This document shows positions 1 through 64,000 of a stretch of DNA of 64,000 nucleotides, piece by piece. The notes beneath the pieces were generated by a model that was given only the letters and a program-made list of their open reading frames with translations, was not told where the DNA came from and ran no database searches. Location of the stretch: positions 10,607-74,606 of the forward strand of contig CAYRBI010000003.1 of the NCBI GenBank assembly GCA_964422415.1. The letters are read 5' to 3'. The DNA is from an uncultured bacterium. Lineage in GTDB: Bacteria; Hinthialibacterota; Hinthialibacteria; OLB16. Each line of letters opens with the position of its first letter. The stretch's first letter is position 1. The position numbers were made by a program, and so were the translations under genes.

Positions 1-173
1 ATATCTTCCTCGGAAACATGAATTCCATCCCCCTCGCATAGCCCCATCCAATTCCGCGAGGGTATGGGAATGGCCTTATCCGATGATAGAGACAGGGCGT
101 ATGACCTTACTTCCACCTGTTTCTCCATGGGAAGTTCCCGAACAAGTTTGATAATATCATCCATCACGGTCAT
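1..173 (-). CDS. Partial small protein, DUF2281-like putative type II antitoxin (continues beyond window start)
   Basis: Not in ORF track because it is partial. Reverse-strand ATG at 173 with GAGGTG 8 nt upstream. Translation MTVMDDIIKLVRELPMEKQVEVRSYALSLSSDKAIPIPSRNWMGLCEGDGIHVSEEDI resembles the 'LP..KQ.EV' N-terminus and 'W.G...G.i.is.eD' tail of DUF2281-type antitoxins. Confidence 0.4.
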   Translation of the reverse strand, partial: MTVMDDIIKLVRELPMEKQVEVRSYALSLSSDKAIPIPSRNWMGLCEGDGIHVSEED

Positions 174-265
174 TCTGATTCACCTCTTCATAAAGAGGAT
201 AACGCCCAGAACAAAATCGTGAAAGAGAAAAAAGGCCATGTTTCAAAATATGGAGGATAAGGAAT

Positions 266-1135
266 CTATCCTACTGCTTTTCGCTCCGCCGAAAGCAAGG
301 TGTTCTTTAGAAGCATCGCAATGGTCATCGGGCCCACCCCGCCCGGTACCGGGGTGATCAGAGAGGCCCGCTGGGAAGCCTCCGCGAAAGCGACATCACC
401 CACCAGCTTCTGTTTGGTCATGCCCTCCACATCCATGCGGTTGATGCCCACATCAATTACCACCGCGCCGGGACGGATCCAGCTGCCTTGGATCATCTCC
501 GCCTTGCCGACCGCCGCGACCAGAATATCCGCGGAGTGACAGGCCACCTGCAAACGCTCGGTCCGCGAGTGACAGACCGTGACTGTGGCATGACGGTTGA
601 GGAGCAGCATGGCCATGGGTTTTCCCACCATGTTGCTGCGTCCCACCACCACCGCGCGCTTGCCCTTGATCTCCACCCCTTCCCTATCGAGCAGTTCGAG
701 AACTCCCGCGGGAGTGCATGAAACAAAACGGGGATTTCCTATAGCGAGCAGCCCGATGTTCTCGGGATGAAGCCCATCCACATCCTTCTCCGGAAGAACC
801 GCTTGGACCACCCGCTGTGCATCAATCCCGGCGGGAAGAGGTAATTGGACCAAGATCCCATCCAGGGTGTCATCGCGGTTGAGCTTTTCGACCTCGCCGA
901 TCACCTCTTCAGTGGTAACAGTCCCCGGCATGACGATTTCGACACTCTTGATTCCATTCTCTTGACAGGCCTTACCCTTCTTGGTCACATAGATCCGCGA
1001 GGCGGGATCATCTCCGGCCAAGATCACCCCGAGTCCGGGCTGACGGAAACGGGATGCAAGCGCTTCAGCGGCTTGACGGACCTCTTCGTGAATCACAGCG
1101 GCCCAACGCTTTCCATCGATGATTCTAGCTGGCAT
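266..1135 (-). CDS. folD: Bifunctional methylenetetrahydrofolate dehydrogenase / methenyltetrahydrofolate cyclohydrolase
   Basis: 289-aa ORF with end-to-end FolD family motifs: IIDGK, PGLGVILAGDDPASRIYV, DGILVQLPLP, DVDGLHPENIG, VVVGRSNMVGKPMAMLLL, PVPGGVGPMTIAMLL. Confidence 0.95.
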   Translation of the reverse strand: MPARIIDGKRWAAVIHEEVRQAAEALASRFRQPGLGVILAGDDPASRIYVTKKGKACQENGIKSVEIVMPGTVTTEEVIGEVEKLNRDDTLDGILVQLPLPAGIDAQRVVQAVLPEKDVDGLHPENIGLLAIGNPRFVSCTPAGVLELLDREGVEIKGKRAVVVGRSNMVGKPMAMLLLNRHATVTVCHSRTERLQVACHSADILVAAVGKAEMIQGSWIRPGAVVIDVGINRMDVEGMTKQKLVGDVAFAEASQRASLITPVPGGVGPMTIAMLLKNTLLSAERKAVG

Positions 1136-1430
1136 GAATCCAACAAGCTCCCCTCATTTGCAGGATGTGGATACAACAAGCCTGAACGTACAATCAGTGG
1201 GAGAGGACTGGAAGGGGGCTGGAGTTCCCGTTTCGTTCACTCTCGCTCTGGAGTTCACCTTTTCGTACACTTACAGAAATGCACAGCGAGGGGCCTGCGG
1301 GAAAAGTACACCTTTCCCGCCCCGTTTTAGCCGCATCCTGGGATGGTATGATCCTTGCGGCGACCCAAGAGAAGTAAGCCGCCGGTCAACACAAGAGAGT
1401 TACTGGGCGGAGTGAGAAGGAGCTTGGAAG

Positions 1431-2036
1431 ATGGCGAAGTGGACTCTACCGGTTTTATGTCTGGTGGGAATGGTTGTTTTGTTGTTACCGGAGTTCTTTT
1501 CTCAGTCAGTAATGAATGGTGGCATTCAACCCCCCGGGCCACCCCGGATGGACTGGCGGTTATCCATGATGGATCCGAATGGCGATGGCAGTGTCACCTT
1601 GGCGGAAGCGCAATCAGTGCGTCCCGAAATCACCGCCGAAGATTTCAAGATGCGTGACACCAATGGAGATGGGGTCTGGAACGCACAAGACCGCAGAGGC
1701 AGCTACCGGACCATGGCTGGCCGGCGGAGTATGGAGGAGGTCGACAAGAACTCTGATGGCAAGGTCACCCTGGAGGAATATGTGACCGCTTGCCAGGAGG
1801 AGTTCAAGACGTTGGATGTGGATTCCGATGGTGGGATTATCGAGGGTGAATGGCCCCGCCGGTTCTTTCCGGGACCGCCCCCGATGGCTGGTCTAGGACC
1901 TTGGGGACCGCCCCTTGAAGGTCCCCAGGCCGGCCCACCTCCTGGACCACCGCCAGGAGACGAGATGGAGAACCAGCCCCCAGCTGGCTTTCCACCGGGA
2001 GTAAAAGCAGCGGAGGAAAATCCGTCCACCCAATAG
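1431..2036 (+). CDS. Secreted or membrane-anchored EF-hand calcium-binding protein with Pro/Gly-rich tail
   Basis: N-terminal hydrophobic segment (WTLPVLCLVGMVVLLL). Four canonical EF-hand loops: DPNGDGSVTLAE, DTNGDGVWNAQD, DKNSDGKVTLEE, DVDSDGGIIEGE. C-terminal tail PPPMAGLGPWGPPLEGPQAGPPPGPPPG. Confidence 0.8.
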   Translation: MAKWTLPVLCLVGMVVLLLPEFFSQSVMNGGIQPPGPPRMDWRLSMMDPNGDGSVTLAEAQSVRPEITAEDFKMRDTNGDGVWNAQDRRGSYRTMAGRRSMEEVDKNSDGKVTLEEYVTACQEEFKTLDVDSDGGIIEGEWPRRFFPGPPPMAGLGPWGPPLEGPQAGPPPGPPPGDEMENQPPAGFPPGVKAAEENPSTQ

Positions 2037-2043
2037 GCTCCCC

Positions 2044-2070
2044 TTCACTCCACTCTTGGCATGGAGTGAA
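2044..2070. terminator. Hairpin between convergent genes (possible bidirectional terminator)
   Basis: Perfect 9-bp stem TTCACTCCA/TGGAGTGAA with a 9-nt loop, between the EF-hand gene stop (2036) and the converging sugar-transferase stop (2098). No clear U-run. Confidence 0.3.
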
Positions 2071-2097
2071 TCCCGGCAGACCAGGTAGGGTTCTTTC

Positions 2098-3507
2098 TCA
2101 GCGTGCTCCCCGCATCAGGGTCAGGATGGTTCTGCAGATGATGGAGAAGTCCAGGAGAATCGACCAGTTCTTGATGTAGTAGAGGTCATACTGGAGTTTC
2201 TCTTTGGCCTCGCTCAGGCTGGCCGCGTATTTGTAACGGATCTGGGCCAAGCCAGTCAGTCCCGGGGGGGCTAGCAGACGGAAGTAGAAGGAGGGCAGCT
2301 CCCGCTCAATACGCTCCTGGATCTCCGGGCGTTCCGGACGTGGTCCAACAAAGGACATGTCCCCTTTCAGGATGTTGTAGAGCTGCGGAATCTCATCCAG
2401 ACGGGTTTTACGAAGGAAACCTCCCACTTTGGTCACGCGGGGATCTTTATCGGTGGCCCATTGTTCACCAGCTGGCTCGGCTCCCTCCACCATCGAACGG
2501 AATTTGTAGATCGTAAACTCCCGCCCGTACTGTCCATAGCGCTTCTGTGAATAAAGGACTGGTCCGGGGGAAGTAAATTTGACCAGGAACCAGATGAAGG
2601 GAAAAAGCGGCGCCGATAGAATCAATCCGGTTAAAGCAATACCCACATCCATGAGCCTCTTGGTCAGAACTGGGAACCGCCGGCTGATATTGACTTGCGA
2701 GGAAAAGAACCAGCTGTCATCGATATGATCCACCCGGATCTGTTCATAAAATTCCTCGAAGAAGCTGACTTCATCGATCAACACACACCCCAAGCTCAAC
2801 ACATCATAACAGTGTTGAAGCACCCCTGGTGTCCCCACCGCGCCCGCTCCAATAATGACCATATCGACCTGGTATTCCTTGCACACATGGGTCAGATTCT
2901 CCACACTTCCCAGATAGCCCCCATTCCCATTCTCCCCCGCTGTACAAAACCCGATGAAGGTGAATACGGAACGTTCCTGGCGGAGTTTCACCGCCAGCGT
3001 GGATTTATCCGGGGCTACGGAAACCAGGAGTACCTTCATGGGAAACCGCCGGATCAGGGAATGCACCACTACACGCGGGAGCAGGCCACCCACGAAAATA
3101 AAGATTCCGGTCAGGCCGAAAATCCAACGTCCCACCAGGCCAAACAACAAGACCGTAACCAGTAGCATGAATAACAAGATCGCGGTTACTGAAGCTTGGG
3201 CTTGAGCGAACCCATAATCATGGAAGCTTCTCAAGAAGCGTTTCTCATACAGGCCCGCCATCAAGCCGCCAATCACCACCGAGATCGCGATACACAGGTA
3301 TTGAGTCAGATCGGCGGAGGACCGGCCTGCTTGCGGTGACAACTGATAAGAGAGCCCTAGACTGACAATGGAGACAAGAAGATCGTAGGCAATCCAAATC
3401 GACGCCGGGATCTGGCAACCGATTCGAAACATGCTATTCGTGGTCTTACGCAAACCCAACAAGTCCTGCGCATCTTCAGGGATCTGTTGGGAGGGAGATA
3501 ATGCCAT
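2098..3507 (-). CDS. Polyprenyl-phosphate glycosyl-1-phosphate transferase (bacterial sugar transferase, WbaP/EpsB-like)
   Basis: 469-aa ORF with a multi-TM N-terminal half. C-terminal sugar-transferase domain motifs: YKFRSM, DPRVTKVGGFLRKTRLDEIPQLYNILKGDMSFVGPRPERPE, GLTGLAQI. Confidence 0.9.
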   Translation of the reverse strand: MALSPSQQIPEDAQDLLGLRKTTNSMFRIGCQIPASIWIAYDLLVSIVSLGLSYQLSPQAGRSSADLTQYLCIAISVVIGGLMAGLYEKRFLRSFHDYGFAQAQASVTAILLFMLLVTVLLFGLVGRWIFGLTGIFIFVGGLLPRVVVHSLIRRFPMKVLLVSVAPDKSTLAVKLRQERSVFTFIGFCTAGENGNGGYLGSVENLTHVCKEYQVDMVIIGAGAVGTPGVLQHCYDVLSLGCVLIDEVSFFEEFYEQIRVDHIDDSWFFSSQVNISRRFPVLTKRLMDVGIALTGLILSAPLFPFIWFLVKFTSPGPVLYSQKRYGQYGREFTIYKFRSMVEGAEPAGEQWATDKDPRVTKVGGFLRKTRLDEIPQLYNILKGDMSFVGPRPERPEIQERIERELPSFYFRLLAPPGLTGLAQIRYKYAASLSEAKEKLQYDLYYIKNWSILLDFSIICRTILTLMRGAR

Positions 3508-3592
3508 ACACTTGTCCGGACCAGTGGCGGCCTGAAGTTCCGGGTTGCGTTTTCCGCTCAGAGGTGATTCAGGCTACAGCCGCTTTTTCTTT

Positions 3593-3625
3593 AAAAAAAA
3601 CCATCAGCAACCTTCTCTGGATGGG
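3593..3625 (-). terminator. Rho-independent terminator candidate downstream of the DUF218 gene
   Basis: On the minus strand, CCATCCAG-AGAAGGTTG-CTGATGG (7-bp stem with one bulge) is followed directly by T8. It lies about 110 nt after the stop at 3737. Confidence 0.45.
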
Positions 3626-3736
3626 CCTGTATTCACTCAGCCATCATCCAGTAACGATTGCTCGTTGAACAGAAATACAGTACCAAAAAAAATGTTATAT
3701 GCCTCTCACCTACCCAGTGTCAACCCCGCCGGATAT

Positions 3737-4600
3737 TTATATCAATCCCTGGCTCCGGTAAAAGAAGAGCCCCAAGGATTCATATAAACAATTCCAAAAG
3801 ACTCCCCAACGGTACCGGTGTTCATTTAGCCGGGAAAGGTTGTTGTCGCGTTGCGGACAAGCACTCACCAGTGCGGAAACACCCGCCCGCTGGAAGACCG
3901 CTTTCGTGCGCCGGGTGTGGAGGGGAGAGGTGACCAGGATGATCTTCTTGCTTCCGCTCTTTTGGAGGTACTCGATGACCGCCCGGCTTTCATCAAAAGT
4001 ATTCTCGGAGGAGGCGGCGGTAACCAGATTGATTCCCACCAGGAGGGGTGCCAGATTGGCCCGGTCCAGTTCAGGAGTGGGTGCCCCGATAGCATAGGCC
4101 GCGGTGATGATAGTCGAGGCGTACCCCTTCTGGGCCAGTTCAATGCCTCGTAGCAGACGGTTCATGCCTTCATTGCTGAGGTAACCACTGTCGCTCACAT
4201 AGGTCCCCAACACCACAATTGCATCCGCTTTCTCCAATGGGTCATCCTCTATCAGGAAGTTGACCATGGTGGGTACCAACGGTGTGTAGATGACCACAAA
4301 GGTGAGTATGCACGCGGCACCGACCAAAAACCAAAGGATGACTCTCAGGCGAGTCAGGTAAAGCAGGCCGCTCAGTACCACCAGGGGGAAAAGGAGCCGA
4401 AAGGCATCAATCCCCTTGGATCCGAGCAGTGACGCGCCATAGGTGGGAATCAACAGGGTTGACAACACAGCTCCCTTGGTGAAGTGAAGCAGCCGGTCAT
4501 GCCAACGAGAGAATCCAAGCCGTATGGAACGAGACATAGCGAGAAGCGAGGATAGCCAATGATTCCGGATTTGGAAACAGAACTGGCCCAGGAGAACCAA
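3737..4600 (-). CDS. DUF218/YdcF (ElyC-like) domain membrane protein
   Basis: 287-aa ORF with N-terminal TM helices followed by DUF218-type motifs: DAIVVLG, RLLRGIELAQKGYASTIIT, ENTFDESRAVIEYL, KKIILVTSPLHTRRT. Confidence 0.75.
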   Translation of the reverse strand: MVLLGQFCFQIRNHWLSSLLAMSRSIRLGFSRWHDRLLHFTKGAVLSTLLIPTYGASLLGSKGIDAFRLLFPLVVLSGLLYLTRLRVILWFLVGAACILTFVVIYTPLVPTMVNFLIEDDPLEKADAIVVLGTYVSDSGYLSNEGMNRLLRGIELAQKGYASTIITAAYAIGAPTPELDRANLAPLLVGINLVTAASSENTFDESRAVIEYLQKSGSKKIILVTSPLHTRRTKAVFQRAGVSALVSACPQRDNNLSRLNEHRYRWGVFWNCLYESLGLFFYRSQGLI

Positions 4601-4664
4601 TCCCGGGCCAGTCTAGTTGACAATCCATTGTGAATGCAGCTCTCTGGAGATCCAGGAAGAAGGG

Positions 4665-6407
4665 TCAGGGCTTCTTGAGAGTCGCCATCGCCTCATCAGT
4701 TATTTTCTTTATCAAATCCTTGCGCGTGTCCTGGCTGCGTTCCGAAACAATCTGCCGGAAGAGAGGTTGGAACATCTCCTCGAAGGTTTTTACCCGTTCT
4801 GGTTCAAGTTGAACGACTTTAACAAGATCAACTCCTTTGTCGGTACGGAGTGGTTTTGGGGTCCAACTCCCCGGCATGAGTGTCTGCAAGGATTCCCACG
4901 TATTCACATCGAATCCGATTCCCTTGGCTAACCATTTGGTTTCGATCTTGAGGGGCCGCTTTTCTGACTCCGTAACCTTCACAAGCACCTCCGGCGAGGC
5001 GCCCTGGGTGACCTGGGCGAGAATCCCGGCCAGCTGTTTCTCGCCTTCACGATAGAGGAATTCGATCTGGGCGCGATTGACATCCTTTTGTTTGAGTTCC
5101 TCCATTGGGAAGGAGATGATCGTCATCAAGTAACGGTCGGTGATCCGGTACTTGTCCTTCCCCTTCTCGTAGACCGCACGGACTTCATCAGTGGTTGGTT
5201 TTGGCATGGCCGAGGTGAGACGATTCAGTTCCGTGGATAACCATGCTCCCGCGAGGACCGAATTCCGTTCAAAACATGCCCGGGCCTGTTCGGTGACACT
5301 GTTAATGTATCCGGCCTTCACAGCCTCCTCGTGGAGAATCTGCGGGAGCACAAACGCACGCCAGACCAGAGCGGCTGCCTCTTTCTTCTCCTTGGCCCGC
5401 ACCCATTCCCGTTTGCAGATATTATCCAGAAACTCCTGCAATTGCTCTCGAGAATAGTAGGTCTTTCCGACCCTTACCACCGACGTTGCGGATGGTACCT
5501 CGAGGTGCGCGCCAGGAAGCAACTGGACAAGACTGTCCTCGAAGATGTCATAACGGGACTTGTCATCCTGCAGGCTCTGGATGAAATCCTTGGCCCGCCG
5601 CATCTTGTTGGCATTATCGAGTTCCTGCCGAAGCGAGGAGACCGCCTTCTCAAACTCCATGGTGGTATCCCGAACACGATTCTCCAGACGTACGATCTCG
5701 AATCCATACCGGGTGGAGAACACCGGGCTGATCTCATTCACCTTGAGGCTCAAAGCAGTGTTTTTGATGATGGGCTGAAGCGGTTCATTCAACTTGAACG
5801 GACCCGCCACACGCCCCGGATCGCCCTTCACATCGGAGTATTTCTTAGCAACTTCAACAAAGCGGTCTGTCTCGACAATCCACGGCCGTTGCGGTTCTGT
5901 CCCCAGGTCCGCCAGAAGCTCCTTATGAGCTTGCTGGATCTTGGCTCTGACAGCCTCCACCTCGGCGGGAGACTTGCACTCGGTGGTGTCGGAAAAAATA
6001 TAGCGGAAACTAAAATTCCCCGGAGTCACATATTTCGAGAGCCGTTCATCATAGGCCTTATGGAGTTCTTCGGTGGTCACACTCACTGTCGAAGCTATCA
6101 AGTTTTCATAAAGCGGCTTTCCTCCCAGGCCTTGTTCGACCATCCACAACCGCCAACGGACCAAGGCTTCGTTTTGGAGGCCCAACTCAGTTGCTTTTTG
6201 AGCACCCAATCCATCCCGGGCTATCTGCTCAATCAAGGCCTCATCAGTCGTTCCCTCCGGCGAGGCTTGACGGGCACACAATAACTCAGCCTGGGTGATC
6301 TTCCCCCAAGCCCCCTCAGCCACCACCGGATCTTCCTGAGCGGCCACTCCCCACGAGGTCAACAATGCCATTAGGCAGAAGAGACACACACGCATGATCC
6401 TGTTCAC
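4665..6407 (-). CDS. Periplasmic SurA/PpiD-like chaperone with parvulin-type peptidyl-prolyl isomerase domain
   Basis: Signal peptide (CLFCLMALLTSWGVAAQ). Central PpiC/parvulin-like block FVEVAKKYSDVKGDPGRVAGPFKLNE...ISPVFSTRYGFEIVRLENR. GTG start at 6407 (GTGA overlap with the upstream TPR gene) or ATG at 6395. Confidence 0.65.
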   Translation of the reverse strand: MNRIMRVCLFCLMALLTSWGVAAQEDPVVAEGAWGKITQAELLCARQASPEGTTDEALIEQIARDGLGAQKATELGLQNEALVRWRLWMVEQGLGGKPLYENLIASTVSVTTEELHKAYDERLSKYVTPGNFSFRYIFSDTTECKSPAEVEAVRAKIQQAHKELLADLGTEPQRPWIVETDRFVEVAKKYSDVKGDPGRVAGPFKLNEPLQPIIKNTALSLKVNEISPVFSTRYGFEIVRLENRVRDTTMEFEKAVSSLRQELDNANKMRRAKDFIQSLQDDKSRYDIFEDSLVQLLPGAHLEVPSATSVVRVGKTYYSREQLQEFLDNICKREWVRAKEKKEAAALVWRAFVLPQILHEEAVKAGYINSVTEQARACFERNSVLAGAWLSTELNRLTSAMPKPTTDEVRAVYEKGKDKYRITDRYLMTIISFPMEELKQKDVNRAQIEFLYREGEKQLAGILAQVTQGASPEVLVKVTESEKRPLKIETKWLAKGIGFDVNTWESLQTLMPGSWTPKPLRTDKGVDLVKVVQLEPERVKTFEEMFQPLFRQIVSERSQDTRKDLIKKITDEAMATLKKP

Positions 6408-6730
6408 TCCTCGTAATCCTCCAAGCCCTCCAAAAGGCTTTCGACCTCCCGGAGGTTTTCAAAGTCCCTTTTCTGGGACATTAACTCCTTGGCCTTTAAT
6501 AATGACTCCCGGGCACGTTGCGGAACACCCATCTCCAGGCAACACTTCCCCACCTGGATGTGGACACGCATCCACGCCGGATTGACCGCCAGGCAGGCCT
6601 CATAATGAGGTAACGCCTGAGCATACTGTCCCGCCTCACAGAGCTCATTCGCCAACGAGAAATGGGCCAGCTCATTGGCGGGGTCCTGCTCAAGCGCTTT
6701 CCGGAACAACTCGATACGGCTGGATGGCAT
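6404..6730 (-). CDS. Small TPR-repeat protein
   Basis: TPR-like helices (ELFRKALEQDPANELAHFSLANELCEAGQYAQALPHYEACLAVNPAWMRVHIQVGKC). Start moved to ATG 6730 (MPSSRIE), which has AAGGAA 9 nt upstream. The ORF-track start at 6799 would crowd the divergent thrB promoter region. Confidence 0.6.
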   Translation of the reverse strand: MPSSRIELFRKALEQDPANELAHFSLANELCEAGQYAQALPHYEACLAVNPAWMRVHIQVGKCCLEMGVPQRARESLLKAKELMSQKRDFENLREVESLLEGLEDYEE

Positions 6731-6817
6731 CAGTCTGCATTCCTTCAAGGAAAGCCCCAACACTCCCCTTCGGTATACCCGCTTGCCCAGGGAGATCATT
6801 GGGTTACTATTCTGTGG

Positions 6818-7726
6818 ATGGAACCCCCACGATTCAAGGTCACAGTCCCCGCCACAACGGCGAATTTGGGAGCCGGGCTTGATTGCCTGGGATTGGCCTT
6901 AACACTGTATAACGAAATCGAGATCTTTCCCTCCGAATCCCCTAGCCTAGTGGTGAAAGGGGAGGGATCAGAAGAATCCACCCCCAGCGTGAACCTCATC
7001 CAGAAGACCTTCGAATCATTCTTTCATCGCTTGGGAGAAGAACCCCCTTCAGTGGGAATCATCTGTACCAACCGGATCCCATTCGCGCAAGGTTTGGGAA
7101 GCTCGGCGGCGGCACGGATCGGGGCGCTGATGGCGGCCAACCATTGGCTCAATAACCGGTTGAGTCAGAGGGAGGTGTTGTATCTGGCGGCTGAAGATGA
7201 GGGCCATCCGGACAATGTGGCCGCCGCGCTCTATGGCGGGTTGGTGGTCTGTGGCGGAGCCAGCCCGGATCTGGTCGTGAAACAAGTCCGGCCCGCACCA
7301 GGAATCCGGGTGGTCTTACTCAGCCCCCAACACCCTCTCAAGACAGAGGTGGCCCGCCGGGTGCTTCCGGAATCGGTTCCCATTGTGGATGCGGTGTCTA
7401 ATCTCCAGAACACCGCACTCACCATCCTGGCTTTTATTACAGGTGATTACCAGATTCTTACGCGGTCCTTATCCGACCGGCTTCACCAACCTTACCGGCA
7501 ATCTCTGATGCCAGGCTTTAAGGAGGTTCTCGCCGAAGCATGTCAGGCGGGAGCCTACGGTGCAGCCCTCTCAGGCGCCGGCCCTACAGTGGCCGCCTTC
7601 ACACAGGGGCACGAGCCAGAGGTGGCCATGGCAATGACAGAGGCATTTATCCATGCGGGAATAGGTTCTTGCCGGACTCAGGTCTTGGATGTGGATTATT
7701 CGGGAACCCGGATCAGTATTTCCTGA
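6818..7726 (+). CDS. thrB: Homoserine kinase
   Basis: GHMP-kinase motifs VPATTANLGAGLDCLGLAL and PFAQGLGSSAAARIGALMAAN. Start moved from 6662 to ATG 6818 (MEPPRFKVTVPATTANLG) because the 52 upstream codons have no family counterpart. Confidence 0.9.
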   Translation: MEPPRFKVTVPATTANLGAGLDCLGLALTLYNEIEIFPSESPSLVVKGEGSEESTPSVNLIQKTFESFFHRLGEEPPSVGIICTNRIPFAQGLGSSAAARIGALMAANHWLNNRLSQREVLYLAAEDEGHPDNVAAALYGGLVVCGGASPDLVVKQVRPAPGIRVVLLSPQHPLKTEVARRVLPESVPIVDAVSNLQNTALTILAFITGDYQILTRSLSDRLHQPYRQSLMPGFKEVLAEACQAGAYGAALSGAGPTVAAFTQGHEPEVAMAMTEAFIHAGIGSCRTQVLDVDYSGTRISIS

Positions 7727-7916
7727 GATATTCTTCGCAGATGATGGCATTGGGGCGTTCCCGCCGGCGGCAGGCGCTCCCATAATTCAACTTGCAACTG
7801 TCACACAGAAAGGACTGCCCGCCGATCAGAGTCCTGAGGCGCGAGCGGAAACGTTTCCATTTGACTACGAACCAGTTCAACGGTGAACTCCCGGGTATGG
7901 GTGTCATGCCCCCCAT
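7713..7916 (-). CDS. Hypothetical small basic Cys-rich protein (67 aa), uncertain
   Basis: Internal Met of ORF 7713..8030. Product MGGMTPIPGSSPLNWFVVKWKRFRSRLRTLIGGQSFLCDSCKLNYGSACRRRERPNAIICEEYLRKY has a C-x2-C-x7-C-x11-C pattern. It fills an otherwise 248-bp gap, and its 3' end overlaps the thrB 3' end by 14 nt. Confidence 0.3.
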   Translation of the reverse strand: MGGMTPIPGSSPLNWFVVKWKRFRSRLRTLIGGQSFLCDSCKLNYGSACRRRERPNAIICEEYLRKY

Positions 7917-7974
7917 GTGGAGCTCGACATGGGAGTGTTGGGCAATGTCTGGAATGTTAAGGAGGATGGAGTCA

Positions 7975-10359
7975 ATGTCCAAGTCCAATGTATTTCTTCC
8001 GGTTGTAGCCTGTCTCACCATCGTCATCACATGTGTGGTATTCCCATCCGGGATGGCAGCCCAATCCCAGACACCCCCTGCCGAAACCCTGGCCGGGATT
8101 GGCGCACGGTTATCACGGGAATCGACAGAAGCCTACGCCCAATGCCCATTCTCAGTCCTGTCCAAGGACTTCTTCTCGCGTTTCAGCCGGGACCCGGAGG
8201 CGCATGTGGAGACCGGCGAAGTGGAAATCACACCGGAATGGCGGATCGTGACAGTAAATCCTTCCAGTCTACTGGCTGGTCTGATGGCGGAACACTTAGC
8301 GGTCTTTCTGGATCAGCGGATGGGAGTCAAACTCACCATTTCCGCTGAAGATCCGGGAGTTGGCTCTGGAAGGAAACGCATCGTCCTTTCCGAATCCGGA
8401 GGGGGGACTCCCACCGTGCCCGGTTCGTTCACACTGCATGTCCAAGATGACCAGATCGAAATCAGCGGGATGGACCCGGAGGGACTCCGGGATGGAGTGG
8501 TCCGGCTGGTCCATGAGACCGGACTACGGGAGGCTCCTTTTGCCACCAAGGGAGAACAGATCTTCAGCCCACGCATTCCGGTCCGCCTGGGCTCGGTTCC
8601 TCAAATGGGTTCCTACCGGGACCTGGTGTTCATGGGATACAACACAGTCTTCGTGGGCGGCGGAAGTCTCTATGCCCTCTCAACCAGTAATGCCATCCCA
8701 GAACTCGTGGAACGGCGAAACCCGGGAAGCCTCGCAGCCACCCGCTCCGCTGTCACGGAGGCAAAGCGGTATGGCCTCAAGCCATACGCCTTTATCGACA
8801 TCCGCCAGAAGTTTCCCAAAGACCACCCTGTCTTTTTGAATCATCCGGAGATCCGTGGAACCCTGACCTGGAAGGCGGATGGAGAATATGTCCTCTGCAC
8901 CGAGCACCCTCTTGTAAAGCAATACTTAAGCGAGAGTGTGGAAGGATTGTTTCGTGAGGTGCCGGGGCTGGAGGGGATTACACTCATCATCGGAGGCGAG
9001 GGTTTCTACCATTGCTTCATGCGCCCGTATAATGTGGCCAAGGGGCACACCAACTGCCCGCGTTGTGAACCACTCGGCGCGGAAACCGTGGTCTCTAACC
9101 TGTGTAACACCCTCGCGGAAGCAGCACGCCGGGTGAATCCCCAGGCCCTTGTGATTGCTTGGCCGTACTCAGCGGAACATGTTTGGTCGAAAGACAAGGC
9201 CCAAGCTGGTTTCATCGAAAAGCTCAACCCGGGAACCGCCATCTTCACCGAGATTGAGAAGGATGAATATGTTGAGAAACCAGAAGGGGTACGGAAACAC
9301 CTTTGGGATTACAGTATCGACCTGATTGGCCCCGGAGAACGCGCCAAGCAGCAGATCGCGGCCTGCCAGACCCGGGGGATCCCCATCTTCCTCAAGAGCG
9401 AACCAGAGATCAGCTACGAGGCTCCCCGGCTGCCCCACATTCCTTGCATGGACCGCTGGGCCAGCCGCGCCGAGGCATTGGCATCATGTGGCGCGAGTGG
9501 GGCCTGGGTCTTCCCCGCTTTCAAACCCAATTATGGAACCAGCGCCGCCGAGCTCAACCGCTTCTTCTGGTGGAACCCCGTGGAGCCGGAAGATGAGATC
9601 CTGACCCGTCTCGCCCAGCGTATCGCGGGGAAAGCCGCCGGGCCTCATCTGCGGAAGGCCTGGGCGCTTGTGTCCGAGGCCATTCCCTTCTCTCCCGAGC
9701 TGCCCTCTTACTACACCGGCCCCTATTACCTCGGACCGGCCCACCCCATGTGTGCCGACCTGAAGGCCACCTTGCCGGAGGTCTTCTATGGATACTATCT
9801 GTTTATGGCGGAAATGACTGATAGCGAGGGAGTCAAACTGCGTCCCACCTTCGTCACCTCACCAACTGGGAATGTCCCTGTCTTTGGAGGGATGTACCGT
9901 AAGATGGAGGGACTTCTCGGCCAGGCGACGGCTGAACTCGATCAGGCTGAACCCCTGGTCGAACAACGTCACCAGCTCACCTTCCGTGCGGAGTCCTCAC
10001 CTCTTCGCTGGTTCTACCATACCGCCAGAACGGAAGCGAACTTTTATGAGTCCTGCCAACTGCGAGACCGTCTTGCCGCTCTCTCGGATGCGGGTGTGCC
10101 CTCCGGAACCCAAGCCATCGAGGCTGAACAGGCCTGGCGGAGGTGGAAGGATGTGCTGGAGAATGAGCTCGAAAACACGCAAGAAGCTCTTCCAATCATG
10201 GAAGCCGACATGCGGCTGGACTTCTATTTCGGAGGCGATCACACCTTTCCACATGGATCTGATATGCTAAAGGCGAAGCTGGAGATCCTACACAAGGAGG
10301 TTGAGGAGTATCTCCCGGGCATCGCTGGGAAGCTTGGGATTGGAGAGCGGAAAAAATGA
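7975..10359 (+). CDS. Secreted protein of unknown function (possibly glycoside-hydrolase-like)
   Basis: Start set at ATG 7975 (GGAGG 9 nt upstream), giving signal peptide MSKSNVFLPVVACLTIVITCVVFPSGMAAQ. N-terminal module (KRIVLSESGGG...FTLHVQDDQIEISGMDPEGLRDGVVRLV) resembles the N-domains of GH20/GH67/GH89-type enzymes. No catalytic motif recognised. Confidence 0.6.
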   Translation: MSKSNVFLPVVACLTIVITCVVFPSGMAAQSQTPPAETLAGIGARLSRESTEAYAQCPFSVLSKDFFSRFSRDPEAHVETGEVEITPEWRIVTVNPSSLLAGLMAEHLAVFLDQRMGVKLTISAEDPGVGSGRKRIVLSESGGGTPTVPGSFTLHVQDDQIEISGMDPEGLRDGVVRLVHETGLREAPFATKGEQIFSPRIPVRLGSVPQMGSYRDLVFMGYNTVFVGGGSLYALSTSNAIPELVERRNPGSLAATRSAVTEAKRYGLKPYAFIDIRQKFPKDHPVFLNHPEIRGTLTWKADGEYVLCTEHPLVKQYLSESVEGLFREVPGLEGITLIIGGEGFYHCFMRPYNVAKGHTNCPRCEPLGAETVVSNLCNTLAEAARRVNPQALVIAWPYSAEHVWSKDKAQAGFIEKLNPGTAIFTEIEKDEYVEKPEGVRKHLWDYSIDLIGPGERAKQQIAACQTRGIPIFLKSEPEISYEAPRLPHIPCMDRWASRAEALASCGASGAWVFPAFKPNYGTSAAELNRFFWWNPVEPEDEILTRLAQRIAGKAAGPHLRKAWALVSEAIPFSPELPSYYTGPYYLGPAHPMCADLKATLPEVFYGYYLFMAEMTDSEGVKLRPTFVTSPTGNVPVFGGMYRKMEGLLGQATAELDQAEPLVEQRHQLTFRAESSPLRWFYHTARTEANFYESCQLRDRLAALSDAGVPSGTQAIEAEQAWRRWKDVLENELENTQEALPIMEADMRLDFYFGGDHTFPHGSDMLKAKLEILHKEVEEYLPGIAGKLGIGERKK

Positions 10360-10670
10360 TAACAAACGTGGCCGAAATTCAGGACAAGGTTATTCATTCT
10401 TTTTGCCGGAAATGGAGGATTGTGGAATTTTCCCTCTTTGGATCTATTTTGAGGGATGATTTCCAGTCCGACAGCGATGTAGATGTCCTCGTCAGCTTCG
10501 ATCCAGATGCTCACTGGGGTTTGGCGGATCTGGGAGAAATGACAGACGAGTTGCGCTTGATCTTAGGGCGGGATGTGGACCTCGTGGAAAAGGAAGGCCT
10601 ACGTAATCCTATCCGACGCAAAGAAATTCTTGGGACATGCCAGGTGCTTTATGCCCAACAAGACGCCTGA
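10356..10670 (+). CDS. mntA: Nucleotidyltransferase-domain antitoxin (MntA-like, type VII TA)
   Basis: 104 aa with GSx10DxD motif (FGSILRDDFQSDSDVDVLV). Start is in an ATGA overlap with the upstream gene stop. The 3' end overlaps a HepT-like frame by 20 nt. Confidence 0.85.
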   Translation: MITNVAEIQDKVIHSFCRKWRIVEFSLFGSILRDDFQSDSDVDVLVSFDPDAHWGLADLGEMTDELRLILGRDVDLVEKEGLRNPIRRKEILGTCQVLYAQQDA

Positions 10671-10740
10671 TCTAGCGCTTCTGTGGGACATGCAACAGGC
10701 CGCAAGGGAAATCTCCGATTTTATAGAGGGTGTCACATAC
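10651..10740 (+). pseudogene. hepT: Truncated HepT/DUF86 toxin remnant (N-terminal ~30 codons only)
   Basis: ATG 10651 opens MPNKTPDLALLWDMQQAAREISDFIEGVTY, which is HepT N-terminus-like. After about 10740 the frame (open to 10875) loses all similarity, lacks the Rx4HxY motif and runs antisense into the converging gene. Confidence 0.5.
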
Positions 10741-10744
10741 CCCC

Positions 10745-11278
10745 TCACCCCTTGCCCGGTGTCCCCCCGATGGCCACAAACAGATCGAGGTACACTCCCT
10801 GGCGGGATAGATGAAGAAGTACGCTCAGACAGATCACTGGTGCTGAGCTCCCATCACTGGAACCCACCGCCATAGGTATATTCCGGTTCATACGGGGCAG
10901 TCCCATCTTGACCGGAACGAATTCACAAATCGGCCCGATGGCTCCCCCCAGAACCACATTCAATAGCTCCTGTAGGCAACCGAGCACCAATTCATCATCT
11001 TCGATCTCCATCCCCATCATATGTGTGGAGAGATGATGGGCCTCCTCGCGTGGCAGCCCACAACCCACAAGAACAATGAGATCCCCCTCGGTGCTCACCA
11101 CCCCAGTATAATCCCACACCCGTGAGAGGAATCCTTCTGGGACCGGTTGAACCGTCACATGGCACTCGCCCAAGCCCACCATCATCTGGAAAGAGAGGTC
11201 TGCTTGGTGCGTGACGGCATCAAGAATTCTCTGGAGGTCAGAGGGATCAGCCAAACCAGCGGGCAATGGACCTTCCAT
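10745..11278 (-). CDS. CheX-like (chemotaxis phosphatase fold) domain protein
   Basis: 177-aa ORF with an ExxN motif in context (CLQELLNVVLGGAIGPI), typical of the CheX/CheC-like 'E..N...G' active site. No other chemotaxis genes are nearby. Confidence 0.45.
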   Translation of the reverse strand: MEGPLPAGLADPSDLQRILDAVTHQADLSFQMMVGLGECHVTVQPVPEGFLSRVWDYTGVVSTEGDLIVLVGCGLPREEAHHLSTHMMGMEIEDDELVLGCLQELLNVVLGGAIGPICEFVPVKMGLPRMNRNIPMAVGSSDGSSAPVICLSVLLHLSRQGVYLDLFVAIGGTPGKG

Positions 11279-11547
11279 GTTCGTAACGGTTCACTAGCCT
11301 TTCAGTTCTTTATTTCCAGAACCAACGAGAATCCAAATAGCTCTGATCGCATTCAGAACAATCGATCCTCACTCTCACAGAAGAGCTTATTCGGCGGGGA
11401 GCATAGCACACAGCAACCCTCTCAGGACACAGACACGCCCCCATGGCGTGGCAGATTTGTTCACATACTCTGAGTATTGAATCACGGAACATCAAGGAAA
11501 CACAGAAGAACGAGTCACAATGGATTGTGAGTAACCCTCCTGAACCC

Positions 11548-11576
11548 TTGACACAAGCCGCCGCAAGTCCTATCAC
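11548..11576 (+). promoter_or_regulatory. Sigma70-like promoter candidate for the HAD hydrolase operon
   Basis: TTGACA (11548-11553), 17-nt spacer, TATCAC (11571-11576). It would give a very short leader before ATG 11595. Confidence 0.25.
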
Positions 11577-11594
11577 CTTTACCGAATTGATACC

Positions 11595-12356
11595 ATGACT
11601 GACGGATCCACCACACCCGCCCGGGGCGGACTCACATACCTCCGGGCAATCATCCTGGATCTAGACGGGGTTGTGGCCGAAACCGAAGACCTCCACCGGC
11701 AAGCTTACAATCTCACCTTCGAGGAAGCAGGCCTTCCCAACCGTTGGACTTATGACGACTACCGCGCCCGTTTGATCCTCTCAGGGGGCAGCAAGTTCAA
11801 GGAGGTCCCCGCGCCAGAGGGATCAACAGATCCAAACACTTTCCATGCCCAGCTCTATGCACGGAAACGCCGGCATTATATTGACCTGATAGGGAAGACC
11901 AACCTACCCCCACGCCCAGGAATCCTCCCACTTATCGATGAAGCCCTTGGCACAGGAATTCTTATCGGAGTCGCCAGCACCTGTGACAAGCAGGGAGCCA
12001 TTACAATCTTGAAAAGCTGCCTTGGGGAAGAACGGTTGAGTCAACTCTCTTCGGTCCGTGCCGGGAATGATGCGCCCCAACGAAAGCCCGCACCAGATAT
12101 ATACCTGCTTGCCATCCATGATTTGGGAGTCCCAGCATCGGCCTGTGTCGCCATTGAGGACACCCTCCATGGCGTCGAGGCCGCACAGAGAGCGGGTCTG
12201 TGGACTCTAGTGACTCCCAGCCAGTACACTGTGGGCGATGACTTCGAACATGCCAGCCGGGTGGTGGTGGATCTAGAAGTGGGTAAGGTCAACCTGCATT
12301 GGTTGGATAATGAGCTGAGAAAGACTAAGGAAACCACACTACAATCGGTTCCATGA
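11595..12356 (+). CDS. HAD-superfamily hydrolase (CbbY / beta-phosphoglucomutase-like subfamily IA)
   Basis: DxDG motif I (IILDLDGVVAETE), motif II (GVASTC), and distal motifs KPAPDIY and IEDTLHGVEAAQRAG. Confidence 0.85.
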   Translation: MTDGSTTPARGGLTYLRAIILDLDGVVAETEDLHRQAYNLTFEEAGLPNRWTYDDYRARLILSGGSKFKEVPAPEGSTDPNTFHAQLYARKRRHYIDLIGKTNLPPRPGILPLIDEALGTGILIGVASTCDKQGAITILKSCLGEERLSQLSSVRAGNDAPQRKPAPDIYLLAIHDLGVPASACVAIEDTLHGVEAAQRAGLWTLVTPSQYTVGDDFEHASRVVVDLEVGKVNLHWLDNELRKTKETTLQSVP

Positions 12357-13459
12357 ACGCACCAGTTGTTCTAGAGCAGGGGATGGAAAGCACGCCCGGT
12401 CTCCGTACGGATAACCACCCCCGCATATCGAGATTATTATCGGAGCCAGTTCCTCCGAATATCGAGTTACCAGGATTCTGGTCCCGGATGCCTAGACTTT
12501 CGCATCGCTCCTATTTCCGGCAATTCCACCGTGAACTTGCCTTTCGTGGCATTGTATTGCTCGCCAAGCTGGTCTTATCGATGGGGATCGAGCGATCCGC
12601 GAAGATCGCCGCCTTTGTTGGCAGGTGCGGTTACTATGCTCAACGACAGCAAAGAAAGGTTGCCTTAGATAATCTGCGCATCTGTCTGGGGGACAACACC
12701 ACCGAGGAGCAGAGGCGGCAGATCGCCAAGACTGTCTTTTCCAACTTCGCCGTCGCCGCCTTGGAGGTCGCCTGGCTGAGCCGTTGGCGTGACCTCTTTT
12801 CCTGGCTGCGAATTGAAGTGGAAGGCCTGGAGAAACTGGATGCCGCTCTGGCCACTGGACGGGGAGTAATCGCGCATAATGCCCATTTTGGGAACTGGGA
12901 GGTCATGTCAGCGGCGGTCGCCAAGATGGGGTATCCCGGTTATGTGGTTGCACGGCGTCAGAAAGACCCGCGGCTGGATGCCTGGCTGGGGGCGATCCGC
13001 GAACACAGCGGCTTGAAGATTGCGATCCGGGGAGAGCATCCTGTCCGTATTCTCAGATGCCTCAAGAGTGGCGGGCTCCTAGGTTTGATGACTGATATCG
13101 ACACCCGTAGCAACGAGGGTGTTTTCGTGGATTTCTTCGGACGTCCCACGTATACTCAATCGGGTCCTTTCGCCCTGGCGCGTGCCACGGGCGCGCTCAT
13201 GATTCCGGCGCTCTGCTTCCGCGAGGGTTTGAATCATTTGCGTTTTTATTTCGGTGACCCTTGGGAAGTACCGAAGACAAACGATCCGGAGGACGATATC
13301 CTCCAAGCAGCGCGGAAGGCCAACTCGATTCTTGAGCAAAAGATACGTGAACGGCCCGAACAATGGGCCTGGTTTCATAAACGATGGAAAACCACACCCG
13401 GAAAAATCGAACAGTACCGGCGAGACAACGAGCAGGCAACCGAGGAATCGCGGGGCTGA
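12353..13459 (+). CDS. Lipid A biosynthesis lauroyl/myristoyl acyltransferase family protein (LpxL/HtrB-like)
   Basis: ATGA overlap with the upstream stop. N-terminal membrane anchor. Family motif AHNAHFGNWEV (HxxxxE) and downstream LMTDID...FFGRPTYTQSGPFALA. Confidence 0.8.
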   Translation: MNAPVVLEQGMESTPGLRTDNHPRISRLLSEPVPPNIELPGFWSRMPRLSHRSYFRQFHRELAFRGIVLLAKLVLSMGIERSAKIAAFVGRCGYYAQRQQRKVALDNLRICLGDNTTEEQRRQIAKTVFSNFAVAALEVAWLSRWRDLFSWLRIEVEGLEKLDAALATGRGVIAHNAHFGNWEVMSAAVAKMGYPGYVVARRQKDPRLDAWLGAIREHSGLKIAIRGEHPVRILRCLKSGGLLGLMTDIDTRSNEGVFVDFFGRPTYTQSGPFALARATGALMIPALCFREGLNHLRFYFGDPWEVPKTNDPEDDILQAARKANSILEQKIRERPEQWAWFHKRWKTTPGKIEQYRRDNEQATEESRG

Positions 13460-14175
13460 TCCCCTGGTTGGGAGGAGTCTTCTGGTTGGTCCTGTGGGGT
13501 TGGCTCCTAATCCCACGGCAGAGGATTGAGGTACCCAACGAGATGGATCTCCTTTCCCGGACTGAGTCCACCATCAAGCTACAGGGCTTCCGAGTCCGTC
13601 AGGAAACCCGGTACACCGATGGAAGTTGCACTTATACAGACCTGCAAGCTGAGCGCGGTTGGAACCTCGAAGAGACACGGGACTCACATGTCCTGGTCAA
13701 TGTGGATGTCCGTCTGGTTCCCAAAAAGGTCCCTCAGAACGCCACGGCCACGGAAGGACTTGAGAGCATTTCAGCCCAGGCTGATGTCGCCTGGGTGCTC
13801 ATCAAGGCCGCCACTGGAATCTGGTCAATCAAGACTCGCAATATCGACCTGATGGGGAATGTCCAGATTTTTGGATATTCCATGCAAGGTGAACTCTCTG
13901 AATGGATCGCCACCGAACGGCTCTCATATGATCAAAAAGAAGACATGGTCCGCTCGCTTTCTCCCGCCACATATGAGGGGAAGTCCTTACAGATTGGCCA
14001 AGCCTACCGTTGTTTTGTGGAAACCGATGTGGACTTGGACGAGCCCAGAATCACCGATATTGAGACCCTGCCGAGTGACTTCCCTACACCTTTCCAGCAT
14101 CCAGAAATGATGCCGCCCTATTCGCCACCCGAGGCATTGCGCTTCCTCTCTGAGGAACCACAGGCTCCCTCTTGA
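13384..14175 (+). CDS. Membrane-anchored periplasmic protein, possibly LptC-like
   Basis: N-terminal TM (LIPWLGGVFWLVLWGWLLI) followed by a beta-rich region (IKTRNIDLMGNVQIFGY...LSYDQKEDMV). Sits directly after the LpxL-like gene, with which the only ATG start overlaps by 76 nt. Function is tentative. Confidence 0.4.
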   Translation: MENHTRKNRTVPARQRAGNRGIAGLIPWLGGVFWLVLWGWLLIPRQRIEVPNEMDLLSRTESTIKLQGFRVRQETRYTDGSCTYTDLQAERGWNLEETRDSHVLVNVDVRLVPKKVPQNATATEGLESISAQADVAWVLIKAATGIWSIKTRNIDLMGNVQIFGYSMQGELSEWIATERLSYDQKEDMVRSLSPATYEGKSLQIGQAYRCFVETDVDLDEPRITDIETLPSDFPTPFQHPEMMPPYSPPEALRFLSEEPQAPS

Positions 14176-14190
14176 GGATGTCAGATTGAG

Positions 14191-14218
14191 TTGACGCCAT
14201 TATATGTGTGGATACAAT
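14191..14218 (+). promoter_or_regulatory. Sigma70-like promoter candidate for the S8 protease gene
   Basis: TTGACG (14191-14196), 16-nt spacer, TACAAT (14213-14218), about 55 nt upstream of ATG 14273. Confidence 0.4.
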
Positions 14219-14272
14219 TTCATCAGTGTCGCTGCGGCGGGAAGAGAATCCCATCCCAGCGGTGGGAGATAC

Positions 14273-17200
14273 ATGCGTTCCGCAACTTTTCGATTCATAC
14301 TTTTCTTTCTTGCCTTCACAAGCATTTCATCCGCACAAAACGAAGAAGTTTTTTTCCGTTGCCGGGGGAAAAAGGTCTTTTTACGCCTGGCCCCCTCTTT
14401 CATGGCGATCGAGTCCTCCCAAGGGAAGGAAGATTCAGTTAACTTTCTTCTGGAGGAAGAGGTTGTGGAGCCCCTCTATTGGAGTCCCACCGAGGGGCGG
14501 TACGTATTTCATTACGAATCCCGAGAATTTGTCCAGCGGATAGCTTCCAACAAGAGTGTGGTAAGCAAGACCTTCCCGGTCTATCTCCCCGTGGATGGCG
14601 AAAAGCCGCTCTGGTGTTTCGGAGAGGTGATTGTCCGATGGGAGGATGAAACCCCGGAAGCTACTATCCAATCCGTGTTCGCGGGCTTGGGTTTAGAGGT
14701 TAAAAGCCAGTCACTTTTTGACCCCACTGTCTTCCTAACAACTTGTCCGGAAAATGGGGAGAGGGATGCCTTTGAGATGGCGGAAATCCTGTCAAGTGAC
14801 CCCCATGTCCTCTGGGCAGAACCCAACCTATATGGTGGCCAATCACTCTCATCCAGTGATCCCTACCGGGGAAACCAGACTTATCTGGACATTGTCCATG
14901 CCGGTCAAGCCTGGGCAGTAACCAACGGAAGCCCAGATGTCGTCGTAGCTGTCCTGGACGAGGGAATCGATCTGGATCACCCGGATCTCATGGATAACAT
15001 CTATGAGAATCCAAAGGAAATCCCTGGTGACAGTGAAGACAACGACGGCAACGGATATGTGGATGATCTCAATGGGTGGGATTTTTTTGATAATGACAAT
15101 AACCCCAGACCCATAGGGGAGCTCCCGATCAATGCTCATGGAACCGCTGTTGCTGGCCTGATCGCGGCGGTTCAAGGAAATAATGAAGGCATCAGCGGAC
15201 TGGCTCCTGGCTGTAAGATCCTACCTGTGCGGATCTTCAGCGGAAGCACTTACGGTGGCAATTTTAAGGCCGCTGAGGCAATCCGCTACGCAGCAACTCT
15301 TGCGGATGTGATCAATTGTAGTTGGTCAGGTGAGAGTACGAGCAATGATTTAATGAGCGCCATCGATTTCGCGGTTTCCAGTGGACGTCGTGGCAAGGGA
15401 TGCGTGGTGGTGTTCGCCTCGGGAAACGGAGGGAATCCAGTTTCGTTTCCGGCCAGTTATACCTGGACAGTGGCGGTGGGAGAAACCGACGAAAATGATT
15501 TACGCAATCAGGGAAGCAACTTCGGTGAAAACCTGACTCTCACCGCGCCTGTTGCCGCCTGGACTACGGATAATAGCGGAGCCGGAGGCTTCGATTCTCC
15601 AGATCTAGATTATACCAATCAATTCACAGGCACCTCCTCCTCGGCTCCACTCGCCTCCGGTTTGGCCGCGCTCCTTTTCTCCGCTAACCCAGACCTGTCT
15701 GGAGCGGAGGCGGTCATGGCCCTCCTATCTGGATTGGATACTCCCATGACAGGGATCACACCTAGTGATTTATTTGGAAGGAGCCCCGAACTGGGTTGTG
15801 GCCGGTTGAATGCTGGAAGATCGGTGCTTATCGCTGACACTTCTCTCGATGACCGCCTGGAACCCAATGACTGCCCAGGTGTGGCGCCAACACTGACAAG
15901 AGGTTTTTATCCGTGGCTTTTCATGGATGGAAGCGAAGACTACTACCGGTTGGAACCGGCGGCGGGAACGAAGCTCCAATGCACCGTCCAATACCTGTCT
16001 TTCCTTGGTGATCTCAACATGATGCTTCGTGAGGAGAGCGGCGGTGTCGTCGCCACTCCAACCGAAACCCTTACGGAAAACACCCGCACCCTGACCCTCG
16101 AATACACACCTCCCTCCAGTGGGAAGTATTACCTCATGCTTTATCCAACCACTGGCGAAGGATTTCCTTACACCCTACGGGTAGATGTGATGGGATCTGA
16201 CGACACCTATGAGCCCAACCAAACACGAAGCCAGGCCAAGATCATCGCTCCAGGATCTGGAAAAACTTATCAGGGTTTGGTCTTAAATGATGACGACTAT
16301 TATTCTGTCTATACCGATGAAGAACAGTATCTTTACGCCCTGTTGTCATTCGATCAAAGCCAAGGCAACCTGGCTCTTCAAATCCTAGATCCCCAGGGAA
16401 ACGTGGTGCGGACCTCCGATAACAACAGTTATGGAGAGCAGGTGGATCCATACCAAGCCGCCTCATCCGATCCCCTCTATATCCGGGTGTACTCAAGCAG
16501 TGGTGAAACCAACCGGGAGTACTCCCTCCATTTGGCGATCTCATCCACCCCACCCATTGAGGGTTCTGGAAATGATGATTCTTTTGAGGATAACGATACC
16601 GCTGCCACCGCCACGGCGATCTCGACCGTTTTCCAACCCAACCTCTCCCTGGATGACACGGGTGGAGAGACTACAGATTTCTACCGGTTTACAGTTCCTG
16701 GCCGGAAGCGTCTCCGTGTAACAACGGGATGGAATGGACTGCCCGATATCGATCTCAATTTGTATCCAAGCGGTATTATGGCCTCAACCGCCACGGAGCC
16801 CGTGGCCAGAAGCATGTTCAGACTCCAGGATCTCGAGTCGGTGTCCATCCCCTCCATCCCCACGGCCACGGAGTATTGGATCGAGGTCTCCCGGTATGAT
16901 TCAGTGGGGCAATCGCCTTACCGGCTCGCGGTGGAGGTCCTCGATCCTCTCGACACCTGCGTGGCCTTCTACCGGCTATGCGAGGGTGTGATTGGAACTC
17001 CCTTTCAAGGAGAAGCAGTCCGGGATTGGCGTGGACCGCTCATGAGTCACCATCCCAGCGCTTACAGCGGGATCGGGAATTGGGTCGAGGGACCTTCCCC
17101 GTTTTCGCATCCGGGGTCTGATGGAATCGCATTGGATTGTTCCAGCGGGGGGCTTTACTTCGCGGGGAATGGTGCGCGGGGGGAACTGAATCTGGGAGAC

Positions 17201-17650
17201 CATGATTTCACCCTCTGGGCACGGGTCAAGGTTCAGGAGGGGGGAGAACGTATCATCGCGGGGATTCCAGGAGTCTGGGAGTTCCTCGCACGCAGCGACA
17301 ATACTCTCGATTTTAATGCCAATGGAATCCCTGTGTTGAATGGCGCCGGTCCCACCGTACAGTCCACCCAATGGCAATCCCTGGCCTGTGTGTGGGATAA
17401 GACCAACAGTCTACTCCACATCTACCTGAGCGACGATGAGGATTGGTTGGAGGCATCCGCCTCCATTAGTGGAATCACACTGTCAGGATCTGGTCTTTTC
17501 CATGTGGGATCAACTCTGGGCGGGAGTGGTGGAGCCGGGTTGGTGGAGCAGGTACGCTACTTCGATTCCGCTCTGACCTCGGATGAGTTGCGGGGATTCT
17601 CGATCGATGAACCCATCGCTGGACAATCCCGGTGGGCACTCTATGAATAA
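14273..17650 (+). CDS. Secreted multidomain subtilisin-like serine protease (S8) with three PPC-like domains and a LamG-like C-terminal domain
   Basis: Start at ATG 14273 (GGGAG upstream), giving signal peptide MRSATFRFILFFLAFTSISSAQ. Catalytic triad motifs VAVLDEGID (Asp), HGTAVAGLIAA (His), GTSSSAPLASGLAALL (Ser). Three 'D..EPN(D/Q)...A...DYY' pre-peptidase C-terminal-like modules. Tail with DFTLWARVKV resembles the LamG_3 type. Confidence 0.9.
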   Translation: MRSATFRFILFFLAFTSISSAQNEEVFFRCRGKKVFLRLAPSFMAIESSQGKEDSVNFLLEEEVVEPLYWSPTEGRYVFHYESREFVQRIASNKSVVSKTFPVYLPVDGEKPLWCFGEVIVRWEDETPEATIQSVFAGLGLEVKSQSLFDPTVFLTTCPENGERDAFEMAEILSSDPHVLWAEPNLYGGQSLSSSDPYRGNQTYLDIVHAGQAWAVTNGSPDVVVAVLDEGIDLDHPDLMDNIYENPKEIPGDSEDNDGNGYVDDLNGWDFFDNDNNPRPIGELPINAHGTAVAGLIAAVQGNNEGISGLAPGCKILPVRIFSGSTYGGNFKAAEAIRYAATLADVINCSWSGESTSNDLMSAIDFAVSSGRRGKGCVVVFASGNGGNPVSFPASYTWTVAVGETDENDLRNQGSNFGENLTLTAPVAAWTTDNSGAGGFDSPDLDYTNQFTGTSSSAPLASGLAALLFSANPDLSGAEAVMALLSGLDTPMTGITPSDLFGRSPELGCGRLNAGRSVLIADTSLDDRLEPNDCPGVAPTLTRGFYPWLFMDGSEDYYRLEPAAGTKLQCTVQYLSFLGDLNMMLREESGGVVATPTETLTENTRTLTLEYTPPSSGKYYLMLYPTTGEGFPYTLRVDVMGSDDTYEPNQTRSQAKIIAPGSGKTYQGLVLNDDDYYSVYTDEEQYLYALLSFDQSQGNLALQILDPQGNVVRTSDNNSYGEQVDPYQAASSDPLYIRVYSSSGETNREYSLHLAISSTPPIEGSGNDDSFEDNDTAATATAISTVFQPNLSLDDTGGETTDFYRFTVPGRKRLRVTTGWNGLPDIDLNLYPSGIMASTATEPVARSMFRLQDLESVSIPSIPTATEYWIEVSRYDSVGQSPYRLAVEVLDPLDTCVAFYRLCEGVIGTPFQGEAVRDWRGPLMSHHPSAYSGIGNWVEGPSPFSHPGSDGIALDCSSGGLYFAGNGARGELNLGDHDFTLWARVKVQEGGERIIAGIPGVWEFLARSDNTLDFNANGIPVLNGAGPTVQSTQWQSLACVWDKTNSLLHIYLSDDEDWLEASASISGITLSGSGLFHVGSTLGGSGGAGLVEQVRYFDSALTSDELRGFSIDEPIAGQSRWALYE

Positions 17651-17806
17651 CAGAGCTGGTGCTGCCCCCCATGAGCAACCAGACACCTAACGCTTTCCCC
17701 TTAATCGCTTTATTCTTCCATTGTGTCCCGTAAAGAGTACTTCCATTTCCGAGGCATCCCCCCTACTGGGGGCATATCAATACGAGAACGCCATGGGGAG
17801 GAATCC

Positions 17807-18460
17807 ATGAAACCGGCCCATTTTCACCACCGCCCCCCCAGGCGAGGATTCACCCTCATCGAATTGTTGATCGTTATTGCCATCATCCTGATCTTAGTCG
17901 CCATCGCTTTGCCCAACTTCATGGAGGCCCAGATAAGAGCCAAAATCGCCAAGGTCAAGGGTGACCTCCGGTCCGTGGGCATGGCCATGGACAGTTATCT
18001 CCTCGACTTCAAGATGTACCCCACCGATCATGATCCCGACGACAAGACACAACAGGGGCTTTTCCAGCTCTCCTCCCCTATCAAGTACATCAAGAACATT
18101 CCAGCGGATATCTTTAACAACAAAGGGTCTGGCATGACCCTCGACGAACCCTCCTTTGAAATGGCCTCCACGGGTTTCACCATTCTCGATGCGAAAAAAA
18201 AGCGTCCCAAGGTCAATGCTTTCGTGGTCTTCAGTCATGGGCCGGATAGGAAGGACGATTTCGAAGGGAACGATACCTGGCCCTATGGCCCCTCCCTTCC
18301 CTGCCCATATGTCATGTGCTACCTGAACTATAATCCCACCAATGGAACCTACTCAGTGGGGGATTTAAACCAGCCGGGAGGAGAATTCCGTTCGGGGAGT
18401 TATTGCATCGACCGCTGGCAACTTGTCCGCGGTTATATGCCCCCTAAAGCAATGCAGTAG
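17807..18460 (+). CDS. Prepilin-type N-terminal cleavage/methylation domain protein (type II secretion pseudopilin / type IV pilin-like)
   Basis: Start at ATG 17807 (GGGGAGG upstream). Classic leader and cleavage motif RRG|FTLIELLIVIAIILILVAIALPNF. Confidence 0.85.
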   Translation: MKPAHFHHRPPRRGFTLIELLIVIAIILILVAIALPNFMEAQIRAKIAKVKGDLRSVGMAMDSYLLDFKMYPTDHDPDDKTQQGLFQLSSPIKYIKNIPADIFNNKGSGMTLDEPSFEMASTGFTILDAKKKRPKVNAFVVFSHGPDRKDDFEGNDTWPYGPSLPCPYVMCYLNYNPTNGTYSVGDLNQPGGEFRSGSYCIDRWQLVRGYMPPKAMQ

Positions 18461-18472
18461 GGCCGCTTCACC

Positions 18473-19558
18473 TTGGCCCTATGGGAGTTGTACAATCGTT
18501 TGCCTGGCCAGAAGAGCTCACAACTGATGGGGGGAGCGCATTCTCCTGCCCTTTTCATCTGTTATCGGGAGGGATGTAATCTCGTGGGCCGTACATTTTC
18601 TTACCCCGCTGTACGTGCCGCCCTGGCGCTGGCGGGTGTTTTCATTGTGGGGTGCATCTTCAATGCGGATGGAGCCTTCCTCTCATGGGGAACCCACCGC
18701 GACATGCTACGTCAGGCCTCGGAGTTCGGAATACTGGCGTGCGGAATGACCGTGGTCATTCTAAGCGCGGGCATCGATCTCTCCGTCGGGAGCATATTGG
18801 GTCTGGTTGCCGTCTCTTTCAGCATCTTCTCCATTCACTGGGGCTGGTCGGCCCCAATCTCGATAGCGGCTGGCCTGGTGGTAGGGGCCATGTGTGGACT
18901 GGCCTCGGGCAGCTTGATCGCCTTCACGGGGATGCAGCCCTTCATCGCCACACTCGCCTTGATGACCTTCGCCAGAGGACTGGCCAAGCAGGTTTCAGGA
19001 GGGCAGAAGATCACCCAAGCTGTCCAGCACGCCGATGGATCTTTTGCCTTTGTGGACCTCCCCCCCATTTTCGGAACTATCGATAACCGTATCCTGGGGG
19101 GCAACATTGCGGTCATCACCCTGCTTTTCCTCCTGGTGGTCATCCTGGTGGGAATCGCACTGCGGTATTTACGGACCGGACGGTACTTTTATGCCGTGGG
19201 CGGTAATGAGCTGGCGGCACGTCTCTCAGGCGTACCCGTGGCCTGGACCAAATTGTTGGCTTACACGCTTTCGGGTCTGTGTGCGGGAATGGCTGGAATC
19301 TGTCATGCGGCACAGGAGCAACAAGGAGATCCCGAGGCCGGCGCCACCTATGAGCTCTCAGCCATTGCCATCGTGGTCATCGGCGGTACGAACCTCAATG
19401 GTGGCCGGGGAGGAATGCTCCTGACCCTGCTGGGAACACTTACCATCGGGTACATGGAGAAGATCCTCAGTATTAATAATATCGGTGAACCGGGACGTCT
19501 CATGCTGACAGGTTTTATCATCGTGGGCGCGGTACTACTGCAAAGAAATCCAAAGTAA
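18473..19558 (+). CDS. Sugar ABC transporter permease (RbsC/AraH-type, BPD_transp_2 family)
   Basis: Multi-TM protein with family block GILACGMTVVILSAGIDLSVGSILGL and C-terminal IVVIGGTNLNGGRGG. Start is uncertain (TTG 18473 or ATG 18527). No ATPase or binding protein is adjacent. Confidence 0.85.
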   Translation: MALWELYNRLPGQKSSQLMGGAHSPALFICYREGCNLVGRTFSYPAVRAALALAGVFIVGCIFNADGAFLSWGTHRDMLRQASEFGILACGMTVVILSAGIDLSVGSILGLVAVSFSIFSIHWGWSAPISIAAGLVVGAMCGLASGSLIAFTGMQPFIATLALMTFARGLAKQVSGGQKITQAVQHADGSFAFVDLPPIFGTIDNRILGGNIAVITLLFLLVVILVGIALRYLRTGRYFYAVGGNELAARLSGVPVAWTKLLAYTLSGLCAGMAGICHAAQEQQGDPEAGATYELSAIAIVVIGGTNLNGGRGGMLLTLLGTLTIGYMEKILSINNIGEPGRLMLTGFIIVGAVLLQRNPK

Positions 19559-19573
19559 GCGAGGTTTCCAGAG

Positions 19574-20758
19574 ATGAAACGACGGCAATTCCTGCTGAAC
19601 TCAGCCGCGGCATCCCTGGCGGCCGCTTCGCTCTCCACCTTGACCAAGGGGAGCCGCCCGGTTCATGCCGTTCCCGGTCCAGCCAAGGATGGCCGGAGGA
19701 TCACATATGCCGGCTGGCAGGCTGGCATCACCTACCAGGTTCCCGATCCCAAGGGTGTCACACGGGACTATCTCATGCGGCTGCTCGATGAGATGGCCAC
19801 CCACCGCATGAACCTGCTCAGCCTGATGATGATCAGTTATGGCATCTTCGATCCCGTCCATGATGGATATTGCTGGCCAGTACGCAACGAAAAGCTCAAG
19901 CATTATGTCGACACACCCGCGCTCAATGCGAATCCCTCCACGGAATATGTCAAGGAGGTGATCAAAGCGGCGGGCGACCGTGGCATCATGGTCAACCTGT
20001 TCATGAATTGCGGCATCTGGAACGCGGAGAAGATCCGCCAAGGCTATCCCGGGGCTCTGCAGCAACAGACACGCAAGGAAGCGGAAGAGAACCTTCCCGG
20101 TAGTTGGGTGCATTGCTTTGATTCCTCCGGCGGCTGGCAGGCGGCGCTGGATGAAGTAACGGATCTGCTGAGTTTTTACGACTCGCCCAATGTGACCAGT
20201 TATGGCCTGGAACGGCTCAGTTATACCAGCCCGGAATCTTGTTACTGCAAGGCGACCCAGGAACGTTTCCTGCGTGAAACCGGCCACCCCCTGCTCGAGG
20301 CCACACCGGATAGTTTCGAAGCCTGGAAGACCGGGAACATCACACGGTATCTGCGCGAGTATACCCAGCGCATCCGGCGGTTGCGTCCGAATCTGGAGGT
20401 CTGGCTGCACACGCAATGCGCACCCGGCTGGGGACATGACCCGAAACAACTCGCGGCGGCAGGCATCTCTGGGCTGTTACCGCATTACATCCAATTCAAG
20501 GAAAGTGAAGCCCAAAACCATCAGCGCTTGCAGCGCCTTGCGCCCAACCCATGTGTTCTCCATTTCTGCTCGCGCGACCAGGCGCCGAAAAACTATCCAA
20601 TCTGGATCAAGACACCCGAAATCATCAAAGAGGCCACCGATTGGGCCCTCCGCTACCCCGGCGATAACCTGAATGGCCTTTTGTTCTTCAACGAAACCGC
20701 CACCTCAGCCACAAACAGAAGGGCGGTCTATGAACAAATCAAACGCTTTTCATGGTAA
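19574..20758 (+). CDS. Tat-signal secreted protein of unknown function
   Basis: Twin-arginine leader MKRRQFLLNSAAASLAAASLSTL. The 394-aa body has no motif I can assign; it may be a TIM-barrel hydrolase-like protein. Preferred over the antisense shadow ORF 19601..20449. Confidence 0.65.
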   Translation: MKRRQFLLNSAAASLAAASLSTLTKGSRPVHAVPGPAKDGRRITYAGWQAGITYQVPDPKGVTRDYLMRLLDEMATHRMNLLSLMMISYGIFDPVHDGYCWPVRNEKLKHYVDTPALNANPSTEYVKEVIKAAGDRGIMVNLFMNCGIWNAEKIRQGYPGALQQQTRKEAEENLPGSWVHCFDSSGGWQAALDEVTDLLSFYDSPNVTSYGLERLSYTSPESCYCKATQERFLRETGHPLLEATPDSFEAWKTGNITRYLREYTQRIRRLRPNLEVWLHTQCAPGWGHDPKQLAAAGISGLLPHYIQFKESEAQNHQRLQRLAPNPCVLHFCSRDQAPKNYPIWIKTPEIIKEATDWALRYPGDNLNGLLFFNETATSATNRRAVYEQIKRFSW

Positions 20759-20803
20759 GTGGCCAGACCACCGGAGCACCACCACATAAAACACCATTAA
20801 ATT

Positions 20804-21760
20804 CTATTTTCGAGGCCGTCCATGGGTGGAACCGGTCTTGTGTGCCTTTCCCCGGATTCCTATTCCTGGCTTGGCTGAAGGCGCACTCCTCTCTGGACGT
20901 GCATTCCCCGTTGAACGCACCTTACCCACTGAGCGCGGGGTGGATGGCCTGCGTTTGGGAGGGTGGACTACCGCGGAGTTCACTCTTCCATTCGGATCTT
21001 TTTTCTTGCCTTTGGATCTCATCCGGATCAAGGCTTGGTCTTCCTCAAGGGTGGTCTCCCTCCAGGCTCCCGGTGCCAGAGAACCCAGGACAAAGGGGCC
21101 ATAGGAAATCCGCCGGAGATCCAACACCTCCAATCCCACCGCCGCGCACATCCGGCGCACCTCGCGGTTGCGTCCCTCCTGAAGTGTGATGAGAAAGCGT
21201 GAGATGCCACCCGAGAAACGCAGCATCTCCACACGCGCGGCCCGTCCCATGCCATCCTCCAGTTGCACTCCCTCGAGCAGGGCCTTGGTCCGCGAGGACT
21301 CCAGTTCTCCCTTCGCCTTGACCTGGTAAACACGTTCGATCCCGCCAGAAGGGTGCTCAAACAGACGGTGGAGCAAACCATCATTGGTCAGAATCATGAG
21401 TCCCGAGGAGTCAAAATCGAGCCGCCCAACCGTCTGCAAGGAGGTGTTCGCCACCTTCTTGGGAAGCAGATCGAACAGGGTCTTGCGTCCCTCCGGGTCG
21501 GAGCGCGAGCAGATCACCCCCTTGGGCTTGTGGACAATCAACGTGAGTGCATCCTCAAAGTGGAGTACATGCCCTTTGAGCCGGACGACATCATGGTGGG
21601 GATCGACATGGAGGCTGGGGTGATCCGCAACTTCACCATTGACAGTCACCAGCCGGGCGAGGATGAACTCCTCGGCCTTGCGGCGGCTGGCGGCCCCACA
21701 ACGTGCCAGGAACTGATTGAGGCGGTAGACCACAGGTTTCCTCTCTCTCATGGCCGCCAC
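20804..21760 (-). CDS. rluB: 23S rRNA pseudouridine synthase, RsuA/RluB family
   Basis: S4 domain (YRLNQFLARCGAASRRKAEEFI), catalytic GRLDFDSSGLMILTNDG, YQVKAKG, and a basic C-terminal tail. Confidence 0.9.
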   Translation of the reverse strand: MAAMRERKPVVYRLNQFLARCGAASRRKAEEFILARLVTVNGEVADHPSLHVDPHHDVVRLKGHVLHFEDALTLIVHKPKGVICSRSDPEGRKTLFDLLPKKVANTSLQTVGRLDFDSSGLMILTNDGLLHRLFEHPSGGIERVYQVKAKGELESSRTKALLEGVQLEDGMGRAARVEMLRFSGGISRFLITLQEGRNREVRRMCAAVGLEVLDLRRISYGPFVLGSLAPGAWRETTLEEDQALIRMRSKGKKKDPNGRVNSAVVHPPKRRPSTPRSVGKVRSTGNARPERSAPSAKPGIGIRGKAHKTGSTHGRPRK

Positions 21761-24192
21761 TCATTCTCCGCCTTTTCGGTATCCAGCATTAAGCGTTCTC
21801 CATTCCATGCCATTTGAATGGCGCCATCGTAGCGGTTTGTCAGAATGGTGGTACCCACATCCTCAAACCGCTGGAGGGTCTCCAGGGCGGGATGTCCGAA
21901 GAGATTGTCTCCACACTGGATCACCGCAATGGCGGGGTGGATCTTCCGGAGAAATCCGGGACCGGAAGAGAAGCGGCTGCCATGATGGGCTACCTTGAGA
22001 ATATCGCAACTTAGGTTGGGGTACTCCTCAATGATCTCCCTCTCCACATCACCACAGATATCGCCGGGTAGGAGGACCTTTAAACCCGCCTGCTCCACCA
22101 AGAGCACCAGAGAGCGTTCGTTATGGGTTCCAAAGGGGTGCTGGATCTGTTCCATGCCTGGATACAGAACAGTCACAGTGGCATCGCTGATCCCTCCAAT
22201 CCGGTCCCCCGCCAACACCCGTCCGGTGGGTAACTGGCAAGACTTGAGACACCGCGCAAGGTCTTGGAAGGAAGGGCTCTCATTCGTATCTCCCGAGGCC
22301 AGAAGTGTTCCGATAGAGAAGGTATTCAAGACCTGCGGCAGTCCCCCGGCATGATCCGCCTCGGGATGGGTGAGCACGACCGCATCGAGATGACGGATAC
22401 CAAGCGAGAGAAGCGAATCTGTTAACGCACCCAGCTGGTTGGGTAAACCTTGTGTGGGAGGCCCAGTATCGACCAACAGTGTCTCGCCGCGTGGGAACTG
22501 GAGCAGGCAAGCATCCCCCTGGCCCACATCGAGAAAGTGGAGGCGGAATTCCTTGGACTCCGGAAGCAATGGCCACCAAGACAAACAGGCCAGCAGAAAG
22601 AGAGCGGTCACCCTCCGGCTGAGAAGCGGTGGATGAAACCATCCGGTGGGAAGAATCAATACGAGTCCCACCGACAATAATAGGGCAATGGTTACAAGAT
22701 CAGGAGACAAGACCACCTCGAAACCGAAGGACCAGGAGGAGACCCATGTCATTACATCCAAAAGAAGGCGTGACAGGAAATCCAGGGGAACACTCAAGAG
22801 TCCACTCAAACCAGGAAGAAAGGCCAACCCAAAGGCCGACAAAACTCCAAGGACTGTAATCACCTCGGCCACTGGAATCGCCACCAGGTTGGCGAAAACC
22901 GCTTTCCAGGCCACGGTATGAAAGAACCAGGCACTGATGGGCGCGACTGCGATCGTGGCCACCAGACTTACCCACAGTCCTTCACCTAACCGGGATACCG
23001 CACTCACCAGGGAATGTACAAACACACCAGGTTTGATCCATCTCTGGAGGAGAAGCTCGATCTGGAAGGAACGCACACAGTCTGGAAAGCCAGCCAGGAT
23101 CAATGCAGCAACAGTCACGAAGGAGAGCAGGAATCCGGGTTGATGTACCTCGGAGGGAAAGACCACCAGAATGATCAAGCCAGCTGCAGCCAGGAAGTTG
23201 AGGACATCGCCTGGACGGTCTAGGAAGAGCGCGAGCATGAACATGACCCCCATGAGAGTAGCGCGCAACACCGAGACCTGCGCCCCCACTAAGGCCAACA
23301 ACAGGAAAGCCAGCGGAATACCCAACAAGGCCCGCCAGCGCCGTGGTACACACAACAGATTCAGGAAAAGCGGGAGGGTGAACAACACAATAGTCACATT
23401 CAATCCGGAAACAGCGGTCAGATGGTAGAGGCCGGACTCCAACAAGTTGCGGCGGACATCTTCATCCAAATATCCCCGTTCTCCAGTGGTCATCGCCAGT
23501 GCAAGTCCGCCTGGTTGGCCGGGAAGCTGAGAGAGCATCCAGTCACGCACCTTGCCACGCCAGTAATCGCGGGCACGGATCAGCCTGGCCAGAAATGGAA
23601 GGCACTCAGGTTCATCCAGGCGGGTAGGGCCGCCCTTTGCCCTGAAAGTCCCCACCATGCCAGAGGACTGCATCCATCCATGGAGCGCACTCTGTCCCGG
23701 TGAGGAAAGTCCCGCGGATCGCCAGCGTCCTGTCACCTCCACCTGCTGCCCGGCTTCGCCAGCGGGTTGGGAGTGCGTAATGGAAACCACCTCGACTGGC
23801 CCAGACAGAGCCCCCCACTTTTTGCCATCCCACAGGCTGGGTTTTGTCACGCGAGCGCTCCAACGTCCCTCATCGGCCCGCTGGAACTGGGAGGCGAGAA
23901 CACCACGGACATAGGCGGGATCAGTGGCAGTCAGAGAAGCGCTTCGGTCCACTCTTCGCTGATAGGCCTGTTCGGCCAGAGTGTTGCGTAGGAACCCCAG
24001 CACAATCATCGACAACGCGAGGAGACGCAGGAGGTCTTGTTTGCCAGAGCACCGGCCTGATAAAACCGCGCCGAAGAGGACTGTTACAGATACCACAGCC
24101 ACGAGAAGAAGGGATTCCGGACCATGCAGCAGGTCAGCCAGGAGAAGACCGGCCACCCAGGCAAGGAACAGAACCAGCAGCGGCCTTCTCAT
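21748..24192 (-). CDS. comEC: DNA internalization-related competence protein ComEC/Rec2 with metallo-beta-lactamase domain
   Basis: 814 aa. Multi-TM competence domain, then MBL motifs LHFLDVGQGDACLLQFPRGETLLVDTG, VVLTHPEADHAGG and LKVAHHGS. Overlaps rluB by 13 nt. Confidence 0.9.
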   Translation of the reverse strand: MRRPLLVLFLAWVAGLLLADLLHGPESLLLVAVVSVTVLFGAVLSGRCSGKQDLLRLLALSMIVLGFLRNTLAEQAYQRRVDRSASLTATDPAYVRGVLASQFQRADEGRWSARVTKPSLWDGKKWGALSGPVEVVSITHSQPAGEAGQQVEVTGRWRSAGLSSPGQSALHGWMQSSGMVGTFRAKGGPTRLDEPECLPFLARLIRARDYWRGKVRDWMLSQLPGQPGGLALAMTTGERGYLDEDVRRNLLESGLYHLTAVSGLNVTIVLFTLPLFLNLLCVPRRWRALLGIPLAFLLLALVGAQVSVLRATLMGVMFMLALFLDRPGDVLNFLAAAGLIILVVFPSEVHQPGFLLSFVTVAALILAGFPDCVRSFQIELLLQRWIKPGVFVHSLVSAVSRLGEGLWVSLVATIAVAPISAWFFHTVAWKAVFANLVAIPVAEVITVLGVLSAFGLAFLPGLSGLLSVPLDFLSRLLLDVMTWVSSWSFGFEVVLSPDLVTIALLLSVGLVLILPTGWFHPPLLSRRVTALFLLACLSWWPLLPESKEFRLHFLDVGQGDACLLQFPRGETLLVDTGPPTQGLPNQLGALTDSLLSLGIRHLDAVVLTHPEADHAGGLPQVLNTFSIGTLLASGDTNESPSFQDLARCLKSCQLPTGRVLAGDRIGGISDATVTVLYPGMEQIQHPFGTHNERSLVLLVEQAGLKVLLPGDICGDVEREIIEEYPNLSCDILKVAHHGSRFSSGPGFLRKIHPAIAVIQCGDNLFGHPALETLQRFEDVGTTILTNRYDGAIQMAWNGERLMLDTEKAENEWRP

Positions 24193-26213
24193 CCACGTGC
24201 CTGCGTGGCCTGAGCCTTTCTCGCTTCTTCATAACGCGGCTCAAACTGTTCGAGGTACTCGCCCTGTGCCTTGGCGCGCGCCGCCTCGGTGGTCCGTCCC
24301 AGATCATAGAGCAGACGGCTCCGATGGAGGTGGTAGTTGTATTTGACGGGATGCAATGCGATGGCCTGATCGATCTCTTGAAGCGCCTCCTCGCGTCTAT
24401 CCATGCGCGCAAGCACCTCGGCCAGGCTATCATGAAGAAAGCCCGCTGTGGGATTCCAATAGAGCGCGGTGCGCATGCTCCGCTCCGCATCAGGCAAGTT
24501 CCCTATATCCAACAACATCTCACCCAGATAGGAGTGGGCCTCGGCCAGTGGCGGCCAGACCAAAACCGCGCGTTCCAACAAGCGGCCAGTCCGGGGGACA
24601 TCCCGCTGCCTCTCAAAACTATCCGCCGCCTTCTCATAAAGGGCCTGCCCGGCCTCACGAAAAGCACAGGGAATCCCCACTGCTAGAAGGACAATGACGA
24701 CAAGACACGGACGGAGGTGCGAATTGTATGTATCTCCAGGCTGTAATTCTGTTGTTCGCCGGGGGTAAGGTAACGGCAGCTCATCATTCATACAATCTTT
24801 AATGCCGCCACCCCCGGTCCCTGGTGTTGGAGGTTCTTTCTTCATCATCCACCGGGGGCGGTGGCATTGCATCGTAAGCAGACGATTGAAAAACGTTGCC
24901 TTGCCCCCGGCTAACAACAGATTACGGAATGTACCATTGGAACGAGAAAGGATTCTCGTTCCAGCGATGCCGCAGCTGTCCGGCTCCCCCCCCATCCCCG
25001 CGATCACCCCCACAAAACCGGCCAGGTAGAGCATATCCTGATGAAATCCCAGCAATGTTGAAATGAAGAAACAGACCAGAGCGCTGGAGCACCAGACATC
25101 CAAGAGGGTACTCCCACGGAGTGGCAAATTCATTCGCCATACGCGGCGAAAGAACTGAAAAAGCACGATCAACAACAGTACCAATCCCACCGCCCCCATA
25201 TCCGCCATCGTCTCAATCAACAGATTGTGAGCATAGACGGTCTGATGAGTGGTGAGATCACGGAATCTGGGATAATTCGAGCCATACCCTCCGATACCGA
25301 AACCGAGGAGGGGGTTCTCGCGCGCCATACGCAGCCCTGCCTCCCAAAAGACCAGCCGTGCATGAACCGTCTCGGTCCTTGAGAGCATCTCGCGCCCGGT
25401 AGGAGACAGACACAGAACTGTAGCCCCCAGGAAGATGGCGAGGATGACTGCCCAGACCATTCGCATGCCACCTTTCCCCTTCCAAGCCAGCCAGACACAG
25501 ATACCCGCAAACAAGCCCACCAGCGAGGTTCGTGAACGGGTTCCCAATAGGATGTAGACCTGCTCGCACGCCGAAACCAGGCTACCCATGATAAAAACCC
25601 GGGCAGATCGAGAACGCCAGGCCCTCTCCAATAAGACCGGCGTGGCCAACAGGCTCAGACTCAGAAACACCCCCAGGTCGATGGGATTGCCAAAAGGGAA
25701 ATGAAAGCGGTTCTGCGAAGCTGCATGGAGGATGGCTTGCTTGTAGCCCTCATCGTACATCTCCCCCTGAAGGCTTTCCTCCATGACCTCCACCGGGACA
25801 GTCCAGATCGGGTTCACGACCGCGATTGCCGTGGCCAGCCCCCACAGGAGCAAGCAGAAAGCCCAAGGAAAACTGGGCACATGGCGGCACAACTCATGGG
25901 TGATCAGACCGAGTATCAAGGCACATCCCCAGGCCATAAGCAGACCGAAACTCCGGTCCCATTCCGGGGTACGGAGAACCTGAAAAAGAATCCAGGCCCC
26001 GAGCGCCAAGGGTGGCCAGGAGATCCGCCAGTTCACCGCAGCCACCGGGAGCACCCACAATCCCAGTACAAGGGTAGCGGTAAAGAACAGAAACCTTCCC
26101 CAGAAGAACCAGGCTCCCATGATCTCAATGAAGGGGAGGACACAGATAAGGACGAGCAGGAACGAAGCCTGGATCCAACGCTGAAAGGGAGTGCCAAGAG
26201 ATCCGATGGGCAT
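24189..26213 (-). CDS. O-antigen ligase-like (Wzy_C) polytopic membrane protein fused to C-terminal TPR domain
   Basis: About 12 TM segments with a Wzy_C-like loop (LLGTRSRTSLVGLFAGI...HNLLIETMADMG). C-terminal TPR repeats (ALYWNPTAGFLHDSLAEVLARMDRREEALQEIDQAIALHP). 4-nt overlap with comEC. Confidence 0.7.
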   Translation of the reverse strand: MPIGSLGTPFQRWIQASFLLVLICVLPFIEIMGAWFFWGRFLFFTATLVLGLWVLPVAAVNWRISWPPLALGAWILFQVLRTPEWDRSFGLLMAWGCALILGLITHELCRHVPSFPWAFCLLLWGLATAIAVVNPIWTVPVEVMEESLQGEMYDEGYKQAILHAASQNRFHFPFGNPIDLGVFLSLSLLATPVLLERAWRSRSARVFIMGSLVSACEQVYILLGTRSRTSLVGLFAGICVWLAWKGKGGMRMVWAVILAIFLGATVLCLSPTGREMLSRTETVHARLVFWEAGLRMARENPLLGFGIGGYGSNYPRFRDLTTHQTVYAHNLLIETMADMGAVGLVLLLIVLFQFFRRVWRMNLPLRGSTLLDVWCSSALVCFFISTLLGFHQDMLYLAGFVGVIAGMGGEPDSCGIAGTRILSRSNGTFRNLLLAGGKATFFNRLLTMQCHRPRWMMKKEPPTPGTGGGGIKDCMNDELPLPYPRRTTELQPGDTYNSHLRPCLVVIVLLAVGIPCAFREAGQALYEKAADSFERQRDVPRTGRLLERAVLVWPPLAEAHSYLGEMLLDIGNLPDAERSMRTALYWNPTAGFLHDSLAEVLARMDRREEALQEIDQAIALHPVKYNYHLHRSRLLYDLGRTTEAARAKAQGEYLEQFEPRYEEARKAQATQARG

Positions 26214-26226
26214 GGAGGAGATGGTT

Positions 26227-26961
26227 CTACCAGTCCTCTTTGAGATTTTTGACAGTCACCGCATCGGCGGATTCATAGGGTTCCAACCACTGGCCCGCCA
26301 CTTGATACCAGAGAGCCACCCCGAGAGGTCCCTCGGCGAAGGCCGTGGAGTCTTCATCGGTGATCTGCAGGGGAAAAGTTACGGGCTCTTCATCGACTTG
26401 AGCCCAGATCTTGGCGCGGACCTTGACCGGCGCCTGTCCATAAATCTGGATCCAGACCTTGTTGAACTGGTCCGCTTTCACCGCAACCGGACCACTCTGA
26501 AGGGCCGATGACCGCCAACGGCCCTCGCCGGAATGTTTCTCCAGCCAAGCCTTTCCCCCCTCGATCCGGAGCCGGTATCCCGAGTAGGTTTCCTCACCGG
26601 TACCAGCACGGACCACCACACAGACACCGGTACGGTGCAACGGCCAGCGCAGCATCTCGATCCGGAACTCATAGTCCTCGGACCGGAGCGGACCGGAGGC
26701 GATACCCGCCGAGGCCTCGTAATCAAACGTGTTCTTCCAGGTGACAGTACCGGGATGATTGAAGAGATCAAGTGGGTGCTCACCCGTCCAATGCTTCCAT
26801 TTATCCAGATTTCCACAACAGAAGGCATCATGAAAAAGTAAATCAGGAGAAGGCTTGCCTTTCGCGGGCGCCTCACACACAGCGGGAGAAAGCAGTGACA
26901 GACACAAGAACAGGAACGACAGACAGTGTTTTCTTAGCATAGAAATCCGTTTAAGTGACAC
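26227..26961 (-). CDS. Secreted beta-sandwich protein of unknown function (LamG/DUF1080-like?)
   Basis: Signal peptide (CLSFLFLCLSLLSPAVCEA). Beta-rich body. The domain assignment is only an impression. Confidence 0.5.
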   Translation of the reverse strand: MSLKRISMLRKHCLSFLFLCLSLLSPAVCEAPAKGKPSPDLLFHDAFCCGNLDKWKHWTGEHPLDLFNHPGTVTWKNTFDYEASAGIASGPLRSEDYEFRIEMLRWPLHRTGVCVVVRAGTGEETYSGYRLRIEGGKAWLEKHSGEGRWRSSALQSGPVAVKADQFNKVWIQIYGQAPVKVRAKIWAQVDEEPVTFPLQITDEDSTAFAEGPLGVALWYQVAGQWLEPYESADAVTVKNLKEDW

Positions 26962-26992
26962 GGATTCATGTTAGGACCAAAGCCAGCACCTG

Positions 26993-29380
26993 TCAGCCAC
27001 AACGCCGTTCGCGCAAGCTCTTATCGAGTGGTTCACGTAGCACCTGACGGATCGCGCCGAGAGAAGCGATAGGCATCAACAGGAAGCCGGGAATGAGGGT
27101 CCGCAGAAAGTCCCCCGGTTCGGCAACCAGAGTCACGGCGAACCAAGCCTCAGAGACCTTACCATTCAAGAAAACCGCCGTTCCATACCCCACCGGAACC
27201 GCCAACAAGACCGCCAAGGCGCCCAAAACCAACACCTCGAGGATGATCGTCAAGGCCACGGTGGTGTCACTGAATCCCAGAATGCGCAACATCACATACT
27301 CACTTTTGCGCTTGAGGACCGTGAAGGAGACGCTACAGAAGATAAACAGGAGCGCGATGAACACGCTGAAGACCGCACCGATACGGATGATGCCGATCTT
27401 CTCGCCGGTGGTCTCCAGGACCTTGGAGACAATCTCGGACTTGAGGGTCACCTGCGCCACATTGCCTTGCGCCAGAAGCGCTTGACGGACCGCCTCATGA
27501 TCTCCCTCCAGCATCAGGAAGAAGGCCATGCACATATCTCCCATGCCGAGGATCTCCTGCGAGAGCGCGAGGGGCATATAAGCCTCGCCCGGTAAAGCGC
27601 CGGAGAGAATCCCGGCCACTACAACCGGAAACTCCTTGCCGAAATAGTTGATTGTGGCCGGATCGCCCACCTGAAGGCCACACTGACGCGCGAGGTTGCG
27701 TTCTAGAATGACAGAGCGGGTATCCCCCTCCTGCAGGGCACGTCCCTCCAGGATCTCGGGATTGCGGATACCTGATCCCGGGGGAACCCCACCGATGGCG
27801 ATGTTGCCCTTCCCTGCTGGCCCCACCAACCGCGCCGAGAACTTGCAGATGGGGACCGCCTTACGGACTCCCTCGATGGCCTCGTACTGAGCGCCATCCA
27901 CCACATCGACCGGTGCGAAGAGCTCCAGAATGGCATCCCAGGGATCGCCCTCGGTCATGCGGACAGCGGTGGTGGCATTGGAGGTAAGGTTGATGAAGAA
28001 GGAGACAGTCACGCCCAGTCCCATACCCACCGCCAGGATAGTCATTGCAGAGAGCGGTTTATTCCGTAACAGGTTCCGCGCGCCATATCGAAGCCAGACC
28101 TTCCCTGGCAGCCATGCCAGAAGCCGTCCGGCAATCCCCAGATGATCCCCGCCGCCGCGTTCGGTATCCCGCACTGCCTCCATGGGAGTGAGTCTGAGAA
28201 GCCATGTCAATGGCCATAGGGCCGCCAACAACAGCACCAAGGCCACTCCCAGCATTCCCCGTAGAATATGGACAACACCGAGCGAAACCTCCGGAACTGG
28301 GAAACCGATGGATCGGGCATAATTGGAGGCGAACAACGTCGCGGCGGTCCAAGCCACCACCAGCCCCACCAGGATGGCCCCCACCAGGATGCACAGAAGG
28401 GGAACCGAGAATGCCAGGCCAATCCGGACCCGGCCATACCCCATCGCCATCAAGGTTCCAATCTCCCGCCGTTCTTGGGCCACCCACTGGAAGATGAGAA
28501 AGAGGGTGACCAGGAAAGCAGTCAGGTCAAACACGATCACCATCGCCGGAAGGCAGACCCGGAATGCCCTCAGACTGAGTTCGAGAAAACGGCTGCCGAA
28601 CTGTTCGGAGGCGGGAATCACCTGGTCCAACAACAACGCCTTCTCCAGCTCAGATTGGATCGCGGTCTGAACATCCTCCTGATTGGCGCCCGGTTGCATC
28701 GTAACCAGGAGGCTATTGGAAAGGGGGAGCCCAACCCGGTCTTGGATCAATTTCGGGATGGCATAAAGAACTCCAAGTGAACCCTTGGAGGGGATGAAGA
28801 TGCGCGGGTTGGCGGGAGCCAGGAGGAACTCGGCGGACATTCCAATTCCAGCGACCTTCAGGTCATAAGTCTCATCGGCCAGGACCAGTTTCAATGGGTC
28901 CCCAGGATGGAGATGGTGAAAGAGAGCTAGGTTGCGGTCGATGACCACCGCTTCGGGGTGAGTGGGAGCGAGACCGTTGCCCTCCAGGATCTTGATCCGG
29001 TTGATGCGCCCGCCTGTCTCCGGATCGGAGGTGACCAGCATGGAGAACAAGGGGGGGCTGGAGGGGAACTGGAGCTGCCCCGGAAAGGCCAGGCGGTTCT
29101 CAGTTTCAGCGATTCCTGTCACCTTTGTGAGATCAGGCATACGCTGAAGGTCCTCGGGCGCGAAACGGAATTCCAGGCCGGCGAGATTCCCCTCGCTGAA
29201 GGCACGATCGCGTTCAGCCAACAGACTGTCGATAGCCGAGTAAACCCCCACATAAACGCCGAAACCCGCTGCCGCCACCAGGCTGAGGGAGAGGAGGCGG
29301 TAGCGCATTCTCCAGGCGCTACGCAGGACTGTTGTTGTCAGAAGACTCATCCCCGCGGGCCCACCTTCCGCATAGTCCAC
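26993..29380 (-). CDS. ABC transporter permease with two FtsX/MacB-type modules
   Basis: 795 aa with two repeats of (TM - large periplasmic domain - 3 TM), typical of duplicated FtsX-family permeases. Partner of the upstream MacB/LolD-type ATPase. Confidence 0.85.
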   Translation of the reverse strand: MDYAEGGPAGMSLLTTTVLRSAWRMRYRLLSLSLVAAAGFGVYVGVYSAIDSLLAERDRAFSEGNLAGLEFRFAPEDLQRMPDLTKVTGIAETENRLAFPGQLQFPSSPPLFSMLVTSDPETGGRINRIKILEGNGLAPTHPEAVVIDRNLALFHHLHPGDPLKLVLADETYDLKVAGIGMSAEFLLAPANPRIFIPSKGSLGVLYAIPKLIQDRVGLPLSNSLLVTMQPGANQEDVQTAIQSELEKALLLDQVIPASEQFGSRFLELSLRAFRVCLPAMVIVFDLTAFLVTLFLIFQWVAQERREIGTLMAMGYGRVRIGLAFSVPLLCILVGAILVGLVVAWTAATLFASNYARSIGFPVPEVSLGVVHILRGMLGVALVLLLAALWPLTWLLRLTPMEAVRDTERGGGDHLGIAGRLLAWLPGKVWLRYGARNLLRNKPLSAMTILAVGMGLGVTVSFFINLTSNATTAVRMTEGDPWDAILELFAPVDVVDGAQYEAIEGVRKAVPICKFSARLVGPAGKGNIAIGGVPPGSGIRNPEILEGRALQEGDTRSVILERNLARQCGLQVGDPATINYFGKEFPVVVAGILSGALPGEAYMPLALSQEILGMGDMCMAFFLMLEGDHEAVRQALLAQGNVAQVTLKSEIVSKVLETTGEKIGIIRIGAVFSVFIALLFIFCSVSFTVLKRKSEYVMLRILGFSDTTVALTIILEVLVLGALAVLLAVPVGYGTAVFLNGKVSEAWFAVTLVAEPGDFLRTLIPGFLLMPIASLGAIRQVLREPLDKSLRERRCG

Positions 29381-29398
29381 TGAGCTGGGGGTGCAGTA

Positions 29399-29478
29399 AT
29401 GGATTGCCGCTTTCGCGGGAATGTCGATCCACAGTGGACATCCCTCACACTGTCATTCCCGCGAAGGCGGGAATCCAT
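29399..29478. repeat. Nested-palindrome repeat, copy 1 (left arm degenerate)
   Basis: ATGGATTGCCGCTTTCGCGGGAATG ... GTCATTCCCGCGAAGGCGGGAATCCAT. Related to the copies at 35779 and 62051. Lies between the ABC ATPase and permease genes. Confidence 0.8.
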
Positions 29479-29509
29479 ATGAATCCACAGGTTTCTCTTC
29501 ATCATAGGA

Positions 29510-30193
29510 CTACTGGATTTCAGAGACTCGTCCATTATGGAGATAGAAGGTCCGGTTCGTGTGTTTGGACAGGTCCGGGTTGTGTGTGACCAACACAAAG
29601 GTCAGCTGCCGTTCCGCACGGAGTTTGTCGAGGAGTTGGATGACCCGGTCGGCGGTCTCCTCATCCAGGCTACCGGTAGGTTCATCAGCCAACACCAGGG
29701 GCGGCTCTTTGGCCAGCGCACGTGCGATGGCAACCCGCTGTTGTTCACCCCCTGAGAGTTGCTCCGGGAACTTCCAGGCCTTGTCCATCAGGTCCACCTC
29801 CGCGAGGTACTCCTCGGCCATAGAGCGGGCCTTTCGTTGGGGGATCCCGGCCGCCTCTGGCCCCATCATGACATTCTCCAGGGCGGTCAGTGTTGGCATA
29901 AGGTTGTAGAACTGAAAGATGAAGCCGACTTTTTCACGCCGGAAACGGGTATACCCGGCGTTGTCCTTGAGATCGAGACGTTCCCCACAGACCTCCACAG
30001 TTCCAGCGGTGGGACGGTCAATCGCGCCGAGGATATTCAGGAGCGTGGATTTTCCCGAACCAGAGACACCCCGGATAGCGACCGATTCTCCAGCGGAGAT
30101 GGAAAGATCCACATCCTTGAGCACCTCCACCGAAGTCTCACCAAGGGTATATGTTCTGCGTACATCTTGAAGGGATATAATGAAATCTGACAT
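29510..30193 (-). CDS. ABC transporter ATP-binding protein (MacB/LolD-type)
   Basis: Walker A GVSGSGKSTLLNILG, signature LSGGEQQRVAIARAL, Walker B LVLADEPTGSLD. Confidence 0.95.
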   Translation of the reverse strand: MSDFIISLQDVRRTYTLGETSVEVLKDVDLSISAGESVAIRGVSGSGKSTLLNILGAIDRPTAGTVEVCGERLDLKDNAGYTRFRREKVGFIFQFYNLMPTLTALENVMMGPEAAGIPQRKARSMAEEYLAEVDLMDKAWKFPEQLSGGEQQRVAIARALAKEPPLVLADEPTGSLDEETADRVIQLLDKLRAERQLTFVLVTHNPDLSKHTNRTFYLHNGRVSEIQ

Positions 30194-30253
30194 AGGAGCG
30201 GTGAGAATGCTAACCCATGCCGCTTCCGGTGACTACACAAGTGGACAAGGACC

Positions 30254-31189
30254 ATGCTGAGAACCGCTGTCATCCAGATCCCCATGAGTTGGAAAACAGG
30301 CGAAGACAGGCTGCGGGGGATTGCGGATCTCCTCGAGGAGGCCGCGCGGGGTGGCGCAAAGACAGCCATCCTGCCAGAGGTTTCATTGACTGGCTATGAC
30401 GTCAGTCACCGTAACTACACCATAGCCGAACCAGTACCCGGACCCTTGACTGACTGGTTGTGTCAGGTAACCAAAAGGTTGGGGATCGTAGTGGTGGCGG
30501 GTATGATCGAGCGGGAAGGGCGAGACCTTTATAATGTTTTCGCGGTAACCGATTCCACCGGCTGGCGTGGTCATTACCGCAAGATCCACATCTCCACTGT
30601 CGAAAACTGTTGCTGGAAACCGGGTTCCACTCCAGGAATCATCGACACCGGGATTGGACGGATTGGGTTGGGGATCTGCGCCGACATGGTCTACCGGGCC
30701 CCCTGGGAATTTTATCGCAACGGGGCGGTGGATCTGGTGGCCATTTGCGCAGCCTGGCCGGATTTCCGGAAACTGCGGGGATTGCCAGTCAGCCAGCGGT
30801 TCAGACAGCTCCACGCTGGTTATACCCGGGATCTGCCGGAGAAGATCTCACGTGTCCTGGGGGTGCCGGTTTTGTTCTCGAACTACTGTGGCGAGGGGCT
30901 TGTCTCACGTCCGGTCCTCGGTGGCACATTGGAGTGCTCCTTCTCCGGTGGTTCACGGATCATCACGGGGGGCCGCACAATCAGCGGGGGCGACGAGGAA
31001 AACCCCGGCATTTTCTACGCTGACATTGAACCCGGCGCGGGAAAGGTGGATCCCCATGAGTGGGATGGCCCCTGGCTACCCCATGCGAGTTTTCTCACCC
31101 GCTGCCAGTTCTATGGAGGCGAGGAACTCTCCCGCCTTGGACTCATGGGCGTCTACCGGTACCGGCGGTGGAGGTATACGCGGGGATAG
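30254..31189 (+). CDS. Carbon-nitrogen hydrolase (nitrilase superfamily) protein
   Basis: Glu-Lys-Cys triad contexts: ILPEVSLTGY, YRKIHI, GLGICADM. Confidence 0.85.
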   Translation: MLRTAVIQIPMSWKTGEDRLRGIADLLEEAARGGAKTAILPEVSLTGYDVSHRNYTIAEPVPGPLTDWLCQVTKRLGIVVVAGMIEREGRDLYNVFAVTDSTGWRGHYRKIHISTVENCCWKPGSTPGIIDTGIGRIGLGICADMVYRAPWEFYRNGAVDLVAICAAWPDFRKLRGLPVSQRFRQLHAGYTRDLPEKISRVLGVPVLFSNYCGEGLVSRPVLGGTLECSFSGGSRIITGGRTISGGDEENPGIFYADIEPGAGKVDPHEWDGPWLPHASFLTRCQFYGGEELSRLGLMGVYRYRRWRYTRG

Positions 31190-31240
31190 GAGTTTTACCT
31201 TTGGTATGGGTATGGAGTTCAACCTTCAGGTTGCTCCAGG

Positions 31241-31257
31241 CACGCTAAAGCGTGAAC
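31241..31257. repeat. CACGC-TAAA-GCGTG mini-hairpin repeat (single copy between convergent genes)
   Basis: CACGCTAAAGCGTGAAC, the same core as at 40802, 52608 and 52637. Sits between the nitrilase stop (31189) and the NifX-like stop (31288). Confidence 0.6.
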
Positions 31258-31287
31258 TCCGAACCGCTCAGCACAACCCCTAATCCA

Positions 31288-31701
31288 TTAGTTCGCCCCA
31301 TGCCCATGGCATCCGCAGGTGGTCATTACTGCTTCCTCTAATTGTCCTCCTGCTACCAGAAGCGCGGCGGCTTGAGCATCATCTTCCTTTGTGAGGTACA
31401 CAGCGATCCCTTTGGAGCGAAGATCCACGAGGAGCCGTGGTCCAAGGCCACCCACCACGACTGCATCACAATCTGTGAGAGCTTCGAGCAAGGAACTATG
31501 GGTATGAGAATGGTGCGTGGAGTGCGCTCCGCTGCCATCACACAAACCCTGGGCATGGGCGGTCATGGTATTCTGGCGGAACGTCTCCTGCTCCACTCCC
31601 TCTCCCGACCCGCTGAAGATCACAAAACCACTGCACCGCCCCATATGCTGCGAGACGGACTGACCATCATCCGAAGGAACCGCTATACGCATTGTGAACA
31701 T
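31288..31701 (-). CDS. NifX/NifB-family (dinitrogenase FeMo-cofactor biosynthesis domain-like) protein with His-rich insert
   Basis: MRIAVPSDDGQSVSQHMGRCSGFVIF and DAVVVGGLGPRLLVDLRSKGIAVY match the PF02579-type fold pattern. Extra SGAHSTHHSHTHSS insert and C-terminal CGCHGHG. Confidence 0.75.
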   Translation of the reverse strand: MFTMRIAVPSDDGQSVSQHMGRCSGFVIFSGSGEGVEQETFRQNTMTAHAQGLCDGSGAHSTHHSHTHSSLLEALTDCDAVVVGGLGPRLLVDLRSKGIAVYLTKEDDAQAAALLVAGGQLEEAVMTTCGCHGHGAN

Positions 31702-31717
31702 ACACCTCCAATGAATT

Positions 31718-32257
31718 TCATCCGGTGATTTCTTCGCCCGGTTCTTTTTCTATATCCACTGCAAGGAACCCTGAGGAGTTCTCAGCTCTTTTCCGCCTTC
31801 CTCGCCGACAGCATCCAGGAGCACCGGAGTACACCATTTCCTCTCCCTGGCATCTCACGCGATGGACACGGTCATATGAACAAAGGGGACATGTTTCTGG
31901 ACCTCCCACACCGAGGGGGACCTCAAAGGTCTGATGGCACCCCTCACATTCGTAGATCCTCACCAGATCCTCCCGGATGTGGCCACCCCGGAAGATAATC
32001 GTCTTCCCATGGATGAGTGCATCCGCGACCTTCCGGTGGGCAGAGGCGAGGACTCTTCCAAAGGTGGCGCGTGAAATCTCCATCCGCTCCGCCGCCGCCT
32101 CATGGTAAAGCCCCTCCAGGTCGGCCAATCGGAGCGCCTCGAGCTCATCCCATCCAAGGACTTGCTCCTCCAGCATCCAGACCGGGACACCACGCGGTTT
32201 ATAGACCGTGGCGGCCGGATCCGCATGGACACACCGCCCCTTGACTGGTCGCGCCAT
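31718..32257 (-). CDS. DUF134 (UPF0251) predicted DNA-binding protein fused to a CxxC...CxxC zinc ribbon
   Basis: MARPVKGRCV...PRGVP...DELEALRLADLEGLYHEAAAERMEISRATFGRVLASAHRKVADAL is DUF134-like. It is followed by YECEGCHQTFEVPLGVGGPETCPLCS, an FmdB-type Zn ribbon. Confidence 0.8.
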   Translation of the reverse strand: MARPVKGRCVHADPAATVYKPRGVPVWMLEEQVLGWDELEALRLADLEGLYHEAAAERMEISRATFGRVLASAHRKVADALIHGKTIIFRGGHIREDLVRIYECEGCHQTFEVPLGVGGPETCPLCSYDRVHRVRCQGEEMVYSGAPGCCRRGRRKRAENSSGFLAVDIEKEPGEEITG

Positions 32258-32279
32258 TCCCTTTTCCCTTGGCTCAGTA

Positions 32280-32299
32280 TTATGAGTATATACTCATAA
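32280..32299. promoter_or_regulatory. Perfect 20-bp palindrome (candidate operator) upstream of the DUF134 gene
   Basis: TTATGAGTATATACTCATAA lies 23 nt upstream of the start codon at 32257 and overlaps TATATA/TATACT -10-like hexamers on the minus strand. Confidence 0.5.
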
Positions 32300-32374
32300 C
32301 AGACTGACTGTCCAGAAACCACCCCTTTCAAACAGGAAAAAGAGAGAAAGAAGACTTACTAAGAGGAGCCGATT

Positions 32375-35300
32375 TCAGGAGATTGACGAAATAGGAGAGC
32401 CGGGCGGTGTGGTAAACAAATCCGCCTGGCGCTCGATAACCACAACGGCTCTTATCCCACGCAGGCTCTTGAGCCGGTCTAGAAGAACTGTGGAGGGGAC
32501 TACCCGTGGCGACCCAAGCCGCGAGATCAGACGCCGCACCCCTGACCGCTTGATGATCCCCGCGCCGTTCTCAAAAACAAGAGGAATTCCTCGTTCTCCA
32601 CCGGAAAACCATCGTAAAAAGAGAGAGAGTTGTTCGAGTACCTCGGCGGTGGAGTCCTCCAAGACCACCTTAATTTGACTCCAAGACTCACTGGCATTCC
32701 CTAACAGCGCGGGTGTTTCGCATTCCCGCAACAGATACTGGGGGAGGCCCTGCCCGGTGTAGGGGCGCGAACGGACTTCACAGAAGAGCGGCCAAGGCTC
32801 TTTGAGGTGCATCCGGTAGCCATCCAGCCGCGCGGCCTCTGGGATTGGATGAGGGAGAAGGCTGAGCACCTTGCCGGATTCATCCACCACCCGGTAGACA
32901 GTCTCTTGGTTGAAAAGAAGGAAGGTCACCCAAGGTGATTGGGACACACCACCCGGTTGCGGTTCTCCCGCGGTAGCGAACACATCCACCTCATGGACCC
33001 AGCCCATTTGAAGCCAATCCGGCTGCCTGGCAAGACCCCCCTCAGCAAACCATTCCTGGGGAAACCATTCCCGGAAAGGCTCAAGTGGATTCTGGATGAT
33101 TCCCAGGCGCAACAGGCTGAGTTCGAGGTGTTCCTCGTGATGCAGGCTTAAACTATCCGGACCAACAATGGCGGCCGTTGTTGAATGGGCTTGCCCGGGG
33201 CGGACAGGGAAGAGGGTTTGCTGCGCGGCCCCACCGCCCTGAGCACGCAAGGAGAGGTGCCGGGCGCGGGCCTCGGTAAGGAGTGCTCCGGTGTTATGGC
33301 CGAAAGGCTCGAAAACACCCAGACGGATCAGTTGTGAAAGGAGGTTCCAACTCAGCCGGTGTTCAGGCCAGGACTTGAGCCATTCCTCCCACGAGAGATC
33401 CGGTACCGTTGGGGGCGGCTGGAATAGATCCCGTAAACCACCCCCCTGCAAAGAGCTGGGATAGGATGCCTCCAGGTCCATGGAAATCTGCGGTCCCACC
33501 CCAAGGATATTCTGTGTCCCCAAACGAAGCTGCCCTGTAGATGGTGAGAAATCATAACGCCCACCCGGAACCGCGCGAGGCGGGTCGAGCCGCGTGCCGC
33601 GCGCTCTCAGCAGGCTGTAGAGTTCACGGCGATCCTCGGTTTCACCGGGATAGAGGTAAGACAGGATCGCAGTCATTGCCGCGGGATCCCGCGCAAAGGC
33701 ATCGGCCATGGCCAGCAGCTGCTCAGCCTTCCTTAAAAACTCAGGACGGGATGGAAGGGGGTTGGGATTACCCAGGAACTGGACCACCGTTTCCCTTGTG
33801 TTCCGGTCCCACACATGTTGATCCCGGCTGGAGACCGGGTCCGGTTGCGGCCCCCCCTCTTCCAGGGAGAGCCACAGATCCATCTCCTCCGCTGTCAGGC
33901 GAAGAGCAGCGGTTCCCACCTGGTGGATCTGCTCCCGGTAGAGGAGCCAACCTCCCGTTCCTTGAGTGAACCGTTCCAAAGCTGCGCCAACATCCCCACG
34001 GATCCTGGCATCGAGGCCACTCTCATCAGCGGATCTGGTCCAATCCTCCCACCAGGGAGGCACTCCTCCTTCGGAGCGGAGAGGGTGTTCTCTTTGGACT
34101 GCGATCAGACGCAGATTCTCCCGCTGGGTCCAGAAGGACCAATGCCAGGCTAAAGCGAGCAGGTCCGCCAGCTCACCAATGAATGTGGGCATGGCCGCAC
34201 AGATCCACCTCCAGAGGAGCGGACGGTAACCAGTGGAACCGGGAATGGTCAACAGGCGCAGGAGCGATGCTGAAAGGCCGAGAACCTCGATCTTGCCAGT
34301 GTCATCCGCATACCCCTGATCCCGGAAGACCTCGCCGCGATGCTTCTCGATCCAGGTGGTAATCGATTCACGGGATTCTTCGCGGCGGGGCAGGACCGGG
34401 ACAGTGTCCCGGTAAAACGGCGCGCAGGAGAGGGTCTGAGTATTCGATGCCAAGAGCCGCAGAACCAAGGTTCCCACGGTCAGGGCATCGATGGGGTCTG
34501 TGTCCAATTCTGGATACCCGGTTTTCGCGGGCGCGAACACCTGTTCGAGGTTGACCGCAGAGACAATCAGCGAGGCCGGAGCATCACTGGAGGTGGAGCC
34601 TCCCCCTTGATCCAGGAAAGATGGGAGTGGAGGAAGCTTATCCGGGGGATCACCGGGAAATTCCAGATCCTCCCAGTGGGCAAGCAAACGGTAGCCAGCA
34701 TGGACAAGATCCTCATGGTCATCTGGGGCGGGAGCCGCGAAGCCACATCTTCCTTTCCCCAACAGAGCATTGAGAGACGCGAGTACCTCCTGCTCCCATT
34801 GGTGAGGGCAATCCACCTCGACTGGAGCATGAAGAGAGTCTTGAACTCCAGGATGGAAGGAGATGCCTTCATGGTAGGGATCGACACGGGTCAGGCCGAG
34901 GAGATGCGCGAAGAGCGAGGAGGTGGTCCATTCAGCTGTAGGCCGGAGTGTCCCCGGTGGCAGCCCCAGCCGCTTACGAACATCCCACAGGAGAAGCCAC
35001 ACAGTGGGCCAGCGGGTCTGTTTGAGGTATTGGAATTCTTCGACCAGCCGCTCCTTGACCCCTTCCCGGCGGATATGACCGGTGGCGATGGCGGTTTCCT
35101 GACCTAGGGTCCAAAAGAAGGAGGCGGCATCGGTACCCCGTGGAACCGGGTAGACCGGGAAGGTCAAACCACTGTGTTGATAGGGATCGAAGGGTTTGGC
35201 GGTCAGCTTCTCGACACCACGGAAGGCAGGAGTAAGCCCTTGCAGGAGCCTTACCACCCGCTCCGCATGGGGAATACGCCCTGGCAGATCTCTTGAACTG

Positions 35301-36163
35301 GTGACATTTCCCTGCCCCGTAAGCCGTGCGGCACATCCCCAGAAACGGTCATGCTGTGTCCGGTAGGCGGCTTGTACACACGCGAGCGGCGGAATTGGAA
35401 GAGGCGACCGGGAGGGAGAGGTTGTGGCGGTTTCTATAATCCCACCCGTTCGTGAATCAAAACAACAGAGACCTACTTGATCATGTGGCCACTGTTCCAG
35501 AAATGTGGACATCCAAGCAAAGCGTTCTCTGTCTGCACGGTTGGTAGGAATCCGTTGAAGAGCTGATCCAGCCAATCCCGCCACCAGGAAAACTCCCTCA
35601 CAGAAATTCAAAAGAACCTCGGGATGAACACCCTTTTCCGCCGATAGATCCCAGGCTTGTTTGATCTTGAGCAGATTCCGGAAGCCGGCATGGTTGACCG
35701 CAAGCAGGGCGGCCCGCTCACAAGCACAAGCTGGAGTACCATTAGCAATCCGTTGAATAACTCTTTGTTCTTTTGGCACCATGGATTCCCGCCTTCGCGG
35801 GAATGACGATTTCCGAAGAATTTCGCTTATTCTGTCATTCCCGCGAAGGCGGGAATCCATGGTCACGTTCTCTTTCAACAGGCTGTTGGGGGACAGTAAG
35901 AGATCGAAGACATCGGGACTCCGGATCTCTGCTAGGCCTGAAGGGGGTGTAATGAGAACTGTCATCCCGGCCAGACCCAGCATGTGGTTTCTGGCGCAGG
36001 CCTCCAGGAAGCTTGGTCCTCCCTGGAGGGTACCCGTGTCCACCAACGCGGCTACACGGTAGCCCACCTCGGCGGCCGCCTGGACCAGCAGGTTGGGTGG
36101 CACAATCCCCCCCATACGGTCATGGGAGGACTGTAACAGGATAAGGGGCCCATGGTTTGGCAT
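32375..36163 (-). CDS. Highly divergent DnaE (DNA polymerase III alpha)-like protein with degenerate catalytic motifs
   Basis: Collinear with DnaE landmarks (PHP-like N-terminus, LGLTRVDP, KIEVLGL, YREQIHQV...EEMDLW, LGVFEPFG...QQTLFP, OB-like C-terminus), but PDxDxDF is replaced by PVEVDCP. Start chosen at ATG 36163 (AAGGA 9 nt upstream, MPNHGPLILLQSS). The ORF is open to 36217. Confidence 0.75.
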   Translation of the reverse strand: MPNHGPLILLQSSHDRMGGIVPPNLLVQAAAEVGYRVAALVDTGTLQGGPSFLEACARNHMLGLAGMTVLITPPSGLAEIRSPDVFDLLLSPNSLLKENVTMDSRLRGNDRISEILRKSSFPRRRESMVPKEQRVIQRIANGTPACACERAALLAVNHAGFRNLLKIKQAWDLSAEKGVHPEVLLNFCEGVFLVAGLAGSALQRIPTNRADRERFAWMSTFLEQWPHDQVGLCCFDSRTGGIIETATTSPSRSPLPIPPLACVQAAYRTQHDRFWGCAARLTGQGNVTSSRDLPGRIPHAERVVRLLQGLTPAFRGVEKLTAKPFDPYQHSGLTFPVYPVPRGTDAASFFWTLGQETAIATGHIRREGVKERLVEEFQYLKQTRWPTVWLLLWDVRKRLGLPPGTLRPTAEWTTSSLFAHLLGLTRVDPYHEGISFHPGVQDSLHAPVEVDCPHQWEQEVLASLNALLGKGRCGFAAPAPDDHEDLVHAGYRLLAHWEDLEFPGDPPDKLPPLPSFLDQGGGSTSSDAPASLIVSAVNLEQVFAPAKTGYPELDTDPIDALTVGTLVLRLLASNTQTLSCAPFYRDTVPVLPRREESRESITTWIEKHRGEVFRDQGYADDTGKIEVLGLSASLLRLLTIPGSTGYRPLLWRWICAAMPTFIGELADLLALAWHWSFWTQRENLRLIAVQREHPLRSEGGVPPWWEDWTRSADESGLDARIRGDVGAALERFTQGTGGWLLYREQIHQVGTAALRLTAEEMDLWLSLEEGGPQPDPVSSRDQHVWDRNTRETVVQFLGNPNPLPSRPEFLRKAEQLLAMADAFARDPAAMTAILSYLYPGETEDRRELYSLLRARGTRLDPPRAVPGGRYDFSPSTGQLRLGTQNILGVGPQISMDLEASYPSSLQGGGLRDLFQPPPTVPDLSWEEWLKSWPEHRLSWNLLSQLIRLGVFEPFGHNTGALLTEARARHLSLRAQGGGAAQQTLFPVRPGQAHSTTAAIVGPDSLSLHHEEHLELSLLRLGIIQNPLEPFREWFPQEWFAEGGLARQPDWLQMGWVHEVDVFATAGEPQPGGVSQSPWVTFLLFNQETVYRVVDESGKVLSLLPHPIPEAARLDGYRMHLKEPWPLFCEVRSRPYTGQGLPQYLLRECETPALLGNASESWSQIKVVLEDSTAEVLEQLSLFLRWFSGGERGIPLVFENGAGIIKRSGVRRLISRLGSPRVVPSTVLLDRLKSLRGIRAVVVIERQADLFTTPPGSPISSIS
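35779..35862. repeat. Nested-palindrome repeat, copy 2, inside the DnaE-like coding sequence (in frame)
   Basis: 35779-35807 (CCATGGATTCCCGCCTTCGCGGGAATGAC) is the exact reverse complement of 35834-35862. Translated in the host frame as MDSRLRGNDRISEILRKSSFPRRRESM. Confidence 0.85.
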
Positions 36164-36317
36164 ACACGGGAATCCTTGGGAAAAGGGAGCAAAATGACAA
36201 GACACCCCCATTCCCATATACTGCTCGAGCCGGTATAGTCACTTTCAACACCGGGCCCATGAGGATGCAGGATTTCCCCATGCGGCTCAAGACAGGCCGA
36301 TTTCCCCGGAGTAAAAA

Positions 36318-37307
36318 ATGGCAACCAAACGTACCAAAGACCAGAAAGGCACCTGGGTCACCTACCGTCCCGATATCAAGGTAATGGACTGCACGGTCCG
36401 GGATGGTGGCCTGATTAACAACCACAACTTCGAGGACTCTTTTGTCCGCGCGGTCTACCAAACATGTGTCGCCGCGGGTATCGACTACATGGAAATCGGC
36501 TACAAAGGAGCCCAGCGCCTCTACTCCCCCACCGAGCATGGCAAGTGGAAGCATTGCAGCGAAGACGACCTGCGCCGCATCATGGATGACAATCCGGCCA
36601 ATCTGAAAATTTCAGCCATGGCCGACGCGGACCGGTGTGATTACCACGTGGATATTCTCCCCAAAAAGGAGAGCGTCCTCGATATGATCCGCGTGGCCTG
36701 CTACATCAATCAGATCCCCACCGCGATCGACATGGTCAAAGATGCCACCGATAAGGGGTATGAAACCACAGTCAACATCATGGCGGTCTCGACAGTCCAT
36801 GAAAAAGACCTGCTGGAAGCCCTCGAGGTCCTGGCCGAAACCCCCGTCGGCTCGGTGTACATTGTGGACAGCAACGGCGCCCTTTATTCAGAGGAAATCC
36901 AGGATCTCACACGTCAATTCCGCCGGGCCTTGAATGGGACGGATAAACTAGTGGGGATCCACGCCCACAACAATCAACAATTAGCCTACGCCAACACCAT
37001 CGAGGCCATTGTTTGTGGGGCGAGTATGCTCGATGCAACCATCAACGGTATGGGACGTGGCGCGGGGAACTGTCCGCTCGAACTGCTCATCGGATTCCTG
37101 CACAATCCGAAATTTAAGCTGCGTCCCATCTTGGAGTGCATTCAAAACGTATTTCTTCCCATGCGGGACAAGATGGAGTGGGGGTATCAGCTGGCCTATA
37201 TGGTCACTGGCCAGCTCAACCAACACCCACGCTATGCCATTAAGGTACGTGAGAGTTCAACCCCGGATGATATTGTCGGTTTTTACGACCAAATGACAAA
37301 CGATTAA
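36318..37307 (+). CDS. HMGL-like (pyruvate carboxyltransferase domain) aldolase family protein
   Basis: VMDCTVRDGGL, GIDYMEIGY, GIHAHNNQQLAYANT and LDATINGMGRGAGNCPLE are DRE-TIM metallolyase signatures, as in 4-hydroxy-2-oxovalerate aldolase. Confidence 0.8.
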   Translation: MATKRTKDQKGTWVTYRPDIKVMDCTVRDGGLINNHNFEDSFVRAVYQTCVAAGIDYMEIGYKGAQRLYSPTEHGKWKHCSEDDLRRIMDDNPANLKISAMADADRCDYHVDILPKKESVLDMIRVACYINQIPTAIDMVKDATDKGYETTVNIMAVSTVHEKDLLEALEVLAETPVGSVYIVDSNGALYSEEIQDLTRQFRRALNGTDKLVGIHAHNNQQLAYANTIEAIVCGASMLDATINGMGRGAGNCPLELLIGFLHNPKFKLRPILECIQNVFLPMRDKMEWGYQLAYMVTGQLNQHPRYAIKVRESSTPDDIVGFYDQMTND

Positions 37308-37324
37308 TTACTGGAGGATCCCTG

Positions 37325-38050
37325 GTGCTGATGAGAAATCTTAGTCTGGCTATGCTTGTTTCACTCTCCGCCGTGTCTTTCGCGCAAGGCGAGGGGGAAA
37401 AGGCCAAACCCATCCAGCAGGCTTGCACCTTTGAGAAAGAGGTGAAGGTGACCCTGCATTACCTGCTCTACCTGCCAGAAGATTATGACAAGGATCCGAA
37501 CAAGAAGTGGCCCATGATTTTGTTCCTGCATGGAGCGGGCGAGCGTGGAAATGATCTGGAAAAGGTCAAGAAGCATGGCCCACCGAAGATGATCGCCGAG
37601 GGGTCGAAATTTCCCTTCATCGTGGTTTCTCCGCAGTGTCCCGATGACCGGTGGTGGGATACCGATAGCCTCTTCCTTCTACTAGATGAGATCCAAGACA
37701 AGTACCGGGTCGACAAGAACCGGACCTATCTGACAGGGATAAGCATGGGCGGTTTCGGAAGTTGGGACATGGCCAGCAAACAGCCTGAGCGTTTCGCTGC
37801 AATCGCTCCCATCTGTGGCGGTGGTAATCCCTTCTTCGGACCGCGTTTGAAAACTGTGCCGATCTGGGTTTTTCATGGTGGCAAGGACAGTGTGGTCCCC
37901 TTGCAGAAATCACAGGAGATGGTGGATGCGGTCAAGAACGCCGGTGGCGATGTGAAGTTCACGGTCTACCCAGACGCCGATCATGACTCCTGGACTGAGA
38001 CCTACAACAACCCAGATCTTTACGAGTGGTTTTTGAAACACTCGCGGTGA
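37325..38050 (+). CDS. Secreted alpha/beta-hydrolase (carboxylesterase / phospholipase family)
   Basis: Signal peptide (LSLAMLVSLSAVSFAQG). HGAGERG, nucleophile elbow GISMGGFG, and HGGKDSVVP / DADHDSW acid and His contexts. GTG 37325 has GGAGG 7 nt upstream. Confidence 0.8.
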   Translation: MLMRNLSLAMLVSLSAVSFAQGEGEKAKPIQQACTFEKEVKVTLHYLLYLPEDYDKDPNKKWPMILFLHGAGERGNDLEKVKKHGPPKMIAEGSKFPFIVVSPQCPDDRWWDTDSLFLLLDEIQDKYRVDKNRTYLTGISMGGFGSWDMASKQPERFAAIAPICGGGNPFFGPRLKTVPIWVFHGGKDSVVPLQKSQEMVDAVKNAGGDVKFTVYPDADHDSWTETYNNPDLYEWFLKHSR

Positions 38051-38093
38051 TTTTTTTAAATAACCTCGCACTCTTGCTGGGTGCGAAGTCCTT

Positions 38094-38148
38094 CTCCCCC
38101 CCACCCCAACCCTCCCCCGCCAGGGGGGAGGGTTGGGGTGGGGGGGAG
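38094..38148. repeat. C/G-homopolymer palindromic repeat: 25-bp perfect hairpin with G-quadruplex-type G-tract arm
   Basis: 38094-38118 (CTCCCCCCCACCCCAACCCTCCCCC) pairs perfectly with 38124-38148; loop GCCAG. The right arm GGGGGGAGGGTTGGGGTGGGGGGG has four G-tracts. Shares a 23-nt core with 40772-40794. Confidence 0.85.
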
Positions 38149-38191
38149 GTTTACAGGATTTAAATAAGAGACCAATCCCCCTTCCTCCTCC

Positions 38192-39625
38192 ATGACCTTT
38201 AACTCTTTCACTTTTGTTTTCTTCTTTCTGATTGTCTACTCGCTCTACCTGATTCTCAACCATCGCGGGCAGAACCGGATGCTCCTGGTAGCGAGCATTA
38301 TCTTTTATGGCTGGTGGGACTGGCGCTTTCTCTCCCTGTTGTTTGTCTCGATCGGGATTGATTATGTATGCGGGTTGGGGATGGGATCGACAGAATCTCC
38401 CACGAAACGGCGCCTCTATCTCCTGATTGCAGTGTGCGGTGATCTAGGAATTCTATTCTTTTTCAAATACTTCAATTTTTTCCTGGAAACGGGGGCCGAG
38501 TTTCTCACCTTCCTGGGATTTCAGGCTCATCCCAAAACCCTAGGGATCATCCTCCCCATCGGGATTTCCTTTTACACCTTCCAGGCCATGAGCTACACCA
38601 TCGATGTCTACCGGCGGGAGACTCAACCGATCCGTAGTATCGCGGATTTCTGCTTGTACATCCTGTTCTTTCCCCAGCTGGTGGCTGGCCCCATCGAGCG
38701 TTCCACCAACCTGCTGCCCATGATCTTGAAGGAGCGGAGTTTAAATTGGCCGCAATTCAGGGCGGGGCTTTCGTTGATACTGATGGGGTATTTCAAGAAG
38801 ATCGTGGTGGCCGACAACCTGGCGCCAGTGGTGGATTCCGTCCTGGATTCTCCCGGCGTAATGCTTCTTTCTGGGGTAAATATCCTGATCGGGGTATATG
38901 CCTTCGCCTTTCAGATCTATGGTGATTTCGCGGGTTACAGCGATATCGCACGGGGAATGGCCAAGATGATGGGCTTTGAGCTGATGCTCAACTTCAACCG
39001 CCCGTATTTCGCCACCAATCCCTCGGATTTCTGGCGCCGTTGGCACATCAGCCTCTCCACCTGGCTGCGGGATTATCTCTACATTCCACTGGGCGGCAGC
39101 CGCCATGGAACCTTCGCCACCTACCGCAACCTCATGGTCACGATGGTGCTGGGGGGACTCTGGCATGGCGCGGCCATCCATTTCGTCCTGTGGGGTTTTT
39201 ACCATGGTCTCCTCTTGGTCCTCTACCGTCCGGTGGCCAATGGAATCACCCGTTTGACATCGGGATTGCCCACACTGTGGAGACAACCACTGACAGTTGT
39301 CTCGATGATCTTCATGTTCCACTTGAGCTGCTATGGCTGGCTGCTTTTCCGTGTGTCCACCTGGCGGCGGATTGGGATCATGACCAACCACCTCTTCACC
39401 CAATTCTCTCCAGGCACGATCCACCTGCCCTTCGTGGCTCCACTCCTGTACTTCGCGCTCCCACTCCTGCTCTATGAAATTATGCTGGAATCGAAAGCCC
39501 GGCCAGGTGGCCCACACCAGCCTATTCCAGTCTGGCTGAACAGTCTGATGCATGTGTACATGTTCACGATGATCCTGTGTCATGGAGTTTTGGAAGGTGC
39601 CCAGTTCATCTATTTTCAGTTTTGA
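38192..39625 (+). CDS. MBOAT-family membrane-bound O-acyltransferase (AlgI/DltB/PatA-like)
   Basis: 477-aa polytopic protein. FWRRWHISLSTWLRDYLYIPLGGSRHG and LGGLWHGA contain the conserved MBOAT His. Confidence 0.9.
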   Translation: MTFNSFTFVFFFLIVYSLYLILNHRGQNRMLLVASIIFYGWWDWRFLSLLFVSIGIDYVCGLGMGSTESPTKRRLYLLIAVCGDLGILFFFKYFNFFLETGAEFLTFLGFQAHPKTLGIILPIGISFYTFQAMSYTIDVYRRETQPIRSIADFCLYILFFPQLVAGPIERSTNLLPMILKERSLNWPQFRAGLSLILMGYFKKIVVADNLAPVVDSVLDSPGVMLLSGVNILIGVYAFAFQIYGDFAGYSDIARGMAKMMGFELMLNFNRPYFATNPSDFWRRWHISLSTWLRDYLYIPLGGSRHGTFATYRNLMVTMVLGGLWHGAAIHFVLWGFYHGLLLVLYRPVANGITRLTSGLPTLWRQPLTVVSMIFMFHLSCYGWLLFRVSTWRRIGIMTNHLFTQFSPGTIHLPFVAPLLYFALPLLLYEIMLESKARPGGPHQPIPVWLNSLMHVYMFTMILCHGVLEGAQFIYFQF

Positions 39626-40748
39626 ACTCATCCGCGAGCTGGCCAGCTCAATCCGTGCCCACTTCTCTCCACAGGACCGGTGGACCATTACATGGTGCAC
39701 TGTGTTCTTCCTTCCAGCCTTCGCGGTCTCGCTTCTGTCACCCATTGAGGTAGTCTCATCGAGATTCTTGAAATCCAATCCCATCCGTGTGGTCCATGAT
39801 CCCATCACGACCCCCAAGCTGGGGTTCTGCGAGGTGACTGAAGATGGCCTGGTCTACTACCCCACGGAGATCGAGGCCAACGCCTCGGTCCTTGTGATTG
39901 GGAACAGTCATTCAGACTGGATCATGTACCCACAGTGGATTGAACGGGAAGGACGTAACCAGAACCACCGGATCGCCGTCTACAGCGCGGCGCGTCCAGC
40001 CTGCTCCGCCATCGAAATGCTGGATACGCTCATTTATCTTCTAAAAACCACCTCACGGCGGTTCGATGCAATCCTCATCAAACCCGGCAATCCCTTCTTC
40101 GATGATATCGCCCATCCCTTCGAGAAGGAGAAATCAGACCCACTCATCGGGAGTGGCTTCTCGGTCATCTACACAGGGATGCCGTTAGCTGAATCTCCCT
40201 TCAGTTGGAGAGATCACCTCCAAACCGTCCTCCAGAAGCGGAGAACCGACCTGACCTTGATCGAACGCACGCACCGGATGAAACAAATGCACGACCAGAC
40301 TCTGCCTGGACCAGAGGTGGAACTTGTCACCAGCCTCCCCGCTGAGCTGCAGGCACTCATGGACCAGGAAGCAAACCGTCATGAACATGTTCTCACGGAG
40401 ATGGTCCGCATTTGCAAGGCGGCTGGAATCCCGCTGGCATTGATGACTACACCGGGAAGGCAATTCGATCTGACGGATCCAGAGGTCCTTGCGATGAAAT
40501 CCACCACCCCAGCCTTTTTTAATCGATATAGCCTTCTGGGCCTCAATCACCTGCTGACCGGGCGTTTCAATGCCTGCGTCCGGAAAGTGGTCTCCCAGGA
40601 GGGGAGCCAGATCATTGACACAGAGGCCTTCGTGGAGACCTTGCCGAAAGACGAGAACCATTACAGTGATTTTGTGCATCTCAACTTCAAAACCGAGGAG
40701 ATGCACGGAAAGTATGTATACCGCCGGCTGCGGGAGATGGGATTGTAG
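39582..40748 (+). CDS. Membrane-anchored SGNH-like partner protein of the MBOAT (AlgJ/AlgX/PatB/DltD-like role inferred)
   Basis: Follows the MBOAT gene with a 44-nt overlap. N-terminal TM (WCTVFFLPAFAVSLLSPI), VLVIGNSHS block and C-terminal HYSDFVHLN (DxxH-like). Start codon is uncertain. Confidence 0.5.
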   Translation: MEFWKVPSSSIFSFELIRELASSIRAHFSPQDRWTITWCTVFFLPAFAVSLLSPIEVVSSRFLKSNPIRVVHDPITTPKLGFCEVTEDGLVYYPTEIEANASVLVIGNSHSDWIMYPQWIEREGRNQNHRIAVYSAARPACSAIEMLDTLIYLLKTTSRRFDAILIKPGNPFFDDIAHPFEKEKSDPLIGSGFSVIYTGMPLAESPFSWRDHLQTVLQKRRTDLTLIERTHRMKQMHDQTLPGPEVELVTSLPAELQALMDQEANRHEHVLTEMVRICKAAGIPLALMTTPGRQFDLTDPEVLAMKSTTPAFFNRYSLLGLNHLLTGRFNACVRKVVSQEGSQIIDTEAFVETLPKDENHYSDFVHLNFKTEEMHGKYVYRRLREMGL

Positions 40749-40763
40749 AATTGGTTTCGTATG

Positions 40764-40860
40764 CCCCCCCACCCTCCCCCGCCAGGGGGGAGGGGGCAGA
40801 ACACGCTAAAGCGTGAACAACTTGCAACGCCCTCCCCCCTGGCGGGGGAGGGTGGGGGGG
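40764..40860. repeat. Composite palindrome: 31-bp perfect inverted repeat of the C/G-homopolymer element enclosing a CACGC-TAAA-GCGTG mini-hairpin
   Basis: 40764-40794 (CCCCCCCACCCTCCCCCGCCAGGGGGGAGGG) is the exact reverse complement of 40830-40860. The 35-nt loop contains CACGCTAAAGCGTGAACAAC (40802-40821). Confidence 0.85.
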
Positions 40861-40932
40861 GGGATAAAGAACACAAGTTACACTAATTCATTCCGCCTTG
40901 TTCCTCACCTTCTCAATCCCTAAGATCAATCC

Positions 40933-43185
40933 ATGTCGCCCTTGCGTTCAAGAAAACTCACATTGCTCTTCCGCTTCTTCATCATACTTCTCCTTCTCGC
41001 GGGAATCGGTTGGTGGGTGGCCGGCCAGCTGACACGGGTGCCGGTGCGGGAGCCGGCCCGGAAGGTCTTTGTCCTCGGCTTCGATGGGGTCGATCCGCGT
41101 CTATGCCGGGAGTACATGGAGAAAGGATTGATGCCCAACCTGACCGCACTAGCCAAGGAGGGGACCTTCACGGATATGGGAACAGTGAATCCCTCACAGT
41201 CTCCAGTGTCCTGGAGTTCCTTCGCGGTGGGGGGTGACCCCGGTCAACATGGAGTCTTCGACTTCCTGACCCGGACGGGTCAGGACCCAACCTATCTCCC
41301 CAGTCCAGAGTCTTTTGTGGGACAGATCGAGGCCCGCTTTTTCGCGGGCATCCCCATCCGCCGTCCCCAGGCCATCAACAAGCGTGGGGGACGGGCCTTC
41401 TGGGATTACGCGGCTGAGGCGGGTATCAAGACCGCATTGGTGATGATTCCCGTCACCTTCGCGCCGCCCCGCCTCCCCAATGGGCTGGCTGTGTCGGGGC
41501 TGGGAGTCCCGGATCTGTGCGGAACCCAAGCCACTTATTTCTATCTCACCTCGAATCCCCGAAAGCTGAGTTTGGGCAAGATGACCGAGATGGGAGGAGT
41601 TGTCAGCATCCTGTCACGGAATGGAGATGTGTACCGGGGACAACTCGCGGGTCCTCCTTCCCCGCTTTGGAAACAAGAACGCTCCAAGAAAGCAGCGCAG
41701 CTGGCCAACGCCAAGGAACAGACCAAACAGACAGGTCTTCCCATTGAAAAGAAGAAGGCCCTTGAAGGTGAGGTGGCCCGGCTCCAGAGTGGATTGAACG
41801 CCTTCGCGGCCAATCCGGAACGGCTCTCCATGCCAATCGAGATTACACCACTGCCCGGCAAACAGATGGCTCGGGTGCAGGTGGATGAGGAGGCCCAGGA
41901 AGTCACTGTAGGGACATGGAGCGGCTGGTTCCGCGTTCACTTCAAAGTAACCCGCTTGATCTCCGCTTACGGTATCTGCAAGGTGCTCCTCCAATCGGTC
42001 ACTCCCGATGTGAAGATCTATGTCTCTCCAATCGAAATCGACCCCGAGAGACCGGTCATCCCGATCTGCTGCCCTCAAGACTACACCCGGCGGCTGGCCA
42101 AGAAGATCGGGCTCTTTAAAACCCGTGGCTGGGAGGCCGACACGGCGGGACTGAAGGAGGGCGCCATCGATGAGAAGGCCTTCCTCGAGGACACCTTCGA
42201 AGTGATGGACAAACACACGGAAATGGTCCTGGAGACCCTGGATGAGGATGACTGGGGCTTGTTTGTGGCGGTCTTGTCCGAGACCGACCGGATCAGCCAC
42301 CTGATGTGGCGGCTGATCGATCCCACGCATCCCATGTATGACCCGGAACTCGCGCGGGATTATGGAGACTCAATTCAAAAGGTCTATCAGAAGATGGATT
42401 CCGTGGTGGGCAAGTTCCGCGCCAAGGTCGACACCAGCAAGACCGATTTCTATGTCATCTCGGATCATGGATTCCGGTCTTTCCGGACTGGAGTTAATTT
42501 GAATACCTGGCTCTCACGCAACGGCCCGGGAGCGGACTCCACACGGCCCTTCATGAAGCTGCGGCTCCCGGCCAACCGGAAGTACACTCTTGAGGACATC
42601 TTCGGAGGAAACACCGACTTCTTCAAAACCAATGTGTATGACCCGGTCGAGGGAGTTACCAAGAGTGAGTATTATGTGAGTTGGAAAGACACCAAGGCTT
42701 TCGCCTTAGGGCTGGGATCGATCTTCATCAACCTCAAGGGACGCGAAACCTGGGGGTGCGTGGCCAAATCCGAGTACAACGCCGTACGCGATGAGATCAT
42801 CCAGGGGCTTGAGAGCCTAACCGATCCGGCCACTGGACAACGGGTGGTCCACAGGGTCTACCGTGGAACCGACATCTATCATGGCCCTTATGCCAATCCG
42901 GATAGCGTTGCTTTCCCTGACTTGGTGGTAGGATTCGAGGACGGCTACCGGGTGGGCTGGCAATCGACCTTGGGTGGAATCTCAGATGACATCCTGACCC
43001 CCAACCGGGAAAAGTGGAGTGGCGACCACTGTGGAGTAGATCCCACACTGACCAGTGGCATTCTGTTCTGTACTGGATCTCTGGCGGTCAAGGATCCCAA
43101 CATCATTGATCTGGCAACCACGATCATGGCCACGCTGGAGGTACCTCATCCGCCCTTGCAGGGACGGAATCTGAGAAGCAAATAA
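40933..43185 (+). CDS. Alkaline-phosphatase-superfamily type I phosphodiesterase / nucleotide pyrophosphatase family protein
   Basis: N-terminal TM. VFVLGFDGVDPRL, NPSQSPVSWSSFAVG and VISDHGF are metal-site and nucleophile contexts of the PF01663-type family. Confidence 0.8.
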   Translation: MSPLRSRKLTLLFRFFIILLLLAGIGWWVAGQLTRVPVREPARKVFVLGFDGVDPRLCREYMEKGLMPNLTALAKEGTFTDMGTVNPSQSPVSWSSFAVGGDPGQHGVFDFLTRTGQDPTYLPSPESFVGQIEARFFAGIPIRRPQAINKRGGRAFWDYAAEAGIKTALVMIPVTFAPPRLPNGLAVSGLGVPDLCGTQATYFYLTSNPRKLSLGKMTEMGGVVSILSRNGDVYRGQLAGPPSPLWKQERSKKAAQLANAKEQTKQTGLPIEKKKALEGEVARLQSGLNAFAANPERLSMPIEITPLPGKQMARVQVDEEAQEVTVGTWSGWFRVHFKVTRLISAYGICKVLLQSVTPDVKIYVSPIEIDPERPVIPICCPQDYTRRLAKKIGLFKTRGWEADTAGLKEGAIDEKAFLEDTFEVMDKHTEMVLETLDEDDWGLFVAVLSETDRISHLMWRLIDPTHPMYDPELARDYGDSIQKVYQKMDSVVGKFRAKVDTSKTDFYVISDHGFRSFRTGVNLNTWLSRNGPGADSTRPFMKLRLPANRKYTLEDIFGGNTDFFKTNVYDPVEGVTKSEYYVSWKDTKAFALGLGSIFINLKGRETWGCVAKSEYNAVRDEIIQGLESLTDPATGQRVVHRVYRGTDIYHGPYANPDSVAFPDLVVGFEDGYRVGWQSTLGGISDDILTPNREKWSGDHCGVDPTLTSGILFCTGSLAVKDPNIIDLATTIMATLEVPHPPLQGRNLRSK

Positions 43186-43196
43186 AAGGAAACCGC

Positions 43197-46031
43197 ATGA
43201 CCGAAGCTGTCACCACATCCAAAGCGCCGGGCCTCGATCCCATCGTCCTGGAACTACGCAAGTTCCATCAGGATGGCCTTGAGCGTATCGCCAACCGGCA
43301 CCGGTCCGGGACAGGCGGAACCCAGATCGTGGATGAAACCACGGGCCTGATGGACCAATTGGTAATGAAGATCTGGCAGCACGCGTTGCGGGAGGGCTCA
43401 CGCAACTCGCCCATCGACCTGTCAGCCAATCCGCCACGGGTCTCACTGGTGGCCATCGGCGGATATGGACGCGCGCAACTACATCCCCGCTCCGATGTGG
43501 ATATCCTCTTTCTACACCGGAAGAAGCTCACGGAGCTCGAGGAGGAGCTCATCAAATCCACCCTGCGGACCCTGTGGGATGTGGGACTGGATATTGGTCA
43601 CGCGGTACGTACCACCACGGACTGTATCCGCATGGCCGGAGCGGATCTGGATACCCAGACCTCACTTATGGAGAACCGCTATCTCGCCGGCAACCGTCCC
43701 CTCTACGAGGAGTTTCACCGCCGTTACCGGAACTCCATGGCGGGACATGGTATCCGCAAGTTTATCCAGAACAAGGAAGCGGAGCGCCAAGAACGCTACC
43801 GCCGGCATGGGGACACCATCGCCATCCAAGAACCCAACATCAAGGAGAGCGCAGGCGGACTGAGAGACCTGCACCACGCCATCTGGCTGGCGCTGGCCAT
43901 GTATGACATCCCCTCCTTGGCGGGTATCCGCCGGAGAGGACTCGTACGGGAACCCTTTTATGGCCAGTTGCATGATTCGGTGGACTTCATGTTGCGTGTC
44001 CGCAATGAGCTACACCTGACCCTCAAGACCAACTCCAACCGCCTCAACTTCGAGATTCAGGAACAGGTGGCCAAGTCCTTCCGCTACCGGGATGAGGGAG
44101 GCAATCTCGCCGAGGAAAGCTTGATGCGGGATTACTACACCGCCGCCGCCCGCATTCAAATGTTCGCCGACCGGATGACGAATCACTGTCTGAAGCCGCC
44201 CCGCTGGAAATCGTGGCTCGCTCTTTTCCAACGGAACGAACTCGAGGAGGGCTACCTCCTTCGCGAGGGCGTCCTATCAGTCCGGGAACCGGAAACCTTT
44301 TTCATCAACCACTCTGAACGTATCATCCGGTTGTTCGAGATCTCCCAAAAGACCGGCTGCGCTTTCGATGGTGAGTTGCTCTCGGAGCTATCCAGGATTC
44401 TGAGTGGCATCACCGCAGAGGACTTGTGTAACTCCAGGGAGGTGGGGGCCAAGGTGATGGAGATGCTCTCCCGCCGGGGACGTGTGGGACCTGTCCTGCG
44501 TGGGCTCTACGAGACGGGGGTACTGGACATTCTGATGCCCGAGTTCTCAGTCGTGCGTTTCTTGCCACGCCGCGATCTATACCACCGTTACACAGTCGAT
44601 GAACACTCCATCCTGACCACCGAAATCCTGGATGGGTTGGCGGATGAACATTTTCCAGAGGCTCCCTGCCTGCCGGTGGAGGAGCTGGCCTCACGCTTCC
44701 CCGAGACCAACCGGCGATGGCGGTGGTGGGACAACGATCCGATCATCACAACCCCTCGCGGAGAGGGTGAGTCCACCAAGCGGACGGATATCATGAGCCT
44801 GCCCATCTACAGCCAGACCGGGACCAACATCATCCGCGATATTCGCGCCATCTTCGCGGGTGTCACCCAACCGGGATTACTCTATCTGGCCACGTTCCTC
44901 CATGACATTGGCAAGGGACGCGGGGGCGACCACCATATCAAAGGCGCGACCCTCTCCTACCAGATCGCACGGCGGTTGTGTTTGAATGATCCAGACACGG
45001 ATCTGGTCATCTTCCTGGTCGAAAGACATCTCGAGTTCGCTAAGGTGGCCTTCCGTTTTGACACTCAAGACTTCGCCACGGTACAGGAGTTCGCCAGCTG
45101 GTGTGATACACGCGAGAAATTGGACAACCTGTACCTGCTCACATTGGCGGACATATGGGCGGTTAACACCGATTTGTTGACCGAATGGAAGCTGTCCATG
45201 CTTCACCAGTTTTATAAGGAGGTGTGTGCGTTCTTGGATGACCGGGCGGCAGTGGAAGCGAAACACGCGGAGGAACAGAAGGTCGCGTATACAAAATTCC
45301 TGGCGGAACTTCCCCGGGACATCACGGAGAATGAGGCTGAACGTCACATTAAAAGAATGCCGCCGCCTTATCTCATCAAACAGAGCGAGGACACGATCCA
45401 TCACCACTTGCGCCTCTTACGGAAATACACCGGTGAGAACCCGGTGGTGGGATGCCGTCAGACCTTGCCGAACCTTCTCGAGGTGGCCGCCATACAGCCC
45501 TCCAAGATCGGCAACTTCATGCGTTCCGTTCGTCCCCTCTCGAGCTTGGGATTGAGTATCACCGAGGCACGCATCTTTGTCCGCGATGATGGCGTCACCT
45601 TCACCACCCTGGTGGCACACCACCAGGAGGGGTCGGAGTTCGGCGAAGAGATGATCCATAAGGTGATTGAAAGGACTACGGACTCTTTGCAGGACAAGTG
45701 GGATGAAAGTTGGAATCCACGTCCCGTCAAGCAGCCCGATCGTGGCCGGTCACGAATCACCCCAACCGTGGAGGTCCTCAATCAGGCCTCTCCCAAGTAT
45801 ACCGTGATCGAGGTGCGCTGCGCGGATGCCATCGGAGTGCTGGTACGGATCGCCACGGTGTTCGCCAAGTATGGCTTGGATATTGGATTCGCGCGGATCC
45901 ACACGGAGGGACAACGGGTGATCGACACCTTCTATGTGCTGGACTCCAACCGGCGGAAATTTGAAGAGCCACAAAAGATCAACTGGTTAAAGAACTCGAT
46001 GATCAAGGCGCTCAATGAGTTGCTCGGATGA
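43197..46031 (+). CDS. glnD: [Protein-PII] uridylyltransferase / uridylyl-removing enzyme
   Basis: 944 aa. NTase motif GGYGRAQLHPRSDVDILFL, HD domain LATFLHDIGKGRGGDHHIKG, and two C-terminal ACT-like domains (VIEVRCADAIGVLVRIATVFAKYGLDIGFARI). Confidence 0.9.
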   Translation: MTEAVTTSKAPGLDPIVLELRKFHQDGLERIANRHRSGTGGTQIVDETTGLMDQLVMKIWQHALREGSRNSPIDLSANPPRVSLVAIGGYGRAQLHPRSDVDILFLHRKKLTELEEELIKSTLRTLWDVGLDIGHAVRTTTDCIRMAGADLDTQTSLMENRYLAGNRPLYEEFHRRYRNSMAGHGIRKFIQNKEAERQERYRRHGDTIAIQEPNIKESAGGLRDLHHAIWLALAMYDIPSLAGIRRRGLVREPFYGQLHDSVDFMLRVRNELHLTLKTNSNRLNFEIQEQVAKSFRYRDEGGNLAEESLMRDYYTAAARIQMFADRMTNHCLKPPRWKSWLALFQRNELEEGYLLREGVLSVREPETFFINHSERIIRLFEISQKTGCAFDGELLSELSRILSGITAEDLCNSREVGAKVMEMLSRRGRVGPVLRGLYETGVLDILMPEFSVVRFLPRRDLYHRYTVDEHSILTTEILDGLADEHFPEAPCLPVEELASRFPETNRRWRWWDNDPIITTPRGEGESTKRTDIMSLPIYSQTGTNIIRDIRAIFAGVTQPGLLYLATFLHDIGKGRGGDHHIKGATLSYQIARRLCLNDPDTDLVIFLVERHLEFAKVAFRFDTQDFATVQEFASWCDTREKLDNLYLLTLADIWAVNTDLLTEWKLSMLHQFYKEVCAFLDDRAAVEAKHAEEQKVAYTKFLAELPRDITENEAERHIKRMPPPYLIKQSEDTIHHHLRLLRKYTGENPVVGCRQTLPNLLEVAAIQPSKIGNFMRSVRPLSSLGLSITEARIFVRDDGVTFTTLVAHHQEGSEFGEEMIHKVIERTTDSLQDKWDESWNPRPVKQPDRGRSRITPTVEVLNQASPKYTVIEVRCADAIGVLVRIATVFAKYGLDIGFARIHTEGQRVIDTFYVLDSNRRKFEEPQKINWLKNSMIKALNELLG

Positions 46032-46993
46032 AGAGAAGCCCAGGAACGATCCCGCTCAGAGAGGCCCTGAGGTTCCAACTGGCCTCGATTCCGGGAATGG
46101 GGCCGGTCTCCTTACAGAGATTGGAGGCCCGCTTCGGCAGTCCGGAACGGATCCTGGCCGCCAGTGAGTCCGAACTACGCGGTGTAGTCCGGAGAGATAT
46201 CGCCGCGAATCTTCTCGAGGCCGCGCGGGATATCCACATTGGCCGGGAGATCCTCGAGGCCCTGGAGTCCTCCGGGACCCATATCCTGTATCCCGACTCC
46301 CCTGGCGTTCCCTCTCGTCTGCTACGCCATACTGGAGAGTGGCATTTCCTGACCCATCTGGGAGATCCAGGACTCTGGGATTCTCCGCCGGTAGTGGGGA
46401 TGGTAGGACGCCGCCGCGCCAGCAATGAGGGAGTCGATTTCGCGCAGGAGTTGGCCGCTGAATTCGCCCGGCGGGGTGTAGTCACGCTCTCAGGTATGGC
46501 CCAAGGCATTGACCGTGCTTCTCATTTCGGTAGCCTGACCGCCAATGGCCTCACGGTCGCGGTCCTACCCATGGGGTTGCTCCGGTTTATCAAGGAAATC
46601 ACCCACTGGACCGCGGTACGGGATGCCGTGGAGGCCGGACGTCTCCTGTTAGTCTCGGGAGCTCCTCCCATGCAGGTCTGGTCGGTTTCCGAGGCGATGC
46701 GCCGAAATCAATGGATTGCCAGCTGGTGTGATGCACTTGTGGTTATAGAAGCAGGAGACAAGGGCGGAACCTGGAAGACCGCCAGTTGCGCGGTCCGCTA
46801 TGAACGTCCTTTATGGGTGGTTTCCGGTTTCGCCAGCTCCGAGGCTGGGACCGGAAATCAAGAGATAATCTCACGCCTCGGTGCACGCAGGCTTGAGTGT
46901 CGAAGACCCCTACCTGACCTTGCGGATGAGATACTCAAAGCGTGTATTCGATTAAAAAAAAACGGGCCCTCTGGGAAACTCTTTGATCTCTGA
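46028..46993 (+). CDS. dprA: DNA-processing protein DprA (Smf)
   Basis: ATGA overlap with glnD. N-terminal HhH/SAM-like LASIPGMGPVSLQRLEARFGSPERI. Rossmann core GMAQGIDRASHFGSL and PLWVV. Confidence 0.85.
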   Translation: MKRSPGTIPLREALRFQLASIPGMGPVSLQRLEARFGSPERILAASESELRGVVRRDIAANLLEAARDIHIGREILEALESSGTHILYPDSPGVPSRLLRHTGEWHFLTHLGDPGLWDSPPVVGMVGRRRASNEGVDFAQELAAEFARRGVVTLSGMAQGIDRASHFGSLTANGLTVAVLPMGLLRFIKEITHWTAVRDAVEAGRLLLVSGAPPMQVWSVSEAMRRNQWIASWCDALVVIEAGDKGGTWKTASCAVRYERPLWVVSGFASSEAGTGNQEIISRLGARRLECRRPLPDLADEILKACIRLKKNGPSGKLFDL

Positions 46994-47201
46994 GGACTTA
47001 TGATTTTGTATCCACTTTTCCAATAGCGGTGTTGTAACCGGAGTCTGGTTCAAATCCACTTAAAAGTCGGATTTTATTGGGTGATTGAGTTTTTCAGGGG
47101 TTTCAAAATAGTGGCTTGACAGAGTATGTATTGAGGCTCAATGTATTCACTTCAATGCTTTGGCATGTATGGTGTATACCCCGTGGAAAGGAGTCGTAAA
47201 G

Positions 47202-48737
47202 ATGAGAGCGAAGTTGTTTGTAGTGTTACTAATTTCCTTACTAGCAGTACCAGCATTCGCACAGGTCCCTTATGCGAATCCAGCCGCCGCAGGTATCGAG
47301 GTGTTAGTGGCCGAGAGGGTCATGTTTGCAAATGACATGGTCAATCAGGGCAACTGGGAACCGTACGCCTCCGCATTCGGAGATGGCACACTGTGCCTCG
47401 CGGCCAACACGGAAGGACAAGAATCGGAGACTGTTACGACACCCGCAGCTGATACTGAGCGGGTAGCTGTGGCCTTCTTTAATACGGATGGCACGGTTCA
47501 AGAAGTGCCCGGCTTCTACTACAGTGTTTCTCCCGCCAAACCATGGGTGACAACAAATGATACCTTTCGTAGAAATGGAAATCCCCCGCGTATCGGCGCC
47601 GACAAACGTCCCGGCTCTACCAAATATGTGGTTGCCAATGAGTGCACTCCCGCCGATCTCACGGAATTTTTCCCCACCTTTGGGAATGGTTTTACCTACG
47701 GTGCAAACACCTATGGCTGTTACCAGTTGTTGAACAAGACCACAGCGGGTCCGGTACCCATTGGCCCGGTCACCGATCCCACCTATGGGCAATACACGAC
47801 TGGGACGCAGGTGGATGCGATCCGCTACGGTGGGGACGTCCGCGCCCTGTCCAATGGCAACTACATCTCCACTGTTGAAGACCGGAATGCGATCTTCAAC
47901 CCCAACACCAACCGGGTAACCGTGGGCGCCCTCATCAGTGGTGACACGGGATTGGTGATCGGCTCCCCCTTCAACTGCAACATGTTCAATCCCGATAACG
48001 GCACCGATTGCTGGAGTGGCTTGGCGGCCTTTAACGGTGGATTCGCGGTGAAACCGGAACTCAGCGCGGACACCAACTACAGCATCTTCTTCTTCGACAA
48101 CTCGGGCGCTTATCAGGGATCATGGGAGAGAGACCTCCGCACCGAGATCGGAACTCCTCTCCCGCCAGCTGAGGGATACACCTATAACACCTCGATCTCC
48201 TCTGAAGGCCGTGGAGATGATTTCCGTATCGATTCCGATATCCGCAGCAACTATGTCTATTACGCTGGCAAGGGAATGGATGCCACGGGAACAGGCTCGA
48301 TGGCTGTCTATGTCACCAAGATCGATGCCACCACCCGCAAGACCGTCAAGGAAGTCTGTGCGAACGATGGATACAGCACCATTCTGGGTGGTCCCGACCG
48401 TGTCAATGTGTGCGTGGATGAAAACGGCATTGTGTTTGTCTGCTGGAGTGACAAATCCAATACCACTTACAAACAAATTGCTGGCCGTTTCTATGATGCC
48501 GACCTGAATCCGTTATCCGATCTCTTCCTGTGCTTCACCTCCAGCGAAAAAGGTCCCGACCCAGTTAAGGCTTTTGATGTGAATTGCCCCACCTGCGCCA
48601 TGGCTAATGGACGTTGCCTGGTCGCTTGCAGGATTGACAACGAACCCGCTGATGGATCATACCTGGATGAGGATCAGATCGCCATCGTGTTGAAGATCCC
48701 GGTTGCCTCGGCTGTCGGTAACTGGAACAAATACTGA
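47202..48737 (+). CDS. Secreted protein of unknown function (511 aa)
   Basis: Start at ATG 47202 with GGAAAGGAG 8 nt upstream. Signal peptide MRAKLFVVLLISLLAVPAFAQ. Beta-rich, Asn/Gly/Thr-rich body with several Cys pairs. Has its own AT-rich upstream region and a strong terminator. Confidence 0.7.
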   Translation: MRAKLFVVLLISLLAVPAFAQVPYANPAAAGIEVLVAERVMFANDMVNQGNWEPYASAFGDGTLCLAANTEGQESETVTTPAADTERVAVAFFNTDGTVQEVPGFYYSVSPAKPWVTTNDTFRRNGNPPRIGADKRPGSTKYVVANECTPADLTEFFPTFGNGFTYGANTYGCYQLLNKTTAGPVPIGPVTDPTYGQYTTGTQVDAIRYGGDVRALSNGNYISTVEDRNAIFNPNTNRVTVGALISGDTGLVIGSPFNCNMFNPDNGTDCWSGLAAFNGGFAVKPELSADTNYSIFFFDNSGAYQGSWERDLRTEIGTPLPPAEGYTYNTSISSEGRGDDFRIDSDIRSNYVYYAGKGMDATGTGSMAVYVTKIDATTRKTVKEVCANDGYSTILGGPDRVNVCVDENGIVFVCWSDKSNTTYKQIAGRFYDADLNPLSDLFLCFTSSEKGPDPVKAFDVNCPTCAMANGRCLVACRIDNEPADGSYLDEDQIAIVLKIPVASAVGNWNKY

Positions 48738-48780
48738 GAATCTGTTGCTTTTCTGAAGAAGATCAGATGAAGTTGATTTG

Positions 48781-48818
48781 GGGGCTGGCGGGTGAAAATC
48801 CGCCAGCCCCTTTTGTTT
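48781..48818 (+). terminator. Rho-independent terminator
   Basis: GGGGCTGGCGG-GTGAAAAT-CCGCCAGCCCC (11-bp perfect stem) followed by TTTTGTTT, 44 nt after the stop at 48737. Confidence 0.8.
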
Positions 48819-48849
48819 GAAGATGTCTCAGCAACGCTCATAAGGGAGC

Positions 48850-49614
48850 TTATGTCAGGGGTGTAAGGTTCACCCGGTTGATGAGCGCCGCCTGATAACC
48901 CGCTCCGAAGCCATTATCAATGTTCACCACCGATACACCCGAAGCGCAGCTATTCAACATGGCCAGCAGAGCCGCCACGCCACCGAAACTGGCGCCATAC
49001 CCCACACTGGTGGGAACCGCGATCACCGGAACGCTCACTAACCCCGCCACCACACTGGGAAGGGCTCCCTCCATCCCAGCTACCACCACAATCGCCCGGG
49101 CATTCTGGAGTGCCTCTCCCTCGGAGAGGAGGCGGTGGATTCCAGCCACCCCGGCATCATTCAAGCGGTGAACCGATGCGCCCATCAGATGAGCGGTAAT
49201 TGCAGCCTCATCGGCGACTGGCAGATCCGAGGTTCCGGCACAGACCACCAGCACATTCCCAGTCCGTTCCGCTTGGGGCGAACGGTCCAACACAAGACAA
49301 CGCGAAGCGGGATGGTAGATGACCTCGGGCACTTGCCGCAGTACCGCCTCCGCCGCCTCCGGGGAGGCATGAGTAGCCAGTACCCGGTCACCGCGCTGTC
49401 CGAGACAGGCAAAGATACTGGCGGTTTGCCCGGGTGTTTTTCCCGCCGCGAAGATCACCTCTGGAAAGCCCTTCCGGAGGGCGCGGTGGTGATCCACCCG
49501 GGCGAAACCCAGGTCCTCGAAAGGCAAACGCGAAAGCTCCCGGACCGCATCCGCCTTGGACAGGGTTCCCTTCTCGTAACGCTCCAGGAGATCCGTGATG
49601 AATGCCGAATCCAT
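48850..49614 (-). CDS. larB: Nickel-pincer cofactor biosynthesis protein LarB (PurE-like pyridinium-3,5-biscarboxylic acid mononucleotide synthase)
   Basis: N-terminal LarB-specific region (LSRLPFEDLGFARVDHHRALRKGFPEVIFAAGKT). PurE-like core VLVVCAGTSDLPVADEAA, IVVAGMEGALPSVVAGL and PVIAVPTSVGYG. Confidence 0.85.
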   Translation of the reverse strand: MDSAFITDLLERYEKGTLSKADAVRELSRLPFEDLGFARVDHHRALRKGFPEVIFAAGKTPGQTASIFACLGQRGDRVLATHASPEAAEAVLRQVPEVIYHPASRCLVLDRSPQAERTGNVLVVCAGTSDLPVADEAAITAHLMGASVHRLNDAGVAGIHRLLSEGEALQNARAIVVVAGMEGALPSVVAGLVSVPVIAVPTSVGYGASFGGVAALLAMLNSCASGVSVVNIDNGFGAGYQAALINRVNLTPLT

Positions 49615-49622
49615 GCCTGCCT

Positions 49623-51389
49623 CTACTTGCTCTTGGCCTTGCGGATCGCGGATTTAAGCTGGTTCACCGCGGGATCGTTGGCATCGATCTGATAAGCCTT
49701 GTTCACAAGATTCTCGGCTTCATCAAACTTGCGCTGGCGGTAAAGGCCAAGGGCCTGTTCAGTCAGGCGCTTCTTGGTCTCATAGAGTTCCTTTTTGCGG
49801 CTATCATCACGGGAAGTTTCTGACTTCGGTTCAGATTTCGGCTTGATCTCAGTCTTGGCCTCAGTCTTTTTCTCCGGCTTGATCTCAGTCTTGGTCCCGG
49901 TTGTCTTTACTCCAGCAGGTTCCAGCCGCTTGGAATGGACCGCTCTCGGAACGGCGGAACTCCCTTCAGCCACGGCTTTGGTTTCAACCGGTTCAGGAGT
50001 TGGGGTGGGGGTTACCTTGGATTCCGGTACTGGAGTCGGCTTGGGTTTTGGAGTTGGTTTGGGAGTTGGCTTGGTGGTTTTCTCCACCTTGGCCGGCTTG
50101 GGTGTGGGTTTGGCCTTAGTGGCTTCGGGTTCGGGTTTGGGGGTAGGTTCAAGTTTCGGCTCAGTGGCCTTGGTCTCCTCTGGAGAGGGAGCGGTTTGGG
50201 GGGTTGCCGTGGGCTTGCCAGATTCAGGTTTGGGAGGTTCGGTAGAACTCAAGGACTTGAATGTTTCCGCGAAGGCAGCCTCCTTGGGGGCCTTGTCCTG
50301 AATCTTTTCCAGCGCGGTGCGGGCCTCGGTTGACTTCCCCGCGGCAGCATGTCTGACCGCCTCGAGGGTGCCATTCACCAGGAAGAGCACCTCTTTGGGA
50401 TCGGTTCCAGATACCACCGGTTTACCTTCCTTGGCCTTGGCGAGCTGCTCAGTGAGGGATTGGACATCGCTCTTGAGTTTGGCGCCCTCGGTGGCCGAGA
50501 TCATGGCCGCGGCTTGTGCCTGGAGGGTGGACACCTGACCCTGCGCACCGGTGAGGTCCGCCTTGGTCTTGTTAAGTTCATCCTCCACACGTTTCCTCTC
50601 GTCATTGAGGCTCTTGTAATTCTTGTTCAGGGTGTCGATCTCCTGGTTTTTCTGGCTGACCTGGGCGGTGAGGTTCTGTACCGCCGAGGCCGATCCTATG
50701 GTCTTGAGCCGGGTCGTCAGGTCCTCATTAGTCTTGCGGGCCGCCGCGAGCTCGCTTTGAACACGATTCTTGACTTCCTGGGCTTCTTTCAAGGCTCCCG
50801 GTGTAACTGTGTTGGCTTTGAGATTATCGAGCTCCTGTTTCATCGCCATCATCGTGTTCGAGGTCTCTTTGATCTGCGCATCCAGGTTGCTCTTATCTTT
50901 GAGAAGGGCATCATACTTGGCTTGGTCAATCATGCCCTCTTTGGCGGTGGTCAATTCATCTTGGAGCGCACTCACAGCGGCGCGGTCGGCAGATCCCGCC
51001 CGGAACAAGTAAGTTGCCCCCGCAAGAGAGACAACAAAGCACAGCGCCAGAGCCGCAATCGCTATCAATCCCCAGCGTGATCCTCCCGAAGCGATCTGGG
51101 CGCGCATCTTTTCGGCGCTCTCAATCCGGCGGAAGACCTCGGCGTGCTCGGGATCGCATTCAATCGAACGTTTCCACTCGGCCAACGCCATTTCATACAG
51201 ACCCTTCTTGGCGAATAGCGTGCCCAGGAGGTCGTGGTAGCGTCCATCCTCCTGCGAGATGGCGATAGCGGCCTCGACAGCCAGGATGGCCTCATCAATA
51301 CTGCCTTCCTTGGCCAGCTCAAAGCCTTTACGAAATTGTTCCTCGGCTACCGGGTTGGGGCCCGAAGGGCCAAAGGTTTGGGTCTCCAT
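49623..51389 (-). CDS. TPR / coiled-coil membrane protein with Lys-Pro-Thr-rich low-complexity region
   Basis: N-terminal TPR, one TM (WGLIAIAALALCFVVSLAG), about 200 aa of coiled coil, KPTPKPTPKPKPTPVPES-type repeats, and a C-terminal TPR (ALGLYRQRKFDEAENLVNKAYQIDANDP). Confidence 0.7.
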   Translation of the reverse strand: METQTFGPSGPNPVAEEQFRKGFELAKEGSIDEAILAVEAAIAISQEDGRYHDLLGTLFAKKGLYEMALAEWKRSIECDPEHAEVFRRIESAEKMRAQIASGGSRWGLIAIAALALCFVVSLAGATYLFRAGSADRAAVSALQDELTTAKEGMIDQAKYDALLKDKSNLDAQIKETSNTMMAMKQELDNLKANTVTPGALKEAQEVKNRVQSELAAARKTNEDLTTRLKTIGSASAVQNLTAQVSQKNQEIDTLNKNYKSLNDERKRVEDELNKTKADLTGAQGQVSTLQAQAAAMISATEGAKLKSDVQSLTEQLAKAKEGKPVVSGTDPKEVLFLVNGTLEAVRHAAAGKSTEARTALEKIQDKAPKEAAFAETFKSLSSTEPPKPESGKPTATPQTAPSPEETKATEPKLEPTPKPEPEATKAKPTPKPAKVEKTTKPTPKPTPKPKPTPVPESKVTPTPTPEPVETKAVAEGSSAVPRAVHSKRLEPAGVKTTGTKTEIKPEKKTEAKTEIKPKSEPKSETSRDDSRKKELYETKKRLTEQALGLYRQRKFDEAENLVNKAYQIDANDPAVNQLKSAIRKAKSK

Positions 51390-51562
51390 GAAGGTGTCCT
51401 TGATACAGATTCAGTCTTGCGCGAGCTCGCCCGCGTGGGCCCAGCGTCCGTTGGAAAAGTCCAAGATATAGTGACACCCTGGAGCCGCTTTTCCAACAAA
51501 CCACCTACTCAAACGCCACTCCATTGTAACGAGACTAAGCGCGCGATTGAACAAGCGTGCTC

Positions 51563-52438
51563 TTAACGGTGCGGGGCCCGTCCCAAGGCCTCCAGAAAGA
51601 GGAAAGAAATCCCCCGTAGGGTGATCCCGAAAAGGGTCATGAAATCCATGAGGGGGATCTCCAGGCTGTAGTGCTTCTTGTAAAAGGTGTACATCGAGCG
51701 GTGACGCTCCCAGAGGGCACGGAACCGGTGACGGCGGCTAGAACCACCAATGGAGTGTTGCACTATGGCAGCGGGCTCATAGAGGATCCTGCGGCCCATC
51801 TGGTGCAAACGATAGCAAAGGTCCACATCCTCGGCATACAGAAAGAAGGCCTCATCAAACCCCCCCAGACGCTCGAAATCCGATCGCCGGATGAGAAGCG
51901 CCGCGCCACTGACCCAATCGGCCTCGGAGACCTGGTTATGATCCCGCGTGGTCTGAAGGTATTCCGATGACATCCGGTTACGGGGAAAGAGGCGGGTCAA
52001 CAGCGAGTAGCGGTGCGCCAGGATCGTACAGTAACCAGGAAAGGTCCGGCAACTCAACTGTACCTCCCCATCCGGACCGACATTCATCGGACCCACAGCC
52101 CCAATCTCGGGATCGCTATCGAGCCGCGAAATCAGGTTTTCGATGGTTCCCTCCCGGATCTCCGTATCTGGATTCAAAAAGAAAAGGTATTGCTCTTGAG
52201 CATCCTGGACCGCGCGGTTGTTGGCGGCCGAGAAGCCAACATTATGAGGCATTTCGAGGAGTACACAGCGAGGAAATAACGAGGTGACATCACGAATCGA
52301 GAGGAACGAGGCCGAGTTGTCCGCCACTACAATCCGATAGGGAAGCCGTGGGGGATAGCGATGGAAAGATTCCAGGCAACGCCCAAGCAGTTCCCGCGAG
52401 TTGTAATGAACGATGCTGATACAAACCGAGGCTGACAT
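51563..52438 (-). CDS. Family 2 glycosyltransferase
   Basis: ISIVHYNSRELLGRCLESF, VVADNSAS, FLNPDT (DxD-like) and AEDVDLCYRL are typical of rhamnosyltransferase-like GT2 enzymes. Confidence 0.9.
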   Translation of the reverse strand: MSASVCISIVHYNSRELLGRCLESFHRYPPRLPYRIVVADNSASFLSIRDVTSLFPRCVLLEMPHNVGFSAANNRAVQDAQEQYLFFLNPDTEIREGTIENLISRLDSDPEIGAVGPMNVGPDGEVQLSCRTFPGYCTILAHRYSLLTRLFPRNRMSSEYLQTTRDHNQVSEADWVSGAALLIRRSDFERLGGFDEAFFLYAEDVDLCYRLHQMGRRILYEPAAIVQHSIGGSSRRHRFRALWERHRSMYTFYKKHYSLEIPLMDFMTLFGITLRGISFLFLEALGRAPHR

Positions 52439-52469
52439 GAATCCTGATTATGGCACAACACGCTCAAGG

Positions 52470-52656
52470 TTGTATTGCATGTTGTTCATGCTTCAGCATG
52501 TTGGCGAGATTAGTCTCCCATTACAGCGATCCAACCCGTTGTATTGCATGTTGTTCATGCTTCAGCATGTTGGCCTCGTTCACAATTCACTCATGCGGGA
52601 GATCCACACGCTGAAGCGTGAACAACATACGAAGACACGCTAAAGCGTGAACAACG
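52470..52656. repeat. Cluster of four related hairpin repeat units (2 direct 37-nt units + 2 inverted CACGC-type units)
   Basis: GTTGTATTGCATGTTGTTCATGCTTCAGCATGTTGGC occurs at 52470-52506 and 52539-52575 (identical copies). CACGCTGAAGCGTGAACAAC is at 52608-52627 and CACGCTAAAGCGTGAACAAC at 52637-52656, both in the opposite orientation. Confidence 0.75.
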
Positions 52657-52663
52657 TACCAGA

Positions 52664-55600
52664 TCACACGCCAGCAGCTGAACGTACCAGTTCTCTACGT
52701 CCCAACTTCAACTTGCTGAAGTAGAAGTGCAGGATCTGCTTGTAGTTCGCGCCCTTGGTCTTGACCAGCCCGATGGCGCCACATTGCGATAACCCGACTC
52801 CGTGCCCCATGCCACCACCATAAATCGTCCACCCCGAACGCCAGTCCTCCTTGATGATAATCAACGAGGAATCCAGTTGGAGGGCTTCCCGGATGGCATC
52901 GGCATCCCGCGCTTCCACAGTCTGTTCGGTACCGGTTACGGTCATCCGCGTGGCATGACCCGAGATTGCACGTTCGGTGATTCCAATGGACTTCACTTCT
53001 CCCACTTGGTTGTTCCAATAATCGTTCACCAGCGTATTCATCTGTTCGGAGGTGAGTGTCCGCTTCCAACGGAAGCTCTCTCCCGCGGCCTCCCGGTCAA
53101 AGGTATTGGGTGGAGTCTTCAGCCACTCCTCCAGCAAGCGCTCATCGCCCGCGAAGCCCGTGGCGGGGACCTCGATCCCGACCATCGATGGATCGAAATC
53201 GGGACGCGCCTCCAGATACTCGGGGACAGGTTCGCCACTGTTGCCCCAGATGGACTGTCCATCCGCGACATAACCACCGCTCGAGAAACAGTAAACGGGA
53301 GTTGCCAGGTTGCTGGTCGAATCGATCAAGACCTCACCAAGGGTTTCCTCAACCGCGAGGCGGACATTCGAAGATTCCTTATCACGGCCATAATAGGGCC
53401 ACTCGGAATCGGGATCGCCAGGAATGTCATATCCATACTCGGAACTGCCTCCGCTCTGAATCAACTGCAAGACATAGCAACGGCACATGACCGCTTGGGC
53501 TTTGAGCACCTCGAAGGGGGCCTCAGCTGGGATTTCCTGCGGGACGATACCCACCAGGTAATCCTCGATGTCCACCTGATTCACCAGCGCGAGCCACTCA
53601 TCGCTGGGGGCATAGGCCTGGAAGGTTCCATGGTAGCTGTGGCCACTATACTCAAGCTTGGAGCTGGAGAGTGGCTTCAGGTCGATCACTGTCGCGGGAT
53701 CGGTGACTGGCTTGCCGTTTTCATCAAAGATCTGCACATACGACCGCGCGACCGGTTTCGTGGGGGCCACCGCCAAGGTCCGTCCACCACTCTTACGCTT
53801 AATTGTCGCGGGAACCTCGACTGTCTGATCAGGGGCGGCTGAAGAGGTTTCCTCCGCGCCCGGTTCCTGGACGGCAGTAACTTCAGCCTCCTTGGGTTCA
53901 ACCGGTTCCACTGGCTCGGAGGGACGCGTTTCTTCCGCGACAGAGGGGGTTAAATCCTCATCAATGTCCAGCTGCGGAGGTTCGGAACTCTCTTTCGGCA
54001 GCTCAGCGGGTTGGGTTTCCTCATAGGGAACCACCGTCTTTTCTTCACCCTCTATTTCAGACTCGGTGCTCTTGCTGACAGCGGTGCGTTCACGCGCTTC
54101 ATCGGGACTGAACGGCACTGGTGTGGGAGGAACGCCATTCGCCACCCACTCCGGTTCCACTTTTTCATTCTCTGGAACAAATCCTGGTTCACCTGTCTCC
54201 GCTGGAAGCACAGGCTCCTTCTCGAGGATCACCGGGGGAGCAGGGACTTCCGCGGTCTGGACAGGCTCATTGAGGGCGTTTTCGAATCCACTTTCGAGGT
54301 CCTCGACAGGAGCTGTGGAATCAAGGGGTTTCCCCACCAGAGGTTCCTGCCACCAGAAACGGCGGATGATGGGGAGTGACTTAAAGACATTGGGAATCCG
54401 GAACCGCTCGCGCTTGGGCGTAAAGGCGTATTGTTCCGGCTTAACCTCAGTTTTCGGTGCGGAGGGCTTGGCAACCTTCGGTGCAGGTTGCGGCTTGGGC
54501 GGAATATAATAGCTCGGCACCTTGGGTTCTGGTGCGGGCATGGGACGCAATAATGGCGTGGAATCAGGTTCCTGCTCAGGAACCCCGGCCACCTCTGGAG
54601 GTGGCGGAGGAAGCGGCTTGGTAGACTCAGTCTCTTTATCACTCGGTGCTAGACGCTCCGAACGGCGCTGCGCTGGTGGAGGAGACTCTCGTCTACGTCC
54701 ATCGGCATAACGTGGCCGGCGGTAACGGCGCTCGGTGGTGGAGGGAGGTGTTCCCTTTCCTTTCTGCATAGGCGCAACGCCGGTGGGCATTTGACTCCGT
54801 GGAGGGTACGGACGGGACTTCTCCTGGTGTAAGGTCGAGGGAGCTTTGATCCGTTCCGGGGGACGCGGCAAACGCGACTGAGATGTATCCGTATCTACCC
54901 GATCGGCGGGAAGGGCCGATTTGCCTTTCTTCTCGGGAGCGGGAACCCATCCCAACTCCGGTCCCATGTCAGCGGGTTTTGTTTCTGGGATTGGTTCAAT
55001 CACGGAAGGTTCCGGAGTCGCTGTGGGTTCCGGTTCGAGCCTAAGCATTTCCTCGGGGATCAAATCCAGGGGTGCCATGTCCCCGCCATAGGTGTCAGTT
55101 TGGCCTTCCGGAACCTGCGTTTCAGCCATGGGCTGGAGAGGCTGTGGTTCCGGTTGAGAGGGTGCTGCTGGCGATGGCGCTACAGGTACCGGCTGACCAT
55201 CAGGGAGCAAGCGCCGGCTTTTACGTGGGCTGGGACCCGCCGTGGAGTCTATCGAGGCATAACCAGCCGCCTCCTCAGAACTGGCGAGGCGTGCGGGGAA
55301 ACCCATGCTACGAGCTTTCTCCTCGGCTTTACGCGCCAAATACTCATTCGGGAAAGGGCCCATCTGAACCACAAACTGGCCGTTTTCCTCAAAGGAGTTG
55401 ATACGGCCTTTGAGTTTCTGCCGGGCATCCTTCTCGGCCCGGGCGGCGGTCTCCGAGGAGGGGGTCCGGACCAGATCCACTTTCCATCCACCGGGAGAGG
55501 TGACGATGGAAGTAGTAGCGATGATCTCTTGTGGGGGGGTGGCGATGGTACCGGCCACGAGGGGAGCGGCCCGGAAAAAACTGGGGGCTTCGACAACCCC

Positions 55601-55810
55601 TAGGGTATAGACTCCTGGCGGGAGCTCTTTGGCCTCGCCGGTACGGCTATCGAGGACCACCTCGACAGGGCCGTCACAACGGACCTCGAGTTGGCGGGAC
55701 CGGGCTAACCCAACACGCAGGTTCTCCTCGGACCAAGCCATGGACGTCACCAGGCCTAGGCCCAGCAGCGCCACGATCTGGCTGGTAGTCAGGAATTTTC
55801 TTTTCTTCAT
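52664..55810 (-). CDS. SpoIID/LytB-domain protein with SPOR domain and ~600-aa Pro-rich disordered linker
   Basis: Signal/TM at the N-terminus. SPOR-like WKVDLVRTPSSETAARAEKDARQKL...FVVQMGPFPNEYLARKAEEKARSMGFPARL. C-terminal SpoIID motifs KAQAVMCRCYVL, RLAVEETLGEVL and MGHGVGLSQCGAIGL. Confidence 0.85.
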   Translation of the reverse strand: MKKRKFLTTSQIVALLGLGLVTSMAWSEENLRVGLARSRQLEVRCDGPVEVVLDSRTGEAKELPPGVYTLGVVEAPSFFRAAPLVAGTIATPPQEIIATTSIVTSPGGWKVDLVRTPSSETAARAEKDARQKLKGRINSFEENGQFVVQMGPFPNEYLARKAEEKARSMGFPARLASSEEAAGYASIDSTAGPSPRKSRRLLPDGQPVPVAPSPAAPSQPEPQPLQPMAETQVPEGQTDTYGGDMAPLDLIPEEMLRLEPEPTATPEPSVIEPIPETKPADMGPELGWVPAPEKKGKSALPADRVDTDTSQSRLPRPPERIKAPSTLHQEKSRPYPPRSQMPTGVAPMQKGKGTPPSTTERRYRRPRYADGRRRESPPPAQRRSERLAPSDKETESTKPLPPPPPEVAGVPEQEPDSTPLLRPMPAPEPKVPSYYIPPKPQPAPKVAKPSAPKTEVKPEQYAFTPKRERFRIPNVFKSLPIIRRFWWQEPLVGKPLDSTAPVEDLESGFENALNEPVQTAEVPAPPVILEKEPVLPAETGEPGFVPENEKVEPEWVANGVPPTPVPFSPDEARERTAVSKSTESEIEGEEKTVVPYEETQPAELPKESSEPPQLDIDEDLTPSVAEETRPSEPVEPVEPKEAEVTAVQEPGAEETSSAAPDQTVEVPATIKRKSGGRTLAVAPTKPVARSYVQIFDENGKPVTDPATVIDLKPLSSSKLEYSGHSYHGTFQAYAPSDEWLALVNQVDIEDYLVGIVPQEIPAEAPFEVLKAQAVMCRCYVLQLIQSGGSSEYGYDIPGDPDSEWPYYGRDKESSNVRLAVEETLGEVLIDSTSNLATPVYCFSSGGYVADGQSIWGNSGEPVPEYLEARPDFDPSMVGIEVPATGFAGDERLLEEWLKTPPNTFDREAAGESFRWKRTLTSEQMNTLVNDYWNNQVGEVKSIGITERAISGHATRMTVTGTEQTVEARDADAIREALQLDSSLIIIKEDWRSGWTIYGGGMGHGVGLSQCGAIGLVKTKGANYKQILHFYFSKLKLGRRELVRSAAGV

Positions 55811-55866
55811 GGCATCCCCCTCAAGATGCTGAACAACTCCTCACATAGCGATAAGGCGGAAGGTTG

Positions 55867-56859
55867 TTAACCGCGGACTGGTGAACGTTCCGCGAGAACC
55901 AAGCCAGCGGCCCCGATGATCCCTGCTTCCGTTCCCAGTTGCGCTCCAACCACATCCACCCCCTTAACACGCTGGTGATATACTCTTCGGCGGAGGTCAC
56001 GACGGATCGGTTCGAACAGGGGTTCGCCGAGCTGCGCGCCGCCACCACCAATAATGACAACAGCCGGATTGACCACAATGACCGCCGCCGCGATTCCTAC
56101 GCCCAGATAATAAGCCGCCCGCTCGATGACCTCGTTGGCCAGCTGATCGCCTTGAGCAGCCGCCTCGCCAACCGTCTTGCAGGTAATATCCTCAGCATTC
56201 ATTTTAGACAAAAGCGAGTCATCCCGTACCTCGGCTAATTGGCGGGCATAAGTGGCGATGTTGTTCGCCGAAGCATACGACTCCAGGCAGCCATGGTTGC
56301 CGCAGGGGCAATAAACCCCTTCCGGTTCCACCGTGACATGCCCCAGCTCACCCGCAAAGGCCCAGGCACCATGGAAGACCTTTCCATCAATAATGACTCC
56401 GCCACCCACTCCCGTCCCAATCGTGTAACCAATCGCCGCTGAAGCGCCCCGGCCCGCGCCATAACGCGCCTCGGCCAGAACAAAGACATTGGCATCGTTA
56501 TCGACACGGGTTGCCAGGCCCAGCTCGGATTCGAAGATCGAGCGCATAGGGGTACCGTTGAGACCCGGGATGTTCACCGCCCCGGCAACCAGAGCACCCG
56601 TCTCGAAATCGAAAACACCGGGCGATCCAATACCTACGCCAACAATCTGGTCACGCCTAATCCCCTGGGGCAGTTCATAGAAGATCTGGCGGCAGAGAGC
56701 GATCATCCGCTCTACCACATACTGCCCCCCCCTTTCGGCTTCGGTGGGGGTCTTCCACTCGGCGATCAACTCACCCTTGGAGGAGACGATTCCCGCTTTT
56801 ATTCCCGTCCCCCCCAGGTCAATCCCAAGGGCATATTCACATGATGGGTCTGGAGCCAT
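55867..56859 (-). CDS. ROK-family glucokinase
   Basis: GIDLGGTGIKAGIV, VDNDANVFVLAE, and the zinc motif GHVTVEPEGVYCPCGNHGCLE. Confidence 0.9.
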   Translation of the reverse strand: MAPDPSCEYALGIDLGGTGIKAGIVSSKGELIAEWKTPTEAERGGQYVVERMIALCRQIFYELPQGIRRDQIVGVGIGSPGVFDFETGALVAGAVNIPGLNGTPMRSIFESELGLATRVDNDANVFVLAEARYGAGRGASAAIGYTIGTGVGGGVIIDGKVFHGAWAFAGELGHVTVEPEGVYCPCGNHGCLESYASANNIATYARQLAEVRDDSLLSKMNAEDITCKTVGEAAAQGDQLANEVIERAAYYLGVGIAAAVIVVNPAVVIIGGGGAQLGEPLFEPIRRDLRRRVYHQRVKGVDVVGAQLGTEAGIIGAAGLVLAERSPVRG

Positions 56860-57066
56860 TTTATTCTCCTGGGACGAAACCTACATGGTTTTCATTCAAG
56901 ACCACGTAATCGCCCAAGCCACTTTTTTTGAGAAATTACCTTATGATCTAATACTCAAGTTGAAGGATACTGCCATGTTCCGTTCGATACGTCAAGACGG
57001 AATCCTGTCTGTGCCAGGGGTTTATCCCCATCCAGTCCTTCCTATGGTGTTCCATTTTTCTCTTTG

Positions 57067-57096
57067 TTGACGTTCGCGGTGTGAATCCCGTATATT
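57067..57096 (+). promoter_or_regulatory. Sigma70-like promoter candidate for the lipoyl-protein/pfkB/hom cluster
   Basis: TTGACG (57067-57072), 18-nt spacer, TATATT (57091-57096), about 65 nt upstream of ATG 57164. Confidence 0.35.
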
Positions 57097-57163
57097 CGCC
57101 TCTTACATTCATGTTGGGTACAGCCCAAATATGCACACACACCACATAAGGAGAAAGGCCATT

Positions 57164-57409
57164 ATGCCTGTTAACGTCAATCTACCAGAACTGGGCGCGG
57201 AAGCCGGTGATGAAGCCACGGTATCGTATTGGATCGCCCAAGAGGGTGATGAGGTCGCGGAGGGGGACGATCTGGTCGAGATGTTGACCGACAAGGCGAA
57301 CTTTAATGTTCCCTCCCCCTGTGCCGGGAAGATCACCAAGGTGTGCGCCAAGGAAAACGAGGTTGTGAAGGTCGGCGATCTGTTGTGCGAGATTGAGACC
57401 GGGTCATGA
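57164..57409 (+). CDS. Free-standing lipoyl-attachment (E2-type biotinyl/lipoyl) domain protein, 81 aa
   Basis: Start at ATG 57164 (AAGGAG upstream). EGDEVAEGDDLVEMLTDKANFNVPSPCAGKITKV...VKVGDLLCEIE matches the lipoyl-domain consensus with the TDKA lysine. Confidence 0.75.
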   Translation: MPVNVNLPELGAEAGDEATVSYWIAQEGDEVAEGDDLVEMLTDKANFNVPSPCAGKITKVCAKENEVVKVGDLLCEIETGS

Positions 57410-58320
57410 TTGTTACGGTCGGCTCGATCGCACTGGATTCGATCGAGACCCCTCAGCATAAAGCGGAGGATGTTCTCGGCGGAAGTGCGACCTTTATCAC
57501 CGCCGCGGCCTCAAAACTGGCTCCGGCGGCTGTCATCGGGATCGTGGGAGATGATTTCCCCAAGCAATACCGGGATCTCTTCCAGAAATGGGGTGTGAAC
57601 ACCTCCGGGCTGGAGGTTGTATCCGGAAAGACCTTCCGCTGGGGGTGTCAGTACCACCCCGATATGATCCACCGGGACACCCTCTTTACCGAATTAGGGG
57701 TGTTCGCCACTTTCGATCCGAAGGTACCGGAGGAGCTACGTGAGGCGCCCTATGTTGCCTTGGGGAACATCCACCCCGATCAGCAACAGTCGGTCTTGAA
57801 CCAGATGAAGGCCCCGCGATGGGTACTCGCCGACACCATGAAATTGTGGCTCGACATCGCCCGGCCTTCATTGGATCAGCTCATCTCCAGGGTAGATTGC
57901 CTGGTGGTGAACGATGAGGAGGCTCGTCAGCTGACCGGCAAGATCAGCCTAACCGCCGCCGCCTACGATATCTTGGACCGGGGCCCGTCCTCGGTCATCA
58001 TTAAAAGAGGGGAACATGGGGCCTCGCTACATTCCCGCGAGGGGATGTTCGTCGCTCCCGCTTTTCCCCTCCAGTACATCACCGATACCACCGGGGCGGG
58101 CGACACCTTCCTGGGGGGCTTGGTGGGGTGGATCGCCAAATGTGGAAAGACCGGTCTGGAGACGATCAAGCAGGGCATCCTGATCGGTTCCTGTTTGGCG
58201 GCGTATACAGTGGAATCCTCGGGGCTGGACCGTCTGGATGCGGTGAGCCTGCCGGAACTCGGCGAAAGGATTCGTGTTCTTAGGGATCTGACCCAAGTGG
58301 GTGAGATATCTCTCTGTTGA
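57406..58320 (+). CDS. PfkB-family carbohydrate/nucleoside kinase
   Basis: ATGA overlap with the upstream gene. N-terminal GGSATF and C-terminal DTTGAGDTFLGGLVG ribokinase-family signatures. Confidence 0.85.
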   Translation: MIVTVGSIALDSIETPQHKAEDVLGGSATFITAAASKLAPAAVIGIVGDDFPKQYRDLFQKWGVNTSGLEVVSGKTFRWGCQYHPDMIHRDTLFTELGVFATFDPKVPEELREAPYVALGNIHPDQQQSVLNQMKAPRWVLADTMKLWLDIARPSLDQLISRVDCLVVNDEEARQLTGKISLTAAAYDILDRGPSSVIIKRGEHGASLHSREGMFVAPAFPLQYITDTTGAGDTFLGGLVGWIAKCGKTGLETIKQGILIGSCLAAYTVESSGLDRLDAVSLPELGERIRVLRDLTQVGEISLC

Positions 58321-58344
58321 TGTTCCCCAGGGGGGTCAAAGGTC

Positions 58345-59646
58345 ATGGCAAGCGAAGTGAAGGTTGGTTTAGTTGGATTCGGAGTGGTCGGCACTGGCAT
58401 GATCCAGTGTCTGACCGGAAACCGGAGTCAGATCGACGAACGGGCGGGGATTCCTGTCCGTGTGAGAAAGATTGCCGATCTGGATATCACCACTCCCCGC
58501 AATGCCGATCTGACAGGAATCACCCTGACCACCAACGCCAAGGAGATTCTCGATGACCCCGGGATCGATATCGTAGTTGAATTGGTGGGCGGCACTGGGT
58601 TTGCCTATGACCTCATCGCTAGCGCCCTTAAGGCGGGTAAAGATGTAGTCACCGCCAACAAGGCTCTCCTAGCGCATCGTGGCCATGAACTCTTCGATCT
58701 GGCCCGGGAGAACAACCGCCTCTTACTCTTCGAGGCGGCTGTGGGTGGGGGCATCCCCATCATCCAGGCCTTACGCACCGGGTTATGCTCCACCGAGGTT
58801 GAGCGGATCTATGCGATTCTCAATGGAACCGCCAATTATATTCTCACACGGATGGAGGAGGCCCACCTAGATTTCGATGTGGCCCTTCACGAAGCCAAGA
58901 TCAAGGGTTACGCCGAAGCTGACCCAACCTTCGATATCGAGGGACATGACACCACCCACAAGATTGTGCTCCTCAGTCAGTTGGCTTATGGCTGCCGGGT
59001 CAAATTTGAAGATGCCGCCCGTGAGGGGATCACACGGCTGACCTTCTTTGACCTGCAGATGGCCAAGGAACTCGGTTACCGGGTAAAGCTACTGGCCACC
59101 GCCAAACGCGATGGTGGCCGTTTGGATATCCGCTGCCATCCGGCGTTGATCCCACTGGACTCTCATCTGGCCGCGGTGAGTGGTGTCTACAACGCCATTG
59201 TGGTCGCGGGACGGCCCCTCGGCACGGTCATGTTCTATGGACAAGGCGCGGGCGGACCCGCCACGGGAGCGGCGGTGACAGCGGACCTGATGGAAGCGGC
59301 CCGCCAAATTGTACGTGGTCCAGACCGGTGCAATTACTACTCCTTCGATCATCTCGACCTGCCGGTCAAGCCTGTGGGCGAGACCTCCTCAGCCTACTAT
59401 CTGAAGCTCATCGTCAAAGACCGTCCCGGTGTTGTCTCCGAGGTAGCGGCCGCACTGGCTCAAGAGTCGATTAGCATCGCTTCCTTCATCCAGAAGGAAC
59501 GGCGCGAAGCTCACGAAGCGGTCCCGATCGTGATCACCACCCATGAGGCCCTCAAGAGCTCCATGGACCATGCTATCGAGAAGATCGCCACCCTAGATTC
59601 CGTGGTTGAGCGTCCCTTCTTGATCCGTATCGAGGACTTCCAATAG
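58345..59646 (+). CDS. hom: Homoserine dehydrogenase
   Basis: VGLVGFGVVGTG NAD-binding motif, EAAVGGGIPII, AILNGTANYIL, and a C-terminal ACT domain (YYLKLIVKDRPGVVSEVAAALAQESISI). Confidence 0.95.
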   Translation: MASEVKVGLVGFGVVGTGMIQCLTGNRSQIDERAGIPVRVRKIADLDITTPRNADLTGITLTTNAKEILDDPGIDIVVELVGGTGFAYDLIASALKAGKDVVTANKALLAHRGHELFDLARENNRLLLFEAAVGGGIPIIQALRTGLCSTEVERIYAILNGTANYILTRMEEAHLDFDVALHEAKIKGYAEADPTFDIEGHDTTHKIVLLSQLAYGCRVKFEDAAREGITRLTFFDLQMAKELGYRVKLLATAKRDGGRLDIRCHPALIPLDSHLAAVSGVYNAIVVAGRPLGTVMFYGQGAGGPATGAAVTADLMEAARQIVRGPDRCNYYSFDHLDLPVKPVGETSSAYYLKLIVKDRPGVVSEVAAALAQESISIASFIQKERREAHEAVPIVITTHEALKSSMDHAIEKIATLDSVVERPFLIRIEDFQ

Positions 59647-59652
59647 ATCACC

Positions 59653-60759
59653 GTGGTACGGGCCGCGTATTATGTCGATTCGCATGGTTTCGGCCATGCC
59701 ACGCGCTCCATGGCTCTGGCCGAGGCACTCCCCTCCTCCTGGGAGGTGGTGTTCAAAACCAACGCGCCGGAGTGGTTGTTCCGGAAGGAACTCGCCCGGC
59801 CCTACATGCATGTGGCCTCACCGCTCGATATCCACCCCGTACATACCACCTCCTACTTCATCGATCCCCTGGGCACATTCCAGCACACACAAGCCAAACT
59901 CCAGGGCTTGGAAGACCTTGTCCAGAACGAGGTGGCTTGGCTGCGGAAATCCAAGGTGGATGTGGTCATCGCTGATATCCCGCCCTTGGCGATTCATGCC
60001 GCGAAATGCGCTGGCCTTCCCGCTTTTGGAGTGAGCAACTTCACTTGGGATTGGATCTTCAAGCCTCTCTTGGATGGAATAAGTGGCAAACAAGTGATTG
60101 CCACGATGCGGAATATGACCGCCCAGGCCACTGCCAACTTCCGTCTGCCCTTCTCCACCCCAGAGACTTTTCCAGGGGGTTCCATCGAATCCCCACTTCT
60201 GGTGCGCTCGGTCCGTATGAGTCGCGAGGAAGCCCGTAAACACTACGGCCTGACTGTAGGAACCACCTATGTCCTGGTCACATTTGGGGGGATCGAGGGT
60301 CCGGTAAAGAGCCTGGCTCCTCTGATGGATTTTCAACCCCTCCAGTTCGTGAGCGTGGCGAAGGAATCCGGGAATGGACCTCCTCTGGAACAGGGCCTCT
60401 TCCGCCACCCGGAGATCACCAACCTCTGGATTCTCCGGCGCGATGACCTCTATCACCCCGATCTGGTCAATGCGATTGACGCGGTGGTGACCAAGCCGGG
60501 TTACGGGATCCTCTCGGAGTGCATGGCTACCGCCACCCCCATCATCCTGGATGCACGAGATGATTTCCGTGAGTTCATGGCCGTCCGCGCCACAGCGGAG
60601 AGGTACCCTCAAATGGCAATTGTAGACAATGCCCAAATGAAACGGCTCGATCTCGGTGATCCCCTCGCCAAGGTCTTGAATAGCCCAGCACAGCCATGGG
60701 AGGGAGGTCTCAACGGCGCTGAGTTTGTCGCGGGAATCATTGCTGGACATTTTCATTAG
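59653..60759 (+). CDS. GT-B fold glycosyltransferase (GT28/MJ1255-like), function unknown
   Basis: GTG start. YYVDSHGFGHATRSMALAEAL (G-x-GH-xxR N-terminal motif) and KPGYGILSECMATATPIIL in the C-terminal half. Preferred over antisense ORF 59818..60936. Confidence 0.6.
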   Translation: MVRAAYYVDSHGFGHATRSMALAEALPSSWEVVFKTNAPEWLFRKELARPYMHVASPLDIHPVHTTSYFIDPLGTFQHTQAKLQGLEDLVQNEVAWLRKSKVDVVIADIPPLAIHAAKCAGLPAFGVSNFTWDWIFKPLLDGISGKQVIATMRNMTAQATANFRLPFSTPETFPGGSIESPLLVRSVRMSREEARKHYGLTVGTTYVLVTFGGIEGPVKSLAPLMDFQPLQFVSVAKESGNGPPLEQGLFRHPEITNLWILRRDDLYHPDLVNAIDAVVTKPGYGILSECMATATPIILDARDDFREFMAVRATAERYPQMAIVDNAQMKRLDLGDPLAKVLNSPAQPWEGGLNGAEFVAGIIAGHFH

Positions 60760-60868
60760 GGCAAGAAAACGCAAGATATTGCCCGGTAAACCTTCCTTTT
60801 TCCAATTGACACCCCCATCTGGAATCTCGATGCTATCAGTTGTTAATTCTCTCAGAGAGGAGCTGTGT

Positions 60869-62008
60869 ATGCATCGTTTCGTTGTCCTGACTCTATTGTT
60901 GGCTTCAATGGCCATGGCCCAGGACCCAGCGCTCAAGTTCGAGCGTACACGTATTGGCCAAGTGACTTATGAGGCGTGTTCCATTTTTGATGTTAACAAG
61001 GATGGTTCTCTCGACATTGTGAGTGGCGAATATTGGTTTCAAGGTCCCGAGTTCACACACTCGCATAAGATCTGCGACATCATGCCCGCCGCCGACTACT
61101 ACGATGATTTCTCGAACTACCCACTGGATGTAAATGGTGATGGATACCTTGACATCGTCACTGGTGGATGGTGGGGAGAATCCCTCCAATGGCGCGAAAA
61201 CCCCAAGGGGCAGAACGTAGAATGGAAAACTCACCTCATTGAGAAGTGCGGGAATGTCGAGACCACCCGTTTCTGGGATGTGGATGGCGATGGAATTGTG
61301 GAAGCCGTCCCCAATGCAGGCGGCAATGTAGCCTTCTACAAGCTCATCACGGATACGAATGGTAAGGGGACCGGAGAGTTCAAGAAATACATGGTCAAAC
61401 AGGGTGAGTGTGGCCATGGCCTTGGTTATGGCGATGTAAATGGCGATGGCCGTGGTGACTTTATCGTCCCCGATGCCTGGATCGAAGCCCCCACCGATGT
61501 CCTCAATGGAAAGTGGACCTGGCATCCTGAGTTTCAACTCGGTACAGCCAGCATTCCGGTCCTGGTGTTTGATGTCAATGAAGACGGGAAGGCCGATCTG
61601 ATCTCAGGCGCGGCCCATCCATATGGCTTAGCTTGGTGGGAGCAGGGTCAAGGCGCGGATGGAAAACGGACCTGGACCAAACATGACATCGACCCTGACC
61701 GTTCCCAGTATCATGACCTGGTTCTGGCGGACATTGACAACGATGGCAAGCAGGAAATGCTCACCGGTAAACGTTACCGGGCCCACTGTGGACATGATCC
61801 CGGTTGGACTGATCCAGTGGGTGTCTATTACTTCAACATCGACGGTGGCAAATTCGAACGTGTGACTCTCGATTACGGCCCGGCGGACAAAGCCAGCGGC
61901 GCGGGTATTTATATGTGGGTCGAAGACATCGATGGTAATGGCTGGAAAGATGTACTCGCCCCGGGTAAGGAAGGACTCTATCTGTTCAAGAACATGGGGC
62001 AGATGTAA
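60869..62008 (+). CDS. Secreted FG-GAP/VCBS-repeat beta-propeller protein
   Basis: Start at ATG 60869 (AGAGGAG upstream), signal peptide MHRFVVLTLLLASMAMAQ. Seven D-x-[DN]-x-D-G-x-x-D repeats (DVNKDGSLDIVSG, DVNGDGYLDIVTG, DVDGDGIVEAV, DVNGDGRGDFIV, DVNEDGKADLISG, DIDNDGKQEMLTG, DIDGNGWKDVLAP). Confidence 0.8.
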   Translation: MHRFVVLTLLLASMAMAQDPALKFERTRIGQVTYEACSIFDVNKDGSLDIVSGEYWFQGPEFTHSHKICDIMPAADYYDDFSNYPLDVNGDGYLDIVTGGWWGESLQWRENPKGQNVEWKTHLIEKCGNVETTRFWDVDGDGIVEAVPNAGGNVAFYKLITDTNGKGTGEFKKYMVKQGECGHGLGYGDVNGDGRGDFIVPDAWIEAPTDVLNGKWTWHPEFQLGTASIPVLVFDVNEDGKADLISGAAHPYGLAWWEQGQGADGKRTWTKHDIDPDRSQYHDLVLADIDNDGKQEMLTGKRYRAHCGHDPGWTDPVGVYYFNIDGGKFERVTLDYGPADKASGAGIYMWVEDIDGNGWKDVLAPGKEGLYLFKNMGQM

Positions 62009-62050
62009 CAGGTCTTCAGCGGTCTATTGAAAAAAAAACAGTTGCGATGA

Positions 62051-62138
62051 GACCATGGATTCCCGCTTTCGCGGGAATGACGATTTCCATTAAAAATCCC
62101 CTGATCCGTCATTCCCGCGAAAGCGGGAATCCATGGTC
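62051..62138. repeat. Nested-palindrome repeat, copy 3 (perfect 32-bp terminal inverted repeats)
   Basis: GACCATGGATTCCCGCTTTCGCGGGAATGACG (62051-62082) is the exact reverse complement of 62107-62138, with a 24-nt AT-richer centre. Each arm is itself a hairpin (ATTCCCGC-TTTC-GCGGGAAT). Confidence 0.9.
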
Positions 62139-62197
62139 GCGGGACTTTCCCAACCAACGGATAGGGCAGTAGTTGGCCTTTACAGGCTCAGAATCTT

Positions 62198-62235
62198 GAC
62201 CCCCTCACCCATCACAATGAGTGAGGGGGTCTTTT
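62198..62235 (+). terminator. Rho-independent terminator between convergent genes
   Basis: GACCCCCTCAC-(12-nt loop)-GTGAGGGGGTC (11-bp perfect stem) followed by TTTT. Lies downstream of the FG-GAP gene and 28 nt from the converging stop at 62263. Confidence 0.7.
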
Positions 62236-62262
62236 CATATACACAATCGGGCTCATATACCG

Positions 62263-63600
62263 CTACTCGGAAACTTGAACCACTTGTAACATGCTTGGTT
62301 CCGGCCATGGCGGTTCCCTGGGGCGATCCCGGTTCGGCCCTAATGTTTCCCAACGCAGTTGGTAACGGGTACCCGGCTTGCCGGAACTGCCCAGGTCCTT
62401 GGCCCACCTGACAGCCATGCCGGGGAAGGCTGAGTGAACCGTGCCCGGAATCCGCGGCGCTGATTTCTCGTTTTCTGTTTTCATCACTGTGAGATCCTCT
62501 TCATCAAGTGTCCATACCCCGCTCCCCTCTTTCGCGTGATGGTACCCCAAAGTCAGGCCCCGCTCTGGCGAGTAATGGACTGGCTCCATCTTGATTTCGA
62601 AGTTGATCGTTCCCCCACCAGAGAACTCCCAACGGTAGTTCCACTGACTGGTCTGACGGATAGCCCAGTTGCCGTCCTCCAACCGGGCGGTGAACACCTG
62701 GGTTTTTCCATTCGCATCGTATTTGTGATACGTGAGAATGGGCCGGTTCTGGCTGTCAAACCCAATGGTGTGATTCCCATTCAAGATCCCGCCACCTGGC
62801 GGCACCGGATCGACGATATCCCCGGTCTCAAGGGTGATGGGTAGCGTCAGCGGCTCCCCATTGCTCTTTTCCCAATGGATGAGGTCTTTGCTGCGCGCAT
62901 AGGACAGGTGGTGGTTGCTGGCGCAATCGGGCGTGTCACGCCACACCCAGCACAAGTGGTAATATCCATCTGGACCAACAATGGGCCCATTAAAATACGC
63001 GTTCATGAGGCCTTGGCCATCTGTCAGTGGAGTATCAAGCAAACGGCGCCAAGTCTGCGCGGAGGCATCGTAGATGTTGTAGATCTGATTCCCGGAGCCA
63101 CTTTGTCCATCCCGGTAAGTGAAGACCAAGGCTCCATCCGGCCCAGAAAAGAACTTCGGATAGGTGACCTTCGTTTCTTCGCTTCCAGTCATGCTTGACA
63201 CTCGTTCGAAGGTGGAAAAGTCACGCGGCTCGCGGGTCCGGAAATATACGAGTGGCACGCAGTGCATGTTGCCCGACAGGTGAATCCGTCCCGTGCTGTC
63301 CATGACCATGGTCACGTAATTATGGCTATCCCAGACCAACTGTTCTGGAAGGCGGAACAGACGCCACTCCTTCGAGTCCAGTGTGCGTTGGCCCACAGTC
63401 ATTTTCCGGTCCGCATCATAAAATGCTACGAATTGATCGTTGCCATCCGTTAAGAGGCAGAAACCAACCATGTGGCCGGCCCATACCGGGGCTACATCGA
63501 CTACCTCGACTGATCCCTCCGCGTGTGCACCAGATATCCAGCAGGCAGCCTGCACCATCCCCCACACAAGAAGTACATAAAGAACACCAGGACATCGCAT
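62263..63600 (-). CDS. Secreted BNR_4-like (BNR repeat-containing family member) protein, putative glycan-active enzyme
   Basis: Signal peptide (VLYVLLVWGMVQAACWISGAHA). HNYVTMVMDSTGRIHLSGNMHCVPLVYFRT and YHLCWVWRD resemble the BNR_4 family pattern. This assignment is from memory only. Confidence 0.5.
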   Translation of the reverse strand: MRCPGVLYVLLVWGMVQAACWISGAHAEGSVEVVDVAPVWAGHMVGFCLLTDGNDQFVAFYDADRKMTVGQRTLDSKEWRLFRLPEQLVWDSHNYVTMVMDSTGRIHLSGNMHCVPLVYFRTREPRDFSTFERVSSMTGSEETKVTYPKFFSGPDGALVFTYRDGQSGSGNQIYNIYDASAQTWRRLLDTPLTDGQGLMNAYFNGPIVGPDGYYHLCWVWRDTPDCASNHHLSYARSKDLIHWEKSNGEPLTLPITLETGDIVDPVPPGGGILNGNHTIGFDSQNRPILTYHKYDANGKTQVFTARLEDGNWAIRQTSQWNYRWEFSGGGTINFEIKMEPVHYSPERGLTLGYHHAKEGSGVWTLDEEDLTVMKTENEKSAPRIPGTVHSAFPGMAVRWAKDLGSSGKPGTRYQLRWETLGPNRDRPREPPWPEPSMLQVVQVSE

Positions 63601-63784
63601 GAAAAAAACTCCTTCGGATGTGATTGATACCGCTCCGGCTCAGGCGATTGTCTCCAATGATCTCGCTCAATACAAGAATTTGTGACACTCACATACAACA
63701 CAGTGAGTCATGGAGATGTAATCTAGAATTATTCTCATGGGGTAAAGCGCGCGGAGCGTGAGGGTTGGATTGGCAAGACGAAGA

Positions 63785-64000
63785 TTATTTTTTTTGTGGC
63801 TTCCCGGTCATGGGAACAAACCGGACTGGTTCGATGAAGGTAGTCTTTATCGAGCCATCGGATTGCTTAATCACCAATAGGAGGTCTTGAACCTCATACA
63901 CCTCTCCAACAGGGATACACATCCTCCCGCCGGGACGGAGTTGATCGATCAAGGTTTGGGGAATCTCTGGCGGTGCGCAGGTAACGATGATGGCATCGAA
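63785..64000 (-). CDS. pcm: Protein-L-isoaspartate O-methyltransferase, C-terminal 71 aa (partial, runs off window end)
   Basis: Not in ORF track because it is partial. Reverse translation from 64000 gives FDAIIVTCAPPEIPQTLIDQLRPGGRMCIPVGEVYEVQDLLLVIKQSDGSIKTTFIEPVRFVPMTGKPQKK*, matching the Pcm C-terminus (DAIIVTAA.PEIP..L..QL.PGGR+viPVG...VRFVP). Confidence 0.85.
   Translation of the reverse strand, partial: FDAIIVTCAPPEIPQTLIDQLRPGGRMCIPVGEVYEVQDLLLVIKQSDGSIKTTFIEPVRFVPMTGKPQKK

Follow-up and report, generated by a model that had tools for sequence, protein, structure and literature searches.

The window, a 64,000-nucleotide stretch of DNA, carries on its minus strand a DnaE-like gene whose product we interpret as a polymerase-dead paralogue of the DnaE1-type Pol III alpha subunit, specific to Ca. 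Hinthialibacterota and acting as a non-catalytic, clamp-docked DNA-binding scaffold. We assign this reading a probability of roughly 0.6; there are no biochemical data, and both the binding to the clamp and the presence of a canonical dnaE elsewhere in the genome are inferred. The original prediction, a full-length C-family homologue that is under selection and probably does not polymerise DNA, held in its central reading, with caveats concerning individual motifs and the D403 and D405 positions. If true, the protein would be the first reported “dead” member of the C-family DNA polymerases. Two surveys of this family reported no inactive group, and the 2026 survey, in which Hinthialibacterota were not sampled, recognised only DnaE1-3 and PolC (PMC12926913).

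Gene structure and start codon

The mechanical open reading frame comprises 1280 codons (32375-36217, minus strand), as originally predicted, and extends up to an ATG at 36217. This ATG is not conserved among the orthologues, the conserved start being M19 at 36163, which is preceded at a distance of 9 nt by AAGGA. The NCBI call (P0001) likewise has 1262 aa, matching the M19 start, and we consider M19 the likely true start of the gene. The peptides on which the prediction was based (LILLQSS, LRPTAEWTTSSLFAHLLGLTRVDP, APVEVDCP, KIEVLGL, ALAWHWSF, YREQIHQVG...LSLEEG, LGVFEPFG and QQTLFP) are all present in the translation. The intergenic region shared with the divergently oriented HMGL-like gene is about 80% conserved across the four closest genomes although synonymous sites are saturated. 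The features discussed below are as follows:

36164..36317, no strand: divergent intergenic region common to the DnaE-like and HMGL-like genes (conservation in the closest genomes)
32375..36163, minus: DnaE-like gene, start M19 at 36163, stop codon 32375-32377, 1262 aa
35168..36160, minus: degenerate PHP domain, aa ~20-350 (PF02811 sub-threshold, alignments)
35744..35893, minus: in-frame insertion of ~48 aa, found in no orthologue
33611..35167, minus: polymerase core (palm-thumb-fingers), aa ~351-869, collinear with canonical DnaE, catalytic residues erased
34877..34951, minus: remnant of GPGRGSAAGSLVAY.LGIT.IDP, aa 423-447 (alignments)
34805..34831, minus: palm beta-strand equivalent to MPDxDxDF, aa 463-471 (alignments; confident AF2 strand)
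34445..34474, minus: palm beta-strand equivalent to GLLKxDFLGL, aa 582-591 (alignments; AF2 strand, pLDDT >90)
34271..34309, minus: thumb motif ADDTGKIEVLGLS, aa 637-649 (hhalign; AF2 helix)
33848..33955, minus: fingers remnant, aa 755-790 (alignments)
33233..33610, minus: tandem HhH / beta-binding domain, aa ~870-995, including LGVGPQI and LIRLGVFEPFG (second HMMER stretch 844-989; hhalign; AF2)
33209..33223, minus: putative internal beta-clamp-binding motif QQTLF, aa 999-1003 (alignment; motif position)
32708..33025, minus: OB-fold domain, aa ~1065-1170 (hhalign; AF2 beta-barrel strands, pLDDT 82-95)
32438..32707, minus: C-terminal domain, aa ~1171-1260, collinear with the DnaE C-terminal domain
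32414..32428, minus: second putative clamp motif QADLF, aa 1264-1268 (C-terminal, family alignment)

Homology to DnaE and predicted fold

The gene product is a full-length homologue of DnaE whose collinearity is far above chance. The family's profile matched M. tuberculosis DnaE1 (7pu7) in HMMER with an E-value of 1e-15, and hhalign against 83 canonical DnaEs aligned family residues 20-1260 with canonical residues 3-1141 (probability 100%, E 4e-50, 1035 columns, 17% identity). The DnaE domain order is complete, consisting of PHP, palm, thumb, fingers, tandem HhH, clamp motif, OB and C-terminal domain. An AF2 model of the protein reached a pLDDT of 82.7 and a pTM of 0.83, and a Foldseek search of the PDB with this model returned only Pol III alpha structures among its 14 best matches (E-values between 1e-29 and 1e-20). 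As the alignment underlying the confident model contained canonical DnaEs, the model is biased toward the DnaE fold; an alignment restricted to the family gave a pLDDT of only 52. Taken together, HMMER, hhalign and AF2/Foldseek support the originally claimed collinearity with DnaE landmarks.

The protein nevertheless scored below every Pfam and NCBIfam cut-off for DnaE, including 19.5 bits for PF02811 (PHP) and 14.6 bits for the NCBIfam error-prone model (cut-off 939). Searches of Pfam, NCBIfam, PADLOC and PHROG revealed no matches beyond DnaE/PHP, those in PHROG being without significance.

Loss of PHP and polymerase active-site residues

In the PHP domain the H-x-H motif is replaced by L-x-[Q/R/H/K/F] across the family, the histidine of TDH is variable, and D60 is the sole acidic or histidine residue retained among those conserved in at least 90% of canonical DnaEs. 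The insertion within this domain has a perfect 30-nt inverted repeat at its core (35778-35807 / 35834-35863), which belongs to a MITE/REP-like palindromic element. It preserves the frame, sits in a length-variable loop and, according to AF2, is probably disordered (fragment residues 86-143 have a pLDDT <50).

The register of the catalytic positions, on which HMMER, MAFFT and hhalign agree, was used to read the residues across 15 family members; the numbering D401/D403/D555 follows PMC3919608. The D401 position is occupied by P465 in the window protein and by P, S, V, L, W, R, E, Q, A, G or T over the 15 members. E467 occupies the D403 position, which is E or D, mostly E, in 13 of the 15, with Q in P0004 and G in P0014/L010. 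The D405 position is D469 and is D or E in every member, and P471 is invariant across the family. The acidic nature of E467 and D469 means that the binding of one metal ion cannot be excluded. An alignment shifted by two residues, which would place E467/D469 on D401/D403, was rejected, since D405 would then be matched by the invariant P471, two members would still carry Q or G, and D555 would remain without a counterpart.

The strand corresponding to D555 reads LVLRLLA (aa 584-590), with R587 at the D555 position (R, N, Q, E or V in the family) and V585 at that of K553. KIEVLGL (aa 642-648), originally proposed as the D555 motif, was rejected as such: its counterpart in canonical DnaE is the thumb motif DD..T[YF][DE][ML]L, and AF2 models the segment as a helix. 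The remnant of GPGRGSAAGSLVAY keeps R425, S434, D446 and P447; the nucleotide-binding GS motif has become P/L/V-T/S/K and is accompanied by a 3-aa insertion bearing the invariant W430. The ALYRPGP equivalent is interrupted by an 18-aa insertion (ALAW ... REHPL). In the fingers, TGGWLLYREQ retains the Y and the E-Q of YQEQ. The Arg of LRRAMGKK falls in a gap and its Lys is replaced by Glu, and in the downstream YGFNKSH motif Y, F and N fall in a gap and H is replaced by P. Altogether, only 30 of the 99 positions conserved in at least 90% of canonical DnaEs are kept. Nothing of the machinery for binding nucleotides survives, and the lost positions include G361/S362, ERFLN, K553, D555, GVFQxE and the PG of RPGP.

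The motif degeneracy claimed from sequence alone was therefore confirmed, apart from the assignment of D555 to KIEVLGL, which was wrong, and the reading of ALYRPGP, which is split by an insertion. As regards the Asp triad, the D401 and D555 positions are non-conserved or non-acidic, the D403 position is mostly and the D405 position always acidic. Given that the metal ligands of PHP, the carboxylates at two of the three catalytic positions (D401, D555), the GS motif, K553, the fingers Arg/Lys and YGFNKSH are lost, the protein is very probably unable to polymerise DNA, which is inferred in the absence of biochemical data.

Clamp motifs and C-terminal region

QQTLF has an invariant Q, T and F, is located where a flexible linker begins, and aligns column for column with Qxx(L/M)F of canonical DnaE. 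The consensus of the DnaE clamp motif is QL[S/D]LF with positions 1, 4 and 5 being critical, and Q1, L4 and F5 are strongly kept only in DnaE1 and PolC (PMC3919608). Of the 14 sequences extending to the C-terminus, 13 carry a C-terminal Q-x-x-[L/M/I]-F. The protein may thus bind the beta clamp, as inferred solely from the conservation and position of the motif without binding data. The C-terminal domain of DnaE is known to bind tau in E. coli.

Distribution, selection and gene neighbourhood

The family comprises 15 distinct sequences, all from MAGs of the candidate phylum Hinthialibacterota (OLB16). In a set of 1.84 billion representatives it accounts for seven full-length clusters at 50% identity, with scores falling from 1137 directly to 133 bits. 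Members of this phylum live freely as heterotrophs, and their MAGs are near-complete (PMC9324843).

The gene is under purifying selection in the 15 lineages, in line with the original claim that it is maintained by selection. Its dN/dS is about 0.10-0.14, compared with 0.03-0.07 for the neighbours, and it evolves about three times faster than these (63-68% amino-acid identity versus 88-91% for the flanking HMGL-like protein). About 190 columns are invariant among eight family sequences. The orthologues are not rich in frameshifts, contrary to what a pseudogene would have predicted: the 3.6-3.8 kb frame is intact in 14 of the 15 lineages at a mutual identity of 34-70%. The copy in the OLB16 type MAG has one frameshift, downstream of which about 270 codons remain open, a pattern usual for sequencing errors or very recent events. 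No operon partner proved to be conserved, the neighbours being an HMGL-like aldolase-type gene, DUF134, hydrolases and an ABC transporter, and no imuA/imuB-like partners were detected near the gene.

Proposed role and alternative explanations

The retained parts are the HhH, OB and C-terminal domains, a strong clamp motif of the DnaE1/PolC type, another QxxLF at the C-terminus and numerous invariant Trp/Arg patches specific to the family. Since these are the parts that hold DNA and partners, a non-catalytic clamp-docking protein appears to be the best explanation. The protein would not perform nucleotidyl transfer, so the real replicase is inferred to be encoded elsewhere in the genome. It would dock on the beta sliding clamp at primer-template or duplex DNA and may serve there as a scaffold, placeholder or regulator that recruits or excludes other factors, by analogy to ImuB, a dead Y-family polymerase, or to the dead polymerase module of eukaryotic Pol epsilon.

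A neofunctionalised protein seems unlikely. In this scenario the remodelled palm or PHP pocket, with invariant residues specific to the family (R360-G-x-D363, H381, K388/R390, E393/E394, D412, R414/R416, R425, W430, H438, E467/D469), would have a new catalytic or binding function, for example a different nucleotidyl-transfer or hydrolytic reaction or the sensing of a nucleotide or second messenger, and the DnaE scaffold would merely bring the new activity to clamp-loaded DNA. The N-terminal region of the palm is indeed very conserved (PRGTD, QETAIATGHI, EEFQYLKQT.WP, LWDLRRRLGLPPGTLRP, SSLFAHLLGLTRVDP), the D403 and D405 positions are acidic in 13 and 15 of the 15 members, and the Pol-beta-like nucleotidyltransferase superfamily is known to tolerate D/E variation. 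However, no new catalytic motif is recognisable, the database searches yielded nothing beyond DnaE/PHP, many of the conserved residues are structural in canonical DnaE too (R390, E394, D412, R425, D446, P447), and the triphosphate-binding GS motif of the fold is gone.

Even less probable is a divergent but active replicase or translesion-synthesis polymerase using E467/D469 and another carboxylate as metal site. Acidic residues at two neighbouring positions of the catalytic strand, a strong clamp motif and a complete set of DnaE1-like domains would fit a processive enzyme, and a canonical dnaE in the same genomes is only inferred, not demonstrated. On the other hand, E467 is replaced by Q (P0004) or G (P0014/L010), the D401 and D555 positions are unconstrained, and K553, GS, the fingers Arg/Lys and YGFNKSH are all absent. 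The gene furthermore evolves far faster than its neighbours, unlike replicases, and all surveyed bacterial genomes have a DnaE1 or DnaE3 with invariant Asp (PMC3919608, PMC12926913); the organisms concerned here live freely as heterotrophs, and their MAGs are near-complete (PMC9324843). A decaying pseudogene with a fortuitously long frame, for which the palindromic element in the window copy, the frameshift in the OLB16 type MAG and the elevated dN/dS could be cited, can be all but excluded by the intact frames in 14 of 15 diverged lineages, a dN/dS of about 0.1 and the many invariant residues. The inserted element is frame-preserving and lies in a length-variable loop, and the sole frameshift resembles a sequencing error or a very recent event.

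Comparison with known systems

The window protein shares domain order and length class with DnaE1 of E. coli, T. aquaticus and M. tuberculosis, and its fold matches 7pu7, 4iqj, 2hpi and 5fku. E. coli alpha also has a second, C-terminal QxxLF. Differences from DnaE1 are the identity of only 17%, the scores under all Pfam/NCBIfam DnaE cut-offs, the fast evolution of the family and the absence of D401, D555, K553, GS, the fingers Arg/Lys, YGFNKSH and the PHP ligands, with 30/99 positions kept.

Like DnaE2, it would represent an additional C-family paralogue outside replication whose PHP site is disrupted. However, DnaE2 is catalytically active as a polymerase and has an intact Asp triad (PMC3919608), and its weak Pro-rich clamp motif and variable OB/C-terminal domain contrast with the strong QQTLF, the OB and the C-terminal domain of the window family. 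Moreover, imuA/imuB are absent near the gene, and with 14.6 bits the protein stays below the 939-bit cut-off of the NCBIfam error-prone model.

A second Asp-less DnaE lineage was identified in Ca. Sumerlaeota (“D-group”, annotated by NCBI as “PHP domain-containing protein”). It likewise lacks D401/D403/D555, keeps HhH and an xxTLF/SLF clamp-like motif, occurs in a single phylum only and is found on its own in a housekeeping setting. In contrast to the window family it is much nearer to canonical DnaE (hhalign score 1307 versus 449) and passes the precomputed Pfam DNA_pol3_alpha; its fingers core is deleted (~1060 aa), the N-terminal PHP H-x-H is kept, and its identity to the window protein is no more than 17-20%. 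An origin of both groups from one inactivation event is conceivable.

ImuB, an inactive Y-family homologue that binds the beta clamp and serves as scaffold of the mutasome, resembles the window protein in having a polymerase fold without catalytic carboxylates, a retained clamp motif and maintenance under selection (PMC12926913, PMC11791113). Its Y-family fold is unrelated to the C-family, and it belongs to a LexA-regulated cassette with imuA and dnaE2 to which nothing at the window gene is comparable. The ImuB parallel originally drawn remains only an analogy, because imuA/imuB-like partners are missing nearby. Inactivated B-family modules (the C-terminal half of Pol epsilon, archaeal PolB paralogues), which belong to another polymerase family and another domain of life and have no sequence relation to the window protein, are precedents for the fold of a replicative polymerase that has lost catalysis and persists as a structural element of the replisome.

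The DnaE-like gene and its genomic surroundings

The DnaE-like gene forms an ORF of 1280 codons without interruption. Its first ATG (36217) is not kept in the orthologues, the one at locus L002 being out of frame at that point. The conserved start is ATGCCAAAC (M19, position 36163) with AAGGA upstream, and the product from M19 comprises 1262 aa, as in the NCBI call (P0001). Residues of the protein are numbered from the ATG at 36217. The features of the window are:

32375-36217, minus strand: DnaE-like gene
36164-36317: divergent intergenic region, 154 bp
36318-37307, plus strand: HMGL-like gene, 329 aa, pyruvate carboxyltransferase/aldolase-type
35744-35893: palindromic element, in frame in the PHP domain of the DnaE-like gene (core inverted repeat 35778-35807 / 35834-35863)
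29401-29476: palindromic element, intergenic
62057-62132: palindromic element, intergenic
7792-10359, plus strand: ORF without Pfam match, 855 aa
13384-14175, plus strand: ORF without Pfam match, 263 aa
19574-20758, plus strand: ORF without Pfam match, 394 aa
26227-26961, minus strand: ORF without Pfam match, 244 aa
39582-40748, plus strand: ORF without Pfam match, 388 aa

The window represents chromosomal DNA of ordinary type (GC 53-60%) encoding FolD, sugar transferases, a subtilase, ComEC, Wzy, an ABC/FtsX transporter, a nitrilase-type hydrolase, DUF134, the HMGL-like protein, MBOAT, GlnD, SpoIID and similar functions. The five ORFs without Pfam match (none at E ≤ 1e-5, or ≤ 1e-3 for the 388-aa ORF) are typical of a poorly characterised phylum. 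No second C-family polymerase was detected in the 64 kb, tRNA and Rfam scans of the window gave no match, and the promoter scan revealed nothing relevant and no convincing sigma-70 promoter on the strand of the DnaE-like gene.

The DnaE-like gene stands alone. Chromosomal synteny around it is conserved, and it is divergent to the HMGL-like gene in the window and at L002, L003/L004, L005, L008 and L010. The HMGL-like gene (67-91% identity) is the sole conserved neighbour, across the closer half of the family only, and this synteny is gone in the more distant members. Inferring a function from operon partners therefore failed, and a functional link between the two genes seems unlikely, though it is not excluded. 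The intergenic region between them is about 80% identical in the window, L002, L005 and L008 despite saturated synonymous sites (dS >1) in the flanking genes, which suggests shared regulatory elements. Its conserved blocks include TCTTGAGCCGC, AAATCCTGCATCCTCA and ACTATACCGGCTCAAGCA.

No genes of the dnaN, dnaX, dnaQ or lexA type were found near the DnaE-like gene. The features expected of a defence or phage replication module (a PADLOC or PHROG match, a mobile-element context) are likewise not met: PADLOC (anti-phage defence) gave no match, and the sole PHROG match was marginal (phrog_405 'DNA polymerase', E 0.0011).

The PHP domain of the window protein is interrupted by a MITE/REP-like palindromic element of two perfect 30-nt arms (ACCATGGATTCCCGCCTTCGCGGGAATGAC and its reverse complement) 26 nt apart. 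In frame, it adds about 48 aa ('...MDSRLRGNDR...SSFPRRRESM...'), which AF2 predicts to be disordered and which no orthologue has. The same stretch, and no more, recurs at 80% identity in an unrelated protein with a Wzy_C domain (P0009); in-frame copies of the element may thus exist in other genes too.

Homology to Pol III alpha and domain architecture

On the single sequence, PF02811 (PHP, 19.5 bits, threshold 26.4) and PF07733 (DNA_pol3_alpha, 11.7 bits, threshold 23.9) remained below threshold. The best NCBIfam score was 24.8 bits for TIGR00594 (cut-off 434) and all NCBIfam DnaE equivalogs scored <20 bits (cut-offs 873-1806), so that neither the curated DnaE1-equivalog cut-offs nor that of PF07733 was reached.

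With family profiles the homology is clear. An HMM of eight family sequences matched M. tuberculosis DnaE1 (7pu7) with E 1e-15 over the PHP domain and the N-terminal palm, and again over the HhH region. The hhalign comparison of 11 family members with 83 canonical DnaEs gave a probability of 100% (E 4e-50, 1035 columns, 17% identity) and was collinear, query residues 20-1260 corresponding to residues 3-1141 of the 1142-aa DnaE. An AF2 model based on the eight-sequence family MSA was too poor (pLDDT 52, pTM 0.40) and was replaced by one using 72 sequences (family, Sumerlaeota relatives and canonical DnaEs; residues 19-1218, pLDDT 82.7, pTM 0.83). The top 14 Foldseek hits of this model in the PDB were all Pol III alpha of M. 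tuberculosis, T. aquaticus and E. coli (E 1e-29 to 1e-20), and PolC came next. Since the canonical sequences in the MSA bias the model, it corroborates the hhalign result and is not independent proof. The protein is a homologue of the C-family with the collinear domain order PHP, palm-thumb-fingers, HhH, OB and C-terminal domain. This confirms the full-length DnaE homologue recognised by the original prediction, whose quoted peptide strings are all present in the translation.

Loss of the catalytic and ligand positions

The three catalytic Asp residues (D401, D403 and D555 in E. coli) are invariant in active C-family polymerases (PMC3919608), the catalytic pair being the first two Asp of PD-x-D-x-D-F. 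HMMER, MAFFT L-INS-i and hhalign all place A-P465-V-E467-V-D469-C-P471 of the window protein on P-D401-x-D403-x-D405-F-x, and the strand of D555 corresponds to G582-T-L-V585-L-R587-L-L-A; both palm strands are confident beta-strands in the AF2 model.

Residues at the polymerase positions (E. coli numbering; window protein; 15 distinct family members)
D401; P465; P/S/V/L/W/R/E/Q/A/G/T
D403; E467; E/D in 13 of 15, Q in P0004, G in P0014 (locus L010)
D405; D469; D or E always
K553; V585; V/G/N/C/H
D555; R587; R/N/Q/E/V

The Asp triad required of an active C-family polymerase is thus not met by the family: the first catalytic Asp is lost, the second is mostly Glu, and K553, D555 and LGL are lost. 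A register shifted by two residues, with E467 and D469 on D401 and D403, was rejected; with that register D405 would be matched by the invariant P471, two members would still have Q or G, and D555 would stay lost.

The motif map of the original prediction needs correction at one point. KIEVLGL (residues 642-648), which had been taken for the D555 motif, falls on the canonical thumb motif DD..T[YF][DE][ML]L (TYEML in the family member P0012) and is predicted to be helical; MAFFT, hhalign, flanking-motif spacing, thumb motif and helical prediction all disagree with the D555 assignment. The corresponding E. coli thumb motif is SFDML. On the same grounds we rejected a conserved acidic triad of E-V-D and E644, which would have refuted the finding and which is further ruled out by Q in P0004 and G in P0014 at its first position.

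Of the 99 positions with ≥90% conservation among the 83 canonical DnaEs (mapped via hhalign), the family keeps 30, for the most part Gly, Pro, Leu and Phe, together with a few structural charged residues (D60, R390, E394, D412, R425 and D446). In GRGS, G361 and S362 are replaced by P/L/V and T/S/K, and ERFLN is also lost, as are F, Q and E of GVFQxE, P and G of RPGP and Q of YQEQ. In the fingers, the Arg of LRRAMGKK falls in a gap and its Lys is replaced by Glu; Y, F and N of YGFNKSH also lie in a gap and its His is replaced by Pro. The nucleotide-binding set (GS motif, K553, fingers Arg/Lys, YGFNKSH) is therefore not met.

The PHP site is similarly altered, with H-x-H changed to L-x-(Q/R/H/K/F), a variable His in TDH and the Glu of GxE replaced by T or another residue. 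The PHP proofreading exonuclease depends on nine metal ligands, HHDHEH[C/H]DH (PMC12926913); this set is not met, only some of the nine positions having been mapped explicitly. From sequence alone, and without any activity measurement, the canonical two-metal polymerase site, the dNTP-binding site and the PHP metal site all appear to be erased.

Retained clamp motifs and C-terminal domains

The tandem HhH region is retained (LGVGPQI ... LIRLGVFEPFG). Directly after it follows Q999-Q-T-L-F1003, an exact column match to the canonical DnaE clamp motif, in which Q, T and F are invariant in a variable linker; a low-pLDDT loop begins there. Thirteen of 14 sequences carry another Q-x-x-[L/M/I]-F at the extreme C-terminus. 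Neither the OB barrel nor the C-terminal domain is missing, and AF2 predicts beta-barrel strands at fragment residues 1051-1149 (pLDDT 82-95). Both marks of a DnaE1-type architecture, QxxLF after the HhH region and OB plus C-terminal domain after the clamp motif, are thus met.

In the clamp consensus QL[S/D]LF positions 1, 4 and 5 are critical; only DnaE1 and PolC preserve it strongly, whereas it is weak or Pro-rich in DnaE2 and DnaE3 (PMC3919608). The family motif is of the strong type. Together with the OB and C-terminal domains it points, on sequence evidence, to a DnaE1-type ancestor and to continued pressure for clamp binding. The family also has its own invariant patches rich in Trp/Arg (for example PPWW..WERF, GYRPLLWKW, ESIT.WIEKHRG and FLGNPNPLP), which suggest new interaction surfaces.

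Distribution and selection

Eight family members were found in searches of 5.8 billion clusters. Exhaustive scanning of 1.84 billion representatives with HMMER gave seven full-length 50%-identity clusters plus fragments, after which scores fall from 1137 to 133 bits, and a GTDB species scan placed the family in six species. Named carriers are 'Candidatus Hinthialibacteria bacterium OLB16' and 'Omnitrophota ... OLB16-2'; a further contig carries the label p_OLB16. The gene occurs, among others, in the assemblies GCA_020430145.1 (JAGQKL01), JACKFH01, JAJVIK01, JAJDBZ01, LMZT01, CAZORO01 and CAYZUX01. The family is restricted to one phylum, Candidatus Hinthialibacterota (= OLB16), which was split from Omnitrophota and comprises free-living heterotrophs, with a 100%-complete MAG (PMC9324843).

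Intact ORFs were found in 14 of the 15 distinct orthologues (34-70% identical). The exception, at L012 (about 12800-12913; LMZT01000138, the type MAG of Ca. Hinthialibacteria bacterium OLB16), has one frameshift shortly before the internal clamp motif, and the roughly 270 codons after it are open in the new frame, including the C-terminal QLLF. Misassembly or a very recent mutation is the likely cause.

Between the window gene and its two closest full-length relatives dN/dS (NG86) was 0.10-0.135, with dS saturated. The neighbouring HMGL-like, MBOAT and hydrolase genes gave 0.03-0.07, apart from one noisier hydrolase pair at 0.13. In the same genomes the HMGL-like protein is 88-91% identical whereas the DnaE-like protein is 63-68% identical, and at larger distance the values are 80% and 67% versus 39% and 38%. 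The gene is under purifying selection, as had been predicted; intact ORFs, dN/dS and the contrast in identity with the neighbours indicate that it is functional, yet evolves much faster than a replicase would.

Asp-less relatives in Candidatus Sumerlaeota

PDxDxD, GRGS and KxDxLG are likewise missing from about 27 of the 134 representatives that ranked next in the exhaustive search. Most of them group together in one coherent family, larger than that of the window and made up of about 55 clusters at 90% identity, which NCBI places in Candidatus Sumerlaeota (P0026, P0028, P0030-P0039, P0163-P0212; about 1030-1130 aa), named 'PHP domain-containing protein' or 'DNA polymerase III subunit alpha'. 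In the two loci inspected (L015 8001-11186 and L016 8001-11186) the gene is followed by one for a cyclophilin-type PPIase in a context of housekeeping genes.

Like the window family, the Sumerlaeota group lacks D401, D403 and D555. It is much closer to canonical DnaE (hhalign score 1307 versus 449), keeps 32 of the 99 conserved positions and in many members the N-terminal PHP H-x-H, whereas its fingers core from YQEQ to YGFNKSH is deleted. Since the window family is roughly equidistant from the Sumerlaeota group (481) and canonical DnaE (449), it remains undecided whether inactivation occurred once or twice. DnaE2 proteins as nearest relatives, guessed from match lengths, were rejected; the proteins concerned are the Asp-less Sumerlaeota family, and the clamp motif is DnaE1-type.

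Two more small DnaE-like groups without PDxDxD, GRGS and KxDxLG were noticed (P0025/P0027 and P0048/P0070, about 1130-1150 aa). In BLAST, P0025 aligned with the window protein over the longest stretch (aa 312-980), and it carries 'VLRFADHHLTTSS', recalling 'TLRPTAEWTTSS' of the window family.

Interpretation and rival explanations

We consider the family protein a dead polymerase that serves as a clamp scaffold, with a probability of roughly 0.6 for this combined reading. That it cannot polymerise DNA is very likely, on sequence evidence; the scaffold mechanism, inferred without clamp-binding data, could as well prove wrong as right. In this view a canonical replicase would be encoded elsewhere in these genomes, and the DnaE-like protein, bound to the beta clamp and to DNA, would act without catalysis as a scaffold, placeholder or regulator. 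The replicase is inferred because every bacterium surveyed encodes one, its presence in the same genomes not having been directly shown. No canonical dnaE was found in the window or in the 16 fetched loci (±10 kb), and tblastn with canonical DnaEs returned the family gene alone; whole genomes lie outside that scope, which is the main gap of the dead-paralogue reading. A canonical DnaE labelled 'Candidatus Omnitrophota' (P0226) was rejected as a family-genome replicase, as it belongs to an unrelated assembly (GCA_043822665.1), and looking up exact matches to P0001 and to the HMGL-like protein of the window returned no record.

The same gap leaves some room for a divergent, active polymerase, which seems very unlikely given the missing Asp triad and nucleotide-binding set and the fast evolution of the gene. 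Neofunctionalisation, in which the remodelled pocket would serve another function, could draw on the acidic residues kept at the D403 (13 of 15 members) and D405 (all members) positions; we regard it as unlikely. A decaying relic, to which the frameshift at L012 could point, is all but excluded by the intact ORFs and the purifying selection.

A bolder version of the dead-polymerase reading, which we consider improbable, holds that in Hinthialibacterota, and in parallel in Sumerlaeota, a dedicated paralogue of Pol III alpha without catalytic activity became part of the machinery for replication or repair. As a 'dead arm', it would still bind the beta clamp, perhaps also tau and DNA, as a structural or regulatory subunit of the replisome.

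Comparison with known systems

Surveys of about 2000 genomes (2013, PMC3919608) and of >3000 complete genomes (2026, PMC12926913) recognised only DnaE1, DnaE2, DnaE3 and PolC, and reported inactive homologues only in other families, e.g. Y, X and B. Invariance of the catalytic Asp in every member is held to set the C-family apart from all other bacterial polymerase families (PMC3919608). No Hinthialibacterota or Sumerlaeota genomes were found in the supplements of PMC12926913 (one file searched in part), and the literature searched contained neither a full-text description of an Asp-less C-family protein nor an earlier account of replication proteins from these two phyla. A non-catalytic C-family homologue, with its parallel case in Sumerlaeota, is thus undescribed in that literature.

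A selected, full-length DnaE paralogue that bears clamp motifs and lacks the Asp residues would add a fifth, non-catalytic class to these four. It would be a natural separation-of-function variant for the roles of Pol III alpha beyond catalysis (clamp occupancy, tau/clamp-loader contacts, DNA handling), and its occasional automatic annotation as 'DNA polymerase III subunit alpha' can mislead completeness estimates and replisome inventories of candidate phyla.

The original prediction compared the protein with ImuB, the inactive scaffold of the mutasome. The imu genes expected for an ImuA-ImuB-DnaE2 mutasome are missing from the family loci, as no imuA/imuA', imuB, other Y-family or RecA-like partner occurs within ±10 kb at 13 loci or in the 64-kb window; the search was local, and split cassettes elsewhere in the genome are not excluded. 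The likeness to ImuB is one of logic only, by analogy with the proposed role. The inactive polymerase module of eukaryotic Pol epsilon is an analogue in the same sense. If the dead-polymerase reading is true, the pseudo-polymerase concept known from ImuB and the C-terminal half of Pol epsilon would extend to the bacterial replicase family, and under its bolder version the protein would be the first bacterial C-family counterpart of both the inactive Pol epsilon module and ImuB.

What the first reader, a model, noticed from the sequence alone, without database searches (positions are those of the whole stretch)
35779..35862. Palindromic repeat element inserted inside the DnaE-like gene and read through in frame on either strand
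35779-35807 is the exact reverse complement of 35834-35862, and the element belongs to the family also seen at 29399 and 62051. On the coding (minus) strand it contributes ...LLKENVT-MDSRLRGNDRISEILRKSSFPRRRESM-VPKEQRV.... This lies in the variable loop of the PHP-like domain just before LLAVNHAGFRNLL, which aligns with E. coli LTVLAANNTGYQNLT. The segment is stop-free and a multiple of three (84 bp), so the host ORF survives. Because the element is a palindrome, the plus strand is also open and encodes nearly the same peptide (ORF 35781..36062 begins MDSRLRGNDDFRRISLILSFPRRRESMV). This looks like a MITE/REP-like element tolerated as a ~27-aa protein insertion.
Basis: seen in the sequence. Interest (0 to 1): 0.55.

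Follow-up and report, generated by a model that had tools for sequence, protein, structure and literature searches.

The report
Hairpin repeat inserted in-frame in gene
A 144-base palindromic repeat, built from two copies of a hairpin motif known as the target of Ssn single-strand DNA nucleases, has landed inside a DNA-polymerase-like gene in its only stop-free reading frame. It adds 48 amino acids to a loop, which is a known kind of event (as in Rickettsia) seen here in an uncultivated lineage.

Summary
The palindrome is real: the arms 35778-35807 and 35834-35863 are 30 nt long and 100% complementary. The same arm occurs in three elements in the window, where none is expected by chance.

All seven orthologues (34-65% identity, two of them syntenic) lack exactly 47-48 codons at this site. 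The mobile unit is therefore 35744-35887 (144 nt). It consists of an outer 14-nt inverted repeat, two perfect 30-nt arms and a 26-nt spacer.

Only one of the element's six frames is stop-free, and the host gene reads that frame. The same frame is read in a Wzy_C-type protein, whose closest relative lacks about 47 residues there, and in a BlaR1-like protein.

The arms match the published NTS/SRM hairpin (CGTCATTCCCGCGMAVGCGGGAATCYRG). That motif is the ssDNA target of Ssn GIY-YIG nucleases and an extension of Neisseria dRS3. No nuclease or transposase gene lies in the window, and no target-site duplication is visible.

The host is a very divergent DnaE homologue. The insert sits in a length-variable PHP-domain loop, just before the strand that aligns with E. 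coli LTVLAANNTGYQNL.

Verdict: a genuine in-frame insertion that behaves like a Rickettsia palindromic element. It is a new member of a known kind and of moderate interest.

The parts
35744..35887 (-). Whole inserted element, 144 nt (48 codons). On the coding strand it encodes NSLLKENVTMDSRLRGNDRISEILRKSSFPRRRESMVPKEQRVIQRIA. Boundaries are good to about 3 nt.
   Evidence: The orthologue gap is exactly 48 codons between the anchors DVFDL and ER.A.LA. In the four-copy alignment, identity falls from 0.49-0.93 inside the element to 0.21-0.29 outside these coordinates. The unit folds as one long hairpin: RNA -75.8 kcal/mol with z = -11.0, DNA -46.2 kcal/mol with z = -10.7.
35874..35887 (.). Outer terminal inverted repeat. 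Plus strand TTCAACAGGCTGTT, coding strand AACAGCCTGTTGAA.
   Evidence: It pairs with 35744-35757 in the predicted fold, with 10 of 14 positions complementary. It is conserved in c62051, c29399 and the L242 copy.
35834..35863 (+). Inner arm. It is an NTS/SRM hairpin in forward orientation on the plus strand (TGTCATTCCCGCGAAGGCGGGAATCCAT), 2 mismatches from the NTS consensus.
35808..35833 (.). 26-nt spacer between the arms. Its sequence varies between copies, with mean pairwise identity 0.53.
35778..35807 (-). Inner arm. It is an NTS hairpin in forward orientation on the minus (coding) strand (CGTCATTCCCGCGAAGGCGGGAATCCAT at 35781-35808). With 1 mismatch from the NTS consensus it meets the published search criterion.
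   Evidence: NTS definition read
35744..35757 (.). Outer terminal inverted repeat, plus strand AGCAATCCGTTGAA.
32375..36217 (-). Host gene, a divergent DnaE-like (PHP plus Pol III alpha palm) protein. The ORF is 1280 aa; the start used in the public protein P0001 is at 36163 (1262 aa).
   Evidence: Its neighbours (HMGL-like, esterase, MBOAT) are syntenic with L120 and L121.
29369..29512 (-). Second copy of the element (144 nt, decayed arms). It lies between the ABC ATPase gene and the FtsX permease gene.
   Evidence: The spacer between the genes is 159 nt here and 18 nt in the orthologous locus L120.
62018..62162 (-). Third copy of the element (145 nt, perfect 32-nt arms). It is intergenic, between convergent FG-GAP and BNR genes.

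Best explanation
A non-autonomous palindromic repeat of about 144 bp was inserted into the DnaE-like gene after this lineage split from its closest sequenced relatives.

Structure. The core is two inverted, perfectly complementary copies of the NTS/SRM hairpin (ATTCCCGC-GAAG-GCGGGAAT, with GTC on the 5' side and C on the 3' side). These arms flank a 26-nt spacer. The whole is bracketed by a weaker 14-nt outer inverted repeat.

Why the gene survives. The unit is 48 codons long and landed in the one orientation and frame in which it has no stop codon. The gene therefore stays open and gains a 48-residue, net-basic peptide (12 K+R, 6 D+E). The peptide lies in a length-variable loop of the degenerate PHP domain, between two confidently modelled beta strands.

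Shown here: the palindrome, the family, the insertion relative to orthologues, the frame, the loop position, and reuse of the same frame in other proteins.

Inferred: in-gene copies are the survivors of a filter that removes insertions in the other five frames. Movement goes through a single-stranded hairpin intermediate, linked to an Ssn-type GIY-YIG nuclease or another hairpin-recognising enzyme encoded elsewhere in the genome. The extra peptide is tolerated rather than useful.
For: - Palindrome and family: 0 matches expected by chance.
- Insertion: seven orthologues lack 47-48 residues at this site. Two of them are positional orthologues with conserved neighbours, and both have 12 residues where the window has 60.
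- Lineage: about 30 kb of those relatives holds no NTS or dRS3 motif, against six arms in the window.
- Boundaries: a four-copy alignment gives identity of 0.88-0.93 in the arms, 0.53 in the spacer, 0.49-0.54 in the outer parts and 0.21-0.29 in the flanks.
- A second copy shows the same pattern: the ABC ATPase-permease spacer is 159 nt here and 18 nt in L120.
- Frame: only one of six frames is open, and it is the one the host uses.
- Same peptide frame elsewhere: P0009 shares 41 of 51 residues with the insert, and its closest relative P0011 is about 47 aa shorter at that site. The peptide also appears in P0038 and P0036.
- NTS identity: three of six arms are within 1 mismatch of CGTCATTCCCGCGMAVGCGGGAATCYRG, and five of six match the SRM pattern. 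The positions reported as critical for SsnA, GTC upstream of the palindrome and C downstream of it, are present (text read).
- Ssn association in other loci: single-domain GIY-YIG ORFs of 92-98 aa lie 13-82 nt from exact arms in L056, L167, L200 and L211. One more lies in an Omnitrophota contig, L076.
- Loop position: profile alignment to M. tuberculosis and E. coli DnaE. In the AlphaFold model, strands 62-71 and 149-155 (pLDDT 86-89) flank a stretch with pLDDT below 50 that contains the insert.
Against: - No GIY-YIG, RAYT or transposase gene was found in the 64-kb window, so the mobilising enzyme is not identified.
- In the published NTS-ssnA-NTS arrangement, and in most doublets elsewhere, the GTCA ends point outward. 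Here they point inward, and there is a separate outer repeat. The element is therefore not a simple deletion derivative of an ssn cassette.
- Transcription, translation and activity of the interrupted gene are untested.
- The structural model is poor overall (mean pLDDT 51).
- The insertion may be recent, given the perfect arms, and could be mildly harmful rather than tolerated in the long term.
Confidence: 0.8

Rival explanations
1. It is a classical MITE. A DDE transposase encoded elsewhere recognises the outer inverted repeat (AACAGCCTGTTGAA) and moves the unit. The NTS arms are passenger sequence or a structural hairpin.
For: The outer inverted repeat is conserved in all four DNA copies, and every copy has the same length of 144-145 nt. 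The element is small, non-coding and present in multiple copies.
Against: No target-site duplication is visible at any of the three window copies. The inner arms are far better conserved (0.88-0.93) than the supposed transposase-binding ends (0.49-0.54). No transposase gene lies in the window.
Confidence: 0.2
2. It is a REPIN: a REP doublet mobilised by a RAYT (an IS200/IS605-type Y1 transposase).
For: It consists of two inverted hairpin repeats with a variable spacer. It has no target-site duplication, and it forms a long hairpin as single-stranded DNA. These are the features of REPINs.
Against: REPs linked to RAYTs usually carry a 5' GT[AG]G, whereas these arms start with GTCA. No Y1 transposase gene lies in the window. 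The motif has a published partner of a different family, Ssn (GIY-YIG), and such genes sit next to the arms in the fetched loci.
Confidence: 0.08
3. The 48 residues are ancestral and were deleted in the relatives, or they arose by ordinary loop expansion. No mobile element was inserted.
For: The loop varies in length among DnaE proteins: E. coli has a gap there and M. tuberculosis a longer loop.
Against: Seven orthologues spanning 34-65% identity would all need the same deletion. The segment is a copy of a repeat found twice more in the window, in L242, and in unrelated proteins. It is a 30-bp perfect palindrome, which coding sequence does not produce by chance.
Confidence: 0.02
4. The insertion has inactivated the gene, or the insertion is an assembly artefact. 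The open frame would then be a recent accident or a collapsed repeat.
For: The perfect arms suggest a recent event. Repeats can mislead assemblers of metagenome bins. A 30-bp perfect RNA duplex inside the mRNA could attract RNase III or stall ribosomes.
Against: The ORF is intact over 1280 codons, 65% identical to P0002 along its whole length, and keeps every residue that is invariant in the family. Both flanks belong to the same gene, collinear and in frame. The public annotation calls one 1262-aa protein (P0001).
Confidence: 0.08
5. The insertion is functional. It would act either as a recombination or transformation control site inside the gene, as NTS sites act near Neisseria genes, or as a useful basic loop on the protein.
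For: In Neisseria, NTS repeats modulate the integration of transforming DNA through SsnA. The arms are strongly conserved relative to the rest of the element.
Against: The relatives manage without it. The other copies are intergenic and partly decayed. [quoted passage not shown]
Confidence: 0.07

Closest known systems
NTS / SRM hairpin repeats, the targets of Ssn (SsnA) GIY-YIG single-strand DNA nucleases (Chenal et al. 2025, Nat Commun 16:2388, PMC11893778)
   Same: The arms fit the 28-nt NTS consensus CGTCATTCCCGCGMAVGCGGGAATCYRG with 1-2 mismatches. They keep the hairpin, the upstream GTC and the downstream C. The motif is multi-copy and spread across phyla, and single-domain GIY-YIG genes sit beside it in other loci.
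   Different: The paper describes single hairpins, mostly intergenic (2% inside genes in N. meningitidis) and often flanking ssnA with the GTCA ends outward. Here two arms face inward inside a 144-nt unit that has its own outer inverted repeat. The unit lies inside a coding gene, and no ssn gene lies within 64 kb.
Neisseria dRS3 repeats and neisserial intergenic mosaic elements (NIMEs)
   Same: Five of the six arms carry the exact dRS3 pattern ATTCCC-N8-GGGAAT. BLAST of the element hits N. gonorrhoeae over 65% of its length at 74% identity. As in NIMEs, a variable segment is bracketed by inverted dRS3-type repeats.
   Different: NIMEs are intergenic arrays in Neisseria. This is a discrete 144-nt unit in an Omnitrophota/OLB16-like lineage, and it is read as protein.
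Rickettsia palindromic elements (RPEs; Ogata et al. 2000, summarised in the MITE review PMC10969869)
   Same: Both are palindromic repeats of about 150 bp that are inserted in frame into unrelated genes. Both add a conserved peptide while the host gene stays open. A Rickettsia endosymbiont in the fetched loci carries a doublet of the same arms in frame in IleRS.
   Different: The taxon differs, and so do the spacer and the outer sequence. Similarity to the ten defined RPE families was not tested. Only a few in-gene copies of this family are known.
REPINs / BIMEs mobilised by RAYT transposases
   Same: Both are inverted doublets of a short hairpin repeat with a variable spacer. Both lack a target-site duplication and form a long hairpin as single-stranded DNA.
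   Different: The arms lack the 5' GT[AG]G signature. No RAYT gene was found. The motif's known partner is a GIY-YIG nuclease, not a Y1 transposase.
Bacterial MITEs with in-frame insertions (Correia, ERIC, Nezha and others)
   Same: They share the size, the terminal inverted repeats, the multiple copies, the lack of coding capacity and the occasional in-frame fusion with host ORFs.
   Different: No target-site duplication is seen and no parent IS is known. Conservation is highest in the internal hairpins rather than at the termini.

Membership tests
NTS (Neisseria transformation sequence) / SRM | 28-nt motif CGTCATTCCCGCGMAVGCGGGAATCYRG with at most 1 mismatch (the criterion used in the paper) | tested here: met
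   Three of six arms pass: 35781-35808(-), 62055-62082(-) and 62107-62134(+). The other three have 2-3 mismatches. Shuffles give 0 matches. Five of six arms match the degenerate SRM pattern.
NTS / SRM | Hairpin-forming palindrome (dRS3 core ATTCCC-N8-GGGAAT) with an oriented flank: GTC on the 5' side and C on the 3' side, reported as critical for SsnA cleavage and binding | tested here: met
   Five of six arms have the exact dRS3 core. GTC and C are present in five of six arms. Their importance is taken from the paper.
NTS / SRM | Genomic association with a single-domain GIY-YIG (cd10448, ssn) gene | tested here: inconclusive
   The 64-kb window has none by motif scan, tblastn or Pfam on small ORFs. 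The rest of the genome is not available. In other fetched loci such genes lie 13-82 nt from exact arms: L056, L167, L200 and L211.
NTS / SRM | Bound and cut by the cognate Ssn enzyme as single-stranded DNA only | not testable with these tools
   This needs the enzyme from this genome and oligonucleotide assays.
MITE | Small, non-coding and multi-copy, with terminal inverted repeats | tested here: met
   The unit is 144-145 nt, with three copies in the window and one in L242. The outer 14-nt repeat is 10/14 complementary and the inner 30-nt arms are perfect.
MITE | Target-site duplication flanking each copy | tested here: not met
   The flank pairs are ccatt/ggggg, tcttc/agggc and ccttc/ctgga. 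No direct repeat is present at the boundaries supported by the four-copy alignment.
MITE | A parent IS element with the same ends | not testable with these tools
   No transposase gene lies in the window. The whole genome is not available.
REP / REPIN | 5' GT[AG]G tetranucleotide on each REP, and a RAYT gene flanked by REPs | tested here: not met
   The arms begin with GTCA. No Y1 transposase gene lies in the window, though the genome-wide check could not be done.
Rickettsia palindromic elements | Palindromic unit of about 100-150 bp, inserted in frame in unrelated genes, encoding a conserved peptide | tested here: met
   The peptide appears in frame in the DnaE-like protein, in the Wzy_C-type P0009 and in the BlaR1-like P0038, always in the same frame.
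Rickettsia palindromic elements | Sequence membership in one of the defined RPE families of Rickettsia | not tested
   No RPE consensus sequences were at hand. The host lineage is not Rickettsia: the closest named hit is Candidatus Omnitrophica.
DnaE / C-family polymerase alpha subunit (host gene) | PHP domain plus Pol III alpha palm, scoring above the curated family thresholds | tested here: inconclusive
   As a single sequence it scores PHP 19.5 bits (cut-off 26.4), DNA_pol3_alpha 11.7 bits (cut-off 23.9) and TIGR00594 24.8 bits (cut-off 434). The family profile hits M. tuberculosis DnaE1 at E = 7.5e-16 and E. coli, Taq and PolC structures. Foldseek top hits are DnaE. The catalytic D-x-D stretch aligns with E-V-[DE]-C-P.
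Intein | Hint or intein splicing domain in the inserted segment | tested here: not met
   A Pfam scan of the whole protein at E up to 1 returns only PHP and DNA_pol3_alpha. The insert is 48 residues long and is encoded by a DNA palindrome.

The most novel reading that the evidence does not exclude
Doublets of the NTS/SRM hairpin would form a class of mobile elements spread across bacteria and moved by Ssn-type GIY-YIG single-strand nucleases. Like the Rickettsia palindromic elements, they would keep one stop-free frame and so persist inside essential genes. The RPE phenomenon would then be one local case of a general one. Examples seen here are the DnaE-like gene in this window, a Mur ligase in Massilia and IleRS in a Rickettsia endosymbiont. 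The near-identity of the 25-30-nt arm across phyla, including candidate-phyla-radiation (CPR) bacteria, would reflect constraint by the enzyme together with horizontal spread.
Probability: 0.25. Interest if true: 0.7.

Novelty: new member of a known kind. Interest (0 to 1): 0.4.

Why it matters
In-frame colonisation of genes by palindromic repeats is best known from Rickettsia. It shows how selfish DNA can add peptide segments to proteins without destroying them. This case puts the same behaviour in an uncultivated Omnitrophota/OLB16-like lineage. It also ties the behaviour to a hairpin motif whose protein partner, the Ssn ssDNA nuclease, was described only in 2025 and was reported as rarely intragenic.

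If the link holds, it makes several questions directly testable:
- whether Ssn enzymes mobilise these repeats;
- why the hairpin arms stay nearly invariant while the rest of the element drifts;
- how often proteins gain loops in this way.

For annotation there are two practical points. The 'MDSRLRGND / SFPRRRES / VIPAKAGI / WIPAFAGMT' peptides in predicted proteins are translations of this repeat. Small ORFs made only of them, such as 35781..36062, are not genes.

Tried and rejected
- Protein search with the 51-aa insert peptide: only 4 candidates and nothing useful, because the query is too short for the word index.
- Look-ups of encoding contigs for P0001, P0009, P0035, P0036, P0038 and the window's ABC ATPase: none on record. 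The DNA of the second in-frame copy and the source genome could therefore not be read.
- Rfam, whole window at gathering thresholds: no family matched.
- Literature search for the six-frame peptides: 0 papers. The DNA-string search is what found the Ssn paper.
- PDB search with the N-terminus as a single sequence: no hit. The family profile was needed.
- GIY-YIG, RAYT or transposase genes in the window: none found by motif scan, tblastn with four Ssn-like proteins, or Pfam on small and large ORFs.
- A search for another full 144-nt copy among 241 fetched loci found only core doublets. The L242 copy came later, through P0037.
- CRISPR repeat or integron attC site: considered and dropped. The region has no direct-repeat array, and the unit sits singly inside a gene.
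- Intein: dropped.
- NCBI taxonomy has no entry for 'OLB16'.
Full report
**Observation.** The region contains a perfect inverted repeat. The arms are 35778-35807 and 35834-35863: 30 nt, 100% complementary, 26 nt apart. Each arm is itself a small hairpin, ATTCCCGC-GAAG-GCGGGAAT. The arm motif occurs six times in the window at up to 3 mismatches, as three inverted pairs near 29400, 35780 and 62055. None is expected from dinucleotide shuffles. The minus-strand ORF 32375..36217 (1280 aa) reads straight through the repeat.

**It is an insertion, and larger than reported.** A protein search found one identical public protein (P0001, 1262 aa) and seven homologues at 34-65% identity. In the alignment, all seven lack 47-48 residues exactly where the window has SLLKENVT-MDSRLRGND-RISEILRKS-SFPRRRESM-VPKEQRVIQRIAN.

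The two closest homologues come from contigs with the same neighbours as the window (HMGL-like, esterase, MBOAT and others). They are therefore positional orthologues. Between the conserved anchors DVFDL and ER.A.LA the window has 60 residues and both orthologues have 12, a difference of 48 codons or 144 nt.

The 84-nt palindrome is only the core. Outside it lies a second, weaker inverted repeat: AGCAATCCGTTGAA at 35744-35757 and TTCAACAGGCTGTT at 35874-35887. Together they delimit exactly 144 nt.

Four DNA copies were aligned: the three in the window and one in L242, from NCBI assembly GCA_964481775.1. Mean pairwise identity by region is as follows:

| Region | Mean pairwise identity |
|---|---|
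| Arms | 0.88-0.93 |
| Spacer | 0.53 |
| Outer parts | 0.49-0.54 |
| Flanks | 0.21-0.29 (random level) |

Homologous boundaries give 145 nt for the copy at 62018-62162 and 144 nt for the copy at 29369-29512. The second of these is itself an insertion relative to L120: the gap between the ABC ATPase and permease genes is 159 nt here and 18 nt there. About 30 kb of the relatives contains no such motif at all. The whole unit folds as one long hairpin. As RNA the energy is -75.8 kcal/mol (z = -11.0), and as DNA -46.2 kcal/mol (z = -10.7).

**Reading frame.** Over the full 144 nt, only one of the six frames has no stop codon, and the host gene uses that frame.

The same frame is read in other proteins:
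- P0009, a 1040-aa Wzy_C-type protein, shares 41 of 51 residues with the insert, including the outer parts. Its closest relative, P0011 (59% identity), is about 47 residues shorter at that site.
- P0038, a BlaR1-like protein, carries the peptide internally.
- P0036 carries it at the N-terminus.

The simplest reading is a survival filter: insertions into genes in any other frame or orientation truncate the protein and are lost. No target-site duplication is visible at any of the three window copies.

**What the arms are.** The hits span many phyla and include cultured isolates.

A full-text search for the DNA string led to Chenal et al. 2025 (PMC11893778). That paper reports the following:
- It defines the 28-nt NTS, CGTCATTCCCGCGMAVGCGGGAATCYRG, as an extension of the Neisseria dRS3 repeat ATTCCC-N8-GGGAAT.
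- SsnA, a 94-aa GIY-YIG protein, binds and cuts the NTS only as single-stranded DNA.
- Related 'SRM' hairpins accompany Ssn genes in many bacteria.
- NTS repeats are rarely inside genes.
- NTS-ssnA-NTS resembles an insertion sequence.

By the paper's own criterion of at most 1 mismatch, three of the six arms in the window are NTS. Five of six match the SRM pattern, and five of six carry the exact dRS3 core.

In the fetched loci I found single-domain GIY-YIG ORFs of 92-98 aa (PF01541) lying 13-82 nt from exact arms in L056, L167, L200 and L211. Another lies in an Omnitrophota contig, L076. L167 also carries an inward-facing doublet like the one in the window, directly beside the ssn-like gene. 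The window itself has no GIY-YIG, RAYT or transposase gene.

Most doublets elsewhere have the GTCA ends pointing outward, whereas the window family has them pointing inward and adds a separate outer repeat. The element is therefore not simply an ssn cassette that lost its gene.

**Host gene and position of the insert.** As a single sequence the protein scores below the Pfam and NCBIfam thresholds for PHP and Pol III alpha. A profile of the family hits M. tuberculosis DnaE1 (E = 7.5e-16) and the E. coli, Taq and PolC structures. Foldseek with the model also ranks DnaE structures first.

The profile alignment places the insert in the loop before the strand that aligns with M. tuberculosis THLTMMAENATGLRNLFKL and E. 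coli THLTVLAANNTGYQNL.

The AlphaFold model is poor overall (mean pLDDT 51). Even so, it shows confident strands at 62-71 and 149-155 (pLDDT 86-89) on either side of a stretch with pLDDT below 50, which contains the insert at model residues 94-141. The inserted peptide is net basic, with 12 K+R and 6 D+E. The lineage is uncultivated: the closest named homoserine dehydrogenase is from 'Candidatus Omnitrophica' at 71% identity, and one orthologue's contig is labelled p_OLB16.

**How it most likely works.**
- Shown: a 144-nt palindromic repeat built on two NTS/SRM hairpins was inserted in frame into a variable loop, and the gene stays intact.
- Inferred: the unit moves through a single-stranded hairpin intermediate, using an Ssn-type or other hairpin-specific enzyme encoded elsewhere. 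In-gene copies are the survivors of frame selection. The peptide is tolerated rather than useful.
- Why I favour a hairpin-recognising enzyme over a DDE transposase acting on the outer ends: the arms are far better conserved than the rest of the element, and there is no target-site duplication. This step remains unproven.

**Rival readings.** Each is set out in its own section. They are a classical MITE, a REPIN with a RAYT, an ancestral loop, a dead gene or assembly artefact, and a functional site.

**Comparison with what is known.** The behaviour is that of the Rickettsia palindromic elements: palindromes of about 150 bp inserted in frame into unrelated genes.

Two independent in-frame doublets of the same arms turned up in the fetched loci:
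- one inside the Mur_ligase_M domain of a Mur ligase in Massilia sp. LXY-6 (L018);
- one between the anticodon-binding domain and DUF5915 of IleRS in a Rickettsia endosymbiont (L111).

An arm also lies under ileS in a Sphingopyxis record. Across all fetched loci the arms are depleted from long open frames: 30% sit in stop-free stretches of at least 200 codons, against 78% of random positions. They are not absent from such stretches, however.

In sequence terms, the arms belong to the NTS/SRM (dRS3) family. The composite 144-nt unit, with inward-facing arms and an outer repeat, is not described in the papers I could read.

**Verdict.** It needs corrections on the size, on the frames and on the identity of the repeat. 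It is a new member of a known kind and of moderate interest.

Noticed in passing
window:24748-24921 (inside ORF 24189..26213, minus strand): A second, unrelated nested palindrome lies in frame inside the Wzy_C/TPR gene. Its outer arms are 28 nt (89% complementary) and its inner arms 18 nt (89%). The syntenic orthologue in L120 is about 50 residues shorter in this region. It looks like another in-frame repeat insertion in the same genome. It is single-copy in the window.
   Followed up: partly
window:29369-29512: The decayed copy of the element sits between the ABC ATPase gene and the FtsX permease gene, inside what is an 18-nt gap in L120. Under the homologous boundaries, its first three bases on the minus strand are the TAG stop codon of the ATPase gene. 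That gene ends ...SEIQ* here and ...SEV* in L120.
   Followed up: partly
window:38094-38148 and 40764-40860: Two further perfect palindromes of a G/C-rich type (CCCTCCCCC...GGGGGAGGG), with arms of 25 and 31 nt, lie in intergenic gaps. The genome carries several families of hairpin repeats.
   Followed up: no
window:32375-36217: The host belongs to a small, syntenic family of very divergent DnaE homologues; one member is named 'PHP domain-containing protein [Candidatus Omnitrophica]'. The stretch aligned with the catalytic PD-x-D-x-DF of DnaE reads x-E-V-[DE]-C-P, and the PHP H-x-H is absent. Whether the family polymerises DNA is open.
   Followed up: partly
L018:1562-1643 (Massilia sp. LXY-6); L111:1642-1769 (Rickettsia endosymbiont of Polydrusus tereticollis): Doublets of the same hairpin arm are read in frame inside a Mur ligase (within Mur_ligase_M) and inside IleRS (between Anticodon_1 and DUF5915). 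An arm also lies under ileS in a Sphingopyxis indica record (hit H9).
   Followed up: partly
L056:4482-4775; L167:439-717; L200:10723-11013; L211:6705-6992; L076:7260-7535: Single-domain GIY-YIG ORFs (92-98 aa, PF01541) of the Ssn type lie 13-82 nt from exact arms in four loci. In L056 the gene is flanked by arms on both sides. One such gene is in an Omnitrophota contig.
   Followed up: partly
loci L001-L119 and L122-L241: Exact 25-nt and 30-nt versions of the arm occur across very distant phyla: Proteobacteria, Bacteroidota, Chloroflexota, Planctomycetota, Nitrospirota, Acidobacteriota, and candidate-phyla-radiation (CPR) groups such as Paceibacteria and Saccharibacteria. Variants with compensatory stem changes (GTCACCCCCGCGAAAGCGGGGGTCC, GTCATCCCCGCGCAGGCGGGGATCC) sit next to them.
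   Followed up: partly
window:35781-36062 (plus strand): The 93-aa antisense ORF that starts MDSRLRGND is produced by the palindrome and lies wholly inside the host gene. Similar small ORFs made of the repeat are present in public protein sets (P0035, P0037). These are most likely annotation artefacts.
   Followed up: partly
L004:4525-4661: A contig labelled as a Klebsiella pneumoniae MAG carries the arms in a strongly AT-rich context that looks unlike Klebsiella. It may be mis-binned.
   Followed up: no
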